Shown here: one piece after another, positions 1 through 12,652 of the stretch
Layout of the letters: the number at the start of each line of letters is the position of its first letter
How positions within the stretch are numbered: the first letter of the stretch is position 1
From: a virus
Lineage: Duplodnaviria; Heunggongvirae; Uroviricota; Caudoviricetes
Length of the DNA stretch: 12,652 nucleotides
Direction: 5' to 3' (one strand)
IMG/VR virus record: IMGVR_UViG_2660238360_000005
The notes under the pieces: model-generated
Told to the model about the DNA's origin: nothing
Seen by the model: only the letters and a program-made list of their open reading frames with translations
The model's database searches: none
Position numbers and translations under genes: made by a program

Positions 1-1
1 A

Positions 2-1297
2 TTAATTTTTCATTGCTTCGTTATGGGGCATGGTTGGGGCAAACTCGCTTAACTGTGTATTTAACAAAGCTACCTGTGCATTATTGTTTTCAGACATCCA
101 TTTTCCGTATACCTGAAATACCATTTGCGCATCTGCATGGCCCATCTGGTTTGCTATAAATGCCGGGTTAGCACCAGCTGTCAGCGACCAGCAGGCATAA
201 GTATGTCTCGACTGATATGATTTTCGATGGCGGAGTCCGGCACGTTTTATCGCTGCGTCCCACATCTGCCTTATTGAGTCAACGGTAAAATGGTCACCAT
301 AATTTTTTACTCTCGCTGACACTTCAGGTTGAAAAACAAAGGTGCATTTATGTTTTTCTGTTCTGCCATACTCTCTGAGGTGAACATCAATGATATGCTC
401 TTTGCTCAGTCTCGTTAATGTCATCTGACTCCGGAGAGCGTCGATTGCTGGCTTAATAAGATGAATGACCCGATTGGTTCCCGCCTGTGTTTTTGGTACC
501 GTGAAACGGTCTTTTGCTAAATTTCTCCTGATCATCATTGTTCCATTTTTCAGATCTATGTCCTCCCATCCAAGTGCACACAGCTCACCAGGGCGAACGC
601 CAGTATAAACAGAAACACACCATAAATTTTTGGCTTGCTGATTTCTGCACGCATCGATAAGACGGATGAATTCCTCCCGCGAAAGAGGATCCGGAATGGT
701 TCTTGATTCCTTTAATGGCGAGATCCCCTTAAACGGGTTATCTGCCAGGTAACCGTTATCAACACCAAACTGGAACACGGCGTTAAGATTTGTCATGTAA
801 TTATTTACAGTTACAGCCGATCTCCCTGGTTGTGTAACAATATAGTTACTTTTGGGGATCTGGTATCCAGTCAGTAGCTCTTTACGAACCTCCAGTAATT
901 TTTCTTTATTAATCGATGAGGCAAGATTTTTTTCACCGATTATGCTCAGGATATTTTTGATGACGGCACGGTATGTGTTGAGTGATGTTTTTGCGACTTC
1001 AGTTTCTTTCAGTGCCAGAAATTTTTCAGCCAGTTCTTTTATGGTTAAATCTTGTCGGGTCTCACCAAATTTTTCCAGATTGCGTGAGGAGGGAAACTGT
1101 TTTGCATAGTCGAAAACACCAGTTTTTATTGCGTAACAAACAGAGGCGCGTAGCTCACCTGCAACGCGCCTGTTTTTTGCTGTGTCAGGAACCCCCAGGT
1201 TTTCCCTGACTCTTACGCCTTTATAAACAAACCAGATACGTAATTTCCCTCCATGGTTTTCCACGCCTGTCGGATATTTCATTTCAATTTCTCTCAT
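2..1297 (-). CDS. int: Phage integrase, tyrosine recombinase family
   Basis: 431-codon ORF ending at the window edge. C-terminal region has tyrosine-recombinase box motifs (..SRHTYACWSL.. and ..MGHADAQMVFQVYGKW.. with the presumptive nucleophile Tyr). Sits immediately downstream of a small excisionase-like ORF in the usual xis-int order. The second ATG at 1282 (MKYPTGV..) is the more likely true start. Confidence 0.9.
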   Translation of the reverse strand: MREIEMKYPTGVENHGGKLRIWFVYKGVRVRENLGVPDTAKNRRVAGELRASVCYAIKTGVFDYAKQFPSSRNLEKFGETRQDLTIKELAEKFLALKETEVAKTSLNTYRAVIKNILSIIGEKNLASSINKEKLLEVRKELLTGYQIPKSNYIVTQPGRSAVTVNNYMTNLNAVFQFGVDNGYLADNPFKGISPLKESRTIPDPLSREEFIRLIDACRNQQAKNLWCVSVYTGVRPGELCALGWEDIDLKNGTMMIRRNLAKDRFTVPKTQAGTNRVIHLIKPAIDALRSQMTLTRLSKEHIIDVHLREYGRTEKHKCTFVFQPEVSARVKNYGDHFTVDSIRQMWDAAIKRAGLRHRKSYQSRHTYACWSLTAGANPAFIANQMGHADAQMVFQVYGKWMSENNNAQVALLNTQLSEFAPTMPHNEAMKN

Positions 1298-1316
1298 TAG
1301 TTAGTGTGGCTTTTAG

Positions 1317-1568
1317 TCAAGTAAGATGACGTCTTGGTCTTGCTGATGCCTGGCGCTCAATCCAGCGATCAATTTCTTCCAGGTTGTAAAAGCATGGACT
1401 GTTATCCCATGGCATACCGTCATGAGCGACATGCTTATATTCCCTTCCTTCCATAAACGATTTTTCCCGGGCCTTTTTTAACGTACCTTTTTTTATTCCT
1501 TTCAGCGCAATTAACTGCTCTTCGGATACCCATTTGCCGGGAGAGACAATCATGATTACTTCGCTCAT
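1317..1568 (-). CDS. Putative excisionase / small DNA-binding recombination directionality factor
   Basis: 83-aa basic ORF directly upstream of int on the same strand, separated by 19 bp. Assignment rests on position and size, not on a recognised motif. Confidence 0.5.
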   Translation of the reverse strand: MSEVIMIVSPGKWVSEEQLIALKGIKKGTLKKAREKSFMEGREYKHVAHDGMPWDNSPCFYNLEEIDRWIERQASARPRRHLT

Positions 1569-1640
1569 CGATTTCTTTATCTCTTACATCAGACGAGCGC
1601 CGGTTGCAGAATACCAGTCACAACCGGCGACAGTTGAACA

Positions 1641-4112
1641 TTAAGAATCAGCCTGACTCGGGATCAGTTTTTGCCAGATAACTGAAACGTATTTTGCCTG
1701 GTAACGGGCGTCATCAAGTGCATTATGGCGCTCACCTTCGAATGGAATAGCCGTTCTGGCATCGAAGTCTATGGCTTTCCCCAGCTCAACGATTGTGCGT
1801 ACATCGCGATCGTTGTAGTAACGCCACGGGCAGGGGATCCCCTGCCGTTCGTATGAACGGCGCAAAATCGTGTTGTCGAAGTTGGCTCCATTTCCCCAGA
1901 CCTGAACAAAAAATTCACCGGAGTTTTCGTCGATAAATTCCCACAATTGTAACAGTGCATCATCTAACGGGATTTCATCGGTCATAATGGCAGATTGCGC
2001 TTCGCGTGATTGCTTAAGCCACCATTTAATGGTGTCCCGATCAATGACTCCGCCAGCAGTTTCCAGATCGATAGTCTTACTAAATTCCGGTCCCATATCT
2101 CCGGTTTGCGGATCGAAAAATATTGCACCTATTGAGATGATCGGGGCATCAGGATTTTTTCCCATGGTTTCAAGGTCGATCATTAGATGGTCACACGTCC
2201 TGCTGGTGGATGTGATTTCTTGATGACCGTTCACCTTAATTGAGTGATCTGCCGTCTCGCCAGTTTCATTATCGCTATCGTGATGCTGATTGCCGCCAGT
2301 GTTCTCCTTGTGTGGATGTTCAGCGCCTTCCATTTCCTCCGGATCATCTTCCTGAACTTCAATCTGATACTCTTCATCGAATGTTTCCTGGTATGTTGCG
2401 TCGCCCATTACCGCGCCACAATCAGGGCAGTTGCCGCCGCCGGTCTGACCGCAGGCGGTGCAGACTTTTTCCACTTCCTGTTGCGCCACTGATTCAGGCT
2501 GTTTCGTTTCTGGCTCGTTTTGTAACGCATTTGGGCTGTTTTGTTCCGCTTTTTGGTAGTTCCGTTCCGATTCATGCTGGTTCTGGTTCACAGAATCGCG
2601 GGTCTGGATCCCCTTAACCCATTTCGGATCATTCGGGTCACTAATCCCTTCAACAAATTCACCACGTGATGCAGCAAGCAACTTATCGGCGTCAGGCTGG
2701 ATGATATTGGCTGCCTGCATAATTTTGTTTACTTCGTCAGCGGTAACTTTTATCGGCTCTGGTTGTTCTGAATCTTCAGCGGTATCTACATTTTGCGGTA
2801 AGCCCGTGTATGTGCCATTTTTTCGGGCAAAATATTCTTCTTTTGTGATTTCAGTGGCGCCAGCAGCCAGTGCCTTATCCAGACCAGAAAGTTTGTTTGC
2901 GCGACCGTATTTTTCTCCGTCCTTATCTGCGAAGAGGAAATAGAACGGCCCCTCACGCTCTACAGATGGTTCAGCTTCCGGCGCGGTTTCATTTTTTGGG
3001 ATATCAGATACCTCAGTTTCCACTGCATCAGTTTGTGTTTCTGATGACTGGAGAACATCAACAGTGCCCAGGTCTGTTTCTTCATTCTCAAACACGCCCT
3101 TTGTCGTCAGGTATTCGCAGATATATTTGTTCAGTGCTACGGGATCTTTGTGAATGTCGATCGGACGCTCACGGACAAGGCCAAAAATAGTTTGGCGGTC
3201 GTAGCGAAGGGCATCAGGCTGTTTGCGCATTGATGCCGAGATACGCTTCCAGTCTTCGCGGTCGTTGTCGATAACTTCATTTTTTGCCCAGCGATGGATG
3301 CTGCCGTCAATGTTTCCGGCATCCACATCACCAGGCCAGAGAGCGTAGGCCAGTTCGTCATCCAGTGTTTTCCATGTCTGCTTGTATTCGCGATGAATGG
3401 CAGCAATGACCGGGCTGATTTTTCCTGTTGAATTTTCAGTGTACTGTTGATTGGCTCTGGCGCGGGCGAGATCAACAACAGACGTGTATTTTCCGGTTTC
3501 CTTGCGTTCACCTTCGCGACGTTTTTTCCAGATGCGCATCTCTGCCTGAATTTCGGGCCATTTAGCACCAGGAATACATTTATGCTTAACCCACCCAATG
3601 GCGTGCAACTTAAGCTCCGGATACATGGCGTTAACTTCTGGCATTTTCATCAACGCTTCAACGATATGTCCGTCGAATGTTGCCATGTCTTCCTGCAACA
3701 ATTCCTGTGCGCTAATAACCATATCAACGGTGATGTTTTCACATGTGTCGAACTTAACCATGACAGCGTTCTGTACTTCAGGGGCCAGCTTGTCAAAAGT
3801 GACGTTCATCGGATCGGATTCAGTCTCAACCGGGACAAAAGAAGCAGACTCCTCATCCCAGCGGTTTTCCTGCATATATTCAGCATCCCATGAATCGAGG
3901 GCAGGGCGGGGTATGCCAGGTTTATCCTCGCAGACAATAAATTTATAAGCGCAGTCCTGAGCAGCCGGATAATGTTCCAGGAATTGCCAGTGAAATTTTG
4001 CTCGAGCACGGCGTTCGTCGCCAGCTTCAATGGCTGTGGCTACAGCCACAGCGCCTTCTTCCCTTGTTGCCAGTTCGTCAGGAATAGCGGCGCAAATAAA
4101 GACTTTACTCAT
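1641..4112 (-). CDS. RecE-like exonuclease (exodeoxyribonuclease VIII-like) with C-terminal DEDDh 3'-5' exonuclease domain
   Basis: Long ORF; the track starts it at a TTG (4148), but ATG at 4112 has a GAGG about 9 nt upstream. C-terminal ~190 aa (about 1641-2230) carry DnaQ-like motifs I (MIDLETMG), II (GNGANFDNT) and III (RHNALDDARYQ). Central acidic low-complexity region with a C-x2-C-x7-C-x2-C zinc-ribbon motif (CTACGQTGGGNCPDCG, about 2405-2465). N-terminal RecE-family resemblance is recalled from memory, not verified. Confidence 0.7.
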   Translation of the reverse strand: MSKVFICAAIPDELATREEGAVAVATAIEAGDERRARAKFHWQFLEHYPAAQDCAYKFIVCEDKPGIPRPALDSWDAEYMQENRWDEESASFVPVETESDPMNVTFDKLAPEVQNAVMVKFDTCENITVDMVISAQELLQEDMATFDGHIVEALMKMPEVNAMYPELKLHAIGWVKHKCIPGAKWPEIQAEMRIWKKRREGERKETGKYTSVVDLARARANQQYTENSTGKISPVIAAIHREYKQTWKTLDDELAYALWPGDVDAGNIDGSIHRWAKNEVIDNDREDWKRISASMRKQPDALRYDRQTIFGLVRERPIDIHKDPVALNKYICEYLTTKGVFENEETDLGTVDVLQSSETQTDAVETEVSDIPKNETAPEAEPSVEREGPFYFLFADKDGEKYGRANKLSGLDKALAAGATEITKEEYFARKNGTYTGLPQNVDTAEDSEQPEPIKVTADEVNKIMQAANIIQPDADKLLAASRGEFVEGISDPNDPKWVKGIQTRDSVNQNQHESERNYQKAEQNSPNALQNEPETKQPESVAQQEVEKVCTACGQTGGGNCPDCGAVMGDATYQETFDEEYQIEVQEDDPEEMEGAEHPHKENTGGNQHHDSDNETGETADHSIKVNGHQEITSTSRTCDHLMIDLETMGKNPDAPIISIGAIFFDPQTGDMGPEFSKTIDLETAGGVIDRDTIKWWLKQSREAQSAIMTDEIPLDDALLQLWEFIDENSGEFFVQVWGNGANFDNTILRRSYERQGIPCPWRYYNDRDVRTIVELGKAIDFDARTAIPFEGERHNALDDARYQAKYVSVIWQKLIPSQADS

Positions 4113-4204
4113 TTGTTTTAACCTCATGACAGATTTAAGGATGAACAAATCCCTGCCATTGCTGGCATATAAGAATGAAACCGGATATTTATTACGGAAC
4201 TGTT

Positions 4205-4396
4205 TTAAAGACCTGCCGGGATTTCGATATTATCCTGGTGAATAACTTTATCGACCGGGTAACAGTTACCGGGAATTTTCTGTTCGGTTGCTGCAGTCAT
4301 ACACTCCTGCATTGTCCTGTGAACACTGACTGCAATATCAACTGGCTCTCCGGAAACAAGAAAAACTGTCAGAACAAGCACAAATGCTGAATTCAT
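4205..4396 (-). CDS. Hypothetical small secreted protein (63 aa, N-terminal signal-peptide-like segment)
   Basis: ATG at 4396 preceded by AAGGA with 8-nt spacing. N-terminus MNSAFVLVLTVFLVSG is signal-peptide-like. Start overlaps the stop of the upstream ORF in an ATGA arrangement (4393-4396). Confidence 0.5.
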   Translation of the reverse strand: MNSAFVLVLTVFLVSGEPVDIAVSVHRTMQECMTAATEQKIPGNCYPVDKVIHQDNIEIPAGL

Positions 4397-4581
4397 TGTG
4401 CACATCCTTTTGGCATCAGACGTAAACGAGCCAGCATTGAAACAATGCATATTTTATTTAATAGCTCCCGTTCTTGTTTTCTCTTGTTAATGGCATCTTC
4501 AGTAAATACTGGGTTACTGATAGTGACACCAATTTCAAAACAACCTTCAGACGTATTAACGTTTGGTAATAACGTTTTCAT
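4393..4581 (-). CDS. Hypothetical small protein (62 aa)
   Basis: ATG at 4581 preceded by GAGGA with 7-nt spacing; stop overlaps the start of the downstream small ORF (ATGA), implying translational coupling. Confidence 0.45.
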   Translation of the reverse strand: MKTLLPNVNTSEGCFEIGVTISNPVFTEDAINKRKQERELLNKICIVSMLARLRLMPKGCAQ

Positions 4582-5148
4582 TATCGCGTCCTCAACAATG
4601 AATTTTGTGATGCAGTGCCTGGTGCCTCCAGGTGACGTTAACCAGTTAACAATTAACGCCGGATACAGAGAATCCACCCATAACACTGTTTTTGGTTTTA
4701 ACTGTTCCGCGTGCGCTCAGCCGCATTCACCACATCACAAAATTCACTTTAAAAAGGGCGGCAGAGCAGTCACGGAGTAAAACTGATACCGCCAAACGTC
4801 ACCAGAAAATTGATAACAGAGGGCGTTGCAGCGGGGTTGTCACTTAAGCGTATGGTCAACCTGACAACCCGGTGTCCTCAACGGGGAAGAAATAACCCCG
4901 CCATACTTACCGCCGCACCATTTCGCGGGTTGCCACAACCGGAAGCGCACGGTCGACGAAAATTTAACGACAGGCTATCTATGAACCAGCTACCTCGCCG
5001 TGCGCTTTCGCGTTATGGTCTGACTTTTCAGGGAAATATCCTTTCAGTAAACTGTCAGTGCCGGATGCTCACCCGTGTCCGGCGCACGCACTCCACCTCA
5101 CCCGTGGAGAACTCCTTAATTACCAACCTTAGCTTCGTTGGTTAGCTA

Positions 5149-5367
5149 TTAACGCGGGTATGTAATCATTCTGGCAATGCTTAATGCCGCTGCTTTTTCC
5201 AGATTGGTGATATCCTGCTCCAGAGCGGACAGATTTTCAGCCTGCTTAGCCCTGGCTTCATTGGCCCATTTCAGATCCTGCGCTGCATTAATTTTCTGGC
5301 GCATCCACTCATAAAGTTCATCATCGGTATAGTCTGGCGCGATGATGACGGGTTCTCGTTTCTGCAT
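5149..5367 (-). CDS. Hypothetical early leftward-operon protein (72 aa)
   Basis: ATG at 5367 with GAGGAA 5 nt upstream; third gene of a compact minus-strand operon. Protein has a predicted helical, charged middle segment. Size and position are reminiscent of Rac kilR, but I cannot confirm the sequence. Confidence 0.55.
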   Translation of the reverse strand: MQKREPVIIAPDYTDDELYEWMRQKINAAQDLKWANEARAKQAENLSALEQDITNLEKAAALSIARMITYPR

Positions 5368-5396
5368 ACTGATTCCTCGCGGTGCTGTTTCGCTTA

Positions 5397-5525
5397 TCAG
5401 CCGTTAGATTTTGCCGAACTGGAAAGCGCCTGTTTAAATTCGTTGAAGCTGTGAGCTTCTTCGCCTTCGGCAAGGCCTTCGAAGTATTCTTCGTAAGCCT
5501 TTTCCATGATTGTGTCAAAATCCAT
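5397..5525 (-). CDS. Hypothetical small acidic protein (42 aa)
   Basis: Not in the ORF track (<60 aa). ATG at 5525 with AGGTGA SD; translation MDFDTIMEKAYEEYFEGLAEGEEAHSFNEFKQALSSSAKSNG. Start lies 1 nt after the stop of the upstream 51-aa ORF. Competes with track ORFs 5321-5530(-) and 5382-5579(+), which lack comparable RBS. Confidence 0.45.
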   Translation of the reverse strand: MDFDTIMEKAYEEYFEGLAEGEEAHSFNEFKQALSSSAKSNG

Positions 5526-5526
5526 A

Positions 5527-5682
5527 TCACTCACCTGAGTTTCTTTCCAGCCAGCGACGGGCACCATTTTCGGTTTTAAACGTTTTGCTTTTGGTATACG
5601 TCATTGCGGTGAAGGTGCCGTCCTGGTTTGGAAACACGCCGTACACCAGAGATTCGTTGTTGCCAAGATCGATAGTATCCAT
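5527..5682 (-). CDS. Hypothetical small prophage protein (51 aa; possibly YdaF/DUF1391-like)
   Basis: Internal ATG of track ORF 5527-5763 with GAGG 5 nt upstream; translation MDTIDLGNNESLVYGVFPNQDGTFTAMTYTKSKTFKTENGARRWLERNSGE. First gene of the leftward operon; family name is from memory only. Confidence 0.5.
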   Translation of the reverse strand: MDTIDLGNNESLVYGVFPNQDGTFTAMTYTKSKTFKTENGARRWLERNSGE

Positions 5683-5861
5683 GCTGACCTCATTTCCCCT
5701 TAACGCCGGGGTAGCGGAACAAAAACCTGCTGCATAGTTATTAAAGTTGAACCCTGCCGTCATGTTCTTACGCCTCGGGCTGGCTACTTAACCCCTGACC
5801 ACTGCCTGGTAACTCGAAGTATTGCCCTGCATTCTGTAGGATGGGGTGAGGGAATGAATGA

Positions 5862-5909
5862 AGTTTAGAAAGACGAACTTTCCAGGTCAATGTTTTTTTA
5901 TCAAAACAT
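5862..5909 (-). promoter_or_regulatory. Putative leftward early promoter with adjacent operator-like palindrome
   Basis: On the minus strand TTGACC (plus 5885-5890), 17-nt spacer, TAAACT (plus 5862-5867). Immediately upstream is the palindrome ATGTTTT-N6-AAAACAT (5890-5909), matching the GTTTT-N6-AAAAC motif of the cI-cro operators. Confidence 0.4.
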
Positions 5910-5974
5910 TTTAAGCAGGCAGCTGTTAAGCCATCACCACGATGGCATACAGTTAATCAAATAGATGAGGTTGG

Positions 5975-6613
5975 TTAAATATCTTGTTGAATTTTAAAGC
6001 ATACGCCCAATATGCAAGATAGATCATCCAGCATAATTGAAGGGTAGCGAGGATTCGTGGGGACTAAAAGAATATCCGGCCCTTCTATCTCCAGTTTACG
6101 AATGACAGGTGTTGTGGTCCCTTTGGGTAAGGCAAGGACAATATTTCCTGGTTGTACGGTTCGATCGGGATCAACAAAAACTGTTGAACCATTTGGGATG
6201 GAAACTCCCCCACCAGATGTTGACATACTGTCACTCTCTAGAACAACTGCAAAGGTATTGACCGGGATTTCTCCGACAAGCTGCACACAAGAGGTTATTG
6301 AGGAATTTTTCATATAATCACTCCAGCTTGCTGCCTGCTGAAGTGATAGTAGCGGAACCGTTTTTATCGGCGGTAAAGATAGATCAAGCGAATCACCTGT
6401 ATTTAACTCTCCTCCATTAAGAAGCCAATTTTCGTTTACTTTCAATATTTTTGCCAGTGAACTTATGTAACGCGAGGACGGCGCTCCTCCACCGTTCATC
6501 CATTGACTTACGGAGCCTTTTGATGCGCCAGTGCCATTGACAAGGTCTTTGCCTTTCAGGTTTAGCGCATGCATACGTTGGGTTATGCGTTCAGATATAG
6601 TTTGCTTGCTCAT
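5975..6613 (-). CDS. CI-type prophage repressor (N-terminal XRE-type HTH, C-terminal S24 LexA-like peptidase)
   Basis: 212 aa. HTH segment ..LKGKDLVNGTGASKGSVSQWMNG..; C-terminal ..ESDSMSTSGGGVSIPNGSTVFVDPD.. (Ser) and ..PVIRKLEIEGPDILLVP.. (Lys) fit the S24 Ser/Lys dyad. Divergent from the cro-like gene. No SD upstream of the ATG, compatible with a leaderless PRM-type transcript. Confidence 0.9.
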   Translation of the reverse strand: MSKQTISERITQRMHALNLKGKDLVNGTGASKGSVSQWMNGGGAPSSRYISSLAKILKVNENWLLNGGELNTGDSLDLSLPPIKTVPLLSLQQAASWSDYMKNSSITSCVQLVGEIPVNTFAVVLESDSMSTSGGGVSIPNGSTVFVDPDRTVQPGNIVLALPKGTTTPVIRKLEIEGPDILLVPTNPRYPSIMLDDLSCILGVCFKIQQDI

Positions 6614-6676
6614 GTTTTGATTTTAAAACACAGATGGTTTTGTTTCTTGACTTTCTTTGGTTTTGATTATTAAACT
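6614..6676. promoter_or_regulatory. Divergent promoter-operator region with three operator-like sites at 23-bp phasing
   Basis: GTTTTGATTTTAAAAC (6614-6629), GTTTTGTTTCTTGAC (6637-6651) and GTTTTGATTATTAAAC (6660-6675) start exactly 23 bp apart. Rightward promoter candidate TTGACT (6647-6652), 18-nt spacer, TAAACT (6671-6676). Confidence 0.55.
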
Positions 6677-6704
6677 TTTGACGTTCAGTTTTATGGAGCG
6701 ACTC

Positions 6705-6935
6705 ATGAAAAAATCAGAAGTATTAGGCTATTTTGGCGGAGTTGTTAAAACAGCCGCAGCTCTAGGAACGTCAAAAACCACAGTCAGCATGTGGGGGGAA
6801 GAGGTTCCGTGGAAATGGGCGTTGCTAATTCAGGCAGTCACTGCCGGGGCGCTCAAATATGAGTTACACATACCGACGGTTGTCATTCCCGGTTCTGATC
6901 ATAATCCGCCTTCTAACCAAGGGGGGGATTCATGA
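6705..6935 (+). CDS. Cro/YdaS-like HTH regulator (76 aa)
   Basis: ATG at 6705 with GGAG 7 nt upstream; HTH-like segment GGVVKTAAALGTSKTTVSMW; divergent from the repressor; stop overlaps the next start (ATGA at 6932-6935). Confidence 0.8.
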   Translation: MKKSEVLGYFGGVVKTAAALGTSKTTVSMWGEEVPWKWALLIQAVTAGALKYELHIPTVVIPGSDHNPPSNQGGDS

Positions 6936-7357
6936 AAATCAAGCATGAACACATCCGCATGGCGATGAATGCCTGGGCGCATCCGGACGGCGAAAAAGTA
7001 CCGGCTGCGAAAATTACCAAAGCGTATTTCGAGCTGGGAATGACGTTCCCGGAACTGTATGACGACAGCCATCCGGAAGCCCTGGCTCGCAATACCCAGA
7101 AAATTTTCCGCTGGGTAGAGAAAGACACCCCTGATGCAGTTGAAAAAATTCAGGCGTTGTTACCAGCGATCGAAAAGGCAATGCCACCTTTGCTGGTGGC
7201 CAGAATGCGCAGCCACAGTTCAGCTTATTTTCGGGAGCTGGTGGAGACGCGGGAGCGACTGGTGAGAGACGCTGATGATTTTGTCGCAGTGGCAATCGCC
7301 GGTTTCAATCAGATGAACCGTGGTGGCCCGGCAGGAAATGCTGTGGCAGTACATTGA
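6932..7357 (+). CDS. CII/YdaT-like regulatory protein (141 aa)
   Basis: N-terminus MKIKHEHI.. as I recall for YdaT/phage CII-family proteins; translationally coupled to the upstream cro-like gene, matching the racR | ydaS-ydaT layout of Rac-like prophages. Confidence 0.7.
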   Translation: MKIKHEHIRMAMNAWAHPDGEKVPAAKITKAYFELGMTFPELYDDSHPEALARNTQKIFRWVEKDTPDAVEKIQALLPAIEKAMPPLLVARMRSHSSAYFRELVETRERLVRDADDFVAVAIAGFNQMNRGGPAGNAVAVH

Positions 7358-7428
7358 CTGACAATAGCCATATCGAATCGCTTCCGGCAACTCGTGAGTA
7401 AAAAGATTCGGTATCAGAAGAGGTGAGT

Positions 7429-8499
7429 ATGGCTAACGCCTGGCTCAGATTATGGCATGACATGCCAAATGACCCTAAGTGGCGAACAATTGCCAGGGTG
7501 TCAGGGCAGCCAATTGCAACAGTGATGGCAGTGTATATCCACCTCCTGGTGAGCGCGTCACGAAATGTCACGCGAGGTCACATTGATGTCACGACAGAAG
7601 ATTTGGCAAGTGCGCTCGACGTGACAGAAGAGGTAATTGATTCAATTTTGCAGACGATGCAGGGGCGGGTACTTGATGGTGATTTAATCACTGGATGGGA
7701 AAAACGCCAGGTGCTGAAAGAGGACAACGGCAATATTTCGCAAACCGCAAAATCTCCGGCAGAGCGCAAGAGGGCGCAGCGAGAGAGGGAAAGAAAGCGG
7801 GAACAAAATGGCGATTGTCACGGCGCGTCACGAAATGTCACGCACATGTCACGACGAGTCACGACAGATAAAGATACAGATAAAGATACAGATCAAGAAG
7901 ATCAAAACACTATGGTCCATGGCGTAAAAAACGCCACGAACCAGGCAGGGGATGTTCAGACCGTCAATCCTGGTCAGCCAGCAGGCACGACACCGGAAGC
8001 CGATTCAGCGTATGCGCTGAAAGCCGATTCGGGCGCTGTGCAGCAGGTGATGACCCCAAGGCCGGAGCAATCACACCAACTGCAGCAGCCTGAAGCCGAT
8101 TCCGCCATTCAGCGGGAAGCCGATCGGGTAGTCCCGGAAAACACCGGGCTGTCTGTGGGACGAGTGGATTATCCGGATGTGTTCGAACAGGTCTGGCGGG
8201 AGTACCCGTTGCGTGCCGGAGCAAACCCGAAGAAATCCGCTTTCAGTGCCTGGAAGGCCAGATTACGCGAGGGGGTGCCACCAGAGGCCATGCTGGATGG
8301 CGTGAGGCGTTACGCAAGATACTTGGCGGCTACCGGGAAAACGGGAACGGAATTTGTTCAGCGAGCGACGACGTTTTTTGGACCGGACCGGAATTTTGAG
8401 AACCCCTGGTTGCTCCCGGTAAGCGGCACGAACAACCAGCGTTGTGTGAATCATATTTCTGAACCGGATACCGAAATTCCACCGGGCTTCAGGGGGTAA
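7429..8499 (+). CDS. Putative replication initiator (lambda O-like role) with internal origin-like iterons
   Basis: 356 aa from ATG 7429 (GAGG 5 nt upstream). Follows cro/cII-like genes as in lambdoid replication modules. Coding sequence contains two phased iteron arrays plus an A/T-rich tandem repeat. No helicase-loader gene follows. Confidence 0.6.
   Translation: MANAWLRLWHDMPNDPKWRTIARVSGQPIATVMAVYIHLLVSASRNVTRGHIDVTTEDLASALDVTEEVIDSILQTMQGRVLDGDLITGWEKRQVLKEDNGNISQTAKSPAERKRAQRERERKREQNGDCHGASRNVTHMSRRVTTDKDTDKDTDQEDQNTMVHGVKNATNQAGDVQTVNPGQPAGTTPEADSAYALKADSGAVQQVMTPRPEQSHQLQQPEADSAIQREADRVVPENTGLSVGRVDYPDVFEQVWREYPLRAGANPKKSAFSAWKARLREGVPPEAMLDGVRRYARYLAATGKTGTEFVQRATTFFGPDRNFENPWLLPVSGTNNQRCVNHISEPDTEIPPGFRG
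7553..7593. repeat. Iteron array 1 (4 x GTCAC[G/A] at 10-11 bp phasing)
   Basis: GTCACG at 7557, 7567, 7588 and GTCACA at 7577. The 21-mer gcgcgtcacgaaatgtcacgc (7553-7573) recurs exactly at 7823-7843. Confidence 0.6.
7817..7905. repeat. Iteron array 2 (5 x GTCACG) followed by A/T-rich tandem repeat; candidate ori
   Basis: GTCACG at 7817, 7827, 7837, 7848, 7858 (one per helical turn), then tandem 12-mer AGATAAAGATAC x2 (7866-7889) and two GATC sites (7891, 7900). Confidence 0.55.
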
Positions 8500-8539
8500 G
8501 TGTTGATTTCTGGTCATGAGGTAATTTTCAGGAGGGCTT

Positions 8540-8962
8540 GTGGCAAAAGTTTTTACACAAGAAGAGCGAGAAAAAATTAAAGGGCAGGTTGTTGAACTCG
8601 TACGCCAGAGTGGGCGTGAGACGTTACGGCAACTGGAAGTCAAGACAGGTGCGACAAGATATCTGATGAGCGTTCTCGCAAGAGAGCTGGTTGCCAGCGG
8701 CGATGTATACAACTCCGGCTACGGGTTATTCCCCTCTGAACAGGCGCGTAAGGACTGGCAAAACGCCCGCAAAAAACTCTCGAGGGCAAAGGTGAAGAAA
8801 CCTGCTGTGGTTGATCCGGACCTTATCTGGTCATCACCTGACGGAGAAATACGTCGCTACGACAGTCGCCTAAACATAATCTGTCGCGAGTGCCGGAAGA
8901 GTGAAGCTATGCAGCGTGTACTGGCTTTCTATCAGGGTAATTTTCAGGAGGCGGTACTGTGA
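8540..8962 (+). CDS. Hypothetical protein (140 aa)
   Basis: GTG start at 8540 preceded by GGAGG (8531-8535); no family recognised. A 16-bp copy of its own RBS region is repeated at its 3' end. Confidence 0.55.
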   Translation: MAKVFTQEEREKIKGQVVELVRQSGRETLRQLEVKTGATRYLMSVLARELVASGDVYNSGYGLFPSEQARKDWQNARKKLSRAKVKKPAVVDPDLIWSSPDGEIRRYDSRLNIICRECRKSEAMQRVLAFYQGNFQEAVL

Positions 8963-9019
8963 GTGAAATTAGCTATCAGGCTTCAATTACCGCTGGCATT
9001 CGCATCAAAGGAGAGGAGC

Positions 9020-9376
9020 ATGGAAATAAAACCAGAGGATGAGTTAAGCAATATCGTTTTATTTCCGGTAAAAGAGGATGACCCTCGTAATCAGGTTAAT
9101 TTTCTTTATGAGCCATCGGAAAGACCATATTGTCATCACGCCTCTGTCCGGGTTGACGAAAAAGAGCGTCAGGTCCGCTGTAAAATCTGCGGTGCAGTTG
9201 TGGAGCCATTTGACTGGATGCTCTCTGTGGCGAAAAGAGAAACCAGACTGGCAGATGATGTAAGGCTCTTGCGTCAGGAGGAGCGGGAAAGGCGAAAAAA
9301 TATAGAAAAGCTAATTCAGATTGAGCGTAACGCGAAAGCGCGGATACGCAGGGCGACAAAATCCAGAACTGAATAA
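9020..9376 (+). CDS. Hypothetical protein (118 aa) with Cys/His cluster and basic C-terminal region
   Basis: ATG at 9020 with AAGGAG 6 nt upstream. Contains ..PYCHH..(13)..CKICG.. (possible zinc site) and a predicted basic helical C-terminus. The N-terminal extension in the ORF track (GTG 8963) has no RBS. Confidence 0.55.
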   Translation: MEIKPEDELSNIVLFPVKEDDPRNQVNFLYEPSERPYCHHASVRVDEKERQVRCKICGAVVEPFDWMLSVAKRETRLADDVRLLRQEERERRKNIEKLIQIERNAKARIRRATKSRTE

Positions 9377-9469
9377 TTAAATTTAGCTCTGTTAAAAATT
9401 TAATCCTTAACCGGAGGGATTTCTGCACCCTCAGAACATCAGGAGGCCGCCCGAAAGGGCGGTAGTTAA

Positions 9470-9652
9470 ATGCGAAAGTTTAAAATAATTATTGAAACGG
9501 GAATAGCCGGTGGAGATTTCGAGGATGAATTCGAAGTGGATGATGATGCGACGCCTGATGAAATACATGACGAAGCAAAAGATATTTTCTTTAACTACTG
9601 CAATTACTCATATCACGAAATAAAAGACGAAGAGGAAGAACAAAATGGCTGA
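9470..9652 (+). CDS. Hypothetical strongly acidic small protein (60 aa)
   Basis: MRKFKIIIETGIAGGDFEDEFEVDDDATPDEIHDEAKDIFFNYCNYSYHEIKDEEEEQNG, about 22 acidic versus 6 basic residues. Stop overlaps the next start (ATGgcTGA). Confidence 0.55.
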   Translation: MRKFKIIIETGIAGGDFEDEFEVDDDATPDEIHDEAKDIFFNYCNYSYHEIKDEEEEQNG

Positions 9653-9821
9653 TTTTGGTTCAACTAAATACAACGTCAGTTTTGAAGAATGGCATGAACT
9701 GTTAATGGACTATGCAGAGTTACGTGGTGGCAGTGCTGCTGATGCTGAAGCATGGCGTGATGATTATGAAGCAGGAAAAACTCCGGTCGAAGCATATTGT
9801 GATGAGTGGGGCGATGAATGA
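9645..9821 (+). CDS. Hypothetical strongly acidic small protein (58 aa)
   Basis: Not in the ORF track. MADFGSTKYNVSFEEWHELLMDYAELRGGSAADAEAWRDDYEAGKTPVEAYCDEWGDE; coupled at both ends (start overlaps upstream stop; stop overlaps downstream ATG as ATGA at 9818-9821). Confidence 0.5.
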   Translation: MADFGSTKYNVSFEEWHELLMDYAELRGGSAADAEAWRDDYEAGKTPVEAYCDEWGDE

Positions 9822-10134
9822 GCGAGGTTAATTATCAGGAAGGGCATGAAACGGCGGGGCAAGCAAAAACAGTGGCATGGCGATATCGCTACGTGAAAAA
9901 AAAGGCGTTACGGACTTTCAGGGGAAGTAGTGGTCTGGTGACTGGAAATATGTACCGAAAAAAGAGGATTGTAACGACAGGCCGAACTATGAAATTCAGG
10001 CCTTATTCACTGCCCCGCCAGTCCCGGTTACATCAGAAGAACTGGTTAAAGCTGTGCACTTTTATGAACAACTAAAACGCGAAAATCCACCAGCATCCGG
10101 AAACCTGATTACAGATTCCCAGATAAGGCAATGA
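9818..10134 (+). CDS. ORF interrupted by a -1 frameshift (programmed frameshift candidate or disrupted gene)
   Basis: Frame A is open from ATG 9818. The -1 frame is open from 9931 to TGA 10132-10134 with no start codon and encodes a protein-like C-terminus (..PNYEIQALFTAPPVPVTSEELVKAVHFYEQLKRENPPASGNLITDSQIRQ). The frames are linked by an in-frame A_AAA_AAG heptamer (9958-9964). An A8 tract lies upstream (9896-9903). Confidence 0.35.
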
Positions 10135-10304
10135 GCTACCTGGCGCAGAACGGGCTGATAAGTATGGGGAATGTTTTACGATGAATATTTAGACTAAAGA
10201 GTTTGTAACGCTATGTAAGTGATTTTTTCTGGTTTAGATATTTATATGTCCGGCCAAATTGAGGTGTGTTTAAATGTAATTGCACATTGATTGTAGGAGG
10301 AATA

Positions 10305-10484
10305 ATGAAAAACGCATTGCAGTTTTTGTTTGTTGCGTTCTGGTTGTTCGTATCATGTATGCCCATCATCTTCACAGCAAGGTATATGGAAAAAGTTGAT
10401 GTTTTGATATTAATATTTGGATATATAAATGCCCTTTTTTTAGGGGTGTTCATGGCGGTCATGTGCATTGAATACTGGCGGTAA
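10305..10484 (+). CDS. Hypothetical small membrane peptide (59 aa, two predicted transmembrane helices)
   Basis: ATG at 10305 with AGGAGG 4 nt upstream; MKNALQFLFVAFWLFVSCMPIIFTARYMEKVDVLILIFGYINALFLGVFMAVMCIEYWR; conspicuously AT-rich relative to its neighbours; flanked by imperfect direct repeats. Confidence 0.5.
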   Translation: MKNALQFLFVAFWLFVSCMPIIFTARYMEKVDVLILIFGYINALFLGVFMAVMCIEYWR

Positions 10485-10539
10485 ATACAGCGAACGCCAT
10501 TGGTTTAGTTGGATATTTACTGTGCCGGACAAAAACGGT

Positions 10540-10567
10540 TTGCGGGGAAATCTTAGTTAAGTAGAAT
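10540..10567 (+). promoter_or_regulatory. Putative hok mRNA promoter
   Basis: TTGCGG (10540-10545), 16-nt spacer, TAGAAT (10562-10567), placing the start near the gcgggtgcttgagg 5' element (10572-10585). Confidence 0.4.
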
Positions 10568-10624
10568 GACTGCGGGTGCTTGAGGCTATCTGTCTCAGGC
10601 ATGAACACCAAAAGGCAGATAGAG

Positions 10625-10692
10625 AAAAGCCCCAGTTAACATTACGCGTCCTGCAAGACGCTTAACATTAATCTGAGGCCATATCTATGCGA
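10625..10692 (-). ncRNA. sok: Putative Sok-like antisense RNA (boundaries approximate)
   Basis: Minus-strand promoter-like TTGACC (plus 10724-10729), 18-nt spacer, TAATCT (plus 10700-10705) inside the mok-like frame would start an antisense transcript near 10692 covering the mok-like start and leader, as in hok/sok loci. 3' end not defined. Confidence 0.3.
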
Positions 10693-10746
10693 CACATAGA
10701 GATTAGCCTCTTACGGACCGAAAGGTCAAGGAGAAGCAGGCTATGA
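10687..10746 (+). CDS. mok-like short coupling ORF (19 codons)
   Basis: ATG 10687; its TGA stop (10744-10746) overlaps the hok ATG (10743-10745). Much shorter than the mok frame as I recall it from plasmid R1, so the assignment is tentative. Confidence 0.35.
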   Translation: MRHIEISLLRTERSRRSRL

Positions 10747-10898
10747 AGCAGCAAAAGGCGATGTTAATCGCCCTGATCGTCATCTGTTTAACCGTCATAG
10801 TGACGGCACTGGTAACGAGGAAAGACCTCTGCGAGGTACGAATCCGAACCGGCCAGACGGAGGTCGCTGTCTTCACAGCTTACGAACCTGAGGAGTAA
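10743..10898 (+). CDS. hok: Hok/Gef-family type I toxin (51 aa)
   Basis: Not in the ORF track. MKQQKAMLIALIVICLTVIVTALVTRKDLCEVRIRTGQTEVAVFTAYEPEE has one transmembrane helix and the conserved Hok/Gef C-terminal region; AAGGAGAAG SD upstream. From memory it matches chromosomal HokD/RelF closely. Confidence 0.9.
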   Translation: MKQQKAMLIALIVICLTVIVTALVTRKDLCEVRIRTGQTEVAVFTAYEPEE

Positions 10899-10966
10899 GA
10901 GACCTGGCGGGGGAGAAATCCCTCGCCACCTCTGATGTGTCAGGCATCCTCAACGCACCCGCACGT

Positions 10967-10993
10967 AACCCGCTTCGGCGGGTTTTGTTTTTT
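10967..10993 (+). terminator. Rho-independent terminator of the hok transcript
   Basis: Stem AACCCGC / GCGGGTT with ttcg loop, followed by TTTTGTTTTTT. Confidence 0.75.
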
Positions 10994-11065
10994 CCTGGCA
11001 TTCTGGTTTACAATTCGCACGCCAGCCTGAACAACTGGCACCTGCTGCGCCAGCAGAGACAACCG

Positions 11066-11344
11066 ATGGCGCACGATACCAAATTACACAATTCTAATGA
11101 TTCTGCCGTCTTTGCCAGTAGGTGCGGACGGCGTTTTCACGCATTCAAATCAGACTGGTTCCAGCATCCTCCATGCACTGAAGAGCAGGCGGAATGGATA
11201 ATTCAGTGTTACCGCAGGCGCGGATACGAGGTTAAGAAAGCTCTTAGCCTCGACTACCGTCACTGGATAATCTCAGTCAGACTCCCTTACTCCGAACGCC
11301 CACCGCGTTCATCCCGCACATACCAGCAACGGATCTGGAGGTAA
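11066..11344 (+). CDS. Hypothetical protein (92 aa)
   Basis: In-frame ATG at 11066 chosen because the track start (10937) would place the hok terminator inside the gene; weak RBS. Position between hok and the DUF968 gene mirrors rem in Qin (from memory). Confidence 0.5.
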   Translation: MAHDTKLHNSNDSAVFASRCGRRFHAFKSDWFQHPPCTEEQAEWIIQCYRRRGYEVKKALSLDYRHWIISVRLPYSERPPRSSRTYQQRIWR

Positions 11345-11345
11345 C

Positions 11346-12395
11346 GTGCGGGTATTACTTCGACCTGTTCTGGTACCGGAACTCGGGGTGGTGATCGTTA
11401 AGCCGGGCCGTGAATCCATGCCGGTATTCCACAATACCCGGGTACTGGTGGAGCCGGAACCGAAAAGCATGCGTAATCTGCCGTCCGGGGTCGTTCCTGC
11501 CGTTCGCCAGCCGCTGGTGGAAGACAAAACATTGCTGCCGTTTTTCAGTAACGCACGGGTGATTCGTGCTGCTGGTGGTGCTGGTGCATTGTCTGACTGG
11601 CTGTTGCGCCATATTAAATCCTGCCAGTGGCCACACGGCGATTATCACCACAGTGAAACCGTCATTCACCGTTATGGTACCGGCGCAATGGTGTTGTGCT
11701 GGCACTGCGACAACCAGCTGCGTGACCAGACATCCGAATCACTCGAGCAACTTGCTCATCAAAACCTGTCAGCATGGATGATTGACGTCATCGGTCACGC
11801 AATAAGCGGTACGCAGGAGCGTGAATTATCTCTGGCTGAATTATCCTGGTGGGCGGTCCGAAATCAGGTGGCGGATGCGCTACCTGAAGCGGTATTACGT
11901 CGCTCGCTGGGATTACCAGCGGAAAAAATCCGCTCAATGTACCGCGAAAGCGACATCGTACCGGGAGAGCAGACCGCCACCAGCATATTGAAACAGCGCA
12001 CAAAAAATCTTGCACTGTTGCCTCACGCCCACCAGGAACAACACCCACTACAGGAAAGGACGGTGGTAAGCATCACCGTTGATCCTGAGTCTCCGGAATC
12101 TTTCATGAAGCTACCTAAACGTCGCCGCTGGGTTAAGGAGAAATACACTCGCTGGGTGAAGACACAGCCGTGTGCTTGCTGCGGTATGCCAGCCGACGAT
12201 CCGCATCATCTGATTGGTCACGGGCAGGGCGGAATGGGAACCAAAGCACATGATCTTTTTGTGTTGCCTTTATGCAGAAAGCATCACGACGAACTGCATA
12301 CGGATACCGTGGCATTTGAAGAGAAGTATGGCTCCCAACTGGAGCTGATTTTTCGATTTATCGATCACGCGCTGGCAATTGGTGTGCTGGCCTAA
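11346..12395 (+). CDS. DUF968 (YdfU-like) prophage protein with C-terminal Cys/His zinc-binding motif
   Basis: 349 aa; GTG start 4 nt after GGAGG (11337-11341). C-terminus ..QPCACCGMPADDPHHLIGHGQGG..LCRKHHDELH.. is HNH/zinc-finger-like. Size and position before Q match YdfU of Qin-type prophages (from memory). Confidence 0.7.
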   Translation: MRVLLRPVLVPELGVVIVKPGRESMPVFHNTRVLVEPEPKSMRNLPSGVVPAVRQPLVEDKTLLPFFSNARVIRAAGGAGALSDWLLRHIKSCQWPHGDYHHSETVIHRYGTGAMVLCWHCDNQLRDQTSESLEQLAHQNLSAWMIDVIGHAISGTQERELSLAELSWWAVRNQVADALPEAVLRRSLGLPAEKIRSMYRESDIVPGEQTATSILKQRTKNLALLPHAHQEQHPLQERTVVSITVDPESPESFMKLPKRRRWVKEKYTRWVKTQPCACCGMPADDPHHLIGHGQGGMGTKAHDLFVLPLCRKHHDELHTDTVAFEEKYGSQLELIFRFIDHALAIGVLA

Positions 12396-12412
12396 TTTTG
12401 TGGAGTAAGTTG

Positions 12413-12455
12413 ATGCGTGATATTCAGATGGTTCTTGAGCGTTGGGGAGCGTGGG
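12413..12455 (+). CDS. Antitermination protein Q, N-terminal 14 codons only (truncated by scaffold gap)
   Basis: GGAG 7 nt upstream of ATG 12413; MRDIQMVLERWGAW matches the N-terminus of lambdoid Q proteins as I recall them. Sequence runs into the N block at 12456. Confidence 0.6.
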
Positions 12456-12465
12456 NNNNNNNNNN
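12456..12465. other. Assembly gap (10 N)
   Basis: Literal run of n characters; flanking sequences belong to unrelated genes. Confidence 1.
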
Positions 12466-12652
12466 TGAAAATATCGGTACGATATTGACCGAGTGTGACA
12501 ACCTGGTCTGCCGAGTCAGTATTCACTGAACAGGCAGCATTCACCAGTTCGCCTTCAAAGTGAATTGTACCGCCATCTACAACGGCAGCATAACTACCCG
12601 TAGCGGCGAATAGTGCGGCAGCCAGCGCAGACGAAATAAATCTTAATTTCAT
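12466..12652 (-). CDS. Type 1 fimbrial major subunit family protein, 5' fragment (N-terminal 62 codons)
   Basis: ATG at 12652. [59 protein letters not shown] has a signal peptide followed by the conserved FimA-like N-terminal segment (GGTIHF.GE.VNAAC). Truncated by the gap. Confidence 0.75.

Follow-up and report, generated by a model that had tools for sequence, protein, structure and literature searches.

Recombineering relies heavily on RecT and RecE, the exonuclease VIII encoded by the Rac prophage, yet no function is known for the ~600 residues of RecE outside its nuclease (PMC11611040). DnaQ-like 3'-5' nucleases of the type represented by epsilon34 gp34 are known both in lambdoid recombination modules, of which gp34 itself is counted as a member, and as sporadic genes near int (Zheng et al. 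2025, PMC12315714). DNA exonuclease activity has been described for T4 DexA and for E. coli EcD (PMC12153337). The gene analysed here occupies the same position as recE, being the last large gene of the early-left region ahead of xis-int in a lambdoid prophage, and its product joins a central part homologous to RecE to a C-terminal domain homologous to DexA, EcD, and gp34.

The window (the whole 12,652-nt stretch analysed, IMG/VR record IMGVR_UViG_2660238360_000005) carries on its minus strand, at 1641..4112, a complete coding sequence of 823 codons plus a stop, which corresponds to K-12 ydfE in its intact form. The ATG start is at 4112, with a ribosome-binding site (GAGG) upstream, and the reading frame closes with a stop codon at 1641-1643; the same coding sequence is annotated by RefSeq, with the product name 'exonuclease', in near-identical prophages (for example, NZ_CP085619). 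A longer, TTG-initiated reading frame (to 4148) was dismissed, since the ATG at 4112 has both the ribosome-binding site and the agreement of RefSeq. The host element is an intact Qin-type lambdoid prophage. Directly downstream of the gene, after a gap of only 72 bp, lies xis (1317..1568, minus strand; Pfam DUF1233 excisionase, E 1.6e-31), and the integrase gene (2..1297, minus strand; RefSeq annotation of a near-identical locus) marks the prophage end adjoining rspB. Upstream early-left genes (4205..5682, minus strand) are all small, include no annealase, and were assigned by annotation transfer from a related locus (L001) and by matches to Pfam DUF1482, DicB, and DUF1391; they comprise a ydfD-like gene (4205-4396, minus strand), dicB (4393-4581, minus strand), the DicF sRNA (4756-4807, minus strand; Rfam DicF, 76.7 bits), ydfC, ydfB, and ydfA. 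A scan for a promoter-like site of the 823-aa gene itself found none, and in this region the scan was no better than chance. Many database records name proteins of this type '3'-5' exoribonuclease', and others 'exonuclease' or '3'-5' exonuclease'. The name-giver of the best-matching Pfam family (PF16473), Rv2179c, is an RNA exonuclease, which, like the frequent NCBI label, speaks against a role on DNA. A literature search on ydfE, PF16473/Rv2179c-like proteins, and RecE with DEDDh domains did not find a study of the 823-aa protein.

Residues 641-823 (1644..2192, minus strand) match the Pfam Rv2179c-like/DexA family over nearly the whole profile (PF16473, residues 642-813, profile positions 2-177 of 177; score 224.3 bits, cut-off 27, E 1.1e-66). 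A sequence-only reading of this stretch had placed a DnaQ-like DEDDh domain here, with three motifs in the last ~190 residues. The domain is borne out, and all the motifs are present (within the last ~180 residues), but the pattern 'NxxFD' given for one of them is only loosely right, the actual string being NGANFD. Exo I is D646-L-E648, Exo II is W-G-N-G-A-N-F-D746, and Exo III is H796-N-A-L-D-D801. The five catalytic residues (D646, E648, D746, H796, and D801) align with those of DexA, and across 45 homologues that are 40-60% identical each is either invariant or conserved at 90% or more; in a PDB search, the exodeoxyribonuclease entries 8kel/8ken, identified as T4 DexA, matched the domain at E 5e-6. 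We conclude that the C-terminal domain is, by motif and profile matches far beyond chance, of the DnaQ-type DEDDh class. Homology to 8kel suggests an RNase H-like fold, and the 3'-5' polarity and the substrate are predicted from family membership.

BLASTP reveals homology between residues 262-625 and RecE 278-591, at 39% identity across 364 residues and ~85% in the final 150; the alignment ends at RecE residue 591. The NCBIfam RecE equivalog NF007259 gave 281 bits against a cut-off of 1269, with only model positions 271-602 of 877 matched. No Pfam match to a PD-(D/E)XK nuclease was obtained anywhere in the 823-aa protein, and tblastn with the RecE nuclease domain was negative across the window. 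The canonical RecE nuclease domain is therefore absent, as had been proposed, and the domain searches did not find its fold at the C-terminus. The earlier description 'RecE-like protein' applies to residues ~262-625, but the first 256 residues, where RecE has PF06630 (Exonuc_VIII), show no detectable similarity to RecE at normal thresholds. They match K-12 ydfE with 100% identity (Pfam YdfE_N/YdfE_C), the YdfE module proper (residues 1-204; 3501..4112, minus strand) consisting of an alpha/beta block (1-100) and a helical block (105-204). PF06630 gave no Pfam match in this N-terminus even at E up to 10, and no solved structures resembling the YdfE module were found. An hhalign comparison of YdfE-type with RecE-type N-termini gave E 0.0017 and a probability of 16%, and a bridging protein, P0230, matches both types (E 2e-33 and 2e-4). 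Remote homology of the two N-termini is only hinted at by these comparisons.

The middle of the protein had been read as an acidic low-complexity linker. Acidic and disordered stretches are indeed found there, but so are two folded blocks. A helical domain (residues 245-343; 3084..3380, minus strand; BLASTP, pLDDT ~90) is common to RecE (about 278-352) and all other architectures of the family, and is present in at least 25 representative proteins with differing C-termini. The other block (residues 390-437; 2802..2945, minus strand) is a small beta/alpha mini-domain (GPFYFLF...), modelled as two hairpin strands with helices (pLDDT 76-84). Between the two lies an acidic disordered linker (residues 344-389; 2946..3083, minus strand) with a net charge of -9 to -11 per 40 residues and pLDDT of 23-54; AlphaFold pLDDT is below 50 at residues 205-237, 344-385, and 438-470. 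The four-cysteine element noted earlier was recovered by motif search as a putative zinc knuckle or ribbon (residues 551-565, CTACGQTGGGNCPDC; 2418..2462, minus strand). Its C551xxC554-x7-C562xxC565 layout is identical in K-12 RecE residues 517-531, and the motif is present in 9 of 29 family members, diverged ones included. Charge composition marks residues 566-640 (2193..2417, minus strand), which lead into the nuclease, as a strongly acidic tail and linker, with 14 D/E versus 0-1 K/R per 40 residues at 561-620.

The segment directly upstream of the nuclease (residues 473-625; 2238..2696, minus strand) is nearly identical to RecE 453-591 in BLASTP. In a sister protein, a RecE part (1-592, 88% identity) precedes a DEDDh domain that shares 98% identity with that of the 823-aa protein. 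Residues 473-625 are likely to be the joint of a cassette exchange. These data securely establish a mosaic phage early protein, in which a long non-catalytic scaffold (YdfE module, RecE-type helical domain, four-cysteine knuckle, and acidic linkers) is followed by a DexA/Rv2179c-family DEDDh exonuclease replacing the PD-(D/E)XK domain.

Folded parts and linkers of the protein differ in dN/dS (0.02-0.12 and 0.4-0.74, respectively). The values are 0.07-0.10 for residues 245-343, 0.02-0.05 for the strongly constrained mini-domain at 390-437, and ~0.12 for the DEDDh domain (against homologues of 57-63% identity), compared with 0.71-0.74 for residues 344-389 and 0.5-0.65 for residues 566-640. Judged by these ratios, the gene is under purifying selection, which is strong on all folded parts. 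Of 5426 complete E. coli genomes, 3537 (65%) have a near full-length reading frame, and a single genome may contain as many as 10 matching places; the gene occurs at several attachment sites and in the isolated phage HannyBb. K-12 ydfE is a pseudogene truncated by IS2. That K-12 tolerates this truncation, and that many fragments of the gene are found in databases, would be expected of an evolutionary leftover, a domain-shuffled gene carried by prophages without current function. This explanation, already disfavoured, is highly improbable in view of the strong purifying selection on the folded parts, the invariant catalytic residues, and the persistence of the intact gene in most complete genomes, at different attachment sites, and in a free phage.

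A RecT/Bet partner had been reported as missing, and no annealase gene was said to lie between the 823-aa gene and xis. Both statements hold: the gene is separated from xis by 72 bp only, and the position where Rac holds recT, ralR, and rcbA is here taken by xis. On the gene's strand, the window contains no reading frame longer than 97 aa between the 823-aa gene and the repressor gene. The window gave no tblastn match to RecT (two types), Erf, a Rad52-like annealase, SSB, Abc2, or Gam, a query set that did not include the Red-beta, Sak4, and UvsX types. Inspection of neighbourhoods in the window and in ten further loci or genomes (L001, HannyBb, 813R8, L009, L012, L013, L014, and L051-L053) revealed no annealase beside the DEDDh fusions; the tblastn search, covering the window and nine of the ten (all but L013), was negative, and every control was positive. 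In the complete HannyBb genome, annealase, SSB, recombination exonuclease, and RecBCD inhibitor are all absent by annotation and by tblastn with these queries, and the same is true of the window.

Other combinations occur among relatives. The YdfE-type scaffold is also found joined to a nuclease of the RecE type, with a RecT gene after it; this RecT gene was identified by the Pfam RecT profile (E 2e-36) and had no significant BLASTP match to K-12 RecT. In a third architecture, a related scaffold is fused to a Rad52-fold annealase. By sequence, the family is modular, comprising a RecE-type nuclease with RecT, a DEDDh domain without a nearby annealase, and a Rad52-fold annealase fusion. The rule that the DEDDh fusions have no annealase beside them is drawn from some ten loci, of which several are close relatives of one another. 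These loci were fetched individually, because a broad neighbourhood scan gave too little: in a 17-sequence alignment of the shared mid-domain, conservation was nowhere sufficient for scanning, and a scan with a 5-sequence mid-domain alignment returned seven loci only, all from Escherichia/Shigella.

The pattern of partners bears on the choice of substrate. An RNA 3'-5' exonuclease, trimming phage or host transcripts during phage development (for example, the 3' ends of the long dicB-operon RNA), would agree with the exoribonuclease name of the best Pfam family and of many database records, and with the co-transcription of the gene with DicF, a processed sRNA. However, DexA and EcD, the only assayed family members close enough to align directly, both act on DNA, the other partners of the scaffold (RecE nuclease with RecT, and the Rad52-fold annealase) are all DNA recombination functions, and a homologue of the domain is located within a recombination module. 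We regard RNA as an unlikely substrate.

The sequence-only reading considered the role of the protein not evident from sequence, which, experimentally, still holds. The role we favour, with a probability of about one in two, is the trimming of 3' DNA ends, independently of an annealase, during phage development, perhaps feeding host RecBCD/Chi. The gene would be transcribed with the early-left (dicB) operon upon prophage induction or infection. The C-terminal domain would strip nucleotides off 3' ends by two-metal chemistry via D646, E648, D746, H796, and D801, and the scaffold would tether the nuclease, or deliver it, to a partner or substrate. The substrate would most probably be DNA ends, and the job would be end processing in phage recombination or replication. 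A 3'-5' enzyme would destroy 3' tails rather than make them, and would therefore not need an annealase of its own. For a phage that is without an annealase or RecBCD inhibitor and is locally Chi-rich, 3'-overhang trimming would be the likeliest use; overhang removal would let host RecBCD load, driving Chi/RecA recombination, though RecBCD loading through end trimming by this protein is a conjecture.

A recombination setting is provided by the homologue epsilon34 gp34. This separate protein shares 57% identity with the domain, and its gene sits in the order erf-ssb-[DEDDh]-abc2. Against a role in recombination stands the point that DnaQ-type exonucleases usually inhibit recombination rather than promote it (PMC12315714). 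Seven Chi sites are present in the window versus 0.32 expected from shuffles, a count that covers only part of the prophage, the remainder lying outside the window; the whole HannyBb genome also has seven, which in 45 kb is no enrichment. Lambdoid phages without a recombination module and with high Chi density (LLS type) have been described (Zheng et al. 2025, PMC12315714). Clear membership in this high-Chi class was dropped as too strong a claim, HannyBb not being Chi-rich overall. A broader and more doubtful extension of the end-trimming role, which we put forward tentatively, would make the non-catalytic body of RecE a general recombination platform whose effector cassettes could be exchanged for one another: a 5'-3' nuclease accompanied by RecT, a DEDDh nuclease of 3'-5' polarity, or an annealase of the Rad52 fold. 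The exchange would take place by recombination in the conserved segment just upstream of the cassette, and the DEDDh version would serve annealase-independent end processing with host RecBCD and Chi.

Kang et al. 2025 (PMC12153337) describe EcD, a stand-alone DexA homologue from E. coli, as a nuclease that degrades T4 DNA and confers protection against T4. The EcD sequence, reconstructed from the primers published there, belongs to PF16473, shares 38% identity with residues 644-816 (over 183 residues, E 1e-37), and is likewise the product of a prophage early gene. The DEDDh domain could accordingly be pictured as acting in inter-phage defence of the DexA/EcD ('HREX') kind, degrading the DNA of superinfecting phages, such as T-even phages with modified cytosine, so that the prophage excludes competitors; protection from RNA phages is also possible for DEDDh exonucleases with auxiliary domains (PMC13344964). 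Two residues do not fit such an activity. The Trp said to stack on 5hmC (DexA W152) is a Tyr in the 823-aa protein (PWRYYNDRD, versus PCKFWNQRD in DexA and IPWCYWNER in EcD). The Asp whose loss reportedly makes EcD spare unmodified host DNA (the tetramer-forming D90 of DexA, A78 in EcD) is kept as D718, in an alignment that could be off by one. In addition, expression of the gene in a lysogen is doubtful, because it is the last gene of the early-left operon, which is repressed, and lacks a promoter-like site of its own, and defence would leave the RecE-type scaffold and the scaffold-annealase fusions unexplained. We consider a defence role rather unlikely.

The homology to DexA admits one more role, since the breakdown of host DNA is given as the classical role of DexA (PMC12153337): host DNA fragments would be converted into mononucleotides for phage DNA synthesis, with no part in recombination. 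Placement of the gene in an early lytic operon would suit nucleotide scavenging of this kind, but the scaffold and the pattern of partners are left unexplained by it. Degradation of the host chromosome is not known for temperate lambdoid phages, and we judge this role very unlikely.

Few prophage genes of E. coli are as common as this one, from which the K-12 pseudogene ydfE derives. If its product processes ends for RecBCD/Chi, it would represent a phage-encoded component for the lambdoid class that relies on host recombination; if it acts in defence, it would be a widespread exclusion factor. The body of RecE is here naturally paired with a nuclease of opposite predicted polarity and, in related scaffolds, with an annealase instead, which makes its role approachable by comparison and domain swaps.

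Compared with RecE, the 823-aa protein has the homologous central region, the same four-cysteine motif, and the acidic tail, but lacks the PD-(D/E)XK nuclease and RecT and fails the RecE equivalog; because that nuclease is missing, its predicted polarity (3'-5') is the opposite. DexA and EcD share the Pfam family and the catalytic residues of the C-terminal domain, but they stand alone at ~190-227 aa, whereas here the domain caps an 823-aa scaffold. The gp34 gene, too, is a lambdoid early-left gene with a related domain, but it stands alone, flanked by Erf, SSB, and Abc2, whereas the 823-aa protein carries its domain on a RecE-type scaffold, and its phage encodes none of the three. Rv2179c of M. 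tuberculosis, reportedly described in 2014 as a small chromosomal RNA exonuclease, belongs to the same PF16473 family and has the same DEDDh chemistry; in the PDB search it had no direct sequence match to the 823-aa protein at E up to 1. The annotation as an exonuclease was already known, and the parts come from known families; the 823-aa protein is a variant of these systems, not a new type of system.

The window, the left arm of a lambdoid Escherichia coli prophage, is 98% identical to a prophage inserted beside rspB in strain EC32, at the site occupied in K-12 by the cryptic prophage Qin. The order on the minus strand is a LexA/S24-type repressor gene (5975-6613), ydfA, ydfB, ydfC, the DicF small RNA (4756-4807; Rfam, 76.7 bits), dicB, a ydfD-like gene, the exonuclease gene (1641-4112; 823 residues, with its ATG at 4112 behind GAGG), xis (1317-1568) and int (2-1297). 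DicF shares an operon with dicB, the ydfD-like gene and the exonuclease gene and lies upstream of all three; this operon is the intact counterpart of the K-12 dicBF operon. Over residues 1-256 the exonuclease protein matches the K-12 pseudogene ydfE, truncated there by IS2, at 100% identity. We therefore conclude that the window gene is intact ydfE. The early-right region, on the plus strand, contains a hok/sok (hokD-type) module with its sok antitoxin RNA (10574-10745; Rfam, 106.7 bits) and a gene for a DUF968 protein with a weak HNH-nuclease-like match (11346-12395), which in related prophages is followed by a RusA resolvase gene, just past the window end. The DUF968 and RusA genes are recombination-related genes of the early-right side.

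Residues 642-813 match the entire Pfam profile PF16473 (Rv2179c-like 3'-5' exonuclease) with a score of 224 bits (cut-off 27), bearing out the C-terminal DEDDh 3'-5' exonuclease domain proposed in the sequence-only reading. The predicted catalytic set (D646, E648, D746, H796 and D801) is invariant or nearly so in an alignment of 45 homologues with 40-60% identity; the motifs had been described accurately, except that Exo II is NGANFD rather than NxxFD. The only solved structures retrieved by sequence were those of T4 DexA and of its S87A/D90A mutant (8kel and 8ken). A four-cysteine element, CTACGQTGGGNCPDC (residues 551-565), and acidic stretches are also present, as had been noted. The description of the protein as RecE-like holds for residues 262-625, which were aligned by BLASTP with residues 278-591 of K-12 RecE (39% identity overall); the NCBIfam RecE equivalog is matched in its middle only, far below the cut-off. 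The last 150 aligned residues, which include the cysteine motif and the acidic tail, are ca. 85% identical to RecE, and the homology ends exactly at the start of the RecE nuclease domain. Residues 1-256 fall into two recent Pfam families, PF27430 and PF27432 (YdfE_N and YdfE_C), and had no match in our local Pfam copy. The YdfE-type N-terminus is possibly a remote homologue of the RecE N-terminus (PF06630), given an hhalign E-value of 0.0017 (probability 16%) and one bridging protein that matches both. The RecE body is itself still described as being of unknown function (PMC11611040).

Among 1.8 billion representative proteins, a search identified 11,670 relatives, the majority of them stand-alone DEDDh proteins of ca. 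180 residues, but including a group of long mosaic proteins. On the basis of domain scans and pairwise comparisons, the architectures fall into four types. A YdfE-type scaffold is joined to a DEDDh domain in the window gene, to a RecE-type PD-(D/E)XK nuclease in the representative P0137, and to a conserved domain of ca. 270 residues in the representatives P0135, P0150, P0152, P0176 and P0230, while a RecE-type scaffold (PF06630) is joined to a DEDDh domain in several lineages. One of the latter, P0124 (5001-7418 of genome locus L009), consists of RecE residues 1-592 at 88% identity followed by a DEDDh domain 98% identical to that of the window, with a synonymous divergence of just 0.06, which points to a recent cassette exchange, apparently inside the conserved pre-nuclease segment. 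The 270-residue domain has only sub-threshold sequence similarity to Rad52 (Pfam E-value 0.0034; PDB profile E-value ca. 1.2), and some sources name its stand-alone members 'Rad52/22 family'. Thus, a single scaffold family bears a 5'-3' nuclease, a 3'-5' nuclease or a putative annealase.

The genes next to these proteins differ with the cassette. In Rac, recT follows recE, and a RecT-family gene (Pfam E-value 2e-36) comes after the YdfE-type scaffold with a RecE-type nuclease. The putative annealase fusion is preceded by a Gam-like gene and followed by a Gp157-like gene, xis and int. DEDDh fusions had xis and int directly downstream and small genes only upstream in every case examined: the window, EC32, phages HannyBb and 813R8, the RecE-type fusion P0124 in its Rac-like prophage (neighbours kilR, ydaE and sieB; recT, ralR and rcbA absent), two other lineages, and three alleles at different attachment sites. 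When two RecT types, Erf, SSB, Abc2, two Rad52-like proteins, Gam and the RecE nuclease were used as tblastn queries, all positive controls were found and no match was obtained in the window, the entire HannyBb genome or eight other DEDDh-fusion loci. The lack of an annealase partner, which the sequence-only reading had remarked on, is therefore consistent among the DEDDh fusions of this small, partly redundant sample, which a wider scan did not enlarge.

Comparison with three diverged alleles gave dN/dS values of 0.02-0.10 in folded blocks of the non-catalytic part and 0.4-0.74 in its linkers; for the DEDDh domain, set against homologues that are 57-63% identical to it, dN/dS was ca. 0.12, with synonymous sites saturated. 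The strongest constraint in the protein (0.02-0.05) is in a small beta/alpha mini-domain (GPFYFLFADKDGEKYGRANK...; residues 390-437, 2802-2945 on the minus strand), which is flanked on each side by a disordered segment and lacks an equivalent in K-12 RecE. We conclude that all folded parts are under selection. A functionless relic is the least likely explanation of the gene because these data count against it.

The protein would be produced with the early-left operon; a weak scan revealed no promoter-like site of the gene's own. Its C-terminal domain would strip nucleotides from 3' ends, and the scaffold may deliver this domain to a substrate or partner. We favour a role in DNA-end processing during phage recombination or replication, since both the other cassettes of the scaffold and the stand-alone relatives of the domain are components of recombination modules; RNA trimming and nucleotide scavenging are rival roles that we consider less probable. 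A 3'-5' enzyme makes no 3' tails for RecT-type annealases, which fits their consistent absence. The window contains seven Chi sites (GCTGGTGG; 2202, 7192, 7237, 11513 and 11571 on the plus strand, 10087 and 11977 on the minus strand) versus 0.32 expected from shuffles, some closely paired and one within the exonuclease gene, and no RecBCD inhibitor was found in it. An attractive specific model of end processing is therefore that 3' overhangs would be trimmed so that RecBCD could load; the related complete phage HannyBb, with only seven Chi sites in 45 kb, is not Chi-rich.

Of 5426 complete E. coli genomes, 3537 carry the gene at nearly full length, and as many as 10 places match in one genome. 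A PHROG and Pfam families of its own already cover it, and it is annotated as 'exonuclease'; our literature search found no paper that studies intact ydfE or describes its DEDDh fusion. The sequence-only reading is thus correct, and the gene that it concerns is known but uncharacterised. The new elements are the cassette picture and the absence of annealases beside DEDDh fusions.

Stand-alone homologues of the nuclease domain are common in phages (749 records). Salmonella phage epsilon34 encodes gp34, which shares 57% identity with the window domain, between erf-ssb and abc2; the stand-alone gene of phage F1055 is, like the window gene, the last before xis-int. Zheng et al. (2025; PMC12315714) count such DnaQ-like nucleases among members of lambdoid recombination modules, and report sporadic copies near int as well as 'RecE-2' proteins without a nuclease. 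According to Kang et al. (2025; PMC12153337), T4 DexA is a 3'-5' DNA exonuclease, and its E. coli homologue EcD cuts T4 DNA and confers protection from T4. Defence of this kind is a rival to DNA-end processing. In the window protein, Tyr occupies the position of the Trp that Kang et al. implicate in 5hmC recognition, and the Asp whose loss they tie to the host-sparing form is retained. EcD, rebuilt from the published primers (189 residues, with Ala at position 78 as Kang et al. describe), is a PF16473 member 38% identical to the window domain. Its gene was found in three genome loci (L048, 6401-6970 on the minus strand; L042; L045), in the early operon of a P2-like prophage, with a cox-like gene, an integrase and a Dam methylase close by. 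EcD, published as 'bacterial', is therefore itself a phage gene.

Follow-up and report, generated by a model that had tools for sequence, protein, structure and literature searches.

The GC-rich stretch without a convincing open reading frame (ORF) in the leftward operon of the window, that is, of the whole 12,652-nucleotide piece of viral DNA analyzed here, is best explained as the untranslated spacer that separates ydfC from dicB in the dicBF (early-left) operon and encodes the Hfq-dependent small RNA (sRNA) DicF. DicF is the cell-division-inhibiting small RNA of the E. coli prophage dicB operon. We give this explanation a probability of about 0.9, a figure that refers to the explanation as a whole, including the processing model and the proposed leader role of a conserved 115-nt RNA domain described below. 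The DicF locus itself is already known, and the 115-nt domain upstream of DicF is one modestly novel element within it. The coordinates of the features are listed in Table 1.

Table 1. Features of the dicBF spacer and its flanks, given in positions of the window.
Feature	Position	Strand	Evidence
ydfC (72 aa), flanking gene upstream	5149-5367	-	RefSeq annotation of the identical locus; phrog_1744
Untranslated dicBF operon spacer, ydfC stop codon to dicB start codon	4582-5148 (567 nt)	-	gene order, identity, fold
Hairpin CUCCAC / GUGGAG, loop GGGUGAG, carrying one copy of CTCACCCGTG	5091-5109	-	sequence, MFE fold
Hairpin GCCGGA / UCCGGC, 12-nt loop with the other copy, CACGGGUGAG	5060-5083	-	sequence, MFE fold
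Long imperfect hairpin, 10-bp base AAGCGCACGG (5007-4998) / CCGUGCGCUU (4952-4943)	4940-5010	-	inverted repeat I3, MFE fold
Conserved five-helix domain ('module b'), 115 nt	4825-4939	-	alignments, covariation, RNAalifold, covariance model
Closing stem of the 115-nt domain	4939-4932 / 4832-4825	-	
Hairpin A of the 115-nt domain	4928-4924 / 4917-4913	-	
Pseudoknot helix of the 115-nt domain	4911-4909 plus 4906-4901, pairing with 4855-4847	-	
Hairpin B of the 115-nt domain	4900-4896 / 4886-4882	-	
Hairpin C of the 115-nt domain	4870-4862 / 4842-4834	-	
Single-stranded, partly A/U-rich linker GCCCUCUGUUAUCAAU	4809-4824	-	sequence, MFE fold
DicF sRNA (53 nt, 4808-4756) and terminator U-run (4755-4751)	4751-4808	-	Rfam RF00039; MG1655 annotation
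Long-range duplex of about 20 bp, arms 4746-4728 / 4617-4599, enclosing small conserved hairpins	4599-4746	-	inverted repeat I1, MFE fold
dicB (62 aa), flanking gene downstream	4393-4581	-	Pfam DicB PF05358, 1.9e-40, full length; RefSeq annotation
54-aa ORF, RefSeq hypothetical protein WP_001331716.1, ATG-started part of the 111-aa TTG ORF	4981-5145	+	annotated in 13E0767

The dicBF spacer and DicF

The gene order and the Rfam and Pfam matches identified the window as a Qin-like lambdoid prophage of E. coli. Pfam confirmed DicB, YdfD (DUF1482) and YdfA (DUF1391), and the gene order and spacing were the same in MG1655 Qin and in strain 13E0767. That is, the order dicA, ydfA, ydfB, ydfC, spacer, dicF, dicB, ydfD is shared with K-12 Qin, as are the distances from ydfC to dicF (340 nt) and from dicF to dicB (174 nt). 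The spacer was 98.3% identical to that of the K-12 derivative C600 and 100% identical to that of strain 13E0767, and a matching sequence was found in 4369 of 5426 complete E. coli genomes (about 80%). The difference from K-12 Qin lies elsewhere: K-12 Qin carries an IS2 interruption and pseudogenes, whereas the prophage of the window goes on with an exonuclease, an excisionase and an integrase, all apparently intact, beside rspB.

The true start of dicB is the ATG at 4581, with a Pfam DicB match over residues 1-62, and the 97-aa ORF with a GTG start at 4393-4686 is merely an upstream extension of dicB. The untranslated extent is accordingly longer than the 460 bp given in the earlier note. [quoted passage not shown] Its GC content was 0.51-0.54, compared to 0.39-0.48 in the flanks; the enrichment for which the stretch had been called GC-rich is real but modest. 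When the whole 567-nt RNA was folded, a z value of -4.35 was obtained, and none of 100 shuffled sequences was equally stable. ARAGORN found no tRNA-like or tmRNA-like elements in the window. A consensus scan for promoters and terminators, which overlooks the DicF terminator because the loop of that terminator exceeds the limit of the scan, found no sigma-70-like promoter on the minus strand within the stretch. This result agrees with the published lack of an internal promoter.

The Rfam covariance search proposed in the earlier note found DicF in the spacer. The RF00039 match scored 76.7 bits against a cut-off of 48 (E = 7e-16) and covered positions 1-52 of the 52 model positions, at 4807-4756 of the minus strand. 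The DicF sequence of the window was identical to that of K-12 (MG1655), in which dicF is annotated at the homologous position. DicF has a single-stranded 5' seed and then a stem-loop, visible in the structure line of the Rfam alignment, that serves as a Rho-independent terminator, and the end of this terminator is GCCGCCC followed by UUUUU at 4755-4751. As in MG1655, DicF lies in the untranslated spacer upstream of dicB, with ydfC further upstream. [quoted passage not shown]

The structured non-coding RNA that the earlier note had considered is thus present, both as DicF and as a conserved structured domain of which the 9-bp inverted repeat described there is one helix. None of the repeats listed in that note lies inside DicF (4756-4808), and DicF itself, which is the main functional element of the stretch, had gone unrecognized. 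RefSeq, too, leaves dicF unannotated in the identical strain 13E0767, and a doubtful antisense 'hypothetical protein' is annotated instead. We also found that nine nucleotides of the DicF seed (4803-4795) are perfectly complementary to 4639-4631 in the downstream spacer. This candidate was set aside, since chance alone would give about 0.6 such pairs in a sequence of 567 nt and since the downstream copy is kept even beside non-DicF cassettes.

We then considered whether the stretch could be coding. A decayed protein gene of the leftward operon, as the earlier note had suggested, or a hidden small functional minus-strand ORF would fit a long gap within a tightly packed operon, and minus-strand ORFs of 22-36 aa do exist. 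The reported absence of minus-strand ORFs of 60 aa or more holds even at a lower limit: between 4686 and 5149 there is none of at least 40 aa, and the longest has 36 aa. No ORF in the stretch has a Pfam match, and homologues have frame-breaking 1-nt indels inside the 36-aa ORF (CCCCG vs CCCCCG), located in loops. Conservation tracks base-pairing and not codons. No relative among the E. coli genomes, the phage collection and IMG/VR has an intact gene at this place, non-coding modules being swapped there instead, and the literature treats the region as untranslated (PMC5069750). These observations speak against a decayed gene, and we regard either form of the coding explanation as very improbable.

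The long plus-strand ORF with a TTG start pointed out earlier is indeed present (111 aa, 4810-5145). This ORF, or the 54-aa ORF within it, would be a real gene antisense to the dicBF operon if the RefSeq annotation in the 100%-identical strain 13E0767 were taken at face value, and the frame is open in most close relatives. However, the ORF is unannotated in MG1655 and has no Pfam match, nearly all substitutions among relatives are nonsynonymous, a stop interrupts one copy, and the C-terminus differs wherever the RNA modules are swapped. The sole promoter-like site on the plus strand within the stretch, at 4646-4673, is far upstream of 4981. Moreover, the same bases are accounted for by conserved minus-strand RNA hairpins. 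The 54-aa ORF is probably not a gene, and we give hardly any credence to an antisense gene in either form.

Conserved RNA structures of the spacer

Alignment to related prophages, which had also been proposed, revealed compensatory changes and no intact ancestral ORF. The changes define the 115-nt domain. Both sides had changed in 15 of the 36 pairs, as compared to 4.3±1.4 pairs in shuffled controls (0 of 500 shuffles equaled it) and at most 5 in slid controls, although the shuffle control overstates the significance because many of the sequences are close relatives. In the alignment, whose homologues were gathered by sequence patterns that fix some columns, 96.1% of the cells were paired. Covariation was also found in an alignment that was not fitted to the structure.

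The 9-bp inverted repeat of the earlier note (GGGTTGTCA at 4834-4842 and TGACAACCC at 4862-4870, with a 19-nt spacer) proved exact when read directly and in the repeat search (I6), and it corresponds to hairpin C. By a rough estimate, chance would produce about 0.09 perfect 9-bp inverted repeats with loops of up to 50 nt in a sequence of 462 nt. The 10-nt direct repeat CTCACCCGTG was likewise recovered at 5068-5077 and 5097-5106 (repeat search D6), with about 0.1 expected by the same kind of estimate. The coordinates of the 6-bp inverted repeat GCCGGA (5060-5065) / TCCGGC (5078-5083) were also correct, but about 5 such repeats are roughly expected, so that it is not significant alone. As single-sequence observations, these repeats are borderline. 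Judged from the comparative data, the 9-bp repeat is a covarying helix: six of its nine pairs are compensated, for example GGGUAACCA/UGGUUACCC in Izhakiella. An alternative pairing that would rival hairpin C, UGGCAACCCG / CGGGUUGUCA (I7), was rejected; it is unconserved in P1 or cdtI-type copies.

The domain is probably pseudoknotted. RNAalifold chose the pseudoknot helix independently, and two of its pairs are compensated, yet uncompensated A-C mismatches occur in several lineages, and the support is thinner than that for the other helices. An extension of the pseudoknot by UAAG/CUUA was rejected because column 102 varies between U and C against an invariant A. The GGU/GCY extension, which is the choice of RNAalifold, fits better. 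The loop sequences GGCGGUAAG and CAGGUUGACC of the domain are invariant.

The domain was found in prophages of Escherichia, Shigella, Citrobacter, Serratia, Trabulsiella, Erwinia and Izhakiella (at least six enterobacterial genera) and in the phages mEp460, cdtI, F1055, P1 and P7 and Stx2c phages, and its covariance model detected one copy per locus. Rfam 15 contains no family for it, and nothing in Rfam covers 4809-5148 at permissive thresholds; in the window and in the P1, cdtI, F1055, phiSTEC1589 and Rac loci, permissive searches returned DicF and sub-threshold STnc100 only. In 54 of 60 distinct downstream flanks, a hairpin with a T-run follows the domain at 36-118 nt, and of the remaining six, four were judged by eye to be terminators with long stems. 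An sRNA-like terminator unit comes next in every intact copy examined. The phage phiSTEC1589-Stx1c possesses a DicF-like sRNA without the domain, and the domain is therefore not required for such an sRNA.

In P1, the leader of the ban operon contains an annotated 'dicF-like region' (misc_feature 68791-68892 of NC_005856). There the covariance model found the 115-nt domain at 93 bits, with a terminator downstream of it and with the compensated helices GCAUGG/CCAUGC, CUGGG/CCCAG and GUUGCCA/UGGCAAC, whereas Rfam found no DicF with E values of up to 0.1 allowed. It is the domain preceding DicF, and not DicF itself, to which the annotated similarity refers. The P1 domain also differs in its position, since it lies about 45 nt past the promoter (P1ban) and not behind three genes as in the window.

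The remaining hairpins of the spacer are conserved to various degrees. The hairpin at 5091-5109 is kept in many relatives, and other hairpins substitute for it in some. The hairpin at 5060-5083 corresponds to the 6-bp inverted repeat; its stem is kept among relatives, including the N-encoding phiSTEC1589-Stx1c, and its loop varies (CACGGGUGAGCA vs CACGGAUAAGAA). Downstream of DicF, the Rfam model STnc100 (RF02076) aligned in full length to 4549-4758 with 34.4 bits (E = 1.5e-5), below its cut-off of 47. The model also aligned in full length to the equivalents of this dicF-dicB spacer in Rac-SA53 and phiSTEC1589, and partially to a P1 segment. All of these scores (30.8-43.8 bits, 43.8 being that of the best relative) are under the family cut-off.

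Proposed processing of the dicBF transcript

The processing site that the earlier note had offered as a possibility also has a counterpart in the literature, because the sites at which RNase III and RNase E are reported to cut the dicBF transcript map to this stretch (PMC10448788, PMC5069750). The enzymes and the RNA species are those published for K-12, and we infer their placement on the window and on particular helices. The cleavage positions were derived through homology with K-12 (98% identity) and through counting.

In K-12, a 190-nt DicF precursor is formed in an RNase III-dependent manner (PMC10448788). The position '813/814' given in that paper could not be brought into line with the transcript lengths stated there, and the 190-nt size was used instead. 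Counting 190 nt back from the 3' end and U-tail of DicF led to about 4940-4945, which is the foot of the long imperfect hairpin. This foot would be the RNase III site forming the 5' end of the precursor. Among relatives, the base of the hairpin is conserved and its apical part is variable. The 5' end of DicF is RNase E-dependent (PMC10448788, PMC5069750), and from the dicF annotation of MG1655 the cut making the 5' end of the 53-nt form is placed at 4809/4808, presumably at the 3' edge of the linker.

A 72-nt DicF species has also been described (PMC5069750, PMC9438474). Its 3' end, at about 4737, may be produced by RNase III within the long-range duplex. The inverted repeat underlying this duplex has 19 nt with 89% complementarity and is lengthened in the MFE fold. 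Its 3' arm stops just upstream of the dicB Shine-Dalgarno sequence, and the two arms are conserved among relatives around variable inserts. The two RNase III positions mapped in this way lie within the two longest duplexes, I3 and I1, which were found independently by the repeat search and by the fold.

Taken together, we propose the following course. Transcription from the DicA-repressed promoter would proceed through ydfABC into the spacer, and RNase III would cut at the foot of the long hairpin to give a 190-nt pre-DicF that starts with the 115-nt domain. RNase E would then cut in the single-stranded A/U-containing linker to release the 53-nt DicF, the 3' end of which would be its own intrinsic terminator (4756 and the U-run). 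In transcripts that read through the terminator, RNase III would cut in the long-range duplex, and the products would be the 72-nt DicF and a dicB mRNA whose leader is short. Terminated and read-through transcripts both exist in K-12 (PMC10448788).

The proposed course resembles that of 3'-UTR-derived or intra-operonic sRNAs such as SroC and CpxQ, in that RNase E excises the sRNA from a longer mRNA and in that the 3' end of DicF is an intrinsic terminator within the operon. DicF has been named as the first example of sRNAs arising from early termination and RNase E processing (PMC9438474). DicF differs from these sRNAs by the addition of two RNase III duplexes and by the conserved structured domain that precedes it and travels with differing sRNA cassettes.

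Possible roles of the 115-nt domain

We infer that the 115-nt domain may be a conserved cis-acting leader of DicF-type sRNA cassettes. As such, it would fold on its own, leave the linker unpaired for RNase E, and cap the precursor at its 5' end.

A different role, which takes up the antitermination site suggested in the earlier note and which we consider speculative and rather unlikely, is that of a put-like processive antiterminator. The domain may then be an undescribed class of cis-acting phage RNA, the nascent form of which modifies RNA polymerase so that it passes DicF-type and later terminators in the early operons of N-less phages. In every intact copy examined, the domain belongs to an early operon under repressor control, and immediately after it comes an interchangeable sRNA/terminator cassette with an intrinsic terminator that precedes the main genes of the operon. 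Besides its place after the P1ban promoter in P1, it lies in cdtI about 320 nt after pL and ahead of the first ORF, and the layout is alike in F1055 and Erwinia. The invariant loops suggest a specific partner. Searches with Pfam and PHROGs matched none of the ORFs that precede the domain to an N antiterminator family, be it in the window, mEp460, cdtI, F1055 or Erwinia; all were of unknown function, which is a weak negative. N proteins are diverse and easily overlooked by profile searches. The sole N-encoding relative examined keeps the flanking modules and the DicF-like sRNA without the domain, but the contrast between N and the domain comes from this one phage, and Rac-SA53 also lacks the domain. 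Furthermore, the terminated and read-through transcripts of K-12 need no special mechanism if the terminator is leaky.

The comparison with putL and putR of HK022, the cis-acting antiterminator RNAs of an N-less lambdoid phage, bears on the same question. The likeness is one of position only: in both cases a nascent RNA with structure precedes terminators in an early operon under repressor control, and in the phages with the domain no N gene was detected. No sequence or structural likeness was found: blastn against the HK022 immunity region gave no meaningful similarity, and the covariance model of the domain had no match in HK022. The put RNAs consist of two stem-loops, in contrast to the five-helix, probably pseudoknotted domain, and HK022 has two copies, whereas each genome has the domain only once and the rightward operon lacks it. 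Antitermination by the 115-nt domain is a candidate role only.

A riboswitch-like sensor, the ligand-dependent fold of which decides whether the downstream terminator forms, seems to us far less probable still. A pseudoknotted multi-helix fold with invariant unpaired nucleotides would suit a sensor, as would the intrinsic terminator downstream of it and the location of the P1 domain in a 5' leader. However, domain and terminator are separated by a spacer of variable length (about 10 to about 45 nt), the sequence of which depends on the cassette type, and the terminators of P1, F1055, cdtI and DicF are unrelated in sequence. Inspection revealed no conserved alternative pairing of the domain with the terminator arms.

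We prefer the reading of the stretch as the dicBF spacer with a putative cis-acting leader ahead of DicF. The apparently empty 460-bp gap is among the oldest known bacterial sRNA loci, and in this respect the finding mainly closes a question. The 190-nt 'long DicF' of Northern blots corresponds almost exactly to the conserved covarying structured domain plus DicF. At present the domain is only a lead, but if it controls terminator read-through or sRNA maturation, it would represent a new class of cis-acting RNA and would explain how N-less lambdoid phages express their genes beyond the sRNA terminator.

Identity of the untranslated stretch

The earlier note had described a GC-rich stretch at 4687-5148 that lacks a convincing ORF. 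The sequence was read again, and all the repeats it listed lie where it placed them, the repeat search returning inverted repeat I6 and direct repeat D6. No minus-strand ORF of at least 40 aa occurs in 4686-5149 (the longest is 36 aa), and the plus-strand ORF with the TTG start is indeed present, with 111 aa. The GC content is raised, as claimed, but only slightly (0.51-0.54 against 0.39-0.48 in the flanks). The 97-aa GTG ORF at the left edge is dicB with a 5' extension; the Pfam DicB model covers residues 1-62 of the product from the ATG at 4581. Because dicB starts at this ATG and not at the GTG, the untranslated stretch is really 4582-5148. The entire 567-nt RNA has an unusually stable fold (z = -4.35). 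By rough estimate, chance alone would give about 0.1 inverted repeats of 9 bp and about 0.1 direct repeats of 10 nt, and the 6-bp inverted repeat is by itself not significant.

The Rfam covariance search that the note had proposed found DicF at 4807-4756 (-) as a full-length match (76.7 bits; gathering score 48). Pfam confirmed DicB, YdfD (DUF1482) and YdfA (DUF1391). Over the stretch, identity is 100% with E. coli 13E0767 and 98.3% with C600, a K-12 derivative. Of 5426 complete E. coli genomes, 4369 have related sequence, at a median of two copies per genome. The MG1655 annotation of the cryptic prophage Qin shows the same order: dicA, ydfA, ydfB, ydfC, 340 nt, dicF, 174 nt, dicB, ydfD. In 13E0767 the identical locus adjoins rspB and then runs into exonuclease, excisionase and integrase genes. 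The stretch is a known locus, that of DicF with its processing leader.

In the 13E0767 RefSeq record (NZ_CP020107.1; 6001-6462 corresponds to window 4687-5148), there is no dicF ncRNA entry, and a 54-aa antisense hypothetical protein, WP_001331716.1, is annotated in its place; MG1655 has dicF annotated and no counterpart of this protein. The same prophage carries a hok/sok-type toxin-antitoxin locus, with the sok antitoxin RNA (RF01794) at 10574-10745 (+) (106.7 bits; cut-off 59).

Upstream, CACGGGUGAG lies in or at the loop both of the hairpin formed by the 6-bp repeat (5060-5083) and of its neighbour (5091-5109), which accounts for the 10-nt direct repeat. Their stems are kept in many relatives with variable loops, and in others entire hairpins are exchanged. 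The RefSeq-annotated plus-strand ORF 4981-5145 has no family match and is unannotated in MG1655. Its substitutions mostly change amino acids, a stop interrupts one copy, and the C-terminus alters along with the RNA modules; we regard this ORF as spurious.

A conserved domain upstream of DicF

For the 115-nt domain upstream of DicF (4939-4825) we propose a fold of five helices (see table), in which the 3' strand of the pseudoknot helix falls within the hairpin C loop.

Positions of RNA features in the window and in related loci
Feature	Position	Strand or sense	Basis
Closing stem	4939-4932 / 4832-4825	RNA sense	proposed fold
Hairpin A	4928-4924 / 4917-4913	RNA sense	proposed fold
Pseudoknot helix	4911-4909 plus 4906-4901, with 4855-4847	RNA sense	proposed fold
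Hairpin B	4900-4896 / 4886-4882	RNA sense	proposed fold
Hairpin C (the 9-bp repeat)	4870-4862 / 4842-4834	RNA sense	proposed fold
Long hairpin, base	5007-4998 / 4952-4943		inverted repeat I3; fold
Long-range duplex	4746-4728 / 4617-4599	(-)	inverted repeat I1
STnc100 alignment, window	4549-4758	(-)	Rfam
STnc100 alignment, Rac-SA53 (L005)	2034-2223		Rfam
STnc100 alignment, phiSTEC1589-Stx1c (L128)	1749-1956		Rfam
STnc100 alignment, P1 (L003)	2842-2961		Rfam
Long-loop terminator, F1055 (L127)	1640-1710
Long-loop terminator, Erwinia (L177)	about 4680-4760
Long-loop terminator, Izhakiella (L183)	about 2520-2600
Long-loop terminator, IMG/VR contig (L196)
Second element, cdtI (L004)	2170-2290
Second element, F1055 (L127)	1700-1810
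Second element, Erwinia (L177), Izhakiella (L183)	equivalent positions

A MAFFT alignment with 56 distinct sequences had 94.9% of cells paired. Both sides had changed in 12 of 33 pairs; shuffles gave 3.8±1.3 (0/500) and slid controls 6 at the most. The second, model-fitted alignment (n=82) included pseudoknot variants sought on purpose, and gave 96.1% paired cells and the compensatory changes that the note had suggested looking for in relatives (15/36 pairs; shuffles 4.3±1.4, slid controls at most 5). The search patterns fixed some columns, many sequences are closely related, and the shuffle figures should not be read as probabilities.

Six of the nine pairs of hairpin C are compensated, with variants such as GGGUAACCA/UGGUUACCC in Izhakiella and GGAUUGUCA/UGGCAAUCC in Citrobacter. 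Hairpin B has one position with all four Watson-Crick combinations, and hairpin A has no covariation support in the alignments. The pseudoknot helix was chosen independently by RNAalifold, although it was not in the model; it shows two compensated pairs (P1 lineage; L187/L192) and G-U intermediates, together with uncompensated A-C mismatches in several lineages. We consider this helix probable, not proven. Since homologues show 1-nt indels in the loops, coding by this region is unlikely. A decayed gene, one option of the earlier note, is not supported, and its option of a structured RNA or processing site was right, on the DicF match, the mapped published cuts and the covarying domain.

BLAST against phages showed 4939-4817 conserved as a separate block in cdtI, Stx2c phages, Ayreon, 2H10, Salmonella phage F1055, P7 and P1. 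Pattern scans found the domain in more than 120 IMG/VR contigs and in prophages of E. albertii, E. ruysiae, Shigella, Citrobacter, Serratia symbiotica, Trabulsiella, Erwinia tracheiphila and Izhakiella; other genome matches were dismissed as random. The covariance model placed exactly one copy at each locus and none in Rac-SA53, HK022 or phiSTEC1589-Stx1c. Rfam has no family over the domain in any tested locus.

Processing of the DicF precursor

RNase E generates the 5' end of DicF, and the 3' end comes from its own Rho-independent terminator (53 nt) or from RNase III (72 nt) (PMC5069750, PMC9438474). A 190-nt species is RNase III-dependent and builds up on RNase E inactivation, and no internal promoter was found (PMC10448788). 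Counted back from the DicF 3' end/U-tail, 190 nt lead to 4940-4945, at the 3' foot of a long hairpin with the base AAGCGCACGG/CCGUGCGCUU. The 72-nt 3' end (about 4737) sits in the 5' arm of a long-range duplex of about 20 bp, whose 3' arm stops just 5' of the dicB Shine-Dalgarno sequence; relatives keep the arms and vary the inserts between them. The literature gives the enzymes and the RNA sizes; we infer that the RNase III cuts fall on these two helices. The upstream cut then lies 1-6 nt 5' of the domain's closing stem, so that the 190-nt precursor consists of little more than the domain, a 16-nt linker and DicF. This mapping is based on the 190-nt size and not on the RNase III position '813/814' of PMC10448788, which, with the transcript lengths of 1,146 and 1,608 nt, conflicts under any single numbering with a product of 190 nt whose end is the DicF terminator.

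The DicF seed region GGUGACGUU (4795-4803) has perfect 9-nt complementarity to AACGUCACC (4631-4639) in the downstream spacer; this is probably chance, and could mask the seed in read-through transcripts. The dicF-dicB spacer also aligns with Rfam STnc100 (RF02076) at 30.8-43.8 bits, under the cut-off of 47 (E down to 1e-6). Apart from P1, with a partial match upstream of tciA, all are full-length alignments; the present threshold may be too strict to take in the whole family.

Genomic context and possible role of the domain

The domain always lies within a repressor-controlled early operon: after ydfABC in Qin/mEp460 types, about 320 nt past pL and ahead of any ORF in cdtI, after a cI-like gene in F1055 and Erwinia, and about 45 nt past the C1-controlled P1ban promoter in P1. 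The annotated 'dicF-like region' of P1 resembles the domain, not DicF, and Rfam finds no DicF in P1 or cdtI. A hairpin with a U-run follows 36-118 nt downstream in 54 of 60 distinct flanks; visual inspection divides the other six into four long-stem terminators, one decayed copy and one unclear case. The unit between domain and U-run varies, being DicF or one of several other seed/terminator types. We think that the riboswitch reading is unattractive, because the spacer and terminators are unconserved.

Other sRNA-like cassettes replace DicF in IMG/VR loci (e.g. L007, L023, L087, L113, L117, L147) and at 2124-2175 of cdtI. Their flanks are constant (domain upstream, AAAGUGAAUUUUGUGAUG duplex arm downstream), and their 5' seeds and terminator hairpins differ, as if the seed were exchangeable; several are C/A-rich in places (e.g. 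CACAACAA). A long loop, holding a Shine-Dalgarno sequence and start codon (AGGAG...AUGUUCUACCG), marks the terminator hairpin 3' of the domain in F1055, Erwinia, Izhakiella and one IMG/VR contig; the ORF runs through the 3' arm and U-run, which could allow translation-coupled control of this terminator. Directly 3' of the terminator, cdtI-type loci have a second conserved element, a long inverted repeat (ACAAAACAGAGAAGAGCA ... UGUUCUUCUCUGUUUUGU) kept across E. coli, Salmonella, Erwinia and Izhakiella.

The N-encoding phage phiSTEC1589-Stx1c lacks the domain and still has a DicF-like sRNA, together with the hairpins upstream, the RNase III hairpin and the duplex downstream. A more interesting possibility than a leader is that the domain may be a put-like cis antiterminator in N-less phages. 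Its position and this lone counter-example would fit, and no N family was detected upstream of the domain; however, the domain has no similarity to HK022 put, and the association with N-less phages comes from very few genomes. The reading that we prefer is that the domain may serve as a self-contained leader of the DicF precursor, which would cap the precursor's 5' end and leave the linker open to RNase E. We think that the domain upstream of DicF, conserved and probably pseudoknotted, is the sole element here worth follow-up.

Follow-up and report, generated by a model that had tools for sequence, protein, structure and literature searches.

A probable lambdoid cI/Cro immunity switch in a widespread Escherichia coli prophage, with predicted operators at 23-bp phasing

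Genes and promoters of the switch region

We analysed a window of 12,652 nucleotides from a tailed phage. Its identity to phage vB_EcoS-640R1 amounts to 99.8%, and this phage is a complete lambdoid prophage adjoining potC. Of 5426 complete E. coli genomes, 1042 (~19%) contain the switch region of the window, O157:H7 strains among them. Very probably the region decides between lysis and lysogeny as the immunity switch of a lambdoid prophage, which is integrated beside potC in E. coli. The repressor gene cI and cro are divergent and are separated by a spacer of 91 bp (Table 1). The gene that follows cro, in the place of 'cII', encodes YdaT, 87% identical to the CP-933P protein, and the leftward operon consists of a ydfA-like gene, ydfC, dicF, dicB, a recE-like gene, xis and int. 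An earlier note made from the DNA alone had read the region as a cI/Cro switch with OR and OL operators, and this reading is supported in that it agrees with every in silico test applied here.

Table 1. Coordinates of genes, promoter elements and predicted operators in the window
Feature	Position	Strand	Sequence	Basis and remarks
PL -10	5862..5867	-	TAAACT	promoter scan; kept across haplotypes while its spacer varies
Possible weak PL-proximal operator, uncertain	5863..5878		GTTCGTCTTTCTAAAC (read on - strand)	
PL -35	5885..5890	-	TTGACC	promoter scan; TTGACT in diverged lineages; 17-bp spacer
Predicted OL operator	5890-5909		ATGTTTT-TTTATC-AAAACAT	20-bp palindrome, 7-nt arms
cI repressor, LexA-type, 212 aa	5975..6613	-		ORF; HTH_3 N-terminal, Peptidase_S24 (PF00717) C-terminal
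Predicted operator, OR3 position (cI start/PRM)	6614-6629		GTTTTGATTTTAAAAC	perfect GTTTT-N6-AAAAC arms
Candidate PRM -10	6620..6625	-	TAAAAT	sequence; invariant in all haplotypes
Middle site, OR2 position, half-site only	6637-6652		left arm GTTTTGTT	right arm TGACT = PR -35
Weak PRM -35	6648..6643	-	AAGAAA	sequence
PR -35	6647..6652	+	TTGACT	promoter scan; identical in PR933P and P22 PR
Predicted PR-proximal operator, OR1 position	6660-6675		GTTTTGATTATTAAAC	one mismatch
PR -10	6671..6676	+	TAAACT	promoter scan; 18-bp spacer; hexamers and spacer length as in PR933P
cro, 76 aa, P22_Cro family	6705..6935	+		SD GGAG at 6695-6698

Comparison of cI with structures in the PDB gave matches to lambda cI and to the N-terminal domains of the 434 and P22 repressors. 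Ser129 and Lys173 of cI align with lambda Ser149 and Lys192, and Ala94-Ala95 is aligned to the lambda cleavage site; as lambda has Ala111-Gly112 at this position, the inducibility of cI is not certain. Deletions in the linker occur naturally in two cI variants. The Cro protein matches Pfam PF14549 (E = 9e-16, 57.8 bits vs a cutoff of 30.2) over its residues 2-53, corresponding to profile positions 1-52 of 60, and aligns from residue 1 with the P22 Cro structure 1rzs (E = 2e-8). An alternative cro start, ATG 6693, is lost in two lineages through an A to C change. A BLASTP comparison of the cI N-terminal domain with Cro gave no alignment. By eye only, a local G-x-S-K-x-x-V-S-x-W match can be seen between the recognition-helix regions of cI and Cro.

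Rightward transcription from PR is inferred to start at about 6681-6683. The -35 hexamers of PR and PRM lie back to back at 6643-6652. A consensus promoter scan did not call PRM and instead called a leftward TTAACA-18-AATACT inside cro (6748..6719). Within the spacer itself, no good leftward -10 other than TAAAAT is present.

Predicted operators and their conservation

The earlier note had described three operators between cI and cro, sharing GTTTT-N6-(A/T)AAC arms at an exact phasing of 23 bp. The phasing proved exact, the GTTTT arms starting at 6614, 6637 and 6660, and in composition-matched shuffles of the 91-bp spacer three GTTTT words in arithmetic progression at a spacing of 18-26 bp occurred with a frequency of 2.6e-4. 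The shared arms were recovered for the first and third sites and not for the middle one, which lacks the right arm, and their register was one base off, as both full sites fit GTTTT-N6-(A/T)AAAC and not the shorter form. The 'three operators' are really two full sites and one half-site, all of them predicted, and the ideal operator would be the 16-bp GTTTTGAT-ATCAAAAC. With respect to the cI ATG at 6613, the sites are centred at -8.5, -31.5 and -54.5; with respect to the inferred PR start, the third and the middle site are centred at -15.5 and -38.5. Together they overlap the PR -35, the PR -10 and the candidate PRM -10, and the right arm TAAAC of the third site coincides with bases 1-5 of the PR -10. 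The only full operators in the spacer thus sit on the PRM -10 and the PR -10, 46 bp apart. A fourth phased site at 6683 (GTTCAGTTTTATGGAG) matched the consensus too poorly to be claimed.

Perfect copies of GTTTT-N6-AAAAC were seen twice in the window against 0.016 expected, at 6614-6629 and in the core of the OL palindrome (5892-5907, GTTTTTTTATCAAAAC), thus on both flanks of cI, and no further perfect copy was present in 50 kb of the vB_EcoS-640R1 record. When up to two mismatches were allowed, the motif was not enriched in the window (15 found vs 10.6 expected), and therefore only near-perfect copies carry weight.

We then compared polymorphism within and outside the sites using 64 haplotypes, among them lineages in which cI identity is as low as 84%. 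Variable positions in the cI-cro spacer amounted to 1/48 within the sites vs 17/43 outside (p = 6e-6), and the depletion persisted when the promoter hexamers were excluded (p = 5e-4). The single variable position falls in 6614-6629, while 6637-6652 and 6660-6675 are invariant across all haplotypes.

The middle site reads GTTTT-GTTTCT-TGACT, with a right arm that matches AAAAC at 1/5 positions and is itself the PR -35, and it is possible, though rather unlikely, that cI and Cro bind to no sites other than the OL palindrome and the two full ones of the spacer. In that case the middle site would be the shared -35 region of PR and PRM, and its GTTTT and the phasing would be a by-product of T-rich upstream DNA. 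Binding of a dimer to the middle site would mask the PRM -35, which is hard to square with activation, and the invariance of the block could instead reflect the two back-to-back -35 elements, from which it would also be expected. However, the exact 23/23 phasing is rare by chance, the 8-mer TGGTTTTG occurs exactly at 6635 and 6658 and nowhere else in the window, and the invariant block runs 10 bp upstream of the -35 hexamer. A degenerate and recognisable middle site is also present at the same offset in P22 (OR2) and in phage 733R5 (25 bp from the first site, 2 mismatches), and in CP-933P half-conserved repeats lie between full ones inside the footprinted region (PMC8630535; PMC9986795). These observations argue for a predicted half-site at the OR2 position that may take part in repressor binding.

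On the other side of cI, the earlier note had placed the same motif in a longer palindrome next to a leftward promoter whose -10 is identical to that of the rightward one. Both statements hold: the 20-bp palindrome with its 7-nt arms adjoins PL (TTGACC-17-TAAACT, 5890..5862), and the two -10 hexamers are TAAACT. The palindrome has its centre at -44.5 relative to the inferred PL start, an A following a C at ~5855, and the base with which it ends also serves as the first T of the -35. It also forms a conserved island, 3/20 of its positions being variable vs 23/41 in its flanks (p = 0.003). The possible PL-proximal site has the same register to the PL -10 as the PR-proximal site has to the PR -10, and in one diverged lineage (L006) it reads GTTTGTTTTTCTAAAC, which is nearer to the consensus. 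Beyond the -10 itself just 3 arm bases match, which is weak support, and the site carries 3 mismatches and lies 29 bp, not 23 bp, from the palindrome. We therefore count one strong predicted OL site and regard a second one as doubtful. Further OL sites 23 bp on either side of the palindrome were considered and rejected for their poor match to the consensus. The conserved PL leader (5764-5856, minus strand), examined as a put-like or nut-like RNA, folded no better than its shuffles (z = 0.72), and the region from the cI stop codon to OL was energetically unremarkable (z = -0.73).

Start of the repressor gene and its promoter

The ATG at 6613 is the sole in-frame start of cI upstream of Met14, and the start could be assigned to it by the codon phase of the polymorphism. 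In codons 2-13, upstream of the alternative starts, 6/7 SNPs fall in third codon positions (p = 0.007); over codons 2-100 the count is 45/68 (p = 3e-8), and the excess reaches codon 2. This shows that cI translation starts at ATG 6613. As the earlier note had stated, the first operator directly abuts this start codon (site from 6614, ATG 6613..6611) and no Shine-Dalgarno sequence precedes it, the 19 nt upstream (TGTGTTTTAAAATCAAAAC) being free of any SD-like purine run.

Annotation has suffered from this arrangement. The gene is annotated as just the C-terminal 112 aa in the two RefSeq genomes examined and as 199 aa in a GenBank phage record, a systematic shortening that we attribute to the repressor start without SD and that leaves the DNA-binding domain unannotated in those records. 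The O157 strains do not have a truncated cI: their ORF is complete, and the shorter CDS stems from the annotation.

Between the candidate PRM -10 and the A of the ATG lie the 6 nt CAAAAC, with a C at -1 and an A at +1, which implies, by analogy with mapped promoters, that the cI transcript is probably leaderless and starts at the A of the ATG. The proposal of a leaderless transcript in the earlier note is strengthened by the codon-phase start together with TAAAAT 6 nt upstream, and the locus probably adds to the known leaderless repressor genes of phages. It is quite improbable, in our assessment, that cI lacks an SD and yet is transcribed with a leader, either from a promoter further upstream or mainly as a YdaT-activated PRE-type transcript running antisense across cro, with an AU-rich leader (UUUUAAAAUCAAAAC) supporting SD-independent initiation. 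An absent SD alone is no proof of a leaderless transcript, the PRM -35 (AAGAAA) is poor, the consensus scan passed over PRM in favour of the hexamers in cro, and CP-933P has a YdaT-activated PRE (PMC8630535; PMC9986795) and a YdaT closely related to the one encoded here. On the other hand, the sole good leftward -10 of the spacer is invariant and lies at exactly 6 nt from the ATG, the same geometry has been mapped by 5' RACE for paaR2 of CP-933P (PMC8630535; PMC9986795), and in P22 and 733R5, too, the first operator lies so close to the ATG that a leader would not fit in between. The site through which YdaT would act is also damaged: the only near match to TTGATT-N6-AATCAA, at the cro/ydaT junction (6925-6942, 2 mismatches), where CP-933P carries the YdaT OM site, has lost its left arm and reads GGGATT instead of TTGATT.

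Working of the switch and comparison with known systems

In a lysogen, cI dimers would occupy 6660-6675, overlapping the PR spacer and -10, and the adjacent half-site over the PR -35 may be filled by cI through protein-protein contacts. PR would thereby be blocked, keeping cro, ydaT and the replication genes off, and cI on the OL palindrome, touching the PL -35, would keep the leftward operon off; this repression may be aided by the weak site that overlaps the PL -10 and by a loop of 722 bp between OL and OR. The repressor itself would be made from the weak PRM, whose -10 lies inside 6614-6629, as a leaderless mRNA from the A of the ATG, and excess cI, or Cro after induction, would bind 6614-6629 and turn PRM off. 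RecA-stimulated self-cleavage of cI (Ser129/Lys173) would free PR and PL, after which Cro would take over the operators used by cI, probably beginning with the perfect palindrome over PRM, and lock in lytic growth.

Both lambda and P22 share parts of this design. As in lambda, cI and cro are divergent, the three sites between them are spaced by 23-24 bp and the middle one is weaker, a second operator cluster lies at PL beyond cI, and an S24 repressor, possibly self-cleaving here, has a start codon without SD. Relative to PR, the lambda sites lie at about -17, -41 and -64, and those described here at about -16, -39 and -62, so that the positions at -15.5 and -38.5 are lambda-like and unlike P22. 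In contrast to lambda, the distance from the sites to the cI start is shorter by 10 bp, the single strong OL site is located upstream of the PL -35, rexAB and N are absent, PL drives a dicF/dicB-type operon, and CII is replaced by YdaT. P22 has a Cro of the same P22_Cro family, and its C2 repressor is ~27.5% identical to cI over 96% of the length. Its OR3 abuts the c2 ATG in the same way as the first operator abuts the cI ATG, its site centres are at -9.5, -34.5 and -57.5 (site spacing 23-25 bp), and its PR shares the -35 TTGACT. Its operators, however, are 18 bp long with an ATTTAAG-N4-CTTAAAT-like consensus, as opposed to the 16-bp GTTTT-N6-AAAAC, its PR is ~12 bp closer to c2, with OR1 over the start site and OR2 over the spacer, and c1 lies downstream of cro in the place taken here by YdaT.

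Given transcription from 6613, the middle site centred at -31.5 covers the PRM -35 and does not touch it from near -42, and lambda-type activation from that position therefore does not fit. Lambda-style activation of PRM cannot be assumed from the sequence, and the PRM geometry resembles P22 and not lambda. The best palindrome in the spacer lies on cI's own promoter and not on PR, which is the reverse of the cI affinities expected from a naive analogy with lambda. It is tempting to speculate, unlikely as we consider it, that the switch works without lambda-type activation, through tight negative autoregulation and relief of polymerase competition between PR and PRM once PR is blocked, with the OL palindrome upstream of the PL -35 serving mainly for looping to OR and less for simple occlusion. 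If true, an activation-free switch could be a family-wide design distinct from lambda, since P22 and 733R5 share the site offsets.

A close parallel in promoter design is the immunity region of CP-933P, with PaaR2, YdaS and YdaT (Jurenas et al. 2021, PMC8630535; Prolic-Kalinsek et al. 2023, PMC9986795). There, PR933P and PL933P have been mapped and are repressed by their own repressor and Cro in reporter assays, paaR2 is leaderless by 5' RACE (GATAAT-TACCAC-ATG), and YdaT has been shown to be a CII analogue (PMC8630535; PMC9986795). The PR design is identical in both (TTGACT-18-TAAACT), the PL hexamers are the same, TAAACT serves both as the -10 and as an operator arm, the -10-to-ATG distance is 6 nt in both paaR2 and cI, half-conserved palindromes lie in alternation with the full ones over PRM and PR, and the PL-downstream leader and dicB operon are homologous. 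The regulators differ: PaaR2 is a 15 kDa protein, annotated as a 123-aa hypothetical protein, whereas the repressor here has an S24 domain, the paaA2-parE2 toxin-antitoxin genes follow PaaR2, and YdaS is unrelated to Cro, giving no alignment. The operators differ in word and spacing as well, those of CP-933P being 18-bp palindromes of the GTTTAGTAA type that have been called equally spaced (PMC8630535; PMC9986795), at about 19-20 bp as read by us from the sequence. The locus does not belong to the CP-933P immunity type, with which it shares YdaT and the promoter hexamers alone, and the conserved flanks around a differing repressor, Cro and operators indicate that the immunity cassette (about 5855-6931) has been swapped.

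That the repeats are not repressor operators and are chance features of AT-rich promoter DNA or sites of another protein such as YdaT is hardly credible: YdaT half-sites (TTGATT) are indeed embedded at 6617-6622 and 6663-6668, TATCAA (5/6 to AATCAA) lies inside OL, and the motif loses its enrichment at up to two mismatches, but the sites contain no TTGATT-N6-AATCAA inverted repeat (the best in the switch, 6657-6674, has 3 mismatches), YdaT has no effect on PRM, PR or PL in CP-933P (PMC8630535; PMC9986795), and both the two perfect 10-position matches at the promoters flanking cI and the depletion of polymorphism specifically in the sites point to operators.

Altogether, the switch is judged on these comparisons to be genuine, widespread and of a familiar lambdoid kind, leaving the current picture of lambdoid switches unchanged, and its specificity has apparently not been characterised previously. 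In the searchable literature we found no paper with the exact operator sequence and, under the potB/CFT073 prophage or the phage name, no characterisation of the immunity type; on leaderless transcripts in P22, nothing but the CP-933P paper was retrieved. This immunity type is present in roughly a fifth of the complete E. coli genomes, and the switch presumably governs prophage induction and a leftward operon with the cell-division inhibitors DicF and DicB. With the predicted operator word and the cassette boundaries, sequence-based prediction of immunity groups and of cross-immunity becomes possible.

Searches for relatives of cI yielded none in a scan of species-representative genomes, only loci 98-100% identical in a scan of viral contigs, and only matches at least 72% identical in a protein search. 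As these relatives are too close for an analysis of operator/recognition-helix co-variation within the family, polymorphism footprinting and the heterologous relatives P22, 733R5 and CP-933P were used in its place. Among the phages of the collection, the closest relative of a heterologous kind is Escherichia phage vB_EcoS-733R5, whose Cro and cI are 53% and 30% identical, respectively. In 733R5 a perfect palindrome abuts the cI ATG, followed by the degenerate second site and by a third 23 bp further on, and PL has the -35 TTGACC with operators on both sides. The operator word of 733R5 is GTAAC-N4-GTTAC (14 bp), and its three clear OL sites compare with the one strong site described here, both sets being predicted. 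The geometry of a middle site over the PRM -35 is common to P22 (-34.5), 733R5 and the present locus.

Operators and promoters of the cI-cro region

The cI-cro region is, as judged from its sequence, a genuine lambdoid immunity switch, an interpretation of the earlier note that the genes, the sites, the promoter positions and the conservation all support. Perfect copies of GTTTT-N6-AAAAC occur twice in the window (5892-5907 and 6614-6629), against 0.016 expected from base composition, and these two are the sole perfect copies in 50 kb of phage record; the PR-proximal site carries one mismatch. The OL copy widens into a 20-bp palindrome (ATGTTTT-N6-AAAACAT), the longer palindrome reported by the earlier note near the leftward promoter, and in the promoter scan the PL and PR -10 hexamers are the same, as it had stated. 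Its site coordinates and 23-bp phasing were likewise confirmed: GTTTT begins at 6614, 6637 and 6660, an arithmetic progression that shuffling the 91-bp spacer at matched composition yields with a frequency of 2.6e-4. The claim of three operators with shared arms holds for the first and third sites, and is overstated for the middle one (GTTTT-GTTTCT-TGACT), whose right arm matches at one of five positions and coincides with the PR -35. The '(A/T)AAC' arm register proposed for these sites was off by one base at sites 1 and 3. Viewed as half-sites, every operator combines an ideal half, GTTTTGAT, always on the cI-ward side, with a weaker half.

Features of the switch region and its surroundings (window coordinates)
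Feature	Position	Strand	Description
cI	5975-6613	-	ORF of 212 aa: HTH N-terminal, S24 peptidase C-terminal
cro	6705-6935	+	P22_Cro family
ydaT	6932-7357		Next gene after cro; PDB 3c4r match, E = 2e-90, all 141 residues
Site 1	6614-6629		OR3 position, at cI start
Middle site	6637-6652		OR2 position
PR-proximal site	6660-6675		OR1 position
OL palindrome	5890-5909		At PL
PR	6647-6676	+	TTGACT-18-TAAACT, promoter scan
PL	5890..5862	-	TTGACC-17-TAAACT, promoter scan
Promoter-like sequence	6748..6719	-	TTAACA-18-AATACT, inside cro 5' end
Hairpin	5930-5946		GCCATC-ACCAC-GATGGC, between cI stop codon and OL
Direct repeat	6588-6599, 6682-6693		CGTTCAGATATA / CGTTCAGTTTTA, 94 bp apart; cI codons 5-9 / cro leader start
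DicF sRNA	4756-4807	-	Rfam; within leftward PL operon, upstream of dicB
sok antitoxin RNA	10574-10745	+	Rfam; hok/sok-type module, rightward region

Conservation was assessed in 86 related loci, which gave 64 haplotypes and reached down to 84% cI identity and 82% regional DNA identity. Only 1 of 48 spacer positions inside the three sites varies, compared with 17 of 43 outside them (Fisher p = 6e-6), and the depletion persisted when promoter hexamers were dropped from both classes (p = 5e-4). Variation clusters in three places: 6632-6635, which separates site 1 from the middle site; 6679-6683, around the start of PR; and the bases immediately ahead of the cro ATG. Conserved islands at PL comprise both hexamers (-10 and -35) and the 20-bp palindrome, set among variable flanks and a variable promoter spacer (3/20 variable positions versus 23/41, p = 0.003). 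In one diverged lineage the OL right arm has become TAAAC, the arm at the PR-proximal site, and the PL spacer has become GTTTGTTTTTCTAAAC, nearer to the operator consensus; there are thus slight hints, from thin evidence, of a second, weak OL site over the PL -10.

Several smaller features were also noted. The related locus L056 and two similar loci lack one T of the T-run in the OL palindrome (at the equivalent of 5893), so that 5 rather than 6 bp separate the arms, and OL may be weakened in such prophages if spacing matters for binding. The stem of the hairpin is invariant in the 64 haplotypes, its four variable positions all lying in the loop; it does not stand out in folding energy (z = -0.73), and it is no canonical terminator, since no T-run follows it on either strand. 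The leader motif GTTCAGTTTT is also invariant between variable flanks and may represent either a leader element or another weak half-site. The promoter-like sequence within cro may have arisen by chance, or may drive PRE-like or antisense transcription through OR and on into cI.

Start codons and products of cI and cro

Annotated cI proteins begin at one of three positions. The 212-aa form comes from most gene callers (802 members in the cluster of that length), the GenBank phage record ON470612 gives 199 aa from 6574, and RefSeq, despite the intact 212-aa ORF, gives only the C-terminal 112 aa from ATG 6313 behind an internal GGAG, as checked in two RefSeq genomes (99.9% and 97.7% identity over the region). 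In codons 2-13, upstream of both shorter starts, six of seven SNPs fall in the third codon position of the long frame (p = 0.007), as do 45 of 68 across codons 2-100 (p = 3e-8). The HTH profile requires residues from about position 10, and alignments with the N-terminal domains of the 434 and P22 repressors begin at residues 1-6. Together, these observations identify ATG 6613 as the cI start. The HTH domain is left unannotated in the RefSeq and ON470612 records, and public annotation falls short of the full repressor (L092 426-764, L003 1626-1964 and L001 6276-6875 among the related loci).

ATG 6613 is directly preceded by site 1, in agreement with the earlier observation that the first operator abuts the cI ATG without a Shine-Dalgarno sequence. 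The minus strand reads TAAAAT-CAAAAC-ATG: exactly 6 nt separate a good -10 from the A of the ATG, position -1 is C and +1 is A, and no haplotype varies here; the candidate PRM -35, AAGAAA, is weak, as expected for a maintenance promoter. In the cryptic prophage CP-933P, the 5' RACE end of the paaR2 transcript is the A of the ATG, and its translation has been shown. The sequence upstream of paaR2, GATAAT-TACCAC-ATG, has the same -10-to-ATG spacing as cI. A leaderless cI mRNA is predicted by analogy and is well supported by this geometry.

GenBank and RefSeq start cro at ATG 6693 (80 aa). Two lineages have CTG in its place, and P22 Cro aligns from the Met encoded at 6705, with GGAG 6 nt upstream, which makes the 76-aa form more likely.

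The alignment of cI with lambda cI spans the catalytic Ser and Lys (here Ser129/Lys173). No repressor of another type in the phage collection exceeds 30% identity to it, and it therefore represents a distinct immunity specificity. This specificity is apparently uncharacterised, and no publication on the operator sequence or immunity type was found in the searchable literature, whose coverage is incomplete. The lambda Ala111-Gly112 cleavage site aligns to Ala94-Ala95 (about 6329-6334). Two natural cI variants from metagenome and ENA contigs (P0007 and P0008) have lost the linker through 25- and 34-residue deletions and may be non-inducible.

Comparison with related switches

With PR transcription inferred to begin at about 6683, the site centres lie at -15.5, -38.5 and -61.5 from that point, similar to those of lambda; measured from the cI start they lie at -8.5, -31.5 and -54.5, about 10 bp nearer than in lambda. 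Lambda-style PRM activation relies on repressor contact from -42. Such contact is excluded by the predicted layout, because the PRM -35 lies within the middle site. P22 has a similar layout relative to the repressor start: OR3 (AGTTAAGTCATCTTAAAT) adjoins the c2 ATG, the centres lie at -9.5, -34.5 and -57.5, and the PR -35 is the same TTGACT. Escherichia phage vB_EcoS-733R5, the nearest heterologous relative (Cro 53%, cI 30% identity), has a different operator word, GTAAC-N4-GTTAC (7 matches versus 0.85 expected), with a mismatch-free copy adjoining the cI ATG, a two-mismatch copy 25 bp on and a one-mismatch copy after another 23 bp; around its PL (-35 TTGACC) there are three copies. From the P22 and 733R5 layouts we therefore infer a design common to the P22-Cro-type group, in which operator 1 sits on the repressor start and its -10, the middle site is degenerate and the third lies on PR.

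CP-933P shares with the window the PR and PL hexamers, YdaT (87% identity) and the DNA left of the PL -10, whereas its Cro is unrelated and its repressor, PaaR2, is of another type. Homology to this heteroimmune prophage covers ~5764-5850 and 6932-7357 (locus L091, 2600-2700 and 810-1235), with unrelated sequence between, placing the cassette limits at about 5855 and 6931. This stretch would roughly constitute an exchangeable immunity cassette of the usual lambdoid mosaicism. CP-933P YdaT acts as a CII analogue (PMC8630535; PMC9986795). At the cro/ydaT junction, GGGATTCATGAAAATCAA (6925-6942) is the counterpart of the footprinted CP-933P YdaT OM site TTGATT-CATGAA-AATCAA; its left arm, which falls in the exchanged 3' end of cro, is missing. 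A PRE that depends on YdaT may hence be weaker in this phage or be located elsewhere.

Proposed mechanism and distribution of the prophage

The genes, the sites, their overlap with the promoters, their conservation and the cI start codon are the parts of the mechanism established at sequence level. In a lysogen, cI on the PR-proximal site, together with putative cooperative binding at the middle half-site, would block PR, and cI on the OL palindrome would turn off PL and hence dicF/dicB, recombination and excision functions. The final base of this palindrome doubles as the initial T of the PL -35; repression from an OL site centred at -44.5 could involve a steric clash at the -35, a putative weak partner site over the -10, or a loop spanning the 722 bp to OR. 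Of PRM and PR, it is PRM that carries the best palindrome. Excess cI or Cro on site 1 would shut off cI synthesis, since this site covers the PRM -10 and start. Upon induction, RecA-stimulated cleavage would lift repression and allow Cro to take over.

Of 5426 complete E. coli genomes, 1042 carry an 871-bp core (5850-6720), nearly all at 97% identity or more; in the phage collection it is present in just three records. For this prophage type, which ~19% of complete E. coli genomes contain, the analysis provides an operator word, the limits of the immunity cassette, a revised annotation of the repressor and a repressor gene that is probably leaderless. Positions 5700-7000 are 99.8% identical to Escherichia phage vB_EcoS-640R1, whose record is a complete lambdoid prophage adjoining potC, with the order int, xis, recE-like exonuclease, ydfD, dicB, ydfC, DUF1391 (ydfA-like), cI, cro, 'cII' and an O-like gene, continuing to Q, lysis, head and tail genes.

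Follow-up and report, generated by a model that had tools for sequence, protein, structure and literature searches.

The locus analysed here raises the question of whether a phage gene can carry, within its own coding sequence, the replication origin on which its product acts. The window, that is, the whole stretch of 12,652 nucleotides that was analysed (IMG/VR virus record IMGVR_UViG_2660238360_000005), contains an open reading frame (7429-8499) that encloses two arrays of the hexamer GTCACG as well as an A/T-rich tract (Table 1). The original prediction for this DNA took the arrangement for an origin laid out like that of phage lambda and built on a different repeat unit. We consider it probable (roughly 0.75) that the repeats form the replication origin of a lambdoid E. 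coli prophage and that this origin sits within the gene for the prophage's own initiator. The lambda-like plan was supported by frozen codons, by a concerted change of hexamer among relatives, by the A/T tract and by the slot in which the gene is found.

The initiator gene and its repeats

Table 1 Repeats and coding features of the initiator locus, with positions in the window
Feature	Position	Strand	Description
Initiator gene	7429..8499	+	356 aa; public annotation 'phage replisome organizer'
Array 1	7557..7593	+	GTCACG 7557, GTCACG 7567, GTCACA 7577, GTCACG 7588; spacing 10, 10, 11
Single inverted hexamer	7620..7625	-	CGTGAC on + strand; 27 bp past array 1; codes D64-V65-T66
21-bp duplicate GCGCGTCACGAAATGTCACGC	7553..7573 and 7823..7843	+	Exact; two iteron units, seven codons, ASRNVT
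Array 2	7817..7863	+	GTCACG at 7817, 7827, 7837, 7848, 7858; spacing 10, 10, 11, 10
Purine-rich A/T tract	7864..7910	+	Directly 3' of array 2; A27 C7 G7 T6; proposed DNA-unwinding element
Inverted repeat	7913-7925/7931-7943		13-nt arms, 5-nt gap, just past the A-rich tract
DnaT-like tail coding region	8425..8496	+	C-terminal 24 aa (...VNHISEPDTEIPPGFRG), resembles extreme C-terminus of E. coli DnaT

In the phage, the initiator gene comes after cro and a cII-like gene and is followed by a DUF977/Ren-like gene; judged from its genomic context, it occupies the slot of a lambdoid initiator. No P-type helicase-loader gene was found next to it, nor anywhere in the whole genome of phage Tritos, a near-identical phage with a complete 46-kb sequence. 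The genes downstream of the initiator in relatives are lambda P-like (as in L005), DnaC/IstB-like or DnaB.

At the N-terminus the protein has a winged-helix domain (about aa 1-95), which a disordered linker joins to a helical C-terminal domain, and it ends in a DnaT-like tail. Structure prediction gave the N-terminal domain a DnaD/RepA_N-like winged-helix fold, and the linker segment encoded by array 2 and the A-rich tract (aa 130-161), which lies between the N- and C-terminal domains, was predicted to be disordered (pLDDT <50). Foldseek returned no significant match when queried with the full-length model. At E-values up to 1, neither the RepA_N family nor the lambda O family (Pfam Phage_rep_O) was matched by the window protein or 19 relatives, and the initiator had no Pfam match to DUF1376. 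Against PF09681, the N-terminal domain scored 12.7 bits (E 0.13), below the gathering threshold of 23.3; the alignment ran end to end (initiator aa 5-122 on model positions 1-118 of 121), and one of the 20 members of the initiator set matched this family. The N-terminal domain is followed by a low-complexity TDKDTDKDTD segment and the DNA repeats. According to the predicted fold, the nearest structural analogue of the initiator is of the DnaD/RepA_N type rather than lambda O.

The tail aligned with positions 156-179 of the 179 positions of NCBIfam NF002770 (E 0.0015) and with DnaT chains in the PDB (E 0.003-0.011). It is also found at the end of E. coli K-12 YdaU and of several relatives whose C-terminal domains are unrelated. 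This tail is a possible link to the host primosome; the preprimosome paper makes no statement on the function of the final 24 DnaT residues.

Array 1 had been described as four copies of GTCACG. Four units are indeed present, three of them exact, and the unit at 7577 reads GTCACA instead. The five copies announced for array 2 are all exact and spaced by 10-11 bp. Array 1 encodes aa 43-55, corresponding to the end of a helix and the loop preceding the helix-turn-helix, and array 2 encodes aa 130-145 within the disordered linker. The predicted 21-bp duplication was borne out, both copies of GCGCGTCACGAAATGTCACGC being identical; the identity ends at the borders of the segment with no extension on either side, and the second copy falls within array 2. 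Exact stretches of 16-18 nt are common to the two arrays of other homologues. The arrays of relatives differ by blocks of 21 nt (7 codons), with 7 extra codons in array 1 of L004 and P0020 and in array 2 of the E. coli group.

A single inverted copy of the hexamer past array 1 was not part of the original prediction. GTGAC was found at the matching offset of the reading frame in most GTCAC-type homologues, and the codon for V65 was GTG in 16/16 genes with a valine at this position.

The A-rich tandem 12-mer with two GATC sites was recovered next to array 2: Tandem Repeats Finder reported ACAGATAAAGAT in 2.9 copies at 7864-7898, with GATC at 7891 and 7900. The whole tract has a GC content of about 0.30-0.33 and an AT skew of 0.5-0.6. 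Of all 40-mers in the gene, the one with the lowest stability is found in this tract (dG -44.7, versus a window mean of -55.8), and only 0.4% of window positions are less stable. Two of its codons are nearly invariant in homologues (D147 GAT in 18/18, K148 AAA in 17/18), and a (GATAAA/GATACA)n tract lies 3' of array 2 in every iteron subfamily and is also found in the K-12 Rac gene ydaU. The GATC sites are not conserved in relatives, indicating that a role for Dam/SeqA would not be general. The only consensus DnaA box is located at 8551, outside the arrays.

The inverted repeat past the tract was likewise absent from the original prediction. It had a single-strand folding dG of -8.7 (z -2.7) and a terminator-like score on the minus strand; overall, promoter and terminator scans were not above chance. 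The repeat sits in an insert missing from more distant relatives, and it is uncertain whether it forms part of the origin.

Selection on the hexamers as DNA

The repeats could merely follow from needed amino-acid motifs (ASRNVT, VT, SR) or from a recent internal duplication, as the 21-bp duplicate is in frame, ASRNVT is encoded twice and the amino-acid motifs are conserved. However, the reading frames of successive hexamers are 2, 0, 1, 0 in array 1 and 1, 2, 0, 2, 0 in array 2; the hexamer occurs in all three frames and is therefore not an amino-acid repeat. GTCACG was observed 13 times in the window versus 5.2 expected, and clusters of at least four GT[CG]AC sites were found in 0/2000 Markov-randomised windows. 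In the Tritos genome, these two arrays are the only GTCAC/GTGAC clusters. The codon-shuffled control called for by the original prediction was run in silico: with the protein kept fixed, recoding gave 1.4-2.4 expected GTCAC[GA] sites versus 9 observed. Recoding with the codon usage of the window reached 9 in 0/20000 trials (maximum 6); when the synonymous codons of the gene itself were permuted, the highest count was 9.

Codon usage was compared in 20 diverged GTCAC-type genes from hosts with a genomic GC of 34-63%, using 53 other conserved codons as a reference. The mean normalised codon entropy was 0.15 for array 1 (p 6e-7) and 0.18 for array 2 (p 1.6e-4), versus 0.84 for the reference. In array 1, V47 was encoded by GTC, T48 by ACG, G50 by GGT and V54 by GTC in 20/20 homologues each, and H51 by CAC in 19/19; in array 2, the fixed codons were H131 CAC (18/18), S141 TCA (20/20) and V144 GTC (20/20). 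Nearly all synonymous codons were used at other conserved residues of the same 20 homologues. An independent comparison in the CGAACG subfamily gave an entropy of 0.25 for array codons versus 0.78 for other conserved codons.

Collectively, the codon comparisons indicate that the repeats are under selection as DNA, independently of coding. Synonymous codons are frozen only at the hexamers, the hexamer is kept over the whole range of host GC content and array 2 encodes a disordered linker, all of which argues against a coding by-product. We find this explanation scarcely credible, and on the frames, the recoding control and the frozen codons we reject the view that the repeats are a mere result of amino-acid repeats. 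Among the best 80 matches of an IMG/VR scan, the N-terminal domain was identical throughout and the hexamers were stable in the population.

Proposed origin and the role of array 1

More distant homologues have two arrays at matching positions made of another hexamer (GTAACG, CGAACG or GTGACG). The hexamer type is identical in both arrays of each gene and switches in concert between subfamilies; all types share ACG and differ in the three preceding bases. According to our own tally, both arrays are present in about 44/53 sampled genes. The statement that two arrays are unusual thus holds in comparison with lambda but not within this initiator family, where they are the norm. Array 2 is kept in nearly all relatives, with 2-7 copies, and an A/T tract rich in purines always adjoins it. 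Of the relatives, L035 and L037 possess array 2 without array 1, in agreement with array 2 being the core of the origin.

We propose that the winged-helix domain at the N-terminus binds the iterons at one hexamer per helical turn, on a single face of the DNA. The core origin would consist of array 2 and the adjoining A/T tract, which an initiator oligomer assembled on array 2 would destabilise. The C-terminal DnaD-like domain and the DnaT-like tail may then recruit the helicase-loading machinery of the host. The phage itself codes for neither a loader nor a helicase. About 230 bp upstream, array 1 and the inverted copy at 7620 would offer the initiator a further conserved group of sites. The most likely role of array 1 would be auxiliary, either raising the local occupancy of the initiator or looping to array 2 to give a larger nucleoprotein complex. 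The distance between arrays across relatives is not an integral number of helical turns, and strict helical phasing between the arrays is not supported by these offsets, nor do they favour a loop with rigid phasing.

The arrays could bind a factor other than the initiator, such as a host protein or another regulator of the phage (the cII/YdaT-like or the DUF977 protein), and have a regulatory or other cis role instead of one in replication. As the iterons are part of the gene and co-inherited with it, the covariation of iteron type with initiator subfamily does not on its own identify the binder; linkage alone would give the same pattern, and iteron types do not differ in any obvious way in the helix at the recognition position (aa 67-77). 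In DnaD, the N-terminal domain mainly serves as an oligomerisation scaffold, and likeness of fold is therefore no proof of sequence-specific binding. Against another binder, the neighbouring genes vary (lambda P-like, DnaB, DnaC-like, DUF6475, DUF4942, DUF977) but the arrays are invariably found with the N-terminal domain, and the arrays adjoin an A/T-rich tract as expected for an origin. The hosts of relatives span Gamma-, Beta- and Alphaproteobacteria and Acidobacteria, making a single host factor with shifting specificity unlikely. Altogether, we regard binding by another factor as very unlikely.

Another explanation keeps array 2 and the A-rich tract as the origin and makes array 1 a negative control element, acting through autoregulation, titration or handcuffing. 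Initiator bound to array 1 could block or slow the transcription and translation of its own gene; alternatively, array 1 could titrate the initiator or pair two origins, as happens with the control iterons of the plasmids P1 and F. A second, regulatory array is well documented in iteron plasmids. Handcuffing has been summarised (PMC5703833). In line with a brake, array 1 sits in the 5' third of the gene, within the transcribed part; it matches array 2 in sequence and orientation and is dispensable in the few relatives that only have array 2. On the other hand, a lytic or temperate phage profits from fast replication, copy control by handcuffing is a plasmid trait and the promoter scan placed no candidate site scoring above chance near array 1. 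The sequence does not tell positive from negative action. We consider a braking role for array 1 possible but rather improbable.

Beyond providing an extra binding site, array 1 might code for that portion of the DNA-binding domain on which iteron specificity depends. The N-terminal domain is near-constant across iteron types, except for two stretches: a loop that array 1 encodes (aa 44-55), and aa 65-66, for which the inverted hexamer copy codes. The loop reads SRNVTRGHxDVT in the GTCACG type and SNATERGRTQ in the CGAACG type. We think it unlikely that this loop sets the specificity. If it does recognise the half of the iteron that varies, the same nucleotides would spell out both the site and its reader, and a change of iteron would simultaneously alter the reader. 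This would open an inherent path to new origin specificities and, among co-resident prophages, to replication incompatibility groups.

The initiator family comprises 2050 clusters at 50% identity in public data and is present on no fewer than 547 viral contigs; of 5426 complete E. coli genomes, 1646 have a full-length match. The two-cluster plan of the probable origin is common to a large prophage family. A plasmid search gave 11 records with a match, most of which are very large or chromosome-sized and thus uninformative on autonomous replication. We found no description of this origin or initiator family in the literature, where subscription papers were thinly covered and absence is no proof.

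Knowing the origin and its specificity types would improve the annotation of prophage replication modules, could help to foresee competition for initiators, or their sharing, among co-resident prophages, and would permit the design of compatible phage-derived replicons. The DnaT-like tail and the missing phage loader gene suggest a path from a phage origin to the host primosome. The locus also offers an unusually clean natural case of dual coding, in which DNA is constrained both as protein-coding sequence and as a putative protein-binding array, and in which this constraint can be measured at frozen synonymous sites.

Comparison with known systems

The lambda origin lies in the central part of gene O and consists of initiator-binding iterons followed by an A/T-rich tract; the iterons form a single array, each being an imperfect inverted repeat of 19 bp, and their number varies among lambda relatives, with Stx-phage variants carrying six (PMC7466680). 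As in lambda, the iterons described here are inside the initiator gene, next to an A/T tract, and the gene follows cro and cII. Unlike lambda, the repeats have a 6-bp core and are direct, recurring at intervals of 10-11 bp in two arrays that are separated by about 230 bp, with one inverted copy in addition; the N-terminal domain has no detectable similarity to lambda O, and a P-like loader gene is absent downstream.

The predicted winged-helix N-terminal domain is shared with the RepA_N initiators of plasmids, such as pSK41 Rep and pTZ2162 RepA, and with DnaD. The origin of pSK41 is central in the rep gene (PMC5703833). Similarly, the origin repeats described here are central in the gene and encode the linker between two domains. 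Unlike RepA_N initiators, the protein has no match to them at the sequence level, the hosts are Gram-negative, the elements are prophages and an extra array is present within the part encoding the DNA-binding domain.

The PF09681 family comprises initiators of Gram-positive phages, for example those of lactococcal phages and G38P of SPP1. The common points are the name 'phage replisome organizer' in public annotation and the end-to-end alignment of the N-terminal domain, after which comes a low-complexity region that consists of DNA repeats and may act as an origin. By contrast, the match of the present initiator to this family is far below threshold, and the two-array layout is, to our knowledge, not part of the family description.

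An active origin, oriJ, has been reported in the Rac prophage (PMC3945230). The Rac gene ydaU of E. coli K-12 resembles the initiator gene in its position in the operon, in the A-rich tract AATAAAGATACAGATAAAGATCT that follows a run of short repeats in the linker-coding region, and in its DnaT-like tail (...PPGFRG). BLASTP aligned the initiator with YdaU over the C-terminal tail and the linker only. The N-terminal domain of YdaU is unrelated (DUF1376), its repeat is ATGTTCAA-like with spacings of 33, 33 and 12, and the DnaC-like gene ydaV comes next in Rac, unlike in the phage studied here.

Two separate clusters of the same short repeat served by a single initiator are found in P4 (ori/crr), P1 (incC/incA) and R6K. 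In these replicons, the second cluster either assists or restrains initiation, and the clusters flank the initiator gene or sit kilobases from it. Unlike in P4, P1 and R6K, both clusters described here form part of the coding sequence of the initiator gene and are translated as well.

Repeat arrays in a prophage replication gene

The window comes from a lambdoid (Rac/Qin-like) prophage of E. coli. Its DicF and sok RNAs are cargo of the sort that Qin/Rac-like prophages typically carry. Seven induced or sequenced E. coli phages, among them Tritos and Evi, match the 1.3 kb around the arrays at 97-99% identity, and 1646 of 5426 complete E. coli genomes match it over its full length. Matching records name the ORF holding both arrays 'phage replisome organizer', 'DNA replication protein O' or 'primosomal protein I', and PHROGs assigned it to a 'replication initiation protein' family (E 1.7e-256). 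No further replication gene, neither helicase nor loader, was found in the complete 46-kb Tritos genome. The sole exact DnaA-box consensus match in the window (TTTTACACA) is found where the DUF977 gene begins, ~650 bp past the A-rich tract. The window sequence also contains ten consecutive N.

Features of the prophage segment
Feature	Position	Strand	Support
Integrase	2-1297	minus	
Large protein with 3'-5' exonuclease domain	1641-4148	minus	exonuclease VIII by annotation of near-identical records
DicF sRNA	4756-4807	minus	Rfam, 76.7 bits
CI-like repressor	5975-6613	minus	
cro	6657-6935		
cII/YdaT-like gene	6932-7357		
356-aa ORF holding both arrays	7429-8499	plus	
Array 1	7557-7593		
Inverted hexamer	7620-7625	minus	
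Segment without T	7755-7808		
Array 2	7817-7863		
A-rich tract	7864-7910		
Inverted repeat	7913-7943		
DUF977/Ren-like gene	8540-8962		
DnaA-box match	8551-8559		
sok antitoxin RNA of hok/sok locus	10574-10745	plus	Rfam, 106.7 bits
Ten consecutive N	12456-12465		
DUF968 gene			

The original prediction counted four GTCACG hexamers in array 1; three were confirmed (7557, 7567 and 7588), and the unit at 7577 reads GTCACA (spacing 10, 10, 11). All five units described for array 2 were found, at 7817, 7827, 7837, 7848 and 7858 (spacing 10, 10, 11, 10). Also present as described were the 21-bp duplicate GCGCGTCACGAAATGTCACGC (identical at 7553-7573 and 7823-7843), the tandem 12-mer A/T-rich repeat (ACAGATAAAGAT, 2.9 copies, 7864-7898) and two GATC sites (7891 and 7900). 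The prediction included neither the inverted hexamer nor an inverted repeat with 13-nt arms just past the A-rich tract. This inverted repeat (single-strand dG -8.7, z -2.7) is terminator-like by score on the minus strand, its tail being the T-rich complement of the A tract, and sits in an insert missing from more distant relatives. Chance is no explanation for the arrays, because clusters of at least 4 sites occurred in none of 2000 Markov-randomised windows and arrays 1 and 2 are the only clusters in the whole Tritos genome.

Constraint on the hexamers and their spread in the family

Three tests agree, and all point to the hexamers being a DNA signal rather than a by-product of coding. Because they are spaced by 10-11 bp, they occupy all three reading frames, encoding V-T (GTC ACG), x-S-R (nnG TCA CGn) and x-H-x (nGT CAC Gnn). 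In a computational recoding control, against 9 GTCAC[GA] sites observed, resampling codons from window usage with the protein fixed gave 1.4 (maximum 6 in 20000 trials), and permuting the gene's own synonymous codons gave 2.4 (maximum 9).

Related genes were fetched from other species (n = 58), and the 20 with a GTCAC hexamer were aligned by codon; their hosts include Escherichia albertii, Serratia, Rahnella, Pseudomonas, Bordetella, Chromobacterium, Stenotrophomonas and Entomomonas (genomic GC 34-63%). At 53 conserved residues outside the arrays nearly every synonymous codon was used (mean normalised entropy 0.84), whereas mean entropy was 0.15 in array 1 and 0.18 in array 2 (Mann-Whitney p 6e-7 and 1.6e-4). 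Frozen codons were S44 TCA (19/20), V47 GTC, T48 ACG, G50 GGT and V54 GTC (each 20/20) and H51 CAC (19/19) in array 1, and H131 CAC (18/18), S141 TCA and V144 GTC (both 20/20) in array 2. Also fixed were the codons that open the A-rich tract (D147 GAT 18/18, K148 AAA 17/18) and V65 in the inverted copy (GTG 16/16). The aligned sequences share ancestry, which could inflate such counts; kinship cannot explain the entropy contrast, however, because the control codons, taken from the same sequences, are saturated. The same outcome was seen in another subfamily, which has a hexamer of its own (entropy 0.25 vs 0.78; N45 AAC, E48 GAA and R49 CGC, each 15/15). The segment without T, which is ~50 nt long and precedes array 2 (AT skew 1.0), encodes the basic stretch AERKRAQRERERKRE; its codons vary freely among relatives, and the constraint there is therefore on protein, not DNA.

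Having two arrays is characteristic of the family. The family comprises 2050 clusters at 50% identity (E up to 1e-3; 931 at 1e-10) and occurs in at least 547 viral contigs; among the best 80 of these, with an identical N-domain, 76 kept every hexamer. In GTCAC-type genes the hexamers lie at ORF offsets of ~128, 138, 148 and 159, then at ~388, 398, 408 and beyond; the inverted copy is at ~192. More distant homologues (Beta- and Alphaproteobacteria, Acidobacteria and one Planctomycete MAG) lack GTCAC; in its stead both sites hold a different hexamer, identical in the two arrays of a gene: GTAACG (L022, L024, L032, L040), GTGACG (L056) or CGAACG(C) (~18 genes). By our own tally ~44 of 53 genes have both arrays; two (L035, L037) have array 2 only, and a few have no obvious repeat. 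Array 1 holds 2-6 copies and array 2 holds 2-7. Differences among relatives come in 21-nt blocks (seven codons) that keep the reading frame. Such an insertion lies in array 1 of L004 (E. albertii), raising its hexamers from four to six, and of P0020 (E. coli), and the E. coli group has seven extra codons in array 2. Exact stretches of 16-21 nt, spacers included, are often common to both arrays of one gene. In L023 (Erwinia phyllosphaerae) the hexamers are partly spaced by 5 bp (GTCACGTCACGTCAC) in both arrays (ORF offsets 159-169 and 411-421), compared with 10-11 bp elsewhere.

The initiator protein and the A-rich tract

AlphaFold2 predicted a confident N-terminal domain (pLDDT 81). In it, three helices (2-14, 16-25 and 29-45) lead into a loop (46-55), followed by two more helices (56-63, 67-77) and a beta hairpin (78-87). 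Residues ~135-224 are predicted to be mostly disordered and precede a helical C-terminal domain. In this model array 1 encodes residues 43-55, the helix end and loop ahead of the helix-turn-helix, whereas the disordered linker is encoded by array 2 together with the A-rich tract. In relatives this N-domain is joined to varied C-terminal domains, including the DnaT ssDNA-binding domain (PF17948), and the genes downstream vary as well (lambda P-like, DnaC/IstB-like, DnaB, domains of unknown function), the pattern expected of an origin-binding initiator feeding host-specific loading machinery. The last 24 residues (aa 333-356, window 8425-8496, ...VNHISEPDTEIPPGFRG) resemble the extreme C-terminus of the E. 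coli primosomal protein DnaT, and this tail also ends K-12 Rac YdaU and several relatives with otherwise unrelated C-terminal domains. Because the phage lacks a helicase-loader gene, this tail may serve to connect the initiator with the primosome of the host.

Whatever the iteron type, array 2 is always followed directly by a purine-rich, A/T-rich run of hexamers (GATAAA or GATACA, sometimes GAGAAG). In the window this tract (A27 C7 G7 T6) is the gene's least stable 40 bp. Its nearest-neighbour dG is -44.7 (window mean -55.8, sd 4.0), and stability is lower at just 0.4% of positions in the window. K-12 Rac ydaU shares the A-rich tract (AATAAAGATACAGATAAAGATCT) and the C-terminal tail, but a different repeat (ATGTTCAA-like, four copies) precedes the tract and its N-domain (DUF1376) is unrelated. 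This suggests a modular exchange in which N-domain and iterons move together, with the A-rich tract as the junction. An active origin, oriJ, has been reported in Rac (PMC3945230), and it may lie in this ydaU region (L062 3472-3625, NC_000913.3 about 1421471-1421624).

A proposed origin and its known counterparts

The best-supported reading of the repeats is a phage replication origin. The winged-helix domain of the initiator would occupy the iterons, one per helical turn, the duplex would open at array 2 and the adjoining A/T tract, and the C-terminal part would recruit the host helicase loader. Array 1 almost certainly binds the same factor as array 2, because DNA-level selection on it is equally strong and it changes in concert with array 2; the two relatives without it argue that it lies outside the minimal origin. 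Array 1 may help the origin, by looping or higher local occupancy, or may restrain it, as a roadblock or through titration or pairing; the sequence is compatible with both. All iteron types have ACG in common and differ in the three bases before it. From one type to another the N-domain hardly changes outside the array-1-encoded loop and residues 65-66, encoded by the inverted copy. A possible but unlikely reading of this pattern is that the loop itself determines specificity, with site and reader in the same nucleotides.

Origins embedded in an initiator gene are already known as a kind, and public records already give this protein the name 'replisome organizer'. In the literature searched we found no description of a conserved plan of two arrays, one of them within the DNA-binding-domain coding sequence, of concerted hexamer-type switching or of the shared A-rich tract, and these appear to be undescribed there. 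The lambda-ori-like architecture originally proposed agrees in outline: in lambda, iterons and an A/T-rich tract lie in the middle of O (PMC7466680), and here both lie inside the initiator gene. In protein organisation the system resembles pSK41-type RepA_N replicons, in which a DnaD-like N-domain binds Rep boxes central in its own gene that encode a dispensable linker (PMC5703833).

Follow-up and report, generated by a model that had tools for sequence, protein, structure and literature searches.

Proteins that mimic DNA have no common fold. Among them, Ocr and ArdA work as dimers whose elongated shape imitates a long stretch of DNA. Very small acidic phage inhibitors have been described as well, like T7 gp5.9 (which blocks RecBCD), phi29 p56 (which blocks UDG) or the antitoxin Dmd of T4, and in the T7 genome gene 5.9 precedes gene 6. 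Ocr contains 34 acidic and 6 basic residues out of 116 (PMC3439906). The C-terminal domains of Ea22, a pro-lysogenic protein, are mosaic and uniformly acidic, and that of the lambda protein loosely resembles Dmd (PMC10834534).

We have analysed two tandem ORFs, ORF1 (60 aa) and ORF2 (58 aa), which are found exactly where a preliminary description of this DNA had placed them and which had been proposed there, because of their acidity and cargo position, as candidates for an unrecognised anti-defence function of the Ocr and ArdA type. They belong to a 12,652-nt stretch of DNA (hereafter the window) that is a Qin/Rac-like lambdoid prophage of Escherichia coli, in which they occupy an accessory slot, so that the cargo position was correctly recognised. 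With 20 acidic against 5 basic residues in ORF1 and 16 against 4 in ORF2, both proteins resemble Ocr and ArdA in extreme negative charge density, in probable early expression and in being carried by elements that enter new hosts. They differ from Ocr in having about half its length and no sequence or fold similarity to it, and relative to ArdA they are smaller still. The lack of similarity to Ocr or ArdA, already suspected from the letters of the DNA, was upheld by sequence and fold searches, and in the case of the ArdA fold or family neither protein gave a match in Pfam, NCBIfam or the PDB. They share with the C-terminal domains of Ead/Ea22 the same neighbourhoods and the character of small acidic alpha/beta modules swapped among lambdoid phages, although they lack the N-terminal and coiled-coil parts and are usually free-standing. 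T7 gp5.9, phi29 p56 and T4 Dmd are similar in size (50-60 aa) and in their likely mode of action as stoichiometric binders, and we regard these resemblances as leads, but no PDB fold match connects them to ORF1 or ORF2.

Acidity, coupling and gene context of ORF1 and ORF2

ORF1 has 9 Asp and 11 Glu against 4 Lys and 1 Arg (net charge -15, -0.25 per residue, pI 4.05), and ORF2 has 7 Asp and 9 Glu against 2 Lys and 2 Arg (net charge -12, -0.21 per residue, pI 4.05). The range of -13 to -16 given in the preliminary description is right for ORF1 and slightly high for ORF2; similarly, the Asp/Glu runs that it mentioned exist in ORF1 (DDD and DEEEE), ORF2 having hardly any, while the scattered aromatic residues are present in both (8 in ORF1 and 9 in ORF2). 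Of the 56 ORFs in the window with 45 aa or more, these two are the most acidic. Furthermore, a net charge of -12 or lower was found in just 2.5% of 774 small ORFs from the phage loci that were fetched, and several of those are themselves homologues of ORF1 or ORF2. The extreme acidity of both proteins exceeds chance.

The proposed translational coupling was also confirmed. The stop of ORF1 and the start of ORF2 overlap by 8 nt and the Shine-Dalgarno of ORF2, GAGGA, lies inside the Glu-run codons of ORF1 (Table 1), the stop of ORF2 overlapping in turn the following ATG. The ATGGCTGA start is also found in the ORF2 relatives of IncI2 and MOBH plasmids, where the genes upstream are unrelated and end in the same TGA. 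This start is a property of ORF2, independent of the preceding gene, and ORF2 is positioned for translational coupling to whichever gene precedes it.

Both ORFs are real genes, as follows from their family matches, their homologues in unrelated phages, an excess of synonymous changes (9 synonymous against 3 non-synonymous when ORF1 alleles were compared) and confident AlphaFold models. Both ORFs contain nonsense codons in alleles of ~90% identity, and this frequent pseudogenisation indicates that the genes are dispensable to the lysogen in cryptic prophages. In the present allele both are intact, and the adjoining downstream gene is a pseudogene. No promoter-like site was found ahead of ORF1 and ORF2, the only one near them being weak, on the minus strand and within ORF2; nor was any terminator-like site found between the upstream replication genes and the two ORFs, the first one following hok. 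Taken together, these observations place ORF1 and ORF2 in the early rightward operon. The prophage carries DicF and hok/sok. Prophage homology ends at a run of N, and the fimbrial-gene fragment past it belongs elsewhere.

Table 1. Features of the window, with positions counted from its first nucleotide.
Feature	Position	Strand	Remarks
Integrase, excisionase, large exonuclease		-	
DicF RNA	4756-4807	-	
cI-like repressor, then cro/cII-like genes			
O-like replication gene	7423-8499		
DUF977 gene	8540-8962		
Basic Zn-ribbon / coiled-coil gene	8963-9376	+	phrog_1621; upstream of ORF1
Conserved cassette junction	9411-9469	+	Upstream of ORF1; ORF1 frame reads LTGGISAPSEHQEAARKGGS then stop
AGGAGG of the junction	9441-9446		
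GC hairpin of the junction	9447-9462		GAAA loop
ORF1	9470-9652	+	Stop included; Pfam DUF7167, phrog_1997
Shine-Dalgarno of ORF2	9632-9636		GAGGA
ORF1 stop / ORF2 start overlap	9645-9652	+	ATGGCTGA
ORF2	9645-9821	+	phrog_519 match, no Pfam family
ORF2 stop / following ATG overlap	9818-9821		ATGA
Decayed gene downstream of ORF2	9818-10205	+	First reading frame is orf85
A8 run with frameshift in the decayed gene	9896-9903		
sok/hok	10574-10898		
DUF968/YdfU gene			Last in the layout, past sok/hok
N-run	12456-12465		End of prophage homology

The cassette of E. coli prophages

The stretch 9430-9830 is present, at least 80% covered, in 1748 of 5426 complete E. coli genomes (about a third), and is at least 99% identical in 1274 E. 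coli records. All the copies recovered from IMG/VR with the profile of the E. coli type were identical: ORF1 is 100% identical in 80 of 80 loci, ORF2 lies at a constant offset of +175 from it in all 80, and the Zn-ribbon gene (phrog_1621) is upstream in nearly all of them. The same intact pair is carried by the inducible phages vB_EcoS-640R1 and ArgO145, and in the latter, which is a Stx phage, the cassette is located in the exo-xis/ea region, amid Ead/Ea22-like genes. It is made up of the Zn-ribbon gene, ORF1, ORF2 and the decayed downstream gene, and lambdoid prophages shuffle it between a nin-type slot and the exo-xis/ea slot.

The junction upstream of ORF1 is conserved and holds an AGGAGG followed by a GC hairpin, which is stable (fold z = -2.9) and lies between the AGGAGG and the ATG of ORF1. 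In rare alleles its TAA is changed to GAA, and the LTGGISAPSEHQEAARKGGS peptide then joins the N-terminal part of an Ead/Ea22 or DUF7446 protein to DUF7167, the family of ORF1. In O157:H7 the same 35-nt junction is followed by a DUF4014 + DUF551 cassette in place of ORF1-ORF2, and the existence of an alternative cassette behind the same junction indicates that the slot is variable and that ORF1 and ORF2 are accessory. At the other end, the decayed gene has a frameshift at an A8 run (A6 in an aligned intact homologue of 171 aa), an in-frame TAG and an internal deletion, and in a genome that has an identical 9430-9830 stretch PGAP annotates the gene at this position as a pseudogene, both frameshifted and interrupted by a stop. 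Neither the decayed gene nor its intact homologue gave any family match; related phages have DUF551 or Ead/Ea22-like genes at this position.

Comparison of the ORF1 and ORF2 families with hhalign gave a probability of 0.1%, and the two families are, as judged from their profiles, unrelated to each other. Their distributions differ too, with 38 against 202 phage records and 15 against 561 plasmids for the ORF1 and ORF2 families, respectively. Outside the enterobacterial lambdoids they are found separately, and their tandem arrangement is a local cassette peculiar to E. coli prophages, not a conserved two-protein system. The tandem pair noted in the preliminary description does not amount to a functional unit, as the two families occur independently, and for the same reasons (independent distributions and unrelated families) we rejected a two-component-system reading.

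Families and predicted structures

ORF1 matches the Pfam family DUF7167 (PF23768) over its full length (55.1 bits, gathering cut-off 24.4; residues 2-53 on profile positions 1-60) as well as phrog_1997 (E=9e-31), and is labelled by NCBI PGAP as 'DUF7167 family protein' in E. coli genomes. The word 'unrecognised' in the preliminary description was overstated, as both families (DUF7167 and phrog_519) are already catalogued. DUF7167 is found in temperate and virulent phages with hosts in Proteobacteria and Firmicutes. It occurs in lambdoid prophages and in Stenotrophomonas phages, and without ORF2 in Klebsiella Guernseyvirinae, Enterococcus Kochikohdavirus, Phapecoctavirus, a Pseudomonas phage, Lactococcus phage 949 and also a prophage, beside xis/int. 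The net charge is -10 to -18 in all the homologues examined, those of Klebsiella, Enterococcus, Pseudomonas/Phapecoctavirus and Lactococcus phages among them. In Klebsiella Guernseyvirinae the DUF7167 gene is directly upstream of, and overlaps, a PD-(D/E)XK exonuclease gene (DUF2800/PD-(D/E)XK), an order that resembles gene 5.9-gene 6 of T7, although this adjacency does not recur elsewhere; the Enterococcus neighbour annotated as 'exonuclease' is a DUF3850/ASCH protein. A general role of DUF7167 as a Gam/gp5.9-like RecBCD inhibitor, based on exonuclease linkage, was rejected because the linkage is seen only in Klebsiella Guernseyvirinae. Likewise, DUF7167 is not a normal C-terminal domain of Ea22, since the rare fusion alleles in which PF13935 (Ead/Ea22) is joined to DUF7167 (P0154 and P0184) are single sequences whereas the free-standing form accounts for hundreds of member sequences. 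Neither ORF1 nor ORF2 matched PF13935, the N-terminal domain of Ead/Ea22.

ORF2 matches phrog_519 (E=4.5e-23) along residues 1-58, a match that spans just positions 76-137 of the 143-position profile. This PHROG comprises 261 phage proteins, and the ten distant relatives of ORF2 that were scanned all matched it. No Pfam family is shared among 89 diverse relatives, which gave only six scattered single-member matches; DUF5419 was rejected as the family of ORF2, one member alone matching it, under the cut-off. HMMER, run exhaustively against 1.84 billion representative proteins, returned 126 ORF2-family clusters (50% identity) at E <= 1e-3, and genome scans with the profiles of two subfamilies gave a single locus for a distant one and nothing for the other. 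Nearly all members are free-standing proteins of 45-75 aa, with a median net charge of -8 in 90 diverse representatives. The few longer ones include a fusion to GemA and a protein with an N-terminal part that, by eye, resembles ParB and that has no match in Pfam, each being a single sequence. We aligned 90 small members, taken from the HMMER representatives and earlier matches, with MAFFT and found an aromatic core (F13, W16, W37, Y41, W/F51, W/Y55), a G-x-T-P helix cap and a conserved R38. Furthermore, ~10 columns (14, 15, 33, 35, 39, 40, 42, 49, 53 and 54), which sit on helices 1-3, are acidic in at least 50-79% of members. As these carboxylates are kept at fixed positions, the acidity of the ORF2 family is positional and goes beyond mere composition.

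Relatives of ORF2 are nearly universal in Ackermannviridae (CBA120 orf183 and Menlow gp075 are examples), where they follow the major capsid gene. In P2-like Salmonella prophages the relative overlaps gene A at its end and is followed at once by the variable region located ahead of the portal gene; at one P2-like locus an nSTAND/AAA gene is found in this region. Others are found in lambdoid prophages and behind RecT or SSB. The family is also present on 561 plasmids, 516 of them conjugative, and ~420 of the 561 carry an 88%-identical copy, those listed being ~60 kb in size. One inspected plasmid of this type is an IncI2 plasmid with mcr-1, in which the operon reads CaiF/GrlA-DUF1187-ORF2 relative-SPFH-NfeD-T4SS. 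Large MOBH Klebsiella plasmids carry relatives as well; on one of them an orphan SAM methyltransferase gene is located two genes upstream, and such a gene is also found upstream of ORF1 in some prophages. None of ardA, klcA, ssb or psiB was seen as a neighbour in the plasmid loci inspected, and a search for a conserved partner gene found none that recurs across the loci compared.

A Pfam scan of 109 small ORFs from ~35 diverse ORF2-family loci identified DUF551, Ead/Ea22, excisionase-type HTH, dATP/dGTP pyrophosphohydrolase, SSB, P22 gp17, AlpA and N peptide among the neighbours. A recognised anti-defence neighbour was found at one of these loci, in an Orrella prophage, where a gene for an Acb2/Tad1 hairpin domain (E=6e-19) lies 3 nt downstream of the ORF2-family gene. 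Acb2/Tad1 is a known family of anti-CBASS/anti-Thoeris sponges. PADLOC models had no matches in ORF1, ORF2 or their neighbours. In the literature searched we found no functional study or assay of either family and no mention of DUF7167; the only published statement on phrog_519 that we found there is a borderline machine-learning prediction as anti-CRISPR in Kuttervirus (PaCRISPR score of 0.54 against a threshold of 0.5; PMC9409062).

AlphaFold2 models built with the family alignments predict for ORF1 a beta-hairpin (strands 2-9 and 16-23) followed by a helix (29-43) and an acidic tail, with a mean pLDDT of 82, and for ORF2 a three-helix bundle (helices 13-26, 34-42 and 47-55), with a mean pLDDT of 86. 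Sequence, profile and fold searches of the PDB gave no match of either protein to a solved structure and recovered no DNA mimic (Ocr, ArdA, Arn, Gam or gp5.9), anti-CRISPR, antitoxin or Ea22 C-terminal domain. Because DNA mimics lack a common fold, such a failed match removes claims of membership and leaves the functional analogy in place. Similarly, no family of assigned function in Pfam, PHROGs, NCBIfam or PADLOC was matched. The preliminary description had named as grounds against its proposal a confident match to some protein with an unrelated function, or the lack of a predicted fold combined with no effect on any defence system tested; no such homology was found, and both proteins have confidently predicted folds. 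The idea of an anti-defence DNA mimic is plausible, and the case for it circumstantial.

Possible roles of the two proteins

The explanation that we prefer, and that we put forward tentatively as a real possibility, is that ORF1 and ORF2 are independent early acidic decoys for basic, nucleic-acid-binding surfaces of conserved host proteins, and in this way aid establishment. As two separate accessory genes they would be expressed early in infection, and each product, small, stably folded and highly acidic, would act stoichiometrically, its negative surface occupying a basic and probably nucleic-acid-binding surface on a conserved host protein. With this protein occupied, the incoming phage or plasmid would establish more easily. 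The effect would be host takeover or anti-defence in a broad sense, not necessarily anti-restriction. We infer this mechanism, the kind of target and the benefit to the element from a charge density near that of Ocr, from the acidity kept in both families (positionally in that of ORF2), and from their spread over unrelated mobile elements in accessory slots of early operons. The Acb2/Tad1 gene next to one ORF2-family gene agrees with this reading; that just 1 of ~35 diverse loci has such a neighbour counts against it. The target is most likely conserved in many bacteria, since phages with DUF7167 infect both Firmicutes and Proteobacteria, and relatives of ORF2 are found in phages and conjugative plasmids. 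Against this reading, acidity is unspecific, as small acidic proteins also serve as antitoxins, as chaperones of assembly or to regulate basic proteins of the element itself. Moreover, fold and sequence searches link ORF1 and ORF2 to no known inhibitor, the ORF2 relative of the IncI2 plasmid heads a T4SS-linked operon and not a classical leading-region anti-defence cluster, the position after the capsid gene in Ackermannviridae may be outside the early region, and the genes are frequently pseudogenised and dispensable to the lysogen.

Both genes were already catalogued, and what would be new, if the decoy explanation holds, is their membership in a known class of small acidic inhibitors that mobile elements carry. 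A more far-reaching version, which we regard as doubtful, is that the ORF2 family, a three-helix acidic module of ~55 aa, is a new cross-element inhibitor, a minimal nucleic-acid mimic whose ~10 conserved carboxylates would neutralise a conserved host nucleic-acid-binding protein of defence or repair, DUF7167 being a second, unrelated example that reaches Firmicutes phages. If either family blocks a protein of host defence or DNA metabolism, the anti-defence repertoire would gain an inhibitor that is very small and very widespread, with a bearing on how plasmids spread and which hosts phages infect, and a possible use as a tool protein; Ackermannviridae, nearly all of which have the ORF2 family, are used in phage therapy. 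The main new facts are that the ORF2 family is widely spread among mobile elements, IncI2 mcr-1 plasmids included, that its carboxylates are positionally conserved and that one member adjoins an Acb2/Tad1-type gene. On circumstantial evidence, ORF1 and ORF2 are sensible candidates for screening rather than a discovery.

A narrower form of the decoy explanation, already counted within it, is that one or both proteins are Ocr/ArdA-like DNA mimics that block R-M, BREX or similar DNA-targeting defences. The Ocr-like charge density, the conserved acidic positions, the early operons and the fact that ORF2 relatives are common to phages and conjugative plasmids, as ArdA-type genes are, speak for it, and so does the orphan methyltransferase gene near one plasmid relative and upstream of ORF1 in some prophages. 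We nevertheless consider it unlikely, because neither sequence nor fold searches connected them with Ocr, ArdA, Arn, Gam, gp5.9 or another solved mimic, because a monomer of 58-60 aa would cover just a short stretch of duplex, in contrast to the elongated dimers of Ocr and ArdA, and because ardA, klcA, ssb and psiB are missing from the inspected plasmid neighbourhoods. Furthermore, neither sequence was found in the supplements of two anti-defence screening papers, an accessory-gene screen (Silas 2025; PMC12373910) and a study of plasmid leading regions (Samuel 2024; PMC11541004). It has also been reported that genes of the exo-xis/Ea22 region take part in the lysis-lysogeny decision or in replication (PMC10834534 for Ea22 favouring lysogeny), and ORF1 and ORF2 could similarly tune the element's own biology, be it lysis-lysogeny, replication or the buffering of a basic DNA-binding protein such as the Zn-ribbon protein; they would then be counted among the accessory genes of the exo-xis/Ea22 kind, which are poorly understood. 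This would agree with the rare alleles in which a conserved linker peptide joins DUF7167 C-terminally to Ead/Ea22-like proteins, with the mosaic, acidic C-terminal domains of the pro-lysogenic Ea22 (PMC10834534), with the location of the cassette amid Ead/Ea22 genes in ArgO145, with the Zn-ribbon gene linked in nearly all of the 80 loci, with ORF2 relatives lying directly behind genes of replication or recombination (P2 gene A, RecT, SSB, ParB-like) and with the occasional fusions of the family to GemA or the ParB-like protein. However, the elements that carry each family are very diverse (virulent myoviruses, P2-like phages and conjugative plasmids) and have no partner gene in common, the fusions are single sequences that perhaps reflect stop-codon mutations or annotation read-through, and the Zn-ribbon linkage, seen only among near-identical E. 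coli loci, may be due to common descent, so that we hold a role in the element's own biology to be somewhat unlikely.

An obligate ORF1-ORF2 heterodimer, whose two subunits would be made in a fixed ratio by translational coupling, could account for the 8-nt overlap and for the constant offset in the 80 loci, but it is very unlikely, since the families are unrelated and mostly found apart (as in the Klebsiella, Enterococcus and Phapecoctavirus phages that have ORF1 only), ORF2 has the same coupled start behind DUF1187 or other genes, and two strongly negative proteins make improbable partners. Finally, in the present genome both ORFs might be functionless leftovers of a decaying cryptic prophage, which is Qin/Rac-like with DicF and hok/sok and has a pseudogene just downstream of the pair; ~90%-identical alleles also have nonsense codons in each ORF. 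We judge this to be quite unlikely, as both ORFs are intact in the window, their stretch is so well preserved among the E. coli records and the IMG/VR loci, and the inducible phages vB_EcoS-640R1 and ArgO145 carry the same pair in intact form.

Junction and neighbours of the acidic gene pair

ORF1 (60 aa, DUF7167 family) is preceded by a conserved cassette junction (see table below), whose AGGAGG motif (9441-9446) is separated from the ATG of ORF1 by a GC hairpin capped with a GAAA loop (9447-9462). When read in the frame of ORF1, the junction gives LTGGISAPSEHQEAARKGGS, ended by a stop codon. Rare alleles have it as an in-frame linker, which joins N-terminal parts of Ead/Ea22 or of DUF7446 proteins to DUF7167, and in O157:H7 a different cassette is found behind the same 35 nt of the junction. 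The junction may act as a linker for recombination, or as a split ribosome-binding site.

On the other side of the junction, the basic Zn-ribbon gene co-occurs with ORF1 and ORF2 (58 aa) in almost every one of 80 E. coli viral loci; it is again alongside the pair in the ea region of the Stx phage ArgO145. This linkage may reflect function, or common descent alone. Downstream of ORF2 lies a decayed gene, assigned to no family, whose run of eight A residues compares with six in an intact homologue of 171 aa (L214:4144-4659), and which has also suffered an internal deletion and carries a TAG in frame. The first frame of this pseudogene, 'orf85' (net charge +16), is an artefact of the frameshift.

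Features located in the window and in comparison loci
Feature	Sequence	Position	Strand	Remarks
DicF antisense RNA	window	4756-4807	-	Rfam, 76.7 bits
Basic Zn-ribbon and coiled-coil gene	window	8963-9376		phrog_1621
Conserved cassette junction	window	9411-9469		5' of ORF1
Decayed pseudogene	window	9818-10205		3' of ORF2; A-run 9896-9903
sok/hok type I toxin-antitoxin locus	window	10574-10898	+	sok 106.7 bits; hok ORF 10743-10898
10-N run, then fimbrial-subunit gene fragment	window	12456-12652	- (fragment)	
ORF2 relative locus	L108, IncI2 plasmid pWH13-4 (NZ_KY075656.1)	1585-2949		plasmid carries mcr-1
ORF2-family and Acb2/Tad1-hairpin-domain genes	L112, Orrella sp. contig	5001-5386		PF24729, E=6e-19
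ORF2 relative	L024-L027, Salmonella P2-like prophages	6001-6189		66% identical

Decay in cryptic prophages and spread of ORF2 relatives

Among the alleles compared, L015 and L017 (~90% identical) have identical premature stops, at K37 of ORF1 and at W37 of ORF2, and have GTG in place of the ATG of ORF2, while in L016 (95% identical) ORF1 is intact and the W37 stop in ORF2 is the sole nonsense codon. The nonsense codons in these three alleles indicate ongoing decay of the pair in a substantial share of the cryptic prophages of E. coli.

An ORF2 relative with 88% identity is carried by roughly 420 conjugative plasmids, of ~60 kb where listed. In pWH13-4, the one plasmid inspected, the gene order is CaiF/GrlA regulator, DUF1187, ORF2 relative, SPFH, NfeD and T4SS, and the relative has the same ATGGCTGA overlap as in the window. 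The Orrella locus is a prophage early region, also containing DUF2303, DUF551 and SSB genes, where the Acb2/Tad1-hairpin-domain gene begins 3 nt after the ORF2-family gene. In the Salmonella prophages the relative overlaps the end of replication gene A and borders a variable region preceding the portal gene, which in one of these loci holds an nSTAND/AAA gene.

Type and limits of the element

DicF and the sok/hok locus are both present, and the element is therefore Qin-like. A third small acidic ORF (5397-5567, minus strand, 56 aa, net charge -8), third in acidity in the window, is located in the early leftward region. Similarity to related prophages stops at the N-run, which therefore marks a join made in scaffolding and not the edge of the prophage.

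What the first reader, a model, noticed from the sequence alone, without database searches (positions are those of the whole stretch)
9818..10134. In-frame A_AAA_AAG slippery heptamer joining two open frames
Frame A (from ATG 9818) and its -1 frame (9931-10134, no start codon) are both open across 9959-10075. The -1 frame encodes a well-composed C-terminus, whereas frame A downstream of the heptamer reads like off-frame text (RIVTTGRTMKFRPYSLPRQSRL..). The heptamer A_AAA_AAG at 9958-9964 sits in the zero frame exactly like the E. coli dnaX -1 frameshift site, and a 5-bp hairpin (AGGCC 9979-9983 / GGCCT 9999-10003) lies 15 nt downstream. Alternatively a 1-nt contraction in the A6 tract, real or a homopolymer sequencing error, gives the same picture.
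Basis: partly seen in the sequence, partly recalled or inferred. Interest (0 to 1): 0.5.

Follow-up and report, generated by a model that had tools for sequence, protein, structure and literature searches.

The report
Decaying prophage pseudogene, not programmed frameshift
The two overlapping open frames are the wreck of a small prophage gene of unknown function, broken by a 2-base expansion of an upstream A-run and by a premature stop codon; the "slippery" heptamer is an incidental by-product, so this is ordinary.

Summary
The described features are all at the stated coordinates, but the programmed-frameshift reading fails. Window 9818-10134 is the remnant of a lambdoid-prophage gene of family phrog_660 (function unknown). 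RefSeq already annotates the identical stretch as a pseudogene, "frameshifted; internal stop". Intact orthologues (104, 121 and 171 aa) read in one frame. Against them the window has three differences. (1) The upstream tract 9896-9903 is A8 where they have A6. This +2 insertion is where the frame really changes. (2) TAG at 9928-9930 stops the ancestral frame. (3) At 9958-9963 a C-to-A substitution (ACAAAA to AAAAAA) creates the heptamer with no change in length. Among 101 viral-collection alleles that carry the TAG, the first tract is A6 (44), A7 (13) or A8 (44). The frame relation that a -1 shift would need is therefore not conserved. There is no Shine-Dalgarno-like element upstream. The 5-bp hairpin lies 14 nt downstream and folds no better than shuffled sequence (z = -1.45). 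No Rfam family matches. The proposed shifted product would replace the family's conserved GDWKYVP core with off-frame residues. Relatives carry further lesions, including an IS insertion and deletions. Trace, non-functional slippage at the two A_AAA_AAG sites is likely but incidental.

The parts
9818..9904 (+). N-terminal remnant of the phrog_660-family gene, read in frame 0 (MSEVNYQEGHETAGQAKTVAWRYRYVKKK). Its ATG overlaps the upstream ORF's TGA (ATGA at 9818-9821).
   Evidence: Aligns codon for codon with intact orthologues L003, L004 and L005. Only aa 2-31 of the frame-A ORF match phrog_660.
9896..9903 (+). A8 homopolymer, a +2 insertion relative to the A6 (or AGAAAA, AAGAAA) of the intact orthologues. 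This is the true frame-break site.
   Evidence: Alignments A1 and A2. The tract is polymorphic among TAG-lineage alleles in IMG/VR: A6 n=44, A7 n=13, A8 n=44. A7 also occurs in RefSeq genomes L086 and L087.
9898..9904 (+). A first A_AAA_AAG heptamer, also in frame 0 and created by the A8 expansion. A -1 slip here enters the ancestral frame but meets the TAG eight codons later.
   Evidence: Sequence and translations; pattern search.
9877..9930 (+). Short ORF in the -1 frame (MAISLREKKGVTDFQGK*). In A8 alleles with TGG in place of TAG, gene callers extend this ORF to a 152-aa protein (P0030).
9928..9930 (+). Premature TAG in the ancestral reading frame. Orthologues have CCG, CTG, ATG, CAG or TGG at this codon.
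   Evidence: PGAP note 'internal stop'.
9931..10134 (+). C-terminal remnant in the ancestral (-1) frame: WSGDWKYVPKKEDCNDRPNYEIQALF...SQIRQ*. It is open because it was coding sequence.
   Evidence: Same length as the corresponding part of the intact 104-aa protein WP_001529162.1 and differs from it at a few residues, by inspection (annotation).
9958..9964 (+). It comes from a C-to-A substitution (ACA Thr to AAA Lys in the ancestral frame) with no length change.
   Evidence: It was AAAAAA in every TAG-lineage allele where the site is still present (100 of 101), whatever the length of the first tract.
9979..10003 (+). Weak hairpin (5-bp core, extended by the fold to 8 pairs with a one-base bulge) 14 nt downstream of the heptamer. 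It lies in sequence encoding the conserved DRPNYEIQAL.
   Evidence: MFE -8.8 kcal/mol, z = -1.45, 17 of 200 shuffles as good. The stem is broken (AGTCC) in the A8 allele L090.
10084..10100 (+). Deletion junction(s) relative to the 171-aa long form, at the repeated AATCCRCCAG / CATCCGG motifs.
   Evidence: Alignments A1 and A2.
10101..10184 (+). Remnant of the long-form C-terminus (KPDYRFPDKAMSYLAQNGLISMGNVLR*), now stranded in the third frame.
   Evidence: One search compared with LPDKAMDYLKRNGLINEENILR* of L004. PGAP extends the pseudogene to this stop in A7 alleles.

Best explanation
Window 9818-10184 is a multiply disrupted pseudogene. The parent is a small lambdoid-prophage early-region gene of family phrog_660, function unknown. 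It sits between the DUF7167 gene cluster and the hok/sok module of a Qin/Rac-like E. coli prophage.

Shown:
- Intact orthologues read in one frame.
- The window carries a +2 expansion of the A-tract at 9896-9903 (A6 to A8). This moves the rest of the gene into the -1 frame.
- A TAG at 9928-9930 stops that ancestral frame.
- C-terminal deletions leave the last 27 ancestral codons in the third frame.
- Translation from ATG 9818 yields an 85-aa product with 29 native residues followed by 56 off-frame residues.
- The heptamer at 9958-9964 is a Thr-to-Lys substitution in the ancestral frame. It happens to fall in register with frame 0 only in A8 alleles.

Inferred:
- The gene was inactivated, most simply by a CAG-to-TAG or TGG-to-TAG nonsense change.
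- The hypermutable A-tract has since drifted between 6, 7 and 8 without selection on frame.
- Both A_AAA_AAG sites probably allow low-level spontaneous -1 slippage, well under 1%, as such motifs do without stimulators. The resulting products are by-products, not a programmed output.
For: - RefSeq/PGAP annotates exactly this interval as a pseudogene, 'frameshifted; internal stop', in every window-type record inspected.
- Intact single-frame orthologues exist: 104 aa, 171 aa and 121 aa. The alignment localises the lesions.
- Family assignment: the 171-aa form hits phrog_660 at 6.5e-72 end to end. The window's 85-aa ORF hits only with aa 2-31, at E = 0.006.
- The first tract is A6/A7/A8 = 44/13/44 among 101 TAG-lineage alleles, while the second tract is invariant in the 100 alleles that still carry it. 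A7 occurs on at least two haplotypes that share other SNPs with RefSeq complete genomes, so it is real variation.
- Relatives carry other lesions in the same gene: an IS insertion (L128), a deletion or rearrangement (L094), and a 4-nt deletion plus extra stops (L002).
- No stimulatory signals were found.
- Polymorphism counts in the region downstream of the TAG lean toward relaxed constraint: 11 non-synonymous to 6 synonymous, against 25 to 30 in non-TAG alleles.
- Heptamers without stimulators give only 2- to 10-fold over a background of about 0.055% in E. coli (PMC4066793).
Against: - The A8+TAG allele is very common. About a third of the 1769 matching E. coli records are at least 99% identical over the 317 bases. 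This could be read as maintenance, but it is equally explained by the spread of one prophage lineage.
- The relaxed-selection trend is not significant (Fisher p = 0.27).
- In A8 alleles the arithmetic of a -1 shift at 9958-9964 does restore the ancestral C-terminus and does bypass the TAG. That coincidence has roughly a 1% chance for this exact heptamer.
- No expression data were available.
Confidence: 0.9

Rival explanations
1. Programmed -1 ribosomal frameshifting at A_AAA_AAG 9958-9964. Ribosomes stay in frame 0 past the TAG, slip -1 on the two Lys codons, and make a 105-aa protein that carries the ancestral C-terminus.
For: The heptamer is in register with frame 0 and both frames are open. 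A_AAA_AAG is among the most shift-prone heptamers in E. coli (PMC4066793). The arithmetic restores the ancestral frame downstream of the stop.
Against: - The heptamer predates the A8 frame and is independent of it: it is also present in A6 and A7 alleles, where it is out of register.
- There is no SD-like element within 20 nt upstream.
- The hairpin is 14 nt away, no more stable than shuffles, and broken in L090.
- There is no Rfam frameshift-element match.
- The product would replace residues 29-48, including the GDWKYVP motif present in 16 of the 17 aligned relatives, with off-frame sequence.
- Intact orthologues need no shift.
Confidence: 0.02
2. The A-tract at 9896-9903 is a contingency (phase-variable) or slippage-rescue site. 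Length changes in DNA, transcriptional slippage on A8, or a -1 ribosomal slip at the first A_AAA_AAG (9898-9904) would switch or leak expression of the downstream frame.
For: Tract length is polymorphic (A6/A7/A8) among near-identical alleles. In Shigella dysenteriae-type alleles (A8 with TGG in place of TAG) the whole long-form C-terminus remains intact in the -1 frame. A slip at the first heptamer there would give a full-length protein with one extra Lys.
Against: - In this window the TAG eight codons downstream makes any such rescue futile.
- All A8+TGG alleles found are essentially one haplotype, so intactness may simply reflect recency.
- A8 is below the run length of 9 or more at which bacterial RNA polymerase slippage is known to be efficient (established knowledge, not tested here).
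- There are no stimulators.
Confidence: 0.05
3. The 85-aa frame-0 ORF (9818-10075) is itself a new functional protein born from the frameshift.
For: It has a start codon coupled to the upstream ORF (ATGA overlap) and is open for 85 codons. The allele is abundant.
Against: - Only its first ~30 residues have any homologue.
- The remainder is the off-frame reading of a conserved coding sequence.
- Sister alleles with A7 or A6 destroy this ORF.
- PGAP treats it as a pseudogene.
Confidence: 0.02
4. Sequencing or assembly error in a homopolymer.
For: Two A-runs of 6 or more lie in the region. A7 variants could in principle be errors.
Against: The exact 901-base stretch including A8 is found at 100% identity in all 30 listed complete genomes from different laboratories and platforms. 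A7 alleles share linked SNPs across independent records. The TAG is a substitution, not a homopolymer artefact.
Confidence: 0.01

Closest known systems
PGAP-annotated frameshifted pseudogenes of accessory genes in cryptic lambdoid prophages of E. coli (Qin/Rac-like, early region between the replication genes and hok/sok)
   Same: The same locus is annotated as a pseudogene, 'frameshifted; internal stop', in RefSeq. There are multiple independent lesions, a homopolymer indel, intact orthologues elsewhere, and IS hits in relatives.
   Different: Nothing substantive. This is an instance of that kind.
phrog_660 (phage protein family of unknown function), e.g. WP_028985605.1 (171 aa) and WP_001529162.1 (104 aa)
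   Same: The N-terminal 29 codons (frame 0), the middle part (frame -1) and the last 27 codons (third frame) are all recognisably this gene.
   Different: The window copy has no intact reading frame. The family itself is mosaic, with lengths of 104-229 aa and swapped N- and C-terminal modules.
E. coli dnaX -1 programmed frameshift cassette (A_AAA_AAG, upstream SD, downstream stem-loop)
   Same: Identical heptamer, read in the same register in frame 0.
   Different: There is no upstream SD-like element. The downstream hairpin is weak and 14 nt away, whereas signal distances are critical in dnaX (PMC5389563). There is no conservation of the two-frame arrangement, and no Rfam hit.
Spontaneous, unprogrammed frameshifting at shift-prone heptamers in E. 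coli genes (Sharma et al. 2014, PMC4066793)
   Same: A_AAA_AAG without stimulators is expected to give low-level -1 slippage, a few-fold over a background of about 0.05%. This probably happens at both 9898-9904 and 9958-9964.
   Different: That phenomenon is a translational error rate, not a gene-expression device. Here it acts on an already dead gene.

Membership tests
dnaX-type programmed -1 ribosomal frameshift site | X_XXY_YYZ slippery heptamer in register with the zero frame | tested here: met
   cgA AAA AAG at 9958-9964 in the frame of ATG 9818. A second such heptamer lies at 9898-9904.
dnaX-type programmed -1 ribosomal frameshift site | Shine-Dalgarno-like stimulator about 10 nt upstream of the heptamer | tested here: not met
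   9938-9957 is GTGACTGGAAATATGTACCG, with no GGAG, GAGG or AGGA. The nearest SD-like string, AGGGGA at 9920-9925, is more than 30 nt upstream. The dnaX signal set is described in PMC5389563.
dnaX-type programmed -1 ribosomal frameshift site | Stable stem-loop or pseudoknot positioned a few nt (about 5-8) downstream, at the mRNA entrance | tested here: not met
   The only structure starts 14 nt downstream. Its MFE is -8.8 kcal/mol, z = -1.45, and 17 of 200 shuffles fold at least as well. Longer contexts give z of about 0. The stem is mutated in L090.
dnaX-type programmed -1 ribosomal frameshift site | Heptamer and two-frame architecture conserved among orthologues | tested here: not met
   Intact orthologues are single-frame with ACAAAA at this position. 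Among TAG-lineage alleles the upstream frame varies, with A6/A7/A8 = 44/13/44.
dnaX-type programmed -1 ribosomal frameshift site | Trans-frame protein actually made at a useful level | not testable with these tools
   This needs a reporter assay or mass spectrometry.
Pseudogene (decayed copy of a phrog_660 gene) | Intact, single-frame orthologues exist | tested here: met
   L003 104 aa, L004 171 aa, L005 121 aa. 1564 database homologues.
Pseudogene (decayed copy of a phrog_660 gene) | Frame-disrupting indel and/or premature stop relative to those orthologues | tested here: met
   +2 in the A-tract at 9896-9903, TAG at 9928-9930, and C-terminal deletions.
Pseudogene (decayed copy of a phrog_660 gene) | Different, additional lesions in close relatives (no selection for integrity) | tested here: met
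   A6/A7/A8 variation, an IS insertion in L128, a deletion in L094, and a 4-nt deletion plus stops in L002.
Pseudogene (decayed copy of a phrog_660 gene) | Relaxed purifying selection on the remnant | tested here: inconclusive
   11 non-synonymous to 6 synonymous against 25 to 30 in non-TAG alleles, Fisher p = 0.27. There are too few substitutions.
phrog_660 | Significant full-length profile match | tested here: not met
   The intact 171-aa orthologue matches at 6.5e-72 over profile positions 34-193. The window's only ORF matches at E = 0.006 over 30 residues. The window copy is a remnant, not a member protein.
Transcriptional-slippage / contingency homopolymer site | Homopolymer long enough for efficient RNA polymerase slippage (9 or more A/T in known bacterial cases) with a productive downstream frame | tested here: not met
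   The tract is A8, and the downstream frame ends at the TAG after 8 codons. The run-length criterion comes from established knowledge and was not tested here.

The most novel reading that the evidence does not exclude
The most novel reading not excluded concerns the A8 lineage of this prophage gene. Shift-prone A_AAA_AAG sites might provide a biologically used leak. One route would be at 9958-9964, giving a hybrid protein that bypasses the TAG. A less unlikely route is at the first heptamer in the sister A8+TGG alleles (Shigella dysenteriae type), where a -1 slip or slippage on A8 would restore a full-length phrog_660 protein. That would be a 'saviour' frameshift tolerated in a frameshifted prophage gene.
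Probability: 0.04. Interest if true: 0.35.

Novelty: already known. Interest (0 to 1): 0.07.

Why it matters
It matters mainly as a negative result. An in-register A_AAA_AAG between two open frames looks like recoding. Comparison with orthologues shows instead an ordinary decaying prophage gene that public annotation already flags as a pseudogene. The case shows why candidate frameshift sites must be checked against intact orthologues and allele variation before any mechanism is proposed. Had the frameshift been real, it would only have added one more small phage protein of unknown function to the list of -1 PRF genes.

Tried and rejected
- Programmed -1 PRF at 9958-9964. Rejected on comparative grounds and for lack of stimulators.
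Rejected: that tract has the orthologous length, and the indel is +2 in the other tract.
- Sequencing error. Rejected: identical sequence in all 30 listed complete genomes.
- Known RNA element. Rfam found nothing in 9780-10200 even at E up to 10.
- Function of the parent gene. Pfam gave nothing above threshold: AphA_like at 14.7 bits against a cut-off of 27. PHROGs gave only "unknown function". No structure prediction was run, because it would not bear on the question.
- Test for relaxed selection by counting polymorphisms. The trend runs in the expected direction but is not significant.
- Enrichment of the heptamer in the window. None: 5 observed against 4.24 expected.
- I did not count all 1769 E. 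coli records allele by allele. Allele proportions rest on the 60-row spread sample and on 101 IMG/VR contigs.

Full report
**What is in the sequence.**
- The window is the early region of a lambdoid (Qin/Rac-like) E. coli prophage.
  - Integrase, excisionase and an exonuclease lie on the minus strand, together with DicF RNA at 4756-4807.
  - The immunity region has an S24-peptidase/HTH repressor at 5975-6613(-), a P22-Cro-like gene and a YdaT-like gene.
  - Downstream come a DUF977 gene, a DUF7167 gene at 9470-9652, a 58-aa ORF at 9645-9821, the region in question, the sok/hokD module at 10574-10898, and a DUF968 gene.
- The literal observation holds.
  - ATG 9818 opens an 85-codon frame that ends at TAA 10073-10075.
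  - The -1 frame is open from 9931 to TGA 10132-10134.
  - AAAAAAG at 9958-9964 is read cgA AAA AAG in the frame of ATG 9818.
  - AGGCC 9979-9983 can pair with GGCCT 9999-10003.

**What it is.**
- A 901-base stretch around the site recurs at 100% identity in all 30 listed complete E. coli genomes. It matches 2686 records in all.
- In the RefSeq records inspected, the interval equivalent to 9818-10134 is annotated as a pseudogene, "frameshifted; internal stop". The A7 variants are annotated the same way but extended to the next stop.
- Intact orthologues exist in other prophages:
  - a 104-aa protein, WP_001529162.1 (L003);
  - a 171-aa protein, WP_028985605.1 (L004);
  - a 121-aa protein (L005).
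- The 171-aa form matches PHROG family phrog_660 (unknown function) end to end at E = 6.5e-72. The window's 85-aa ORF matches only through residues 2-31, at E = 0.006.
- Pfam has no model for the family.
- The protein database holds 1564 homologues, all "hypothetical" and of mosaic architecture.

**Where the frame really breaks.** The nucleotide alignment (refined) shows three differences from the intact genes.
1. The tract at 9896-9903 is A8 where every intact orthologue has six bases (AAAAAA, AGAAAA or AAGAAA). This +2 insertion moves the rest of the ancestral gene into the -1 frame. The -1 translation accordingly reads ...KKGVTDFQGK*WSGDWKYVPKKEDCNDRPNYEIQALF..., collinear with the orthologous KKGVTDFQENLWVGDWKYVPTKEDCNDRPNYEIQALF.
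2. The codon at 9928-9930 is TAG. Orthologues have CCG, CTG, ATG, CAG or TGG. This is PGAP's "internal stop", and it is the only reason the -1 frame appears to start at 9931.
3. At 9958-9963 the orthologues have ACAAAA (Thr-Lys) and the window has AAAAAA (Lys-Lys). This is a substitution with no length change. Frame A is already off-frame for 18 codons before it reaches the heptamer.

Further downstream, deletions at repeated AATCCRCCAG/CATCCGG motifs (about 10084-10100) removed part of the long form. They left its last 27 codons (KPDYRFPDKAMSYLAQNGLISMGNVLR*) in the third frame at 10101-10184. The remnant thus uses all three frames.

**Is the two-frame arrangement conserved?** No.
- I scanned IMG/VR for alleles carrying the TAG and found 101 contigs. 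The first tract is A6 in 44, A7 in 13 and A8 in 44. The second tract is AAAAAA in all 100 that still contain it.
- A7 alleles fall on at least two haplotypes marked by linked SNPs. The same haplotypes are present in RefSeq complete genomes (L086, L087), so they are real variants and not read errors.
- A -1 shift at 9958-9964 would restore the ancestral frame only in A8 alleles. In A6 and A7 alleles the same heptamer is out of register.
- Other copies of the gene carry an IS insertion (L128), a deletion or rearrangement (L094), or a 4-nt deletion and further stops (L002).
- In the spread sample of E. coli genomes, roughly a third of hits are window-type, a little under a third are the L002-type pseudogene, and about a quarter are intact forms.
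- Polymorphisms downstream of the TAG number 11 non-synonymous to 6 synonymous in the TAG lineage, against 25 to 30 in other alleles. This is the direction expected for relaxed constraint, but it is not significant (p = 0.27).

**Are there frameshift stimulators?** No.
- dnaX uses three signals at critical distances: the heptamer, an upstream SD and a downstream hairpin (PMC5389563).
- Here the 20 nt upstream of either heptamer hold no SD-like string.
- The hairpin starts 14 nt downstream. It has an MFE of -8.8 kcal/mol, z = -1.45, and 17 of 200 shuffles fold as well. Longer contexts give z of about 0.
- The hairpin is part of the conserved DRPNYEIQAL coding sequence in intact orthologues, and it is disrupted in an A8 allele, L090.
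- Rfam finds nothing in 9780-10200 at E up to 10.
- The heptamer is no more frequent in the window than expected, 5 against 4.24.
- Without stimulators, heptamers give only 2- to 10-fold over a background of about 0.055% in E. coli (PMC4066793).

**What would the proposed product be?** It would be MSEVNYQ...YRYVKKK-ALRTFRGSSGLVTGNMYRKK-EDCNDRP.... Residues 29-48 would be off-frame and would replace GVTDFQ..W.GDWKYVP, whose GDWKYVP stretch is present in 16 of the 17 aligned relatives. That makes a functional hybrid unlikely.

**Mechanism, as best supported.**
- Shown: translation initiates at ATG 9818, coupled to the upstream ORF through the ATGA overlap. It reads 29 native codons, runs through the A8 tract out of the ancestral frame, and terminates at 10075. 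The result is an 85-aa product that is mostly nonsense.
- Inferred: the gene was killed by a nonsense mutation and/or the tract expansion, and the A-tract then drifted.
- Inferred: a small fraction of ribosomes probably slip -1 at 9898-9904, hitting the TAG eight codons later, and at 9958-9964. This would be translational noise.
- Confidence that this is a pseudogene with an incidental heptamer is about 0.9.

**A related observation.**
- Sister alleles with TGG in place of TAG were found only with A8. They comprise three IMG/VR contigs and the Shigella dysenteriae chromosomes.
- There the entire long-form C-terminus is intact in the -1 frame. Gene callers report a 152-aa ORF from the ATG equivalent to 9877 (P0030).
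- In those alleles a -1 slip at the first A_AAA_AAG would regenerate a full-length protein with one extra lysine.
- All such alleles are essentially one haplotype, so this is most simply a recent frameshift mutation. It is nevertheless the only place in this family where leaky rescue is even arithmetically productive.

**Verdict.** The coordinates are right, but the programmed-frameshift interpretation is not supported. The feature is an ordinary pseudogene that is already annotated as such.

Noticed in passing
L192 601-1059 (Shigella dysenteriae CP026836); also L193-L197: A sister allele has A8 with TGG in place of TAG. The whole 171-aa-type C-terminus is intact in the -1 frame, and gene callers report a 152-aa ORF (P0030, 54 contigs) starting at the ATG equivalent to window 9877. 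A -1 slip at the first A_AAA_AAG would restore a full-length protein with one extra Lys. TGG alleles were found only with A8.
   Followed up: partly
window 10101-10184: The last 27 codons of the long-form protein (KPDYRFPDKAMSYLAQNGLISMGNVLR*) survive in the third frame. This means the 'intact' 104-aa orthologue (WP_001529162.1) is itself a C-terminally deleted, frame-switched derivative of the 171-aa form.
   Followed up: partly
window 4756-4807 (-) and 10574-10745 (+): Rfam finds DicF sRNA (76.7 bits) and the sok antitoxin RNA (106.7 bits). The sok RNA lies just upstream of, and overlaps, the hokD-like ORF at 10743-10898. Both are typical of Qin-like cryptic prophages.
   Followed up: no
window 10305-10484 (+): A 59-aa, very hydrophobic ORF (MKNALQFLFVAFWLF...) with a good GGAGG ribosome-binding site. 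It has no Pfam hit. The corresponding stretch of NZ_CP015834 (between the pseudogene and hokD) carries no annotated CDS. An 85-aa ORF overlaps it on the opposite strand (10211-10468).
   Followed up: no
window 5849-6926: The immunity region (S24/HTH repressor at 5975-6613(-), start of the P22-Cro-like gene at 6657-6935) has no counterpart in the otherwise ~97% identical prophage of strain MS6198 (L001). This is a mosaic swap of the immunity module.
   Followed up: no
L128 and L094 (IMG/VR contigs): In L128 the same gene is interrupted, after the position equivalent to 9993, by an element resembling an IS3-family IS (identified by eye from the inverted-repeat-like end TGACCTGCTCCCC... and an ORF starting MKKRFSDEQIISILREAEA; not searched). 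In L094 the homology ends after about 9936, indicating a deletion or rearrangement.
   Followed up: partly
proteins P0044, P0075, P0083, P0096: The conserved core (AWRYRYVKKGVTD...GDWKYVPTKEDCNDRPNYEIQALF...) is found fused to different N-terminal modules (ead/Ea22-like PF13935) and C-terminal modules (DUF551 PF04448). The family is a shuffled module rather than a fixed gene.
   Followed up: no

Follow-up and report, generated by a model that had tools for sequence, protein, structure and literature searches.

The stretch of DNA analyzed here (the window; 12,652 nt) represents the early region of an E. coli prophage of the lambdoid (Qin/Rac-like) type, and our analysis of the segment that precedes its hok gene points, with moderate confidence, to one overall reading: the 59-codon open reading frame (ORF) at 10305-10484 would be a genuine gene of the early-right ('nin-like') region, encoding a 59-residue inner-membrane hairpin protein with an accessory role, and the imperfect ~30-nt repeat found on either side of it has no demonstrated role. 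An earlier note on this DNA had described an AT-rich gene for a two-helix membrane peptide directly upstream of hok, and this description holds: the coordinates, plus strand and length of the ORF are all confirmed, and the gene adjoins the hok/sok module. Features are given below by window coordinates and strand, with the basis for each assignment.

10131..10184, plus strand: 3' end of an upstream early-region gene (...MSYLAQNGLISMGNVLR), from translation and alignment with 689R5/933W
10185..10526, plus strand: AT-rich variable segment ('cassette') with the 59-aa gene, breakpoints from alignments with ORF-less relatives
10211..10468, minus strand: 85-aa shadow ORF, judged not to be a gene, which three phage records call 'hornerin' or hypothetical
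10230..10258, plus strand: repeat copy 1 (TGGTTTAGATATTTATATGTCCGGCCAAA), inside the cassette, 46 nt upstream of the ORF ATG
10295..10300, plus strand: Shine-Dalgarno (SD) sequence AGGAGG, 4 nt before the ATG, read directly from the sequence
10305..10484, plus strand: predicted gene for the 59-aa two-helix membrane protein (MKNALQFLFVAFWLFVSCMPIIFTARYMEKVDVLILIFGYINALFLGVFMAVMCIEYWR), from the paralog alignment, a dN/dS of ~0.19 and an intact frame in 84/84 loci
10501..10533, plus strand: repeat copy 2 (TGGTTTAGTTGGATATTTACTGTGCCGGACAAA), spanning the right breakpoint, at -73 to -41 of the hok promoter
10540..10567, plus strand: hok mRNA promoter, with -35 TTGCGG (10540-10545), a 16-nt spacer and -10 TAGAAT (10562-10567), from a hexamer scan
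10574..10745, plus strand: hok mRNA leader and complementary sok region, from Rfam RF01794 (106.7 bits, E = 6e-24)
10743..10898, plus strand: hok (HokD-type) toxin gene, 51 aa, from the NCBIfam Hok family and hokD at the identical RefSeq locus
10967..10984, plus strand: intrinsic terminator downstream of hok, from a terminator scan

Positions 10100-10750 are 100% identical to E. coli FDAARGOS_401, in which the RefSeq gene order runs from YdaT-like, HTH/replication, DUF977 and ea22-like genes and several small hypotheticals to a frameshifted gene, hokD, a hypothetical, DUF968, RusA and an antiterminator. The 59-aa gene lies between the DUF977/ea22-like genes and hok/DUF968/RusA/Q. The gene upstream of it, flagged as frameshifted at the identical RefSeq locus, ends at TGA 10182-10184, and this stop overlaps an ATG in the gene-boundary motif ATGA (10181-10184), at which homology to ORF-less relatives stops. 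The conserved hok module begins at 10527 and includes the hok promoter, which is kept in 933W, 689R5 and AVS0533 according to the alignment and the position of which agrees with the start of the Rfam model at 10574. Inside the hok leader, translation yields a mok-like ORF of 19 codons (10687-10746) with a TGA that overlaps the hok ATG. Since the site at 10967-10984 is the sole terminator-like site from the early genes to that point, transcription from upstream would read through the 59-aa gene.

Comparison with a paralog indicates that the 59-codon ORF is a genuine protein-coding gene under purifying selection. A word-indexed protein search returned only Escherichia/Shigella proteins at least 90% identical to the query and truncated forms of these; an exhaustive HMMER scan covering 1.84 billion representative proteins identified a second 59-aa protein (P0066/P0072) with 41% identity, its paralog. 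Window ORF and paralog align over all 59 codons with zero gaps and with nucleotide identities of 58/73/47% at codon positions 1/2/3, corresponding to a dN of 0.44, a saturated dS of ~2.3 and a dN/dS of ~0.19, and the family alignment contains 19 invariant columns. Related loci preserve the ORF intact in 84/84 cases, compared with 69/84 for the 85-aa frame on the opposite strand, which is interrupted by 6 stops in the paralog and for which no SD was seen in the sequence. The 'hornerin' ORF was consequently rejected as a gene and is regarded as a shadow frame, because it carries stops in the paralog and is broken in part of the window lineage. The gapless paralog with its codon-position pattern and the broken opposite frame together single out the plus-strand ORF as the probable gene. 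Two candidate 'divergent homologs' were judged to be assembly or read errors and left out of the evidence: L009 (53%), which departs from the window at many minor points, among them indels of one base in homopolymer runs, and a read-through form (P0006; L006 is a 736-bp contig with a coverage of 1.7 whose differences cluster in homopolymer runs near its end). A profile search for more distant members yielded just the two Escherichia/Shigella branches, and the two proteins thus appear to constitute a previously unnamed, two-branch family that occurs only in Escherichia/Shigella.

The predicted protein has the two hydrophobic helices that had been proposed for it, as seen from a GRAVY of +1.31, two hydrophobic blocks and an AlphaFold2 model that forms a helical hairpin. 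The model, built on a 9-sequence alignment, places one helix at residues 2-26 and another at 32-58, with a 5-residue loop between them and a mean pLDDT of 72. The invariant residues (M1, L5, L8, W13, S17, C18, P20, I21, I22, T24, L36, F38, G39, N42, A43, L44, E56, W58 and R59) include those of a conserved face on each helix, comprising W13, S17-C18-x-P20 and T24 on helix 1 and, on helix 2, F38-G39-x-x-N42-A43-x-x-x-G47. We infer that G39, A43 and G47 may form a small-residue zipper and that N42 may be an intramembrane polar residue. The K/R-containing N-terminus and the neutral or acidic loop suggest, by the positive-inside rule, an N-in/C-in topology, and the conserved faces suggest self-association or docking onto another membrane protein. 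Family searches with the 59-aa protein gave no match in Pfam, PHROG, NCBIfam or PADLOC, and a profile search against PDB sequences was empty. A Foldseek search of the AlphaFold2 model against BFVD and PDB retrieved generic helical hairpins only (best E about 0.7-0.8), and a function call based on structure was dropped, as the model is a generic hairpin with no significant Foldseek match.

The gene resides in a segment of deviant composition, as had been claimed in the earlier note. For the variable segment, the GC content over 10184-10526 is 35.3%, as compared to 47.7% for the window, 43.6% upstream and 51.7% downstream; the window minimum falls here, and only 0.3% of 343-nt windows are equally AT-rich. 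Alignment with ORF-less relatives sets the breakpoints of the segment at 10184/10185 on the left and 10526/10527 on the right: the left flank is shared with 689R5 and AVS0533 up to ATGA 10181-10184, and the right flank is shared with 689R5, AVS0533 and 933W from 10527 onwards (GA[C/T]AAAAACGGTTTGCGGG...). In these three relatives the cassette is replaced by an unrelated segment of ~80 nt, which shows no significant similarity to it (P = 0.36), and since the relatives hold this different segment the event was an exchange of sequences, not an insertion that duplicated its ends. The ~80-nt segment encodes a hydrophobic ORF of 27 aa in 933W and AVS0533, frameshifted in 689R5, that is unrelated to the 59-aa family (hhalign probability 0.5%). 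The same slot harbors an annotated 34-aa ORF with an SD (MSDDISLAMEGALAVIAVVIVYCLVVFLMDRLGN) in CI5, a hydrophobic ORF of ~29 aa in BLR(DE3), a divergent gene pair for a Ser/Thr kinase and a PP2C phosphatase in ETEC1730 and relBE in the K-12 Qin prophage. The recurrence of short, putatively coding hydrophobic ORFs upstream of prophage hok is suggestive. A left boundary at 10183 in H53 was rejected as a module boundary, as it corresponds to an IS1 insertion.

The window-type cassette is present in 1,569 of 5,426 complete E. coli genomes (29%), always at an identity of at least 95%, and the entire 10100-10750 region, including the hok leader, is found in 1,550 records. Three deposited phages also carry the cassette, as do four records labelled as plasmids, and the protein is listed for strain ATCC 25922. 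The paralog occurs in 1,045 of the 5,426 genomes (19%), at a fixed chromosomal site within a decayed E. coli prophage remnant, where a ttcA-like gene (PF01171) and a truncated integrase precede the ORF, and truncated ABC-3 genes followed by Usp, porin and PFOR genes come after it; we read this site as the ttcA...uspF-ompN-ydbK region. The paralog locus is collinear with the window, with 74% identity in the DUF977 gene and 68% across the 3' end of the ORF and 22 nt of flank. It retains hok codons (window 10811-10872) at 81% identity, but only as a remnant, the hok promoter, leader and 5' two-thirds having been deleted, and an Rfam search detected no sok at this locus. A perfect extended -10 (TGATATAAT, L099 5918-5926) was observed by eye about 75 nt upstream of the paralog ATG.

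Both branches of the family sit just upstream of hok or its remnant, and the collinearity of the paralog locus implies that the neighborhood of ORF and hok predates the split of the two branches. The linkage appears to be ancestral and not obligatory, with the ORF outliving hok at the paralog locus. In 26 of the 84 window-type loci, moreover, homology ends at 10744, within the hok start codon, and the ORF is still intact; in PhiR42_1, the only such truncated locus inspected, an ISNCY-family element is inserted at the hok ATG. Many prophages carry an intact hok and no 59-aa ORF. The persistence of the 59-aa gene where hok has been destroyed argues against an obligatory coupling to Hok.

Upstream of the ORF, no sigma-70 promoter reaching 9/12 matches was detected, the best candidates scoring 7-8/12. 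Given that no terminator precedes the gene either, its transcription probably comes for the most part from early-operon transcripts of the phage that read through it upon induction. Translation would initiate from the strong SD, and the product is predicted to insert into the inner membrane as an N-in/C-in hairpin that oligomerizes or binds a partner membrane protein. Because of its apparent extended -10, the paralog copy at least may be constitutively expressed, and a model based exclusively on read-through may fail for the whole family. Instead of a second Hok-like killer, the gene would most likely encode an accessory factor that is not lethal and that serves in superinfection exclusion or modulates a membrane protein. 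This low-confidence assignment, made from position, topology rules and conserved residues, is favored by an intact paralog that persists in a dead prophage remnant, downstream of an apparent extended -10 and with no visible antidote.

The earlier note had raised the possibility of a second toxin-like or an exclusion-type membrane protein, and the main rival to an accessory role is of the former kind. The 59-aa protein would be a second membrane toxin or a lysis helper acting with Hok upon prophage induction, by damaging or depolarizing the inner membrane in the manner of a type I toxin or of a class II holin/pinholin. We consider both this identity and this mode of action unlikely. The protein is small and very hydrophobic, it combines a Gly/Ala zipper with an intramembrane Asn, as is typical of oligomerizing helices, and its gene adjoins hok in both family branches. 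In Sp5 lysogens induced with mitomycin C, the hokW-sokW system reportedly helps the cells to lyse and to release phage (PMC8621323), and it is for this reason that a lysis helper remains the main rival. Nevertheless, the 59-aa protein bears no similarity to Hok or to any holin or toxin family, and searches of Pfam, NCBIfam, PHROG and PADLOC revealed no homology to the type I toxin families Hok/Gef, Ldr, TisB and Ibs. No Rfam RNA was found in 10185-10526, sok being detected only for hok at 10574-10745, and no conserved antisense promoter or terminator was detected in the cassette; a promoter-like site on the minus strand of the paralog is, as judged by eye, not conserved in the window, and a novel sRNA is conceivable. 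The gene lies in the early region and not in a lysis cassette, and the survival of an intact paralog, apparently under a strong promoter and with no antidote in sight, is difficult to reconcile with a killer.

A more intimate relationship with hok, to which we attach a low probability, would join the 59-aa protein to Hok in a membrane module of two genes, ancestral in origin, in which the hairpin modulates Hok. The hairpin could gate or potentiate the insertion of Hok, or act as an antiholin-like brake on it at the protein level, and the slot that holds short hydrophobic ORFs ahead of prophage hok genes would in that case be a locus at which Hok partners diversify. If true, this reading would mean that a toxin-antitoxin system regarded as purely RNA-controlled has a protein component as well.

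It is about as improbable that the ORF is a chance or decaying frame, and not a functional gene, within an AT-rich and possibly H-NS-silenced spacer. Several observations are consistent with such a frame. Neither the ORF nor its paralog is annotated in the RefSeq (PGAP) records inspected. The length of the ORF is by itself not significant for the local composition (P = 0.12), and a minority of its database entries are frameshifted. Across the 84 near-identical loci, 7 of the 180 sites of the ORF vary, 1 of them synonymously and 6 with an amino-acid change (5 of the 6 hydrophobic-for-hydrophobic, the remaining one Tyr to His), and polymorphism in this window-type lineage is less dense in the ORF than in its flanks at borderline significance only (P = 0.065). 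With this ratio and this density, recent purifying selection is not demonstrable within the window-type lineage. These observations are outweighed by the gapless 59-codon paralog with its codon-position pattern, low dN/dS and 19 invariant residues, and by the strong SD and the frame preserved at every related locus.

The ~30-nt direct repeats that drew attention to this region are present where the earlier note had placed them, but the resemblance between the two copies is weak. The ungapped match amounts to 18/25 positions (72%; 10234-10258 versus 10509-10533) and rises to about 27/30 with three gaps; the local alignment score of 25 exceeds that of dinucleotide shuffles (15.6 +/- 2.3) with P = 0.005, uncorrected for the earlier reader's free choice of region. 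A core pattern defined post hoc, TGGTTTAG-N(0-4)-ATATTTA, occurs at just these two sites in the window. Each copy had also been said to lie ~40-45 bp upstream of a small membrane-peptide gene. This is approximately so for copy 1, which ends 46 nt before the ORF ATG, but copy 2 lies about 209 nt before the hok ATG (10743), and about 40 nt upstream of the 5' end of the hok mRNA (10574); the two spacings are therefore not equivalent, as one refers to a start codon and the other to a transcript start. The copies are polymorphic at 4/29 positions (copy 1; 10231, 10248, 10250 and 10255) and 3/33 positions (copy 2), versus 7/180 in the ORF, so that the repeat is as polymorphic as its surroundings, or more so. 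Nearly all cassette loci carry two copies, and those with a single copy have the 10231 polymorphism or are truncated. The paralog locus does not contain the repeat (similarity of 5' versus 3' flank, P = 0.6), its counterpart being limited to the first bases of copy 2 in the 3' flank (CATTGGTTT; ...GAAC..CATT[G/A]GTTT). Two further readings of the copies were considered and discarded. The GATATT motif common to both is unsupported as a promoter, its best pairing with a -35 attaining only 7/12 matches, and a descent from the 3' end of the 933W-type 27-aa ORF, to which there is some likeness by eye, was rejected upon local alignment of the cassette or of its 5' part with the 933W segment (P = 0.36 and 0.88) and upon the hhalign result for the 27-aa peptide.

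That the repeats constitute a shared cis element, such as a binding site or a promoter-upstream element co-regulating the 59-aa gene and hok, or an element acting as RNA, seems to us very doubtful. In a computed fold of 10184-10540, TGTCCGGC (10247-10254) pairs with GCCGGACA (10524-10531) in a long-range stem of 8 bp that appears in both the MFE and the centroid structure (z = -2.2), and in the RNA version of a functional repeat this pairing can bracket the ORF much like the fold-back element of hok. The similarity of the copies above shuffles, the location of copy 2 relative to the hok promoter and the stem itself, in which 2/3 polymorphisms give G-U wobbles, would all fit a function. However, the 10248 G>A change breaks the stem and the z-score is marginal, and we treat the predicted stem as a curiosity. 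Neither the paralog nor any ORF-less hok locus has the repeat, even though the hok promoter is conserved in the ORF-less loci; copy 1 is more variable than the ORF; and, with distances to the transcript starts that are not equivalent, a start site as far from copy 1 as that of hok is from copy 2 would fall in the SD. The shared regulatory element that the earlier note had envisaged is thus not borne out, its absence from the paralog, its polymorphism and its unequal distances all being contrary to it.

The alternative offered there, in which the two copies would mark the joints left by insertion of a cassette, whether as a target duplication or as scars of recombination, fits the deviant composition, the existence of related prophages that lack the segment and the span of copy 2 across the right breakpoint, but is already contradicted, and hardly credible, given a left breakpoint at 10184/10185 that leaves copy 1 45 nt inside the cassette and given that the ORF-less prophages, which the earlier note had proposed for comparison, hold the different 80-nt segment (P = 0.36 versus the cassette) and no copy of the repeat at all (L002, L003, L093-L096), so that the repeats do not mark insertion boundaries. 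Both copies lie essentially within the variable segment and not at its left boundary. We conclude that the ~30-nt repeat, for which no role has been demonstrated, is probably either a short duplication specific to this lineage or a similarity that arose by chance in AT-rich DNA.

The 59-aa gene is accordingly an uncharacterized and otherwise ordinary accessory membrane-protein gene of prophages, and nothing found points to a new mechanism. What is notable about its family is that it is common in E. coli, comprises two diverged branches and is either left unannotated or annotated on the wrong strand: no curated protein family covers it, three phage records place the gene on the opposite strand, and some GenBank submitters name it 'putative membrane protein'. 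A literature search by peptide strings found no papers containing the peptide sequence. Naming the correct gene repairs these RefSeq and phage annotations and adds a conserved two-helix member to the small membrane proteins known from bacteria, whose number is growing. Those who delete or induce prophage hok/sok loci also gain a neighbor gene that their experiments should include or control for.

Compared with known systems, the 59-aa protein resembles the Hok/Gef type I toxins in being a small, hydrophobic, prophage-borne peptide that is predicted to reside in the inner membrane, and it is linked to hok in both branches. Hok, however, has one helix and a periplasmic Cys-containing tail, whereas the 59-aa protein has two predicted helices and no tail; the 59-aa gene shows no detectable mok-like leader ORF, structured long leader or antisense RNA, persists with no visible antidote and has no sequence match to Hok/Gef. 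Class II holins and pinholins, such as S of phage 21, are two-TM proteins, and the 59-aa protein shares with them a two-TM hairpin, a size class of about 60-70 aa and a glycine-zipper-like face, but its gene is found in the early region and not beside endolysin or spanin genes, it lacks a dual-start motif, and it has no holin match in PHROG. T4 Imm and HK97 gp15 are small phage membrane proteins that exclude superinfecting phage. The 59-aa protein is comparable to these in size class and, by prediction, in forming a membrane hairpin, in early or prophage expression and in being non-essential, but it has no sequence or significant structural similarity to them. Phage 'morons', a concept of Juhala and Hendrix, match the 59-aa gene in being accessory, in having a deviant AT-rich composition, in lying between conserved phage genes and in being present or absent among relatives; they differ in that the 59-aa gene has no recognizable promoter or terminator of its own, the only terminator being located after hok, and in that its relatives have another segment at this place where a clean, empty junction would be expected of a moron. 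The short hydrophobic ORFs that occupy the same slot in 933W/AVS0533, CI5 and BLR(DE3) are putative genes with a single helix and unrelated sequences, some of them preceded by an SD or overlapping the upstream gene at an ATGA, and they agree with the 59-aa ORF in position, strand and hydrophobicity.

The position just upstream of the prophage hok promoter, which in the window carries the AT-rich segment encoding the 59-aa two-helix membrane protein, is filled in other prophages by short hydrophobic ORFs that are unrelated to the 59-aa gene and that likewise lie directly 5' of the promoter.

Short hydrophobic ORFs upstream of hok in related prophages
933W (L002), 2419-2502: 27-aa ORF, also found in AVS0533 (L093)
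CI5 (L095), 1064-1168: 34-aa ORF
BLR(DE3) (L096): ORF of about 29 aa

The start codon of the 27-aa ORF overlaps the upstream gene in an ATGA arrangement, and the ORF is frameshifted in 689R5. In two loci devoid of the 59-aa gene, CI5 and L094, near-perfect palindromes (ATATGGGAATTCCCATAT and ATGTGGGAATCCCACAT, respectively) are located approximately 25-55 nt 5' of the -35 element of hok, adjoining the 5' side of the conserved start of the hok module (GATAAAAACG...). These palindromes, which the window lacks, could be operators or terminators. On the other side of the variable segment, the gene immediately 5' of it (window 9818-10184) is broken in the window strain, and an identical locus is flagged in RefSeq as frameshifted and containing an internal stop. 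In strain Ecol_448 the corresponding ORF is uninterrupted and encodes 204 aa; in phage 689R5 it spans 114 aa.

A 59-aa paralog with 41% identity is encoded in a decayed E. coli prophage remnant (L099), where inspection by eye revealed a perfect extended -10 (TGATATAAT, 5918-5926) approximately 75 nt 5' of its ATG. This element was not among the sites listed by the promoter scan of the paralog locus, because it has no -35 match. As a sequence feature, it hints that transcription of the paralog may be constitutive.

Downstream, the hok leader of the window contains a mok-like ORF of only 19 codons (10687-10746), the TGA of which overlaps the hok ATG (ATGA). In the 933W annotation, mokW (2656-2868) and hokW (2713-2868) share a common stop, mokW being an N-terminal extension of hokW; the mok frame differs among alleles owing to small indels in the leader. 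Of the 84 related loci, 26 lose homology to the window at a point equivalent to position 10744, the start codon of hok. In PhiR42_1 (L005 2145-3533), the one locus inspected among these 26, an ISNCY-family element is inserted at that codon, with junction GGCTAT|TGTTAACACC..., and would knock out hok but spare both the leader and the 59-aa gene. At the 3' end, Rfam gives a weak isrK-like match (10907-10988; 27.1 bits, gathering score 50) overlapping the terminator and 3' UTR of hok, which is probably due to the terminator hairpin.

The window appears to be a scaffold join, rather than contiguous prophage DNA, since an antiterminator-Q-like ORF (MRDIQMVLERWGAW...) breaks off after its first codons at a run of 10 N (12457-12466), beyond which the minus strand encodes the N-terminus of a fimbrial-subunit-like gene (12467-12652). 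Elsewhere in the window, a full-length DicF sRNA was identified with Rfam on the minus strand (4756-4807; RF00039, 76.7 bits, E = 7e-16), adjoined on the same strand by a sub-threshold STnc100-like match (4549-4758; 34.4 bits versus a gathering score of 47). Together, DicF and this neighboring match are consistent with a Qin-like dicB/dicF region.

What the first reader, a model, noticed from the sequence alone, without database searches (positions are those of the whole stretch)
10540..10993. Complete hok/sok-type type I toxin-antitoxin locus with visible fold-back pairing
The Hok peptide is unmistakable. Beyond the ORF, the mRNA 5' element gcgggtgcttgagg (10572-10585) is complementary to cctcaacgcacccgc (10948-10962) apart from a single-nucleotide bulge, which is the 5'-3' fold-back-inhibition pairing characteristic of hok mRNAs. 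A 19-codon ORF is coupled to hok by ATGA, an antisense promoter lies inside it, and a terminator follows. The locus therefore looks regulated and possibly active rather than a decayed remnant, and it sits in prophage cargo where such modules can act in stabilisation or phage exclusion.
Basis: partly seen in the sequence, partly recalled or inferred. Interest (0 to 1): 0.5.

Follow-up and report, generated by a model that had tools for sequence, protein, structure and literature searches.

The report
Intact hokD-type hok/sok toxin–antitoxin locus

Summary

- **Toxin:** the 51-aa ORF (10743-10898) is 100% identical to E. coli K-12 HokD.
- **Leader:** 10574-10745 matches the Rfam hok/sok leader model at 106.7 bits (threshold 59).
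- **Fold-back pairing:** the mRNA 5' end (10574-10585) pairs with 10948-10960 with one bulged base. This pairing closes the minimum-free-energy fold and is the best partner on the + strand of the whole window. It covaries across Enterobacterales (U-A in 14 loci, C-G in 12, none unpaired).
- **mok:** a 19-codon ORF (10687-10746) ends in ATGA on the hok start codon.
- **Sok:** the promoter lies inside that ORF. The predicted 69-nt antisense RNA (10693 to 10625) matches the annotated sokW of phage 933W by position.
- **Terminator:** one follows at 10967-10993.

The locus sits in a Qin-like lambdoid prophage. It is the intact form of K-12 hokD, which keeps only 10729-10993. About 72% of complete E. 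coli genomes carry a close copy, annotated hokD. [quoted passage not shown]

Two minor points are new. This allele's mok stops at the hok AUG, whereas most relatives have an in-frame 70-codon mok. The Sok 5' tail region is the most variable part of the locus. Activity was not tested here.

Verdict: already known, low interest.

The parts
10540..10567 (+). Probable hok promoter: -35 TTGCGG (10540-10545), 16-nt spacer, -10 TAGAAT (10562-10567)
   Evidence: Read from the sequence. The -10 lies 6 nt upstream of the Rfam model start at 10574. Conservation among 66 related loci begins at about 10556. The same hexamers occur in 933W. The consensus scan did not report it because the -35 matches only 3 of 6. 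Inferred.
10574..10993 (+). Predicted full-length mok-hok mRNA, about 420 nt
   Evidence: The 5' end is taken from the Rfam RF01794 model start. The 3' end is taken from the terminator. The MFE fold is closed by 5'-3' pairing, z = -7.7. Conservation drops beyond about 10993.
10574..10585 (+). tac element (5' end, GGGUGCUUGAGG), which has three alternative pairing partners
   Evidence: It pairs with fbi in the full-length MFE. It pairs with AAGCCCC 10627-10633 in the isolated 5' 61 nt and in the Rfam consensus structure. It pairs with 10592-10602 in the metastable hairpin. It is invariant in 66 close relatives.
10576..10602 (+). Metastable 5' hairpin (GUGCUUGAGGC / GUCUCAGGCAU)
   Evidence: It appears in the MFE once fbi is removed. 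Across 38 divergent leaders 87.7% of cells are paired, against 46% or less when the 3' partner is slid. Six of 11 pairs have changes on both sides, reached by 0 of 500 shuffles.
10627..10633 (+). ucb, the anti-Shine-Dalgarno box (AAGCCCC). It pairs with the mok SD in the closed form and with tac in the open form
   Evidence: Closed form: GCC.CCAG 10629-10636 pairs with CUG.AGGC 10673-10679 in the MFE. Open form: the tac stem in the Rfam structure, with pairs 2-8/75-80 formed in 36-38 of 38 leaders.
10625..10693 (-). Predicted Sok antisense RNA, about 69 nt: 5' single-stranded tail, long hairpin, U tail
   Evidence: The ends were transferred from the annotated sokW misc_RNA of phage 933W through alignment A2. 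It folds as a tail plus hairpin followed by UUUU, -29.3 kcal/mol, z = -5.0. The 71-nt sokW was detected by northern blot in an Sp5 lysogen (PMC8621323). Transcription here is inferred.
10700..10729 (-). Sok promoter: -35 TTGACC (reverse complement of 10724-10729), 18-nt spacer, -10 TAATCT (reverse complement of 10700-10705)
   Evidence: Read from the sequence. It has the same position as TTGCCT-17 nt-TAACCT in 933W. In Sp5, mutating the -10 region of the sokW promoter gave growth retardation (PMC8621323). The A2 and T6 positions of the -10 and the TTG of the -35 are invariant in 38 divergent leaders, although these positions are also constrained by dcb and the hok SD.
10675..10678 (+). mok Shine-Dalgarno sequence (GAGG), 8 nt upstream of the mok AUG
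   Evidence: Read from the sequence. It is sequestered by ucb in the full-length MFE. It pairs with GCCUC 10706-10710 (dcb) in the Rfam open structure.
10687..10746 (+). mok leader ORF, 19 codons (MRHIEISLLRTERSRRSRL). Its UGA stop overlaps the hok AUG (AUGA)
   Evidence: Read from the sequence. The identical ORF occurs in 11 of the 80 IMG/VR loci fetched. Most others have an in-frame 70-codon mok that starts at the same place. The 79-nt patch that carries it is at least 99% identical in 777 E. coli records.
10707..10733 (+). Hairpin that sequesters the hok Shine-Dalgarno sequence (CCUCUU 10707-10712 with AAGGAG 10728-10733)
   Evidence: It is present in the MFE. It is 100% paired in 66 close relatives (helix 6) and 86.8% paired in 38 divergent leaders (helix 9).
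10743..10898 (+). hok toxin gene (51 aa plus stop), equal to HokD
   Evidence: Pfam HOK_GEF E = 1.2e-23. PHROG 251, E = 2.8e-33. It is 100% identical to K-12 HokD and 92% identical to HokW of 933W.
10880..10886 (+). TadA-type editing motif UUACGAA around the Tyr47 codon (UAC, 10881-10883)
   Evidence: Read from the sequence. The ORF is nucleotide-identical to K-12 hokD. K-12 hokD mRNA is reported to be 6% A-to-I edited, recoding Tyr to Cys (PMC12214031). No significant local hairpin is predicted (z = -0.02).
10906..10927 (+). G+C-rich 3'-UTR hairpin, the probable protective 3' end of the processed (truncated) mRNA
   Evidence: It is a 10-bp stem in every fold. It is 91% paired in 66 relatives (helix 16). 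The role is inferred from the R1 3' stem-loop (PMC9841398).
10948..10960 (+). fbi element (CCUCAA-C-GCACCC), which pairs with tac; C10954 is bulged
   Evidence: The fbi starts 45-58 nt after the hok stop codon in 26 of 30 distinct tac/fbi combinations from other species. Pair 4/53 is U-A in 14 loci and C-G in 12, with none unpaired. The outer helix is 100% paired.
10967..10993 (+). Intrinsic terminator (stem 10967-10984 plus T run)
   Evidence: Terminator scan. It is present in the MFE. The K-12 hokD copy shares it.

Best explanation
This is a complete, expression-competent hok/mok/sok type I toxin-antitoxin module of the hokD/hokW lineage. It is carried in the early-right (nin) region of a Qin-like lambdoid prophage of E. 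coli.

The mechanism below is inferred step by step from plasmid R1 hok/sok and from hokW-sokW.

1. A weak promoter (-10 TAGAAT, 10562-10567) makes an mRNA of about 420 nt starting at about 10574.
2. While the mRNA is being made, its 5' end (tac) is held in a local metastable hairpin (10576-10602).
3. In the finished transcript tac pairs with fbi (10948-10960). The mok SD (10675-10678) is then covered by the ucb box, and the hok SD by CCUCUU (10707-10712). The full-length RNA is therefore neither translated nor bound by Sok.
4. Slow 3' trimming back towards the hairpin 10906-10927 removes fbi. tac then pairs with ucb (10627-10633), which frees the mok SD and the Sok target.
5. If Sok is present, it pairs across the mok start region and the duplex is cut by RNase III. 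Sok is predicted to be about 69 nt, from 10693 to 10625 on the - strand, made from its own promoter inside mok.
6. If Sok has decayed, ribosomes translate the 19-codon mok and melt the hok-SD hairpin. They terminate at the UGA that overlaps the hok AUG (AUGA) and re-initiate on hok. Hok inserts into the inner membrane and depolarises the cell.

The most likely physiological role, by analogy with hokW-sokW, is to help host lysis and phage release after prophage induction. Prophage stabilisation or abortive infection remain possible.

Shown here: all the sequence elements, their conservation, and covariation for the three alternative pairings of tac.

Inferred: transcription, processing, Sok action, translational coupling, toxicity in this context, and the role.
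For: - **Toxin:** Hok is identical to K-12 HokD and a Pfam HOK_GEF member.
- **Leader:** Rfam RF01794 matches full length at 106.7 bits, against a gathering score of 59.
- **Fold-back:** the full-length MFE is closed by tac/fbi, z = -7.7. The fbi site is the best + strand partner in the window.
- **Conservation of tac/fbi:** 100% paired in 66 close loci. Across 26 divergent loci there is U-A/C-G covariation with no unpaired case. Further compensatory changes occur in Kluyvera, Citrobacter youngae and Mixta.
- **Alternative pairings of tac:** the metastable hairpin is supported. The tac/ucb and central stems are supported. The hok-SD hairpin is conserved.
- **Sok:** the predicted RNA folds as tail, hairpin and U tail, z = -5.0. 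It coincides with the annotated sokW.
- **The mok allele is not a sporadic frameshift:** its 79-nt patch is at least 99% identical in 777 E. coli records, and the identical ORF occurs in 11 IMG/VR loci.
Against: - No expression data exist for this allele.
- The consensus promoter scan found no promoter on either strand. Both promoters rest on positional homology.
- Thermodynamic folds of 3'-truncated RNAs gave the metastable hairpin, not the open tac/ucb form. The open form rests on the Rfam structure and on pair counts.
- tac, ucb and most SD pairs never vary, so they say little about structure on their own.
- Chromosomal hok loci tested in the past did not mediate post-segregational killing (reported in bioRxiv 10.1101/2025.08.07.668861).
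- Most relatives use an in-frame mok, so the efficiency of the ATGA arrangement is untested.
Confidence: 0.82

Rival explanations
1. The locus is architecturally intact but attenuated or silent. Because mok stops at the hok AUG instead of reading on in frame as in most hokD/hokW/hokC relatives, coupling may be inefficient. The module would then make little Hok and would be a tolerated passenger like other chromosomal hok loci.
For: Most of the 80 IMG/VR loci that encode the identical Hok have an in-frame 70-codon mok. So does the annotated mokW of 933W. Chromosomal hokA/B/C loci were reported not to mediate post-segregational killing.
Against: The ATGA allele is common and uniform: at least 99% identity in 777 records. 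All other elements remain intact and conserved. [quoted passage not shown] AUGA overlaps are a classic termination-reinitiation arrangement (general knowledge).
Confidence: 0.13
2. The locus is a decayed remnant like K-12 hokD (relF): a hok ORF that has lost its own promoter, leader, mok and sok.
For: The Hok protein and the DNA from 10729 to 10993 are essentially identical to K-12 hokD. RefSeq names it hokD.
Against: K-12 identity begins only at about 10729, with relE upstream there. The window has the full upstream 155 nt, which matches the Rfam leader model end to end and is conserved in hundreds of loci.
Confidence: 0.02
3. The 5'-3' complementarity and the short ORF are chance features next to a real hok gene.
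For: The next-best unrelated duplex site in the window is only 2.5 kcal/mol weaker. The cognate versus non-cognate duplex test lacked power: only 2 of 30 cognate pairs were strictly best.
Against: The fbi starts at a fixed distance (45-58 nt after the stop codon) in 26 of 30 distinct combinations from other genera. It shows compensatory changes. The mok start is at the same place in nearly all relatives.
Confidence: 0.01

Closest known systems
hokW-mokW-sokW of Stx2 phages 933W and Sp5 (VT2-Sakai)
   Same: 90.5% nucleotide identity over 431 nt and 92% Hok identity. It has the same promoter hexamers, tac, fbi, Sok position and hairpin. It is prophage-borne. [quoted passage not shown]
   Different: mokW is in frame with hokW (70 aa), whereas here mok is 19 codons in the +1 frame and ends at ATGA. 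The Sok 5' tail and mok codons 2-5 differ. The C-terminal four residues of Hok differ. In 933W the locus lies near the end of the phage genome, not in the nin region, and the sequence after fbi there differs from this terminator.
E. coli K-12 hokD (relF) in the cryptic prophage Qin
   Same: Identical Hok protein. Near-identical DNA from the hok SD through fbi and the terminator, 10729-10993. Same prophage family, and the same chromosomal site next to rspB in the closest genome.
   Different: K-12 has relB-relE immediately upstream. It lacks the hok promoter, tac, ucb, Sok gene, mok start and the Sok -10. The window therefore holds the intact form of that locus.
hok/mok/sok (parB) of plasmid R1
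   Same: Same set of elements: tac, metastable hairpin, ucb, mok SD, dcb, fbi, 3' stem-loop, and a Sok promoter inside mok. In R1 the mok start is also 19 codons upstream of hok (PMC9841398). The R1-type leaders match the same Rfam model.
   Different: Hok is 41% identical. R1 mok is about 70 codons in a frame that overlaps hok. tac and fbi are GGCGC/GCGCC rather than GGGUGC/GCACCC. R1 is plasmid-borne, with a demonstrated post-segregational killing role.
hokC (gef)/mokC and other chromosomal hok loci
   Same: About 80% Hok identity (loci L099-L106). Same leader model and same tac sequence.
   Different: They have a different, shorter Sok-target hairpin, and mok is in frame. They are chromosomal rather than prophage-borne, and in K-12 they are interrupted by insertion sequences (PMC12214031).

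Membership tests
[quoted passage not shown] | Hok/Gef toxin of about 50 aa (Pfam PF01848) | tested here: met
   HOK_GEF E = 1.2e-23, 82.9 bits against a cut-off of 22. 100% identical to K-12 HokD.
[quoted passage not shown] | Structured hok mRNA leader (tac stem, Sok-target hairpin, mok SD/dcb stem) matching Rfam RF01794 | tested here: met
   106.7 bits against a gathering score of 59, model positions 1-157 of 157, on the + strand, ending at the hok AUG. Pair counts on 38 divergent leaders: 70.3% paired against 47% or less when the 3' partner is slid, with 23 pairs changed on both sides.
[quoted passage not shown] | Long-range 5'-3' fold-back (tac/fbi) that closes the full-length mRNA | tested here: met
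   It is present in the MFE, z = -7.7. It is the best + strand partner in the window. It is 100% paired in 66 loci. Covariation is U-A in 14 and C-G in 12 with none unpaired, with more compensatory changes.
[quoted passage not shown] | Metastable 5' hairpin that sequesters tac during transcription | tested here: met
   It is present in folds that lack fbi. 87.7% paired, and 6 of 11 pairs compensatory, reached by 0 of 500 shuffles.
[quoted passage not shown] | mok leader ORF with its own SD, starting upstream of hok and translated through the hok initiation region | tested here: met
   The ORF 10687-10746 has a GAGG 8 nt upstream. It covers the hok-SD hairpin and ends at AUGA. Its start is at the same position as in relatives. 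Actual coupling cannot be tested with these tools.
[quoted passage not shown] | cis-encoded Sok antisense RNA with its own promoter, a 5' tail, a hairpin and a U tail | tested here: inconclusive
   The sequence features are present and coincide with the annotated sokW. However, the consensus promoter scan reports nothing, and the Rfam 'sok' model matches the sense strand, so it does not test the antisense RNA. Transcription is not testable here.
[quoted passage not shown] | 3' processing that activates the mRNA; RNase III cleavage of the Sok-mRNA duplex; toxicity of Hok | not testable with these tools
   These are known for R1 and hokW-sokW (PMC9841398, PMC8621323). RelF/HokD toxicity on overexpression is established knowledge (Gerdes et al. 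1986, cited in PMC8621323).
K-12-type truncated hokD (relBE-hokD arrangement) | relE immediately upstream of hok; no leader, mok or sok | tested here: not met
   Similarity to K-12 begins only at about 10729. The window has the complete leader instead of relE.
hokW/mokW/sokW allele of Stx phages | mok in frame with hok, giving a 70-aa MokW | tested here: not met
   Here mok is in the +1 frame and stops at ATGA. This results from a 2-nt deletion after the ATG and a 1-nt insertion relative to 933W.

The most novel reading that the evidence does not exclude
The hokD/hokW loci of E. coli prophages may form a set of orthogonal 'specificity alleles'. The stretch that encodes the Sok 5' recognition tail and the first mok codons (10680-10702) is the most variable part of an otherwise conserved module. 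This could let several copies coexist in one genome without cross-silencing. The window's allele would be one such type. It has also switched from an in-frame Mok-Hok fusion to a minimal 19-codon mok that hands ribosomes to hok by termination-reinitiation, so it cannot make the 70-aa fusion protein.
Probability: 0.3. Interest if true: 0.35.

Novelty: already known. Interest (0 to 1): 0.15.

Why it matters
It matters little beyond correct annotation. The locus shows what K-12's truncated hokD looked like before relBE and neighbouring DNA replaced its upstream half. RefSeq annotates only the hok ORF here, with no mok or sok, and calls a doubtful gene across the 3' UTR. The Rfam family named 'sok' in fact detects the sense-strand hok leader. 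The short ATGA-coupled mok allele and the variable Sok tail could be useful natural material for studying translational coupling and antisense specificity in a classic system. Neither would surprise a specialist.

Tried and rejected
- **Consensus promoter scan:** it found no promoter on either strand in 10400-11100. Its 4-of-6 rule excludes the hok -35 (3 of 6) and the Sok -10 (3 of 6). I relied on positional homology instead.
- **Folding 3'-truncated mRNAs:** RNAs ending at 10954, 10945 and 10931 did not give the open tac/ucb form. The MFE showed residual 3' pairing or the metastable hairpin, with ensemble frequencies of 0.001 or less. This is not decisive either way.
- **Covariation among 66 close relatives:** it says nothing about tac/fbi, because both sides are invariant. 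More distant loci were needed.
- **Cognate versus non-cognate duplex test:** only 7 distinct tac sequences exist, so the cognate pair was strictly best in just 2 of 30 cases. The test lacked power.
- **MAFFT alignment of divergent leaders:** it misaligns the SD region of plasmid-type loci, which lowers the pair counts for ucb/SD and SD/dcb.
- **PADLOC:** no model matches Hok or its neighbours.
- **NCBIfam:** only sub-threshold Hok family hits.
- **Literature search:** a search for sokD/mokD found nothing relevant.
- **isrK-like hit on the 3' UTR:** it is below the family threshold and was not pursued.
- **Rejected readings:** a decayed remnant, a sporadic frameshift in mok, and chance complementarity.
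Full report
**Observation.**
- gcgggtgcttgagg lies at 10572-10585 and cctcaacgcacccgc at 10948-10962. They are complementary with one bulged base (C10954).
- The hok ORF is 10743-10898 (51 aa).
- A 19-codon ORF starts at ATG 10687. Its TGA (10744-10746) overlaps the hok ATG as ATGA.
- A terminator (stem 10967-10984, T run to 10993) follows.
- On the minus strand, inside the 19-codon ORF, lie TTGACC (reverse complement of 10724-10729) and TAATCT (reverse complement of 10700-10705), 18 nt apart.
- The consensus promoter scan reports no promoter on either strand. It demands 4 of 6 matches per hexamer, and both promoters of this family are known to be non-consensus. The promoters therefore rest on positional homology (see the Sok paragraph).

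**Identity of the toxin and the leader.**
- The peptide is a Pfam Hok/Gef member (E = 1.2e-23) and PHROG 251 'MokW-like host killing'.
- It is 100% identical to E. coli K-12 HokD and 92% identical to HokW of phage 933W.
- Rfam finds RF01794 'sok' at 10574-10745 on the + strand: 106.7 bits against a gathering score of 59, over the full model length.
- That model ends with the hok AUG. It matched the hok-sense strand in all 53 other loci where I got a full-length hit. It is therefore a model of the hok mRNA leader (tac stem, Sok-target hairpin, mok SD/dcb stem), not of the antisense RNA. It confirms the leader and gives a 5' end at 10574, but it does not show an antisense transcript.

**The fold-back pairing.**
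- The predicted full-length RNA (10574-10993) has an MFE of -175.2 kcal/mol (z = -7.7). Nucleotides 1-12 pair with 10948-10960 just upstream of the terminator.
- Scanning the whole window, the site at 10947 is the best + strand duplex partner for the 13-nt 5' end (-21.5 kcal/mol, next unrelated site -19.0).
- In 66 distinct close relatives from IMG/VR the 12 pairs are 100% formed but essentially invariant, which is uninformative.
- I therefore fetched 79 hok loci from GTDB species representatives and located their leaders with Rfam.
- In 26 of 30 distinct tac/fbi combinations the 5' end pairs with a site that starts 45-58 nt after the hok stop codon.
- On an alignment not fitted to any structure, pair 4/53 is U-A in 14 sequences and C-G in 12, with none unpaired. 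The outer helix is 100% paired.
- Further compensatory changes occur in Kluyvera (G12A with C to U), Citrobacter youngae (G11A with C to U) and Mixta, where several pairs are replaced.
- Position 4 is the bulged base of the alternative tac/ucb stem, so its covariation is specific to the fbi pairing.

**The other conformations.**
- *Metastable hairpin.* Removing fbi makes the 5' end fold into a local hairpin (10576-10586 with 10592-10602). This corresponds to the metastable structure described for R1 (PMC9841398). Across 38 divergent leaders it is 87.7% paired against 46% or less for slid controls. Six of 11 pairs are changed on both sides, reached by 0 of 500 shuffles.
- *Open form.* The isolated 5' 61 nt form the tac/ucb stem (GGG.GCUU with AAGCCCC 10627-10633). 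Those pairs hold in 36-38 of 38 leaders, and the central stem covaries strongly.
- *Closed form.* GCC.CCAG (10629-10636) covers the mok SD (GAGG, 10675-10678), and CCUCUU (10707-10712) covers the hok SD (AAGGAG, 10728-10733).
- Thermodynamic folding of truncated RNAs did not itself produce the open form. The switch is therefore supported by homology and pair counts, not by energy minimisation.

**mok.**
- In R1 the mok start is also 19 codons upstream of hok. Only translation up to the hok initiation region is needed, and stop codons placed after the hok start have no effect (PMC9841398).
- Here mok is exactly that minimal stretch.
- Among the 80 IMG/VR loci that encode the identical Hok, 11 share this ORF (MRHIEISLLRTERSRRSRL). 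Most others have an ATG at the same place but read in frame into hok, giving a 70-aa Mok. 933W mokW is annotated that way.
- The difference is a 2-nt deletion after the ATG and a 1-nt insertion (GGCAAGG to GGTCAAGG).
- The allele is not a sporadic frameshift. The 79-nt patch is at least 99% identical in 777 E. coli records. The 933W-type patch reaches that level in 610 records.
- With R1 (a third frame), all three relative frames are used in the family. This fits the view that the act of translating mok matters, not its product.

**Sok.**
- Transferring the annotated sokW of 933W through the alignment gives 10693 to 10625 on the minus strand.
- That RNA folds as a 13-nt tail, a long imperfect hairpin and a U tail (-29.3 kcal/mol, z = -5.0).
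- Its promoter (TTGACC-18 nt-TAATCT) is at least as close to consensus as that of 933W (TTGCCT-17 nt-TAACCT).
- In Sp5, mutating the -10 region of the sokW promoter gave growth retardation when hokW was induced. The 71-nt sokW RNA was seen by northern blot (PMC8621323).
- Among close relatives, the most variable internal stretch of the module is 10685-10692 (mean column entropy 0.93, against 0 to 0.47 in all other bins of the mRNA up to the terminator tail). This stretch covers the Sok 5' tail and the first mok codons.
- Co-resident copies in two genomes differ there (L090 vs L091; L093 vs L095). One pair is identical (L028/L051).
- Diversification of antisense specificity is a reasonable idea, but it was not tested.

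**Context and relation to K-12.**
- The window is a lambdoid prophage. In order it carries:
  - an integrase, an excisionase and a large exonuclease;
  - dicB and DicF (4756-4807, 76.7 bits), then ydfABC;
  - an S24 repressor, Cro and YdaT;
  - a replisome organiser and DUF977;
  - the hok locus;
  - DUF968 (ydfU-like).
- In the closest complete genome it abuts rspB, the Qin site.
- K-12 hokD shares only 10729-10993 and has relE upstream. This copy is therefore the intact form of K-12's rearranged hokD.
- The 454-nt region is covered at 80% or more in 3,927 of 5,426 complete E. coli genomes, with a median of two places per genome, and is annotated hokD.
- It also occurs in 110 phage records and 605 plasmid records.
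- The locus has the same orientation as the early-right operon. Read-through during induction could therefore run against the Sok promoter. This is speculation.

**Function.**
- Nothing here measures activity.
[quoted passage not shown] After mitomycin C treatment sokW falls and HokW rises, and phage release halves without the locus (PMC8621323).
- Chromosomal hok loci tested earlier did not mediate post-segregational killing.
- PADLOC has no matching model.
- I therefore rate 'complete and expression-competent' as well supported. I rate 'assists lysis on induction' as the most likely role, with stabilisation or exclusion as possibilities.

**Verdict.** The locus is a member of a long-known family, is widely annotated, and is close to an experimentally studied homologue. 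The ATGA-terminated mok allele and the variable Sok tail are small variations of possible use to specialists. Novelty: already known. Interest: 0.15.

Noticed in passing
window 10574-10745 (+), and loci L089-L163: The Rfam family RF01794, named 'sok antitoxin', matches the hok-sense strand in every locus tested, and its last three positions are the hok AUG. It models the hok mRNA leader, not the antisense Sok RNA. A hit is therefore not evidence of an antisense transcript.
   Followed up: yes
window 10680-10702: This is the most variable stretch inside an otherwise conserved module (mean column entropy 0.93 in bin 10685-10692). It covers the predicted Sok 5' tail, the mok AUG context and mok codons 2-5. 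Copies in the same genome differ there in two cases (L090/L091, L093/L095) and are identical in one (L028/L051). It may reflect diversification of antisense specificity.
   Followed up: partly
window 10880-10886: The sequence UUACGAA surrounds the Tyr47 codon of hok (UAC, 10881-10883). It matches the TadA editing motif UACG. K-12 hokD mRNA, which has an identical ORF, is reported to be 6% A-to-I edited, recoding Tyr to Cys (PMC12214031). No significant local hairpin is predicted here.
   Followed up: partly
window 10907-10988 (+): There is a weak match to Rfam isrK (a Salmonella island-encoded Hfq-binding sRNA) over the hok 3' UTR hairpin, fbi and terminator: 27.1 bits against a gathering score of 50, E = 8.6e-4 for this 701-nt search. 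The same weak hit occurs in L090 and L095. It is probably just a two-hairpin resemblance.
   Followed up: no
window 4756-4807 (-): The DicF sRNA is present (Rfam RF00039, 76.7 bits, full length), with dicB, ydfD and ydfABC homologues around it. This marks the prophage as Qin/Rac-like. In the closest complete genome (EC32) the integrase end abuts rspB, the K-12 Qin site.
   Followed up: partly
window about 10940-11120 (-); L001 11401-11580; L168 12343-12522: RefSeq (PGAP) annotates a minus-strand 'hypothetical protein' that overlaps the hok fbi and terminator and extends downstream of them. The same records annotate neither mok nor sok. The gene call is probably spurious.
   Followed up: no
window 10266-10484 (+): A small, very hydrophobic ORF lies just upstream of the hok promoter (72 aa from GTG, 59 aa from the ATG; about two membrane-span-like segments). 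It has no Pfam, PHROG or PADLOC match. The surrounding 891 nt are 100% conserved in many E. coli prophages, where the ORF is called hypothetical.
   Followed up: partly
window 10577 (mRNA position 4): This base is bulged in the tac/ucb stem but paired in the tac/fbi helix. There it covaries perfectly (U-A in hokD/hokC-type loci, C-G in plasmid-type loci). This separates selection on the fold-back pairing from selection on the open-form stem.
   Followed up: yes
window 6932-7357 (+): A YdaT-family 'toxin' protein is encoded next to the Cro-like gene, as in Rac. It was not examined.
   Followed up: no
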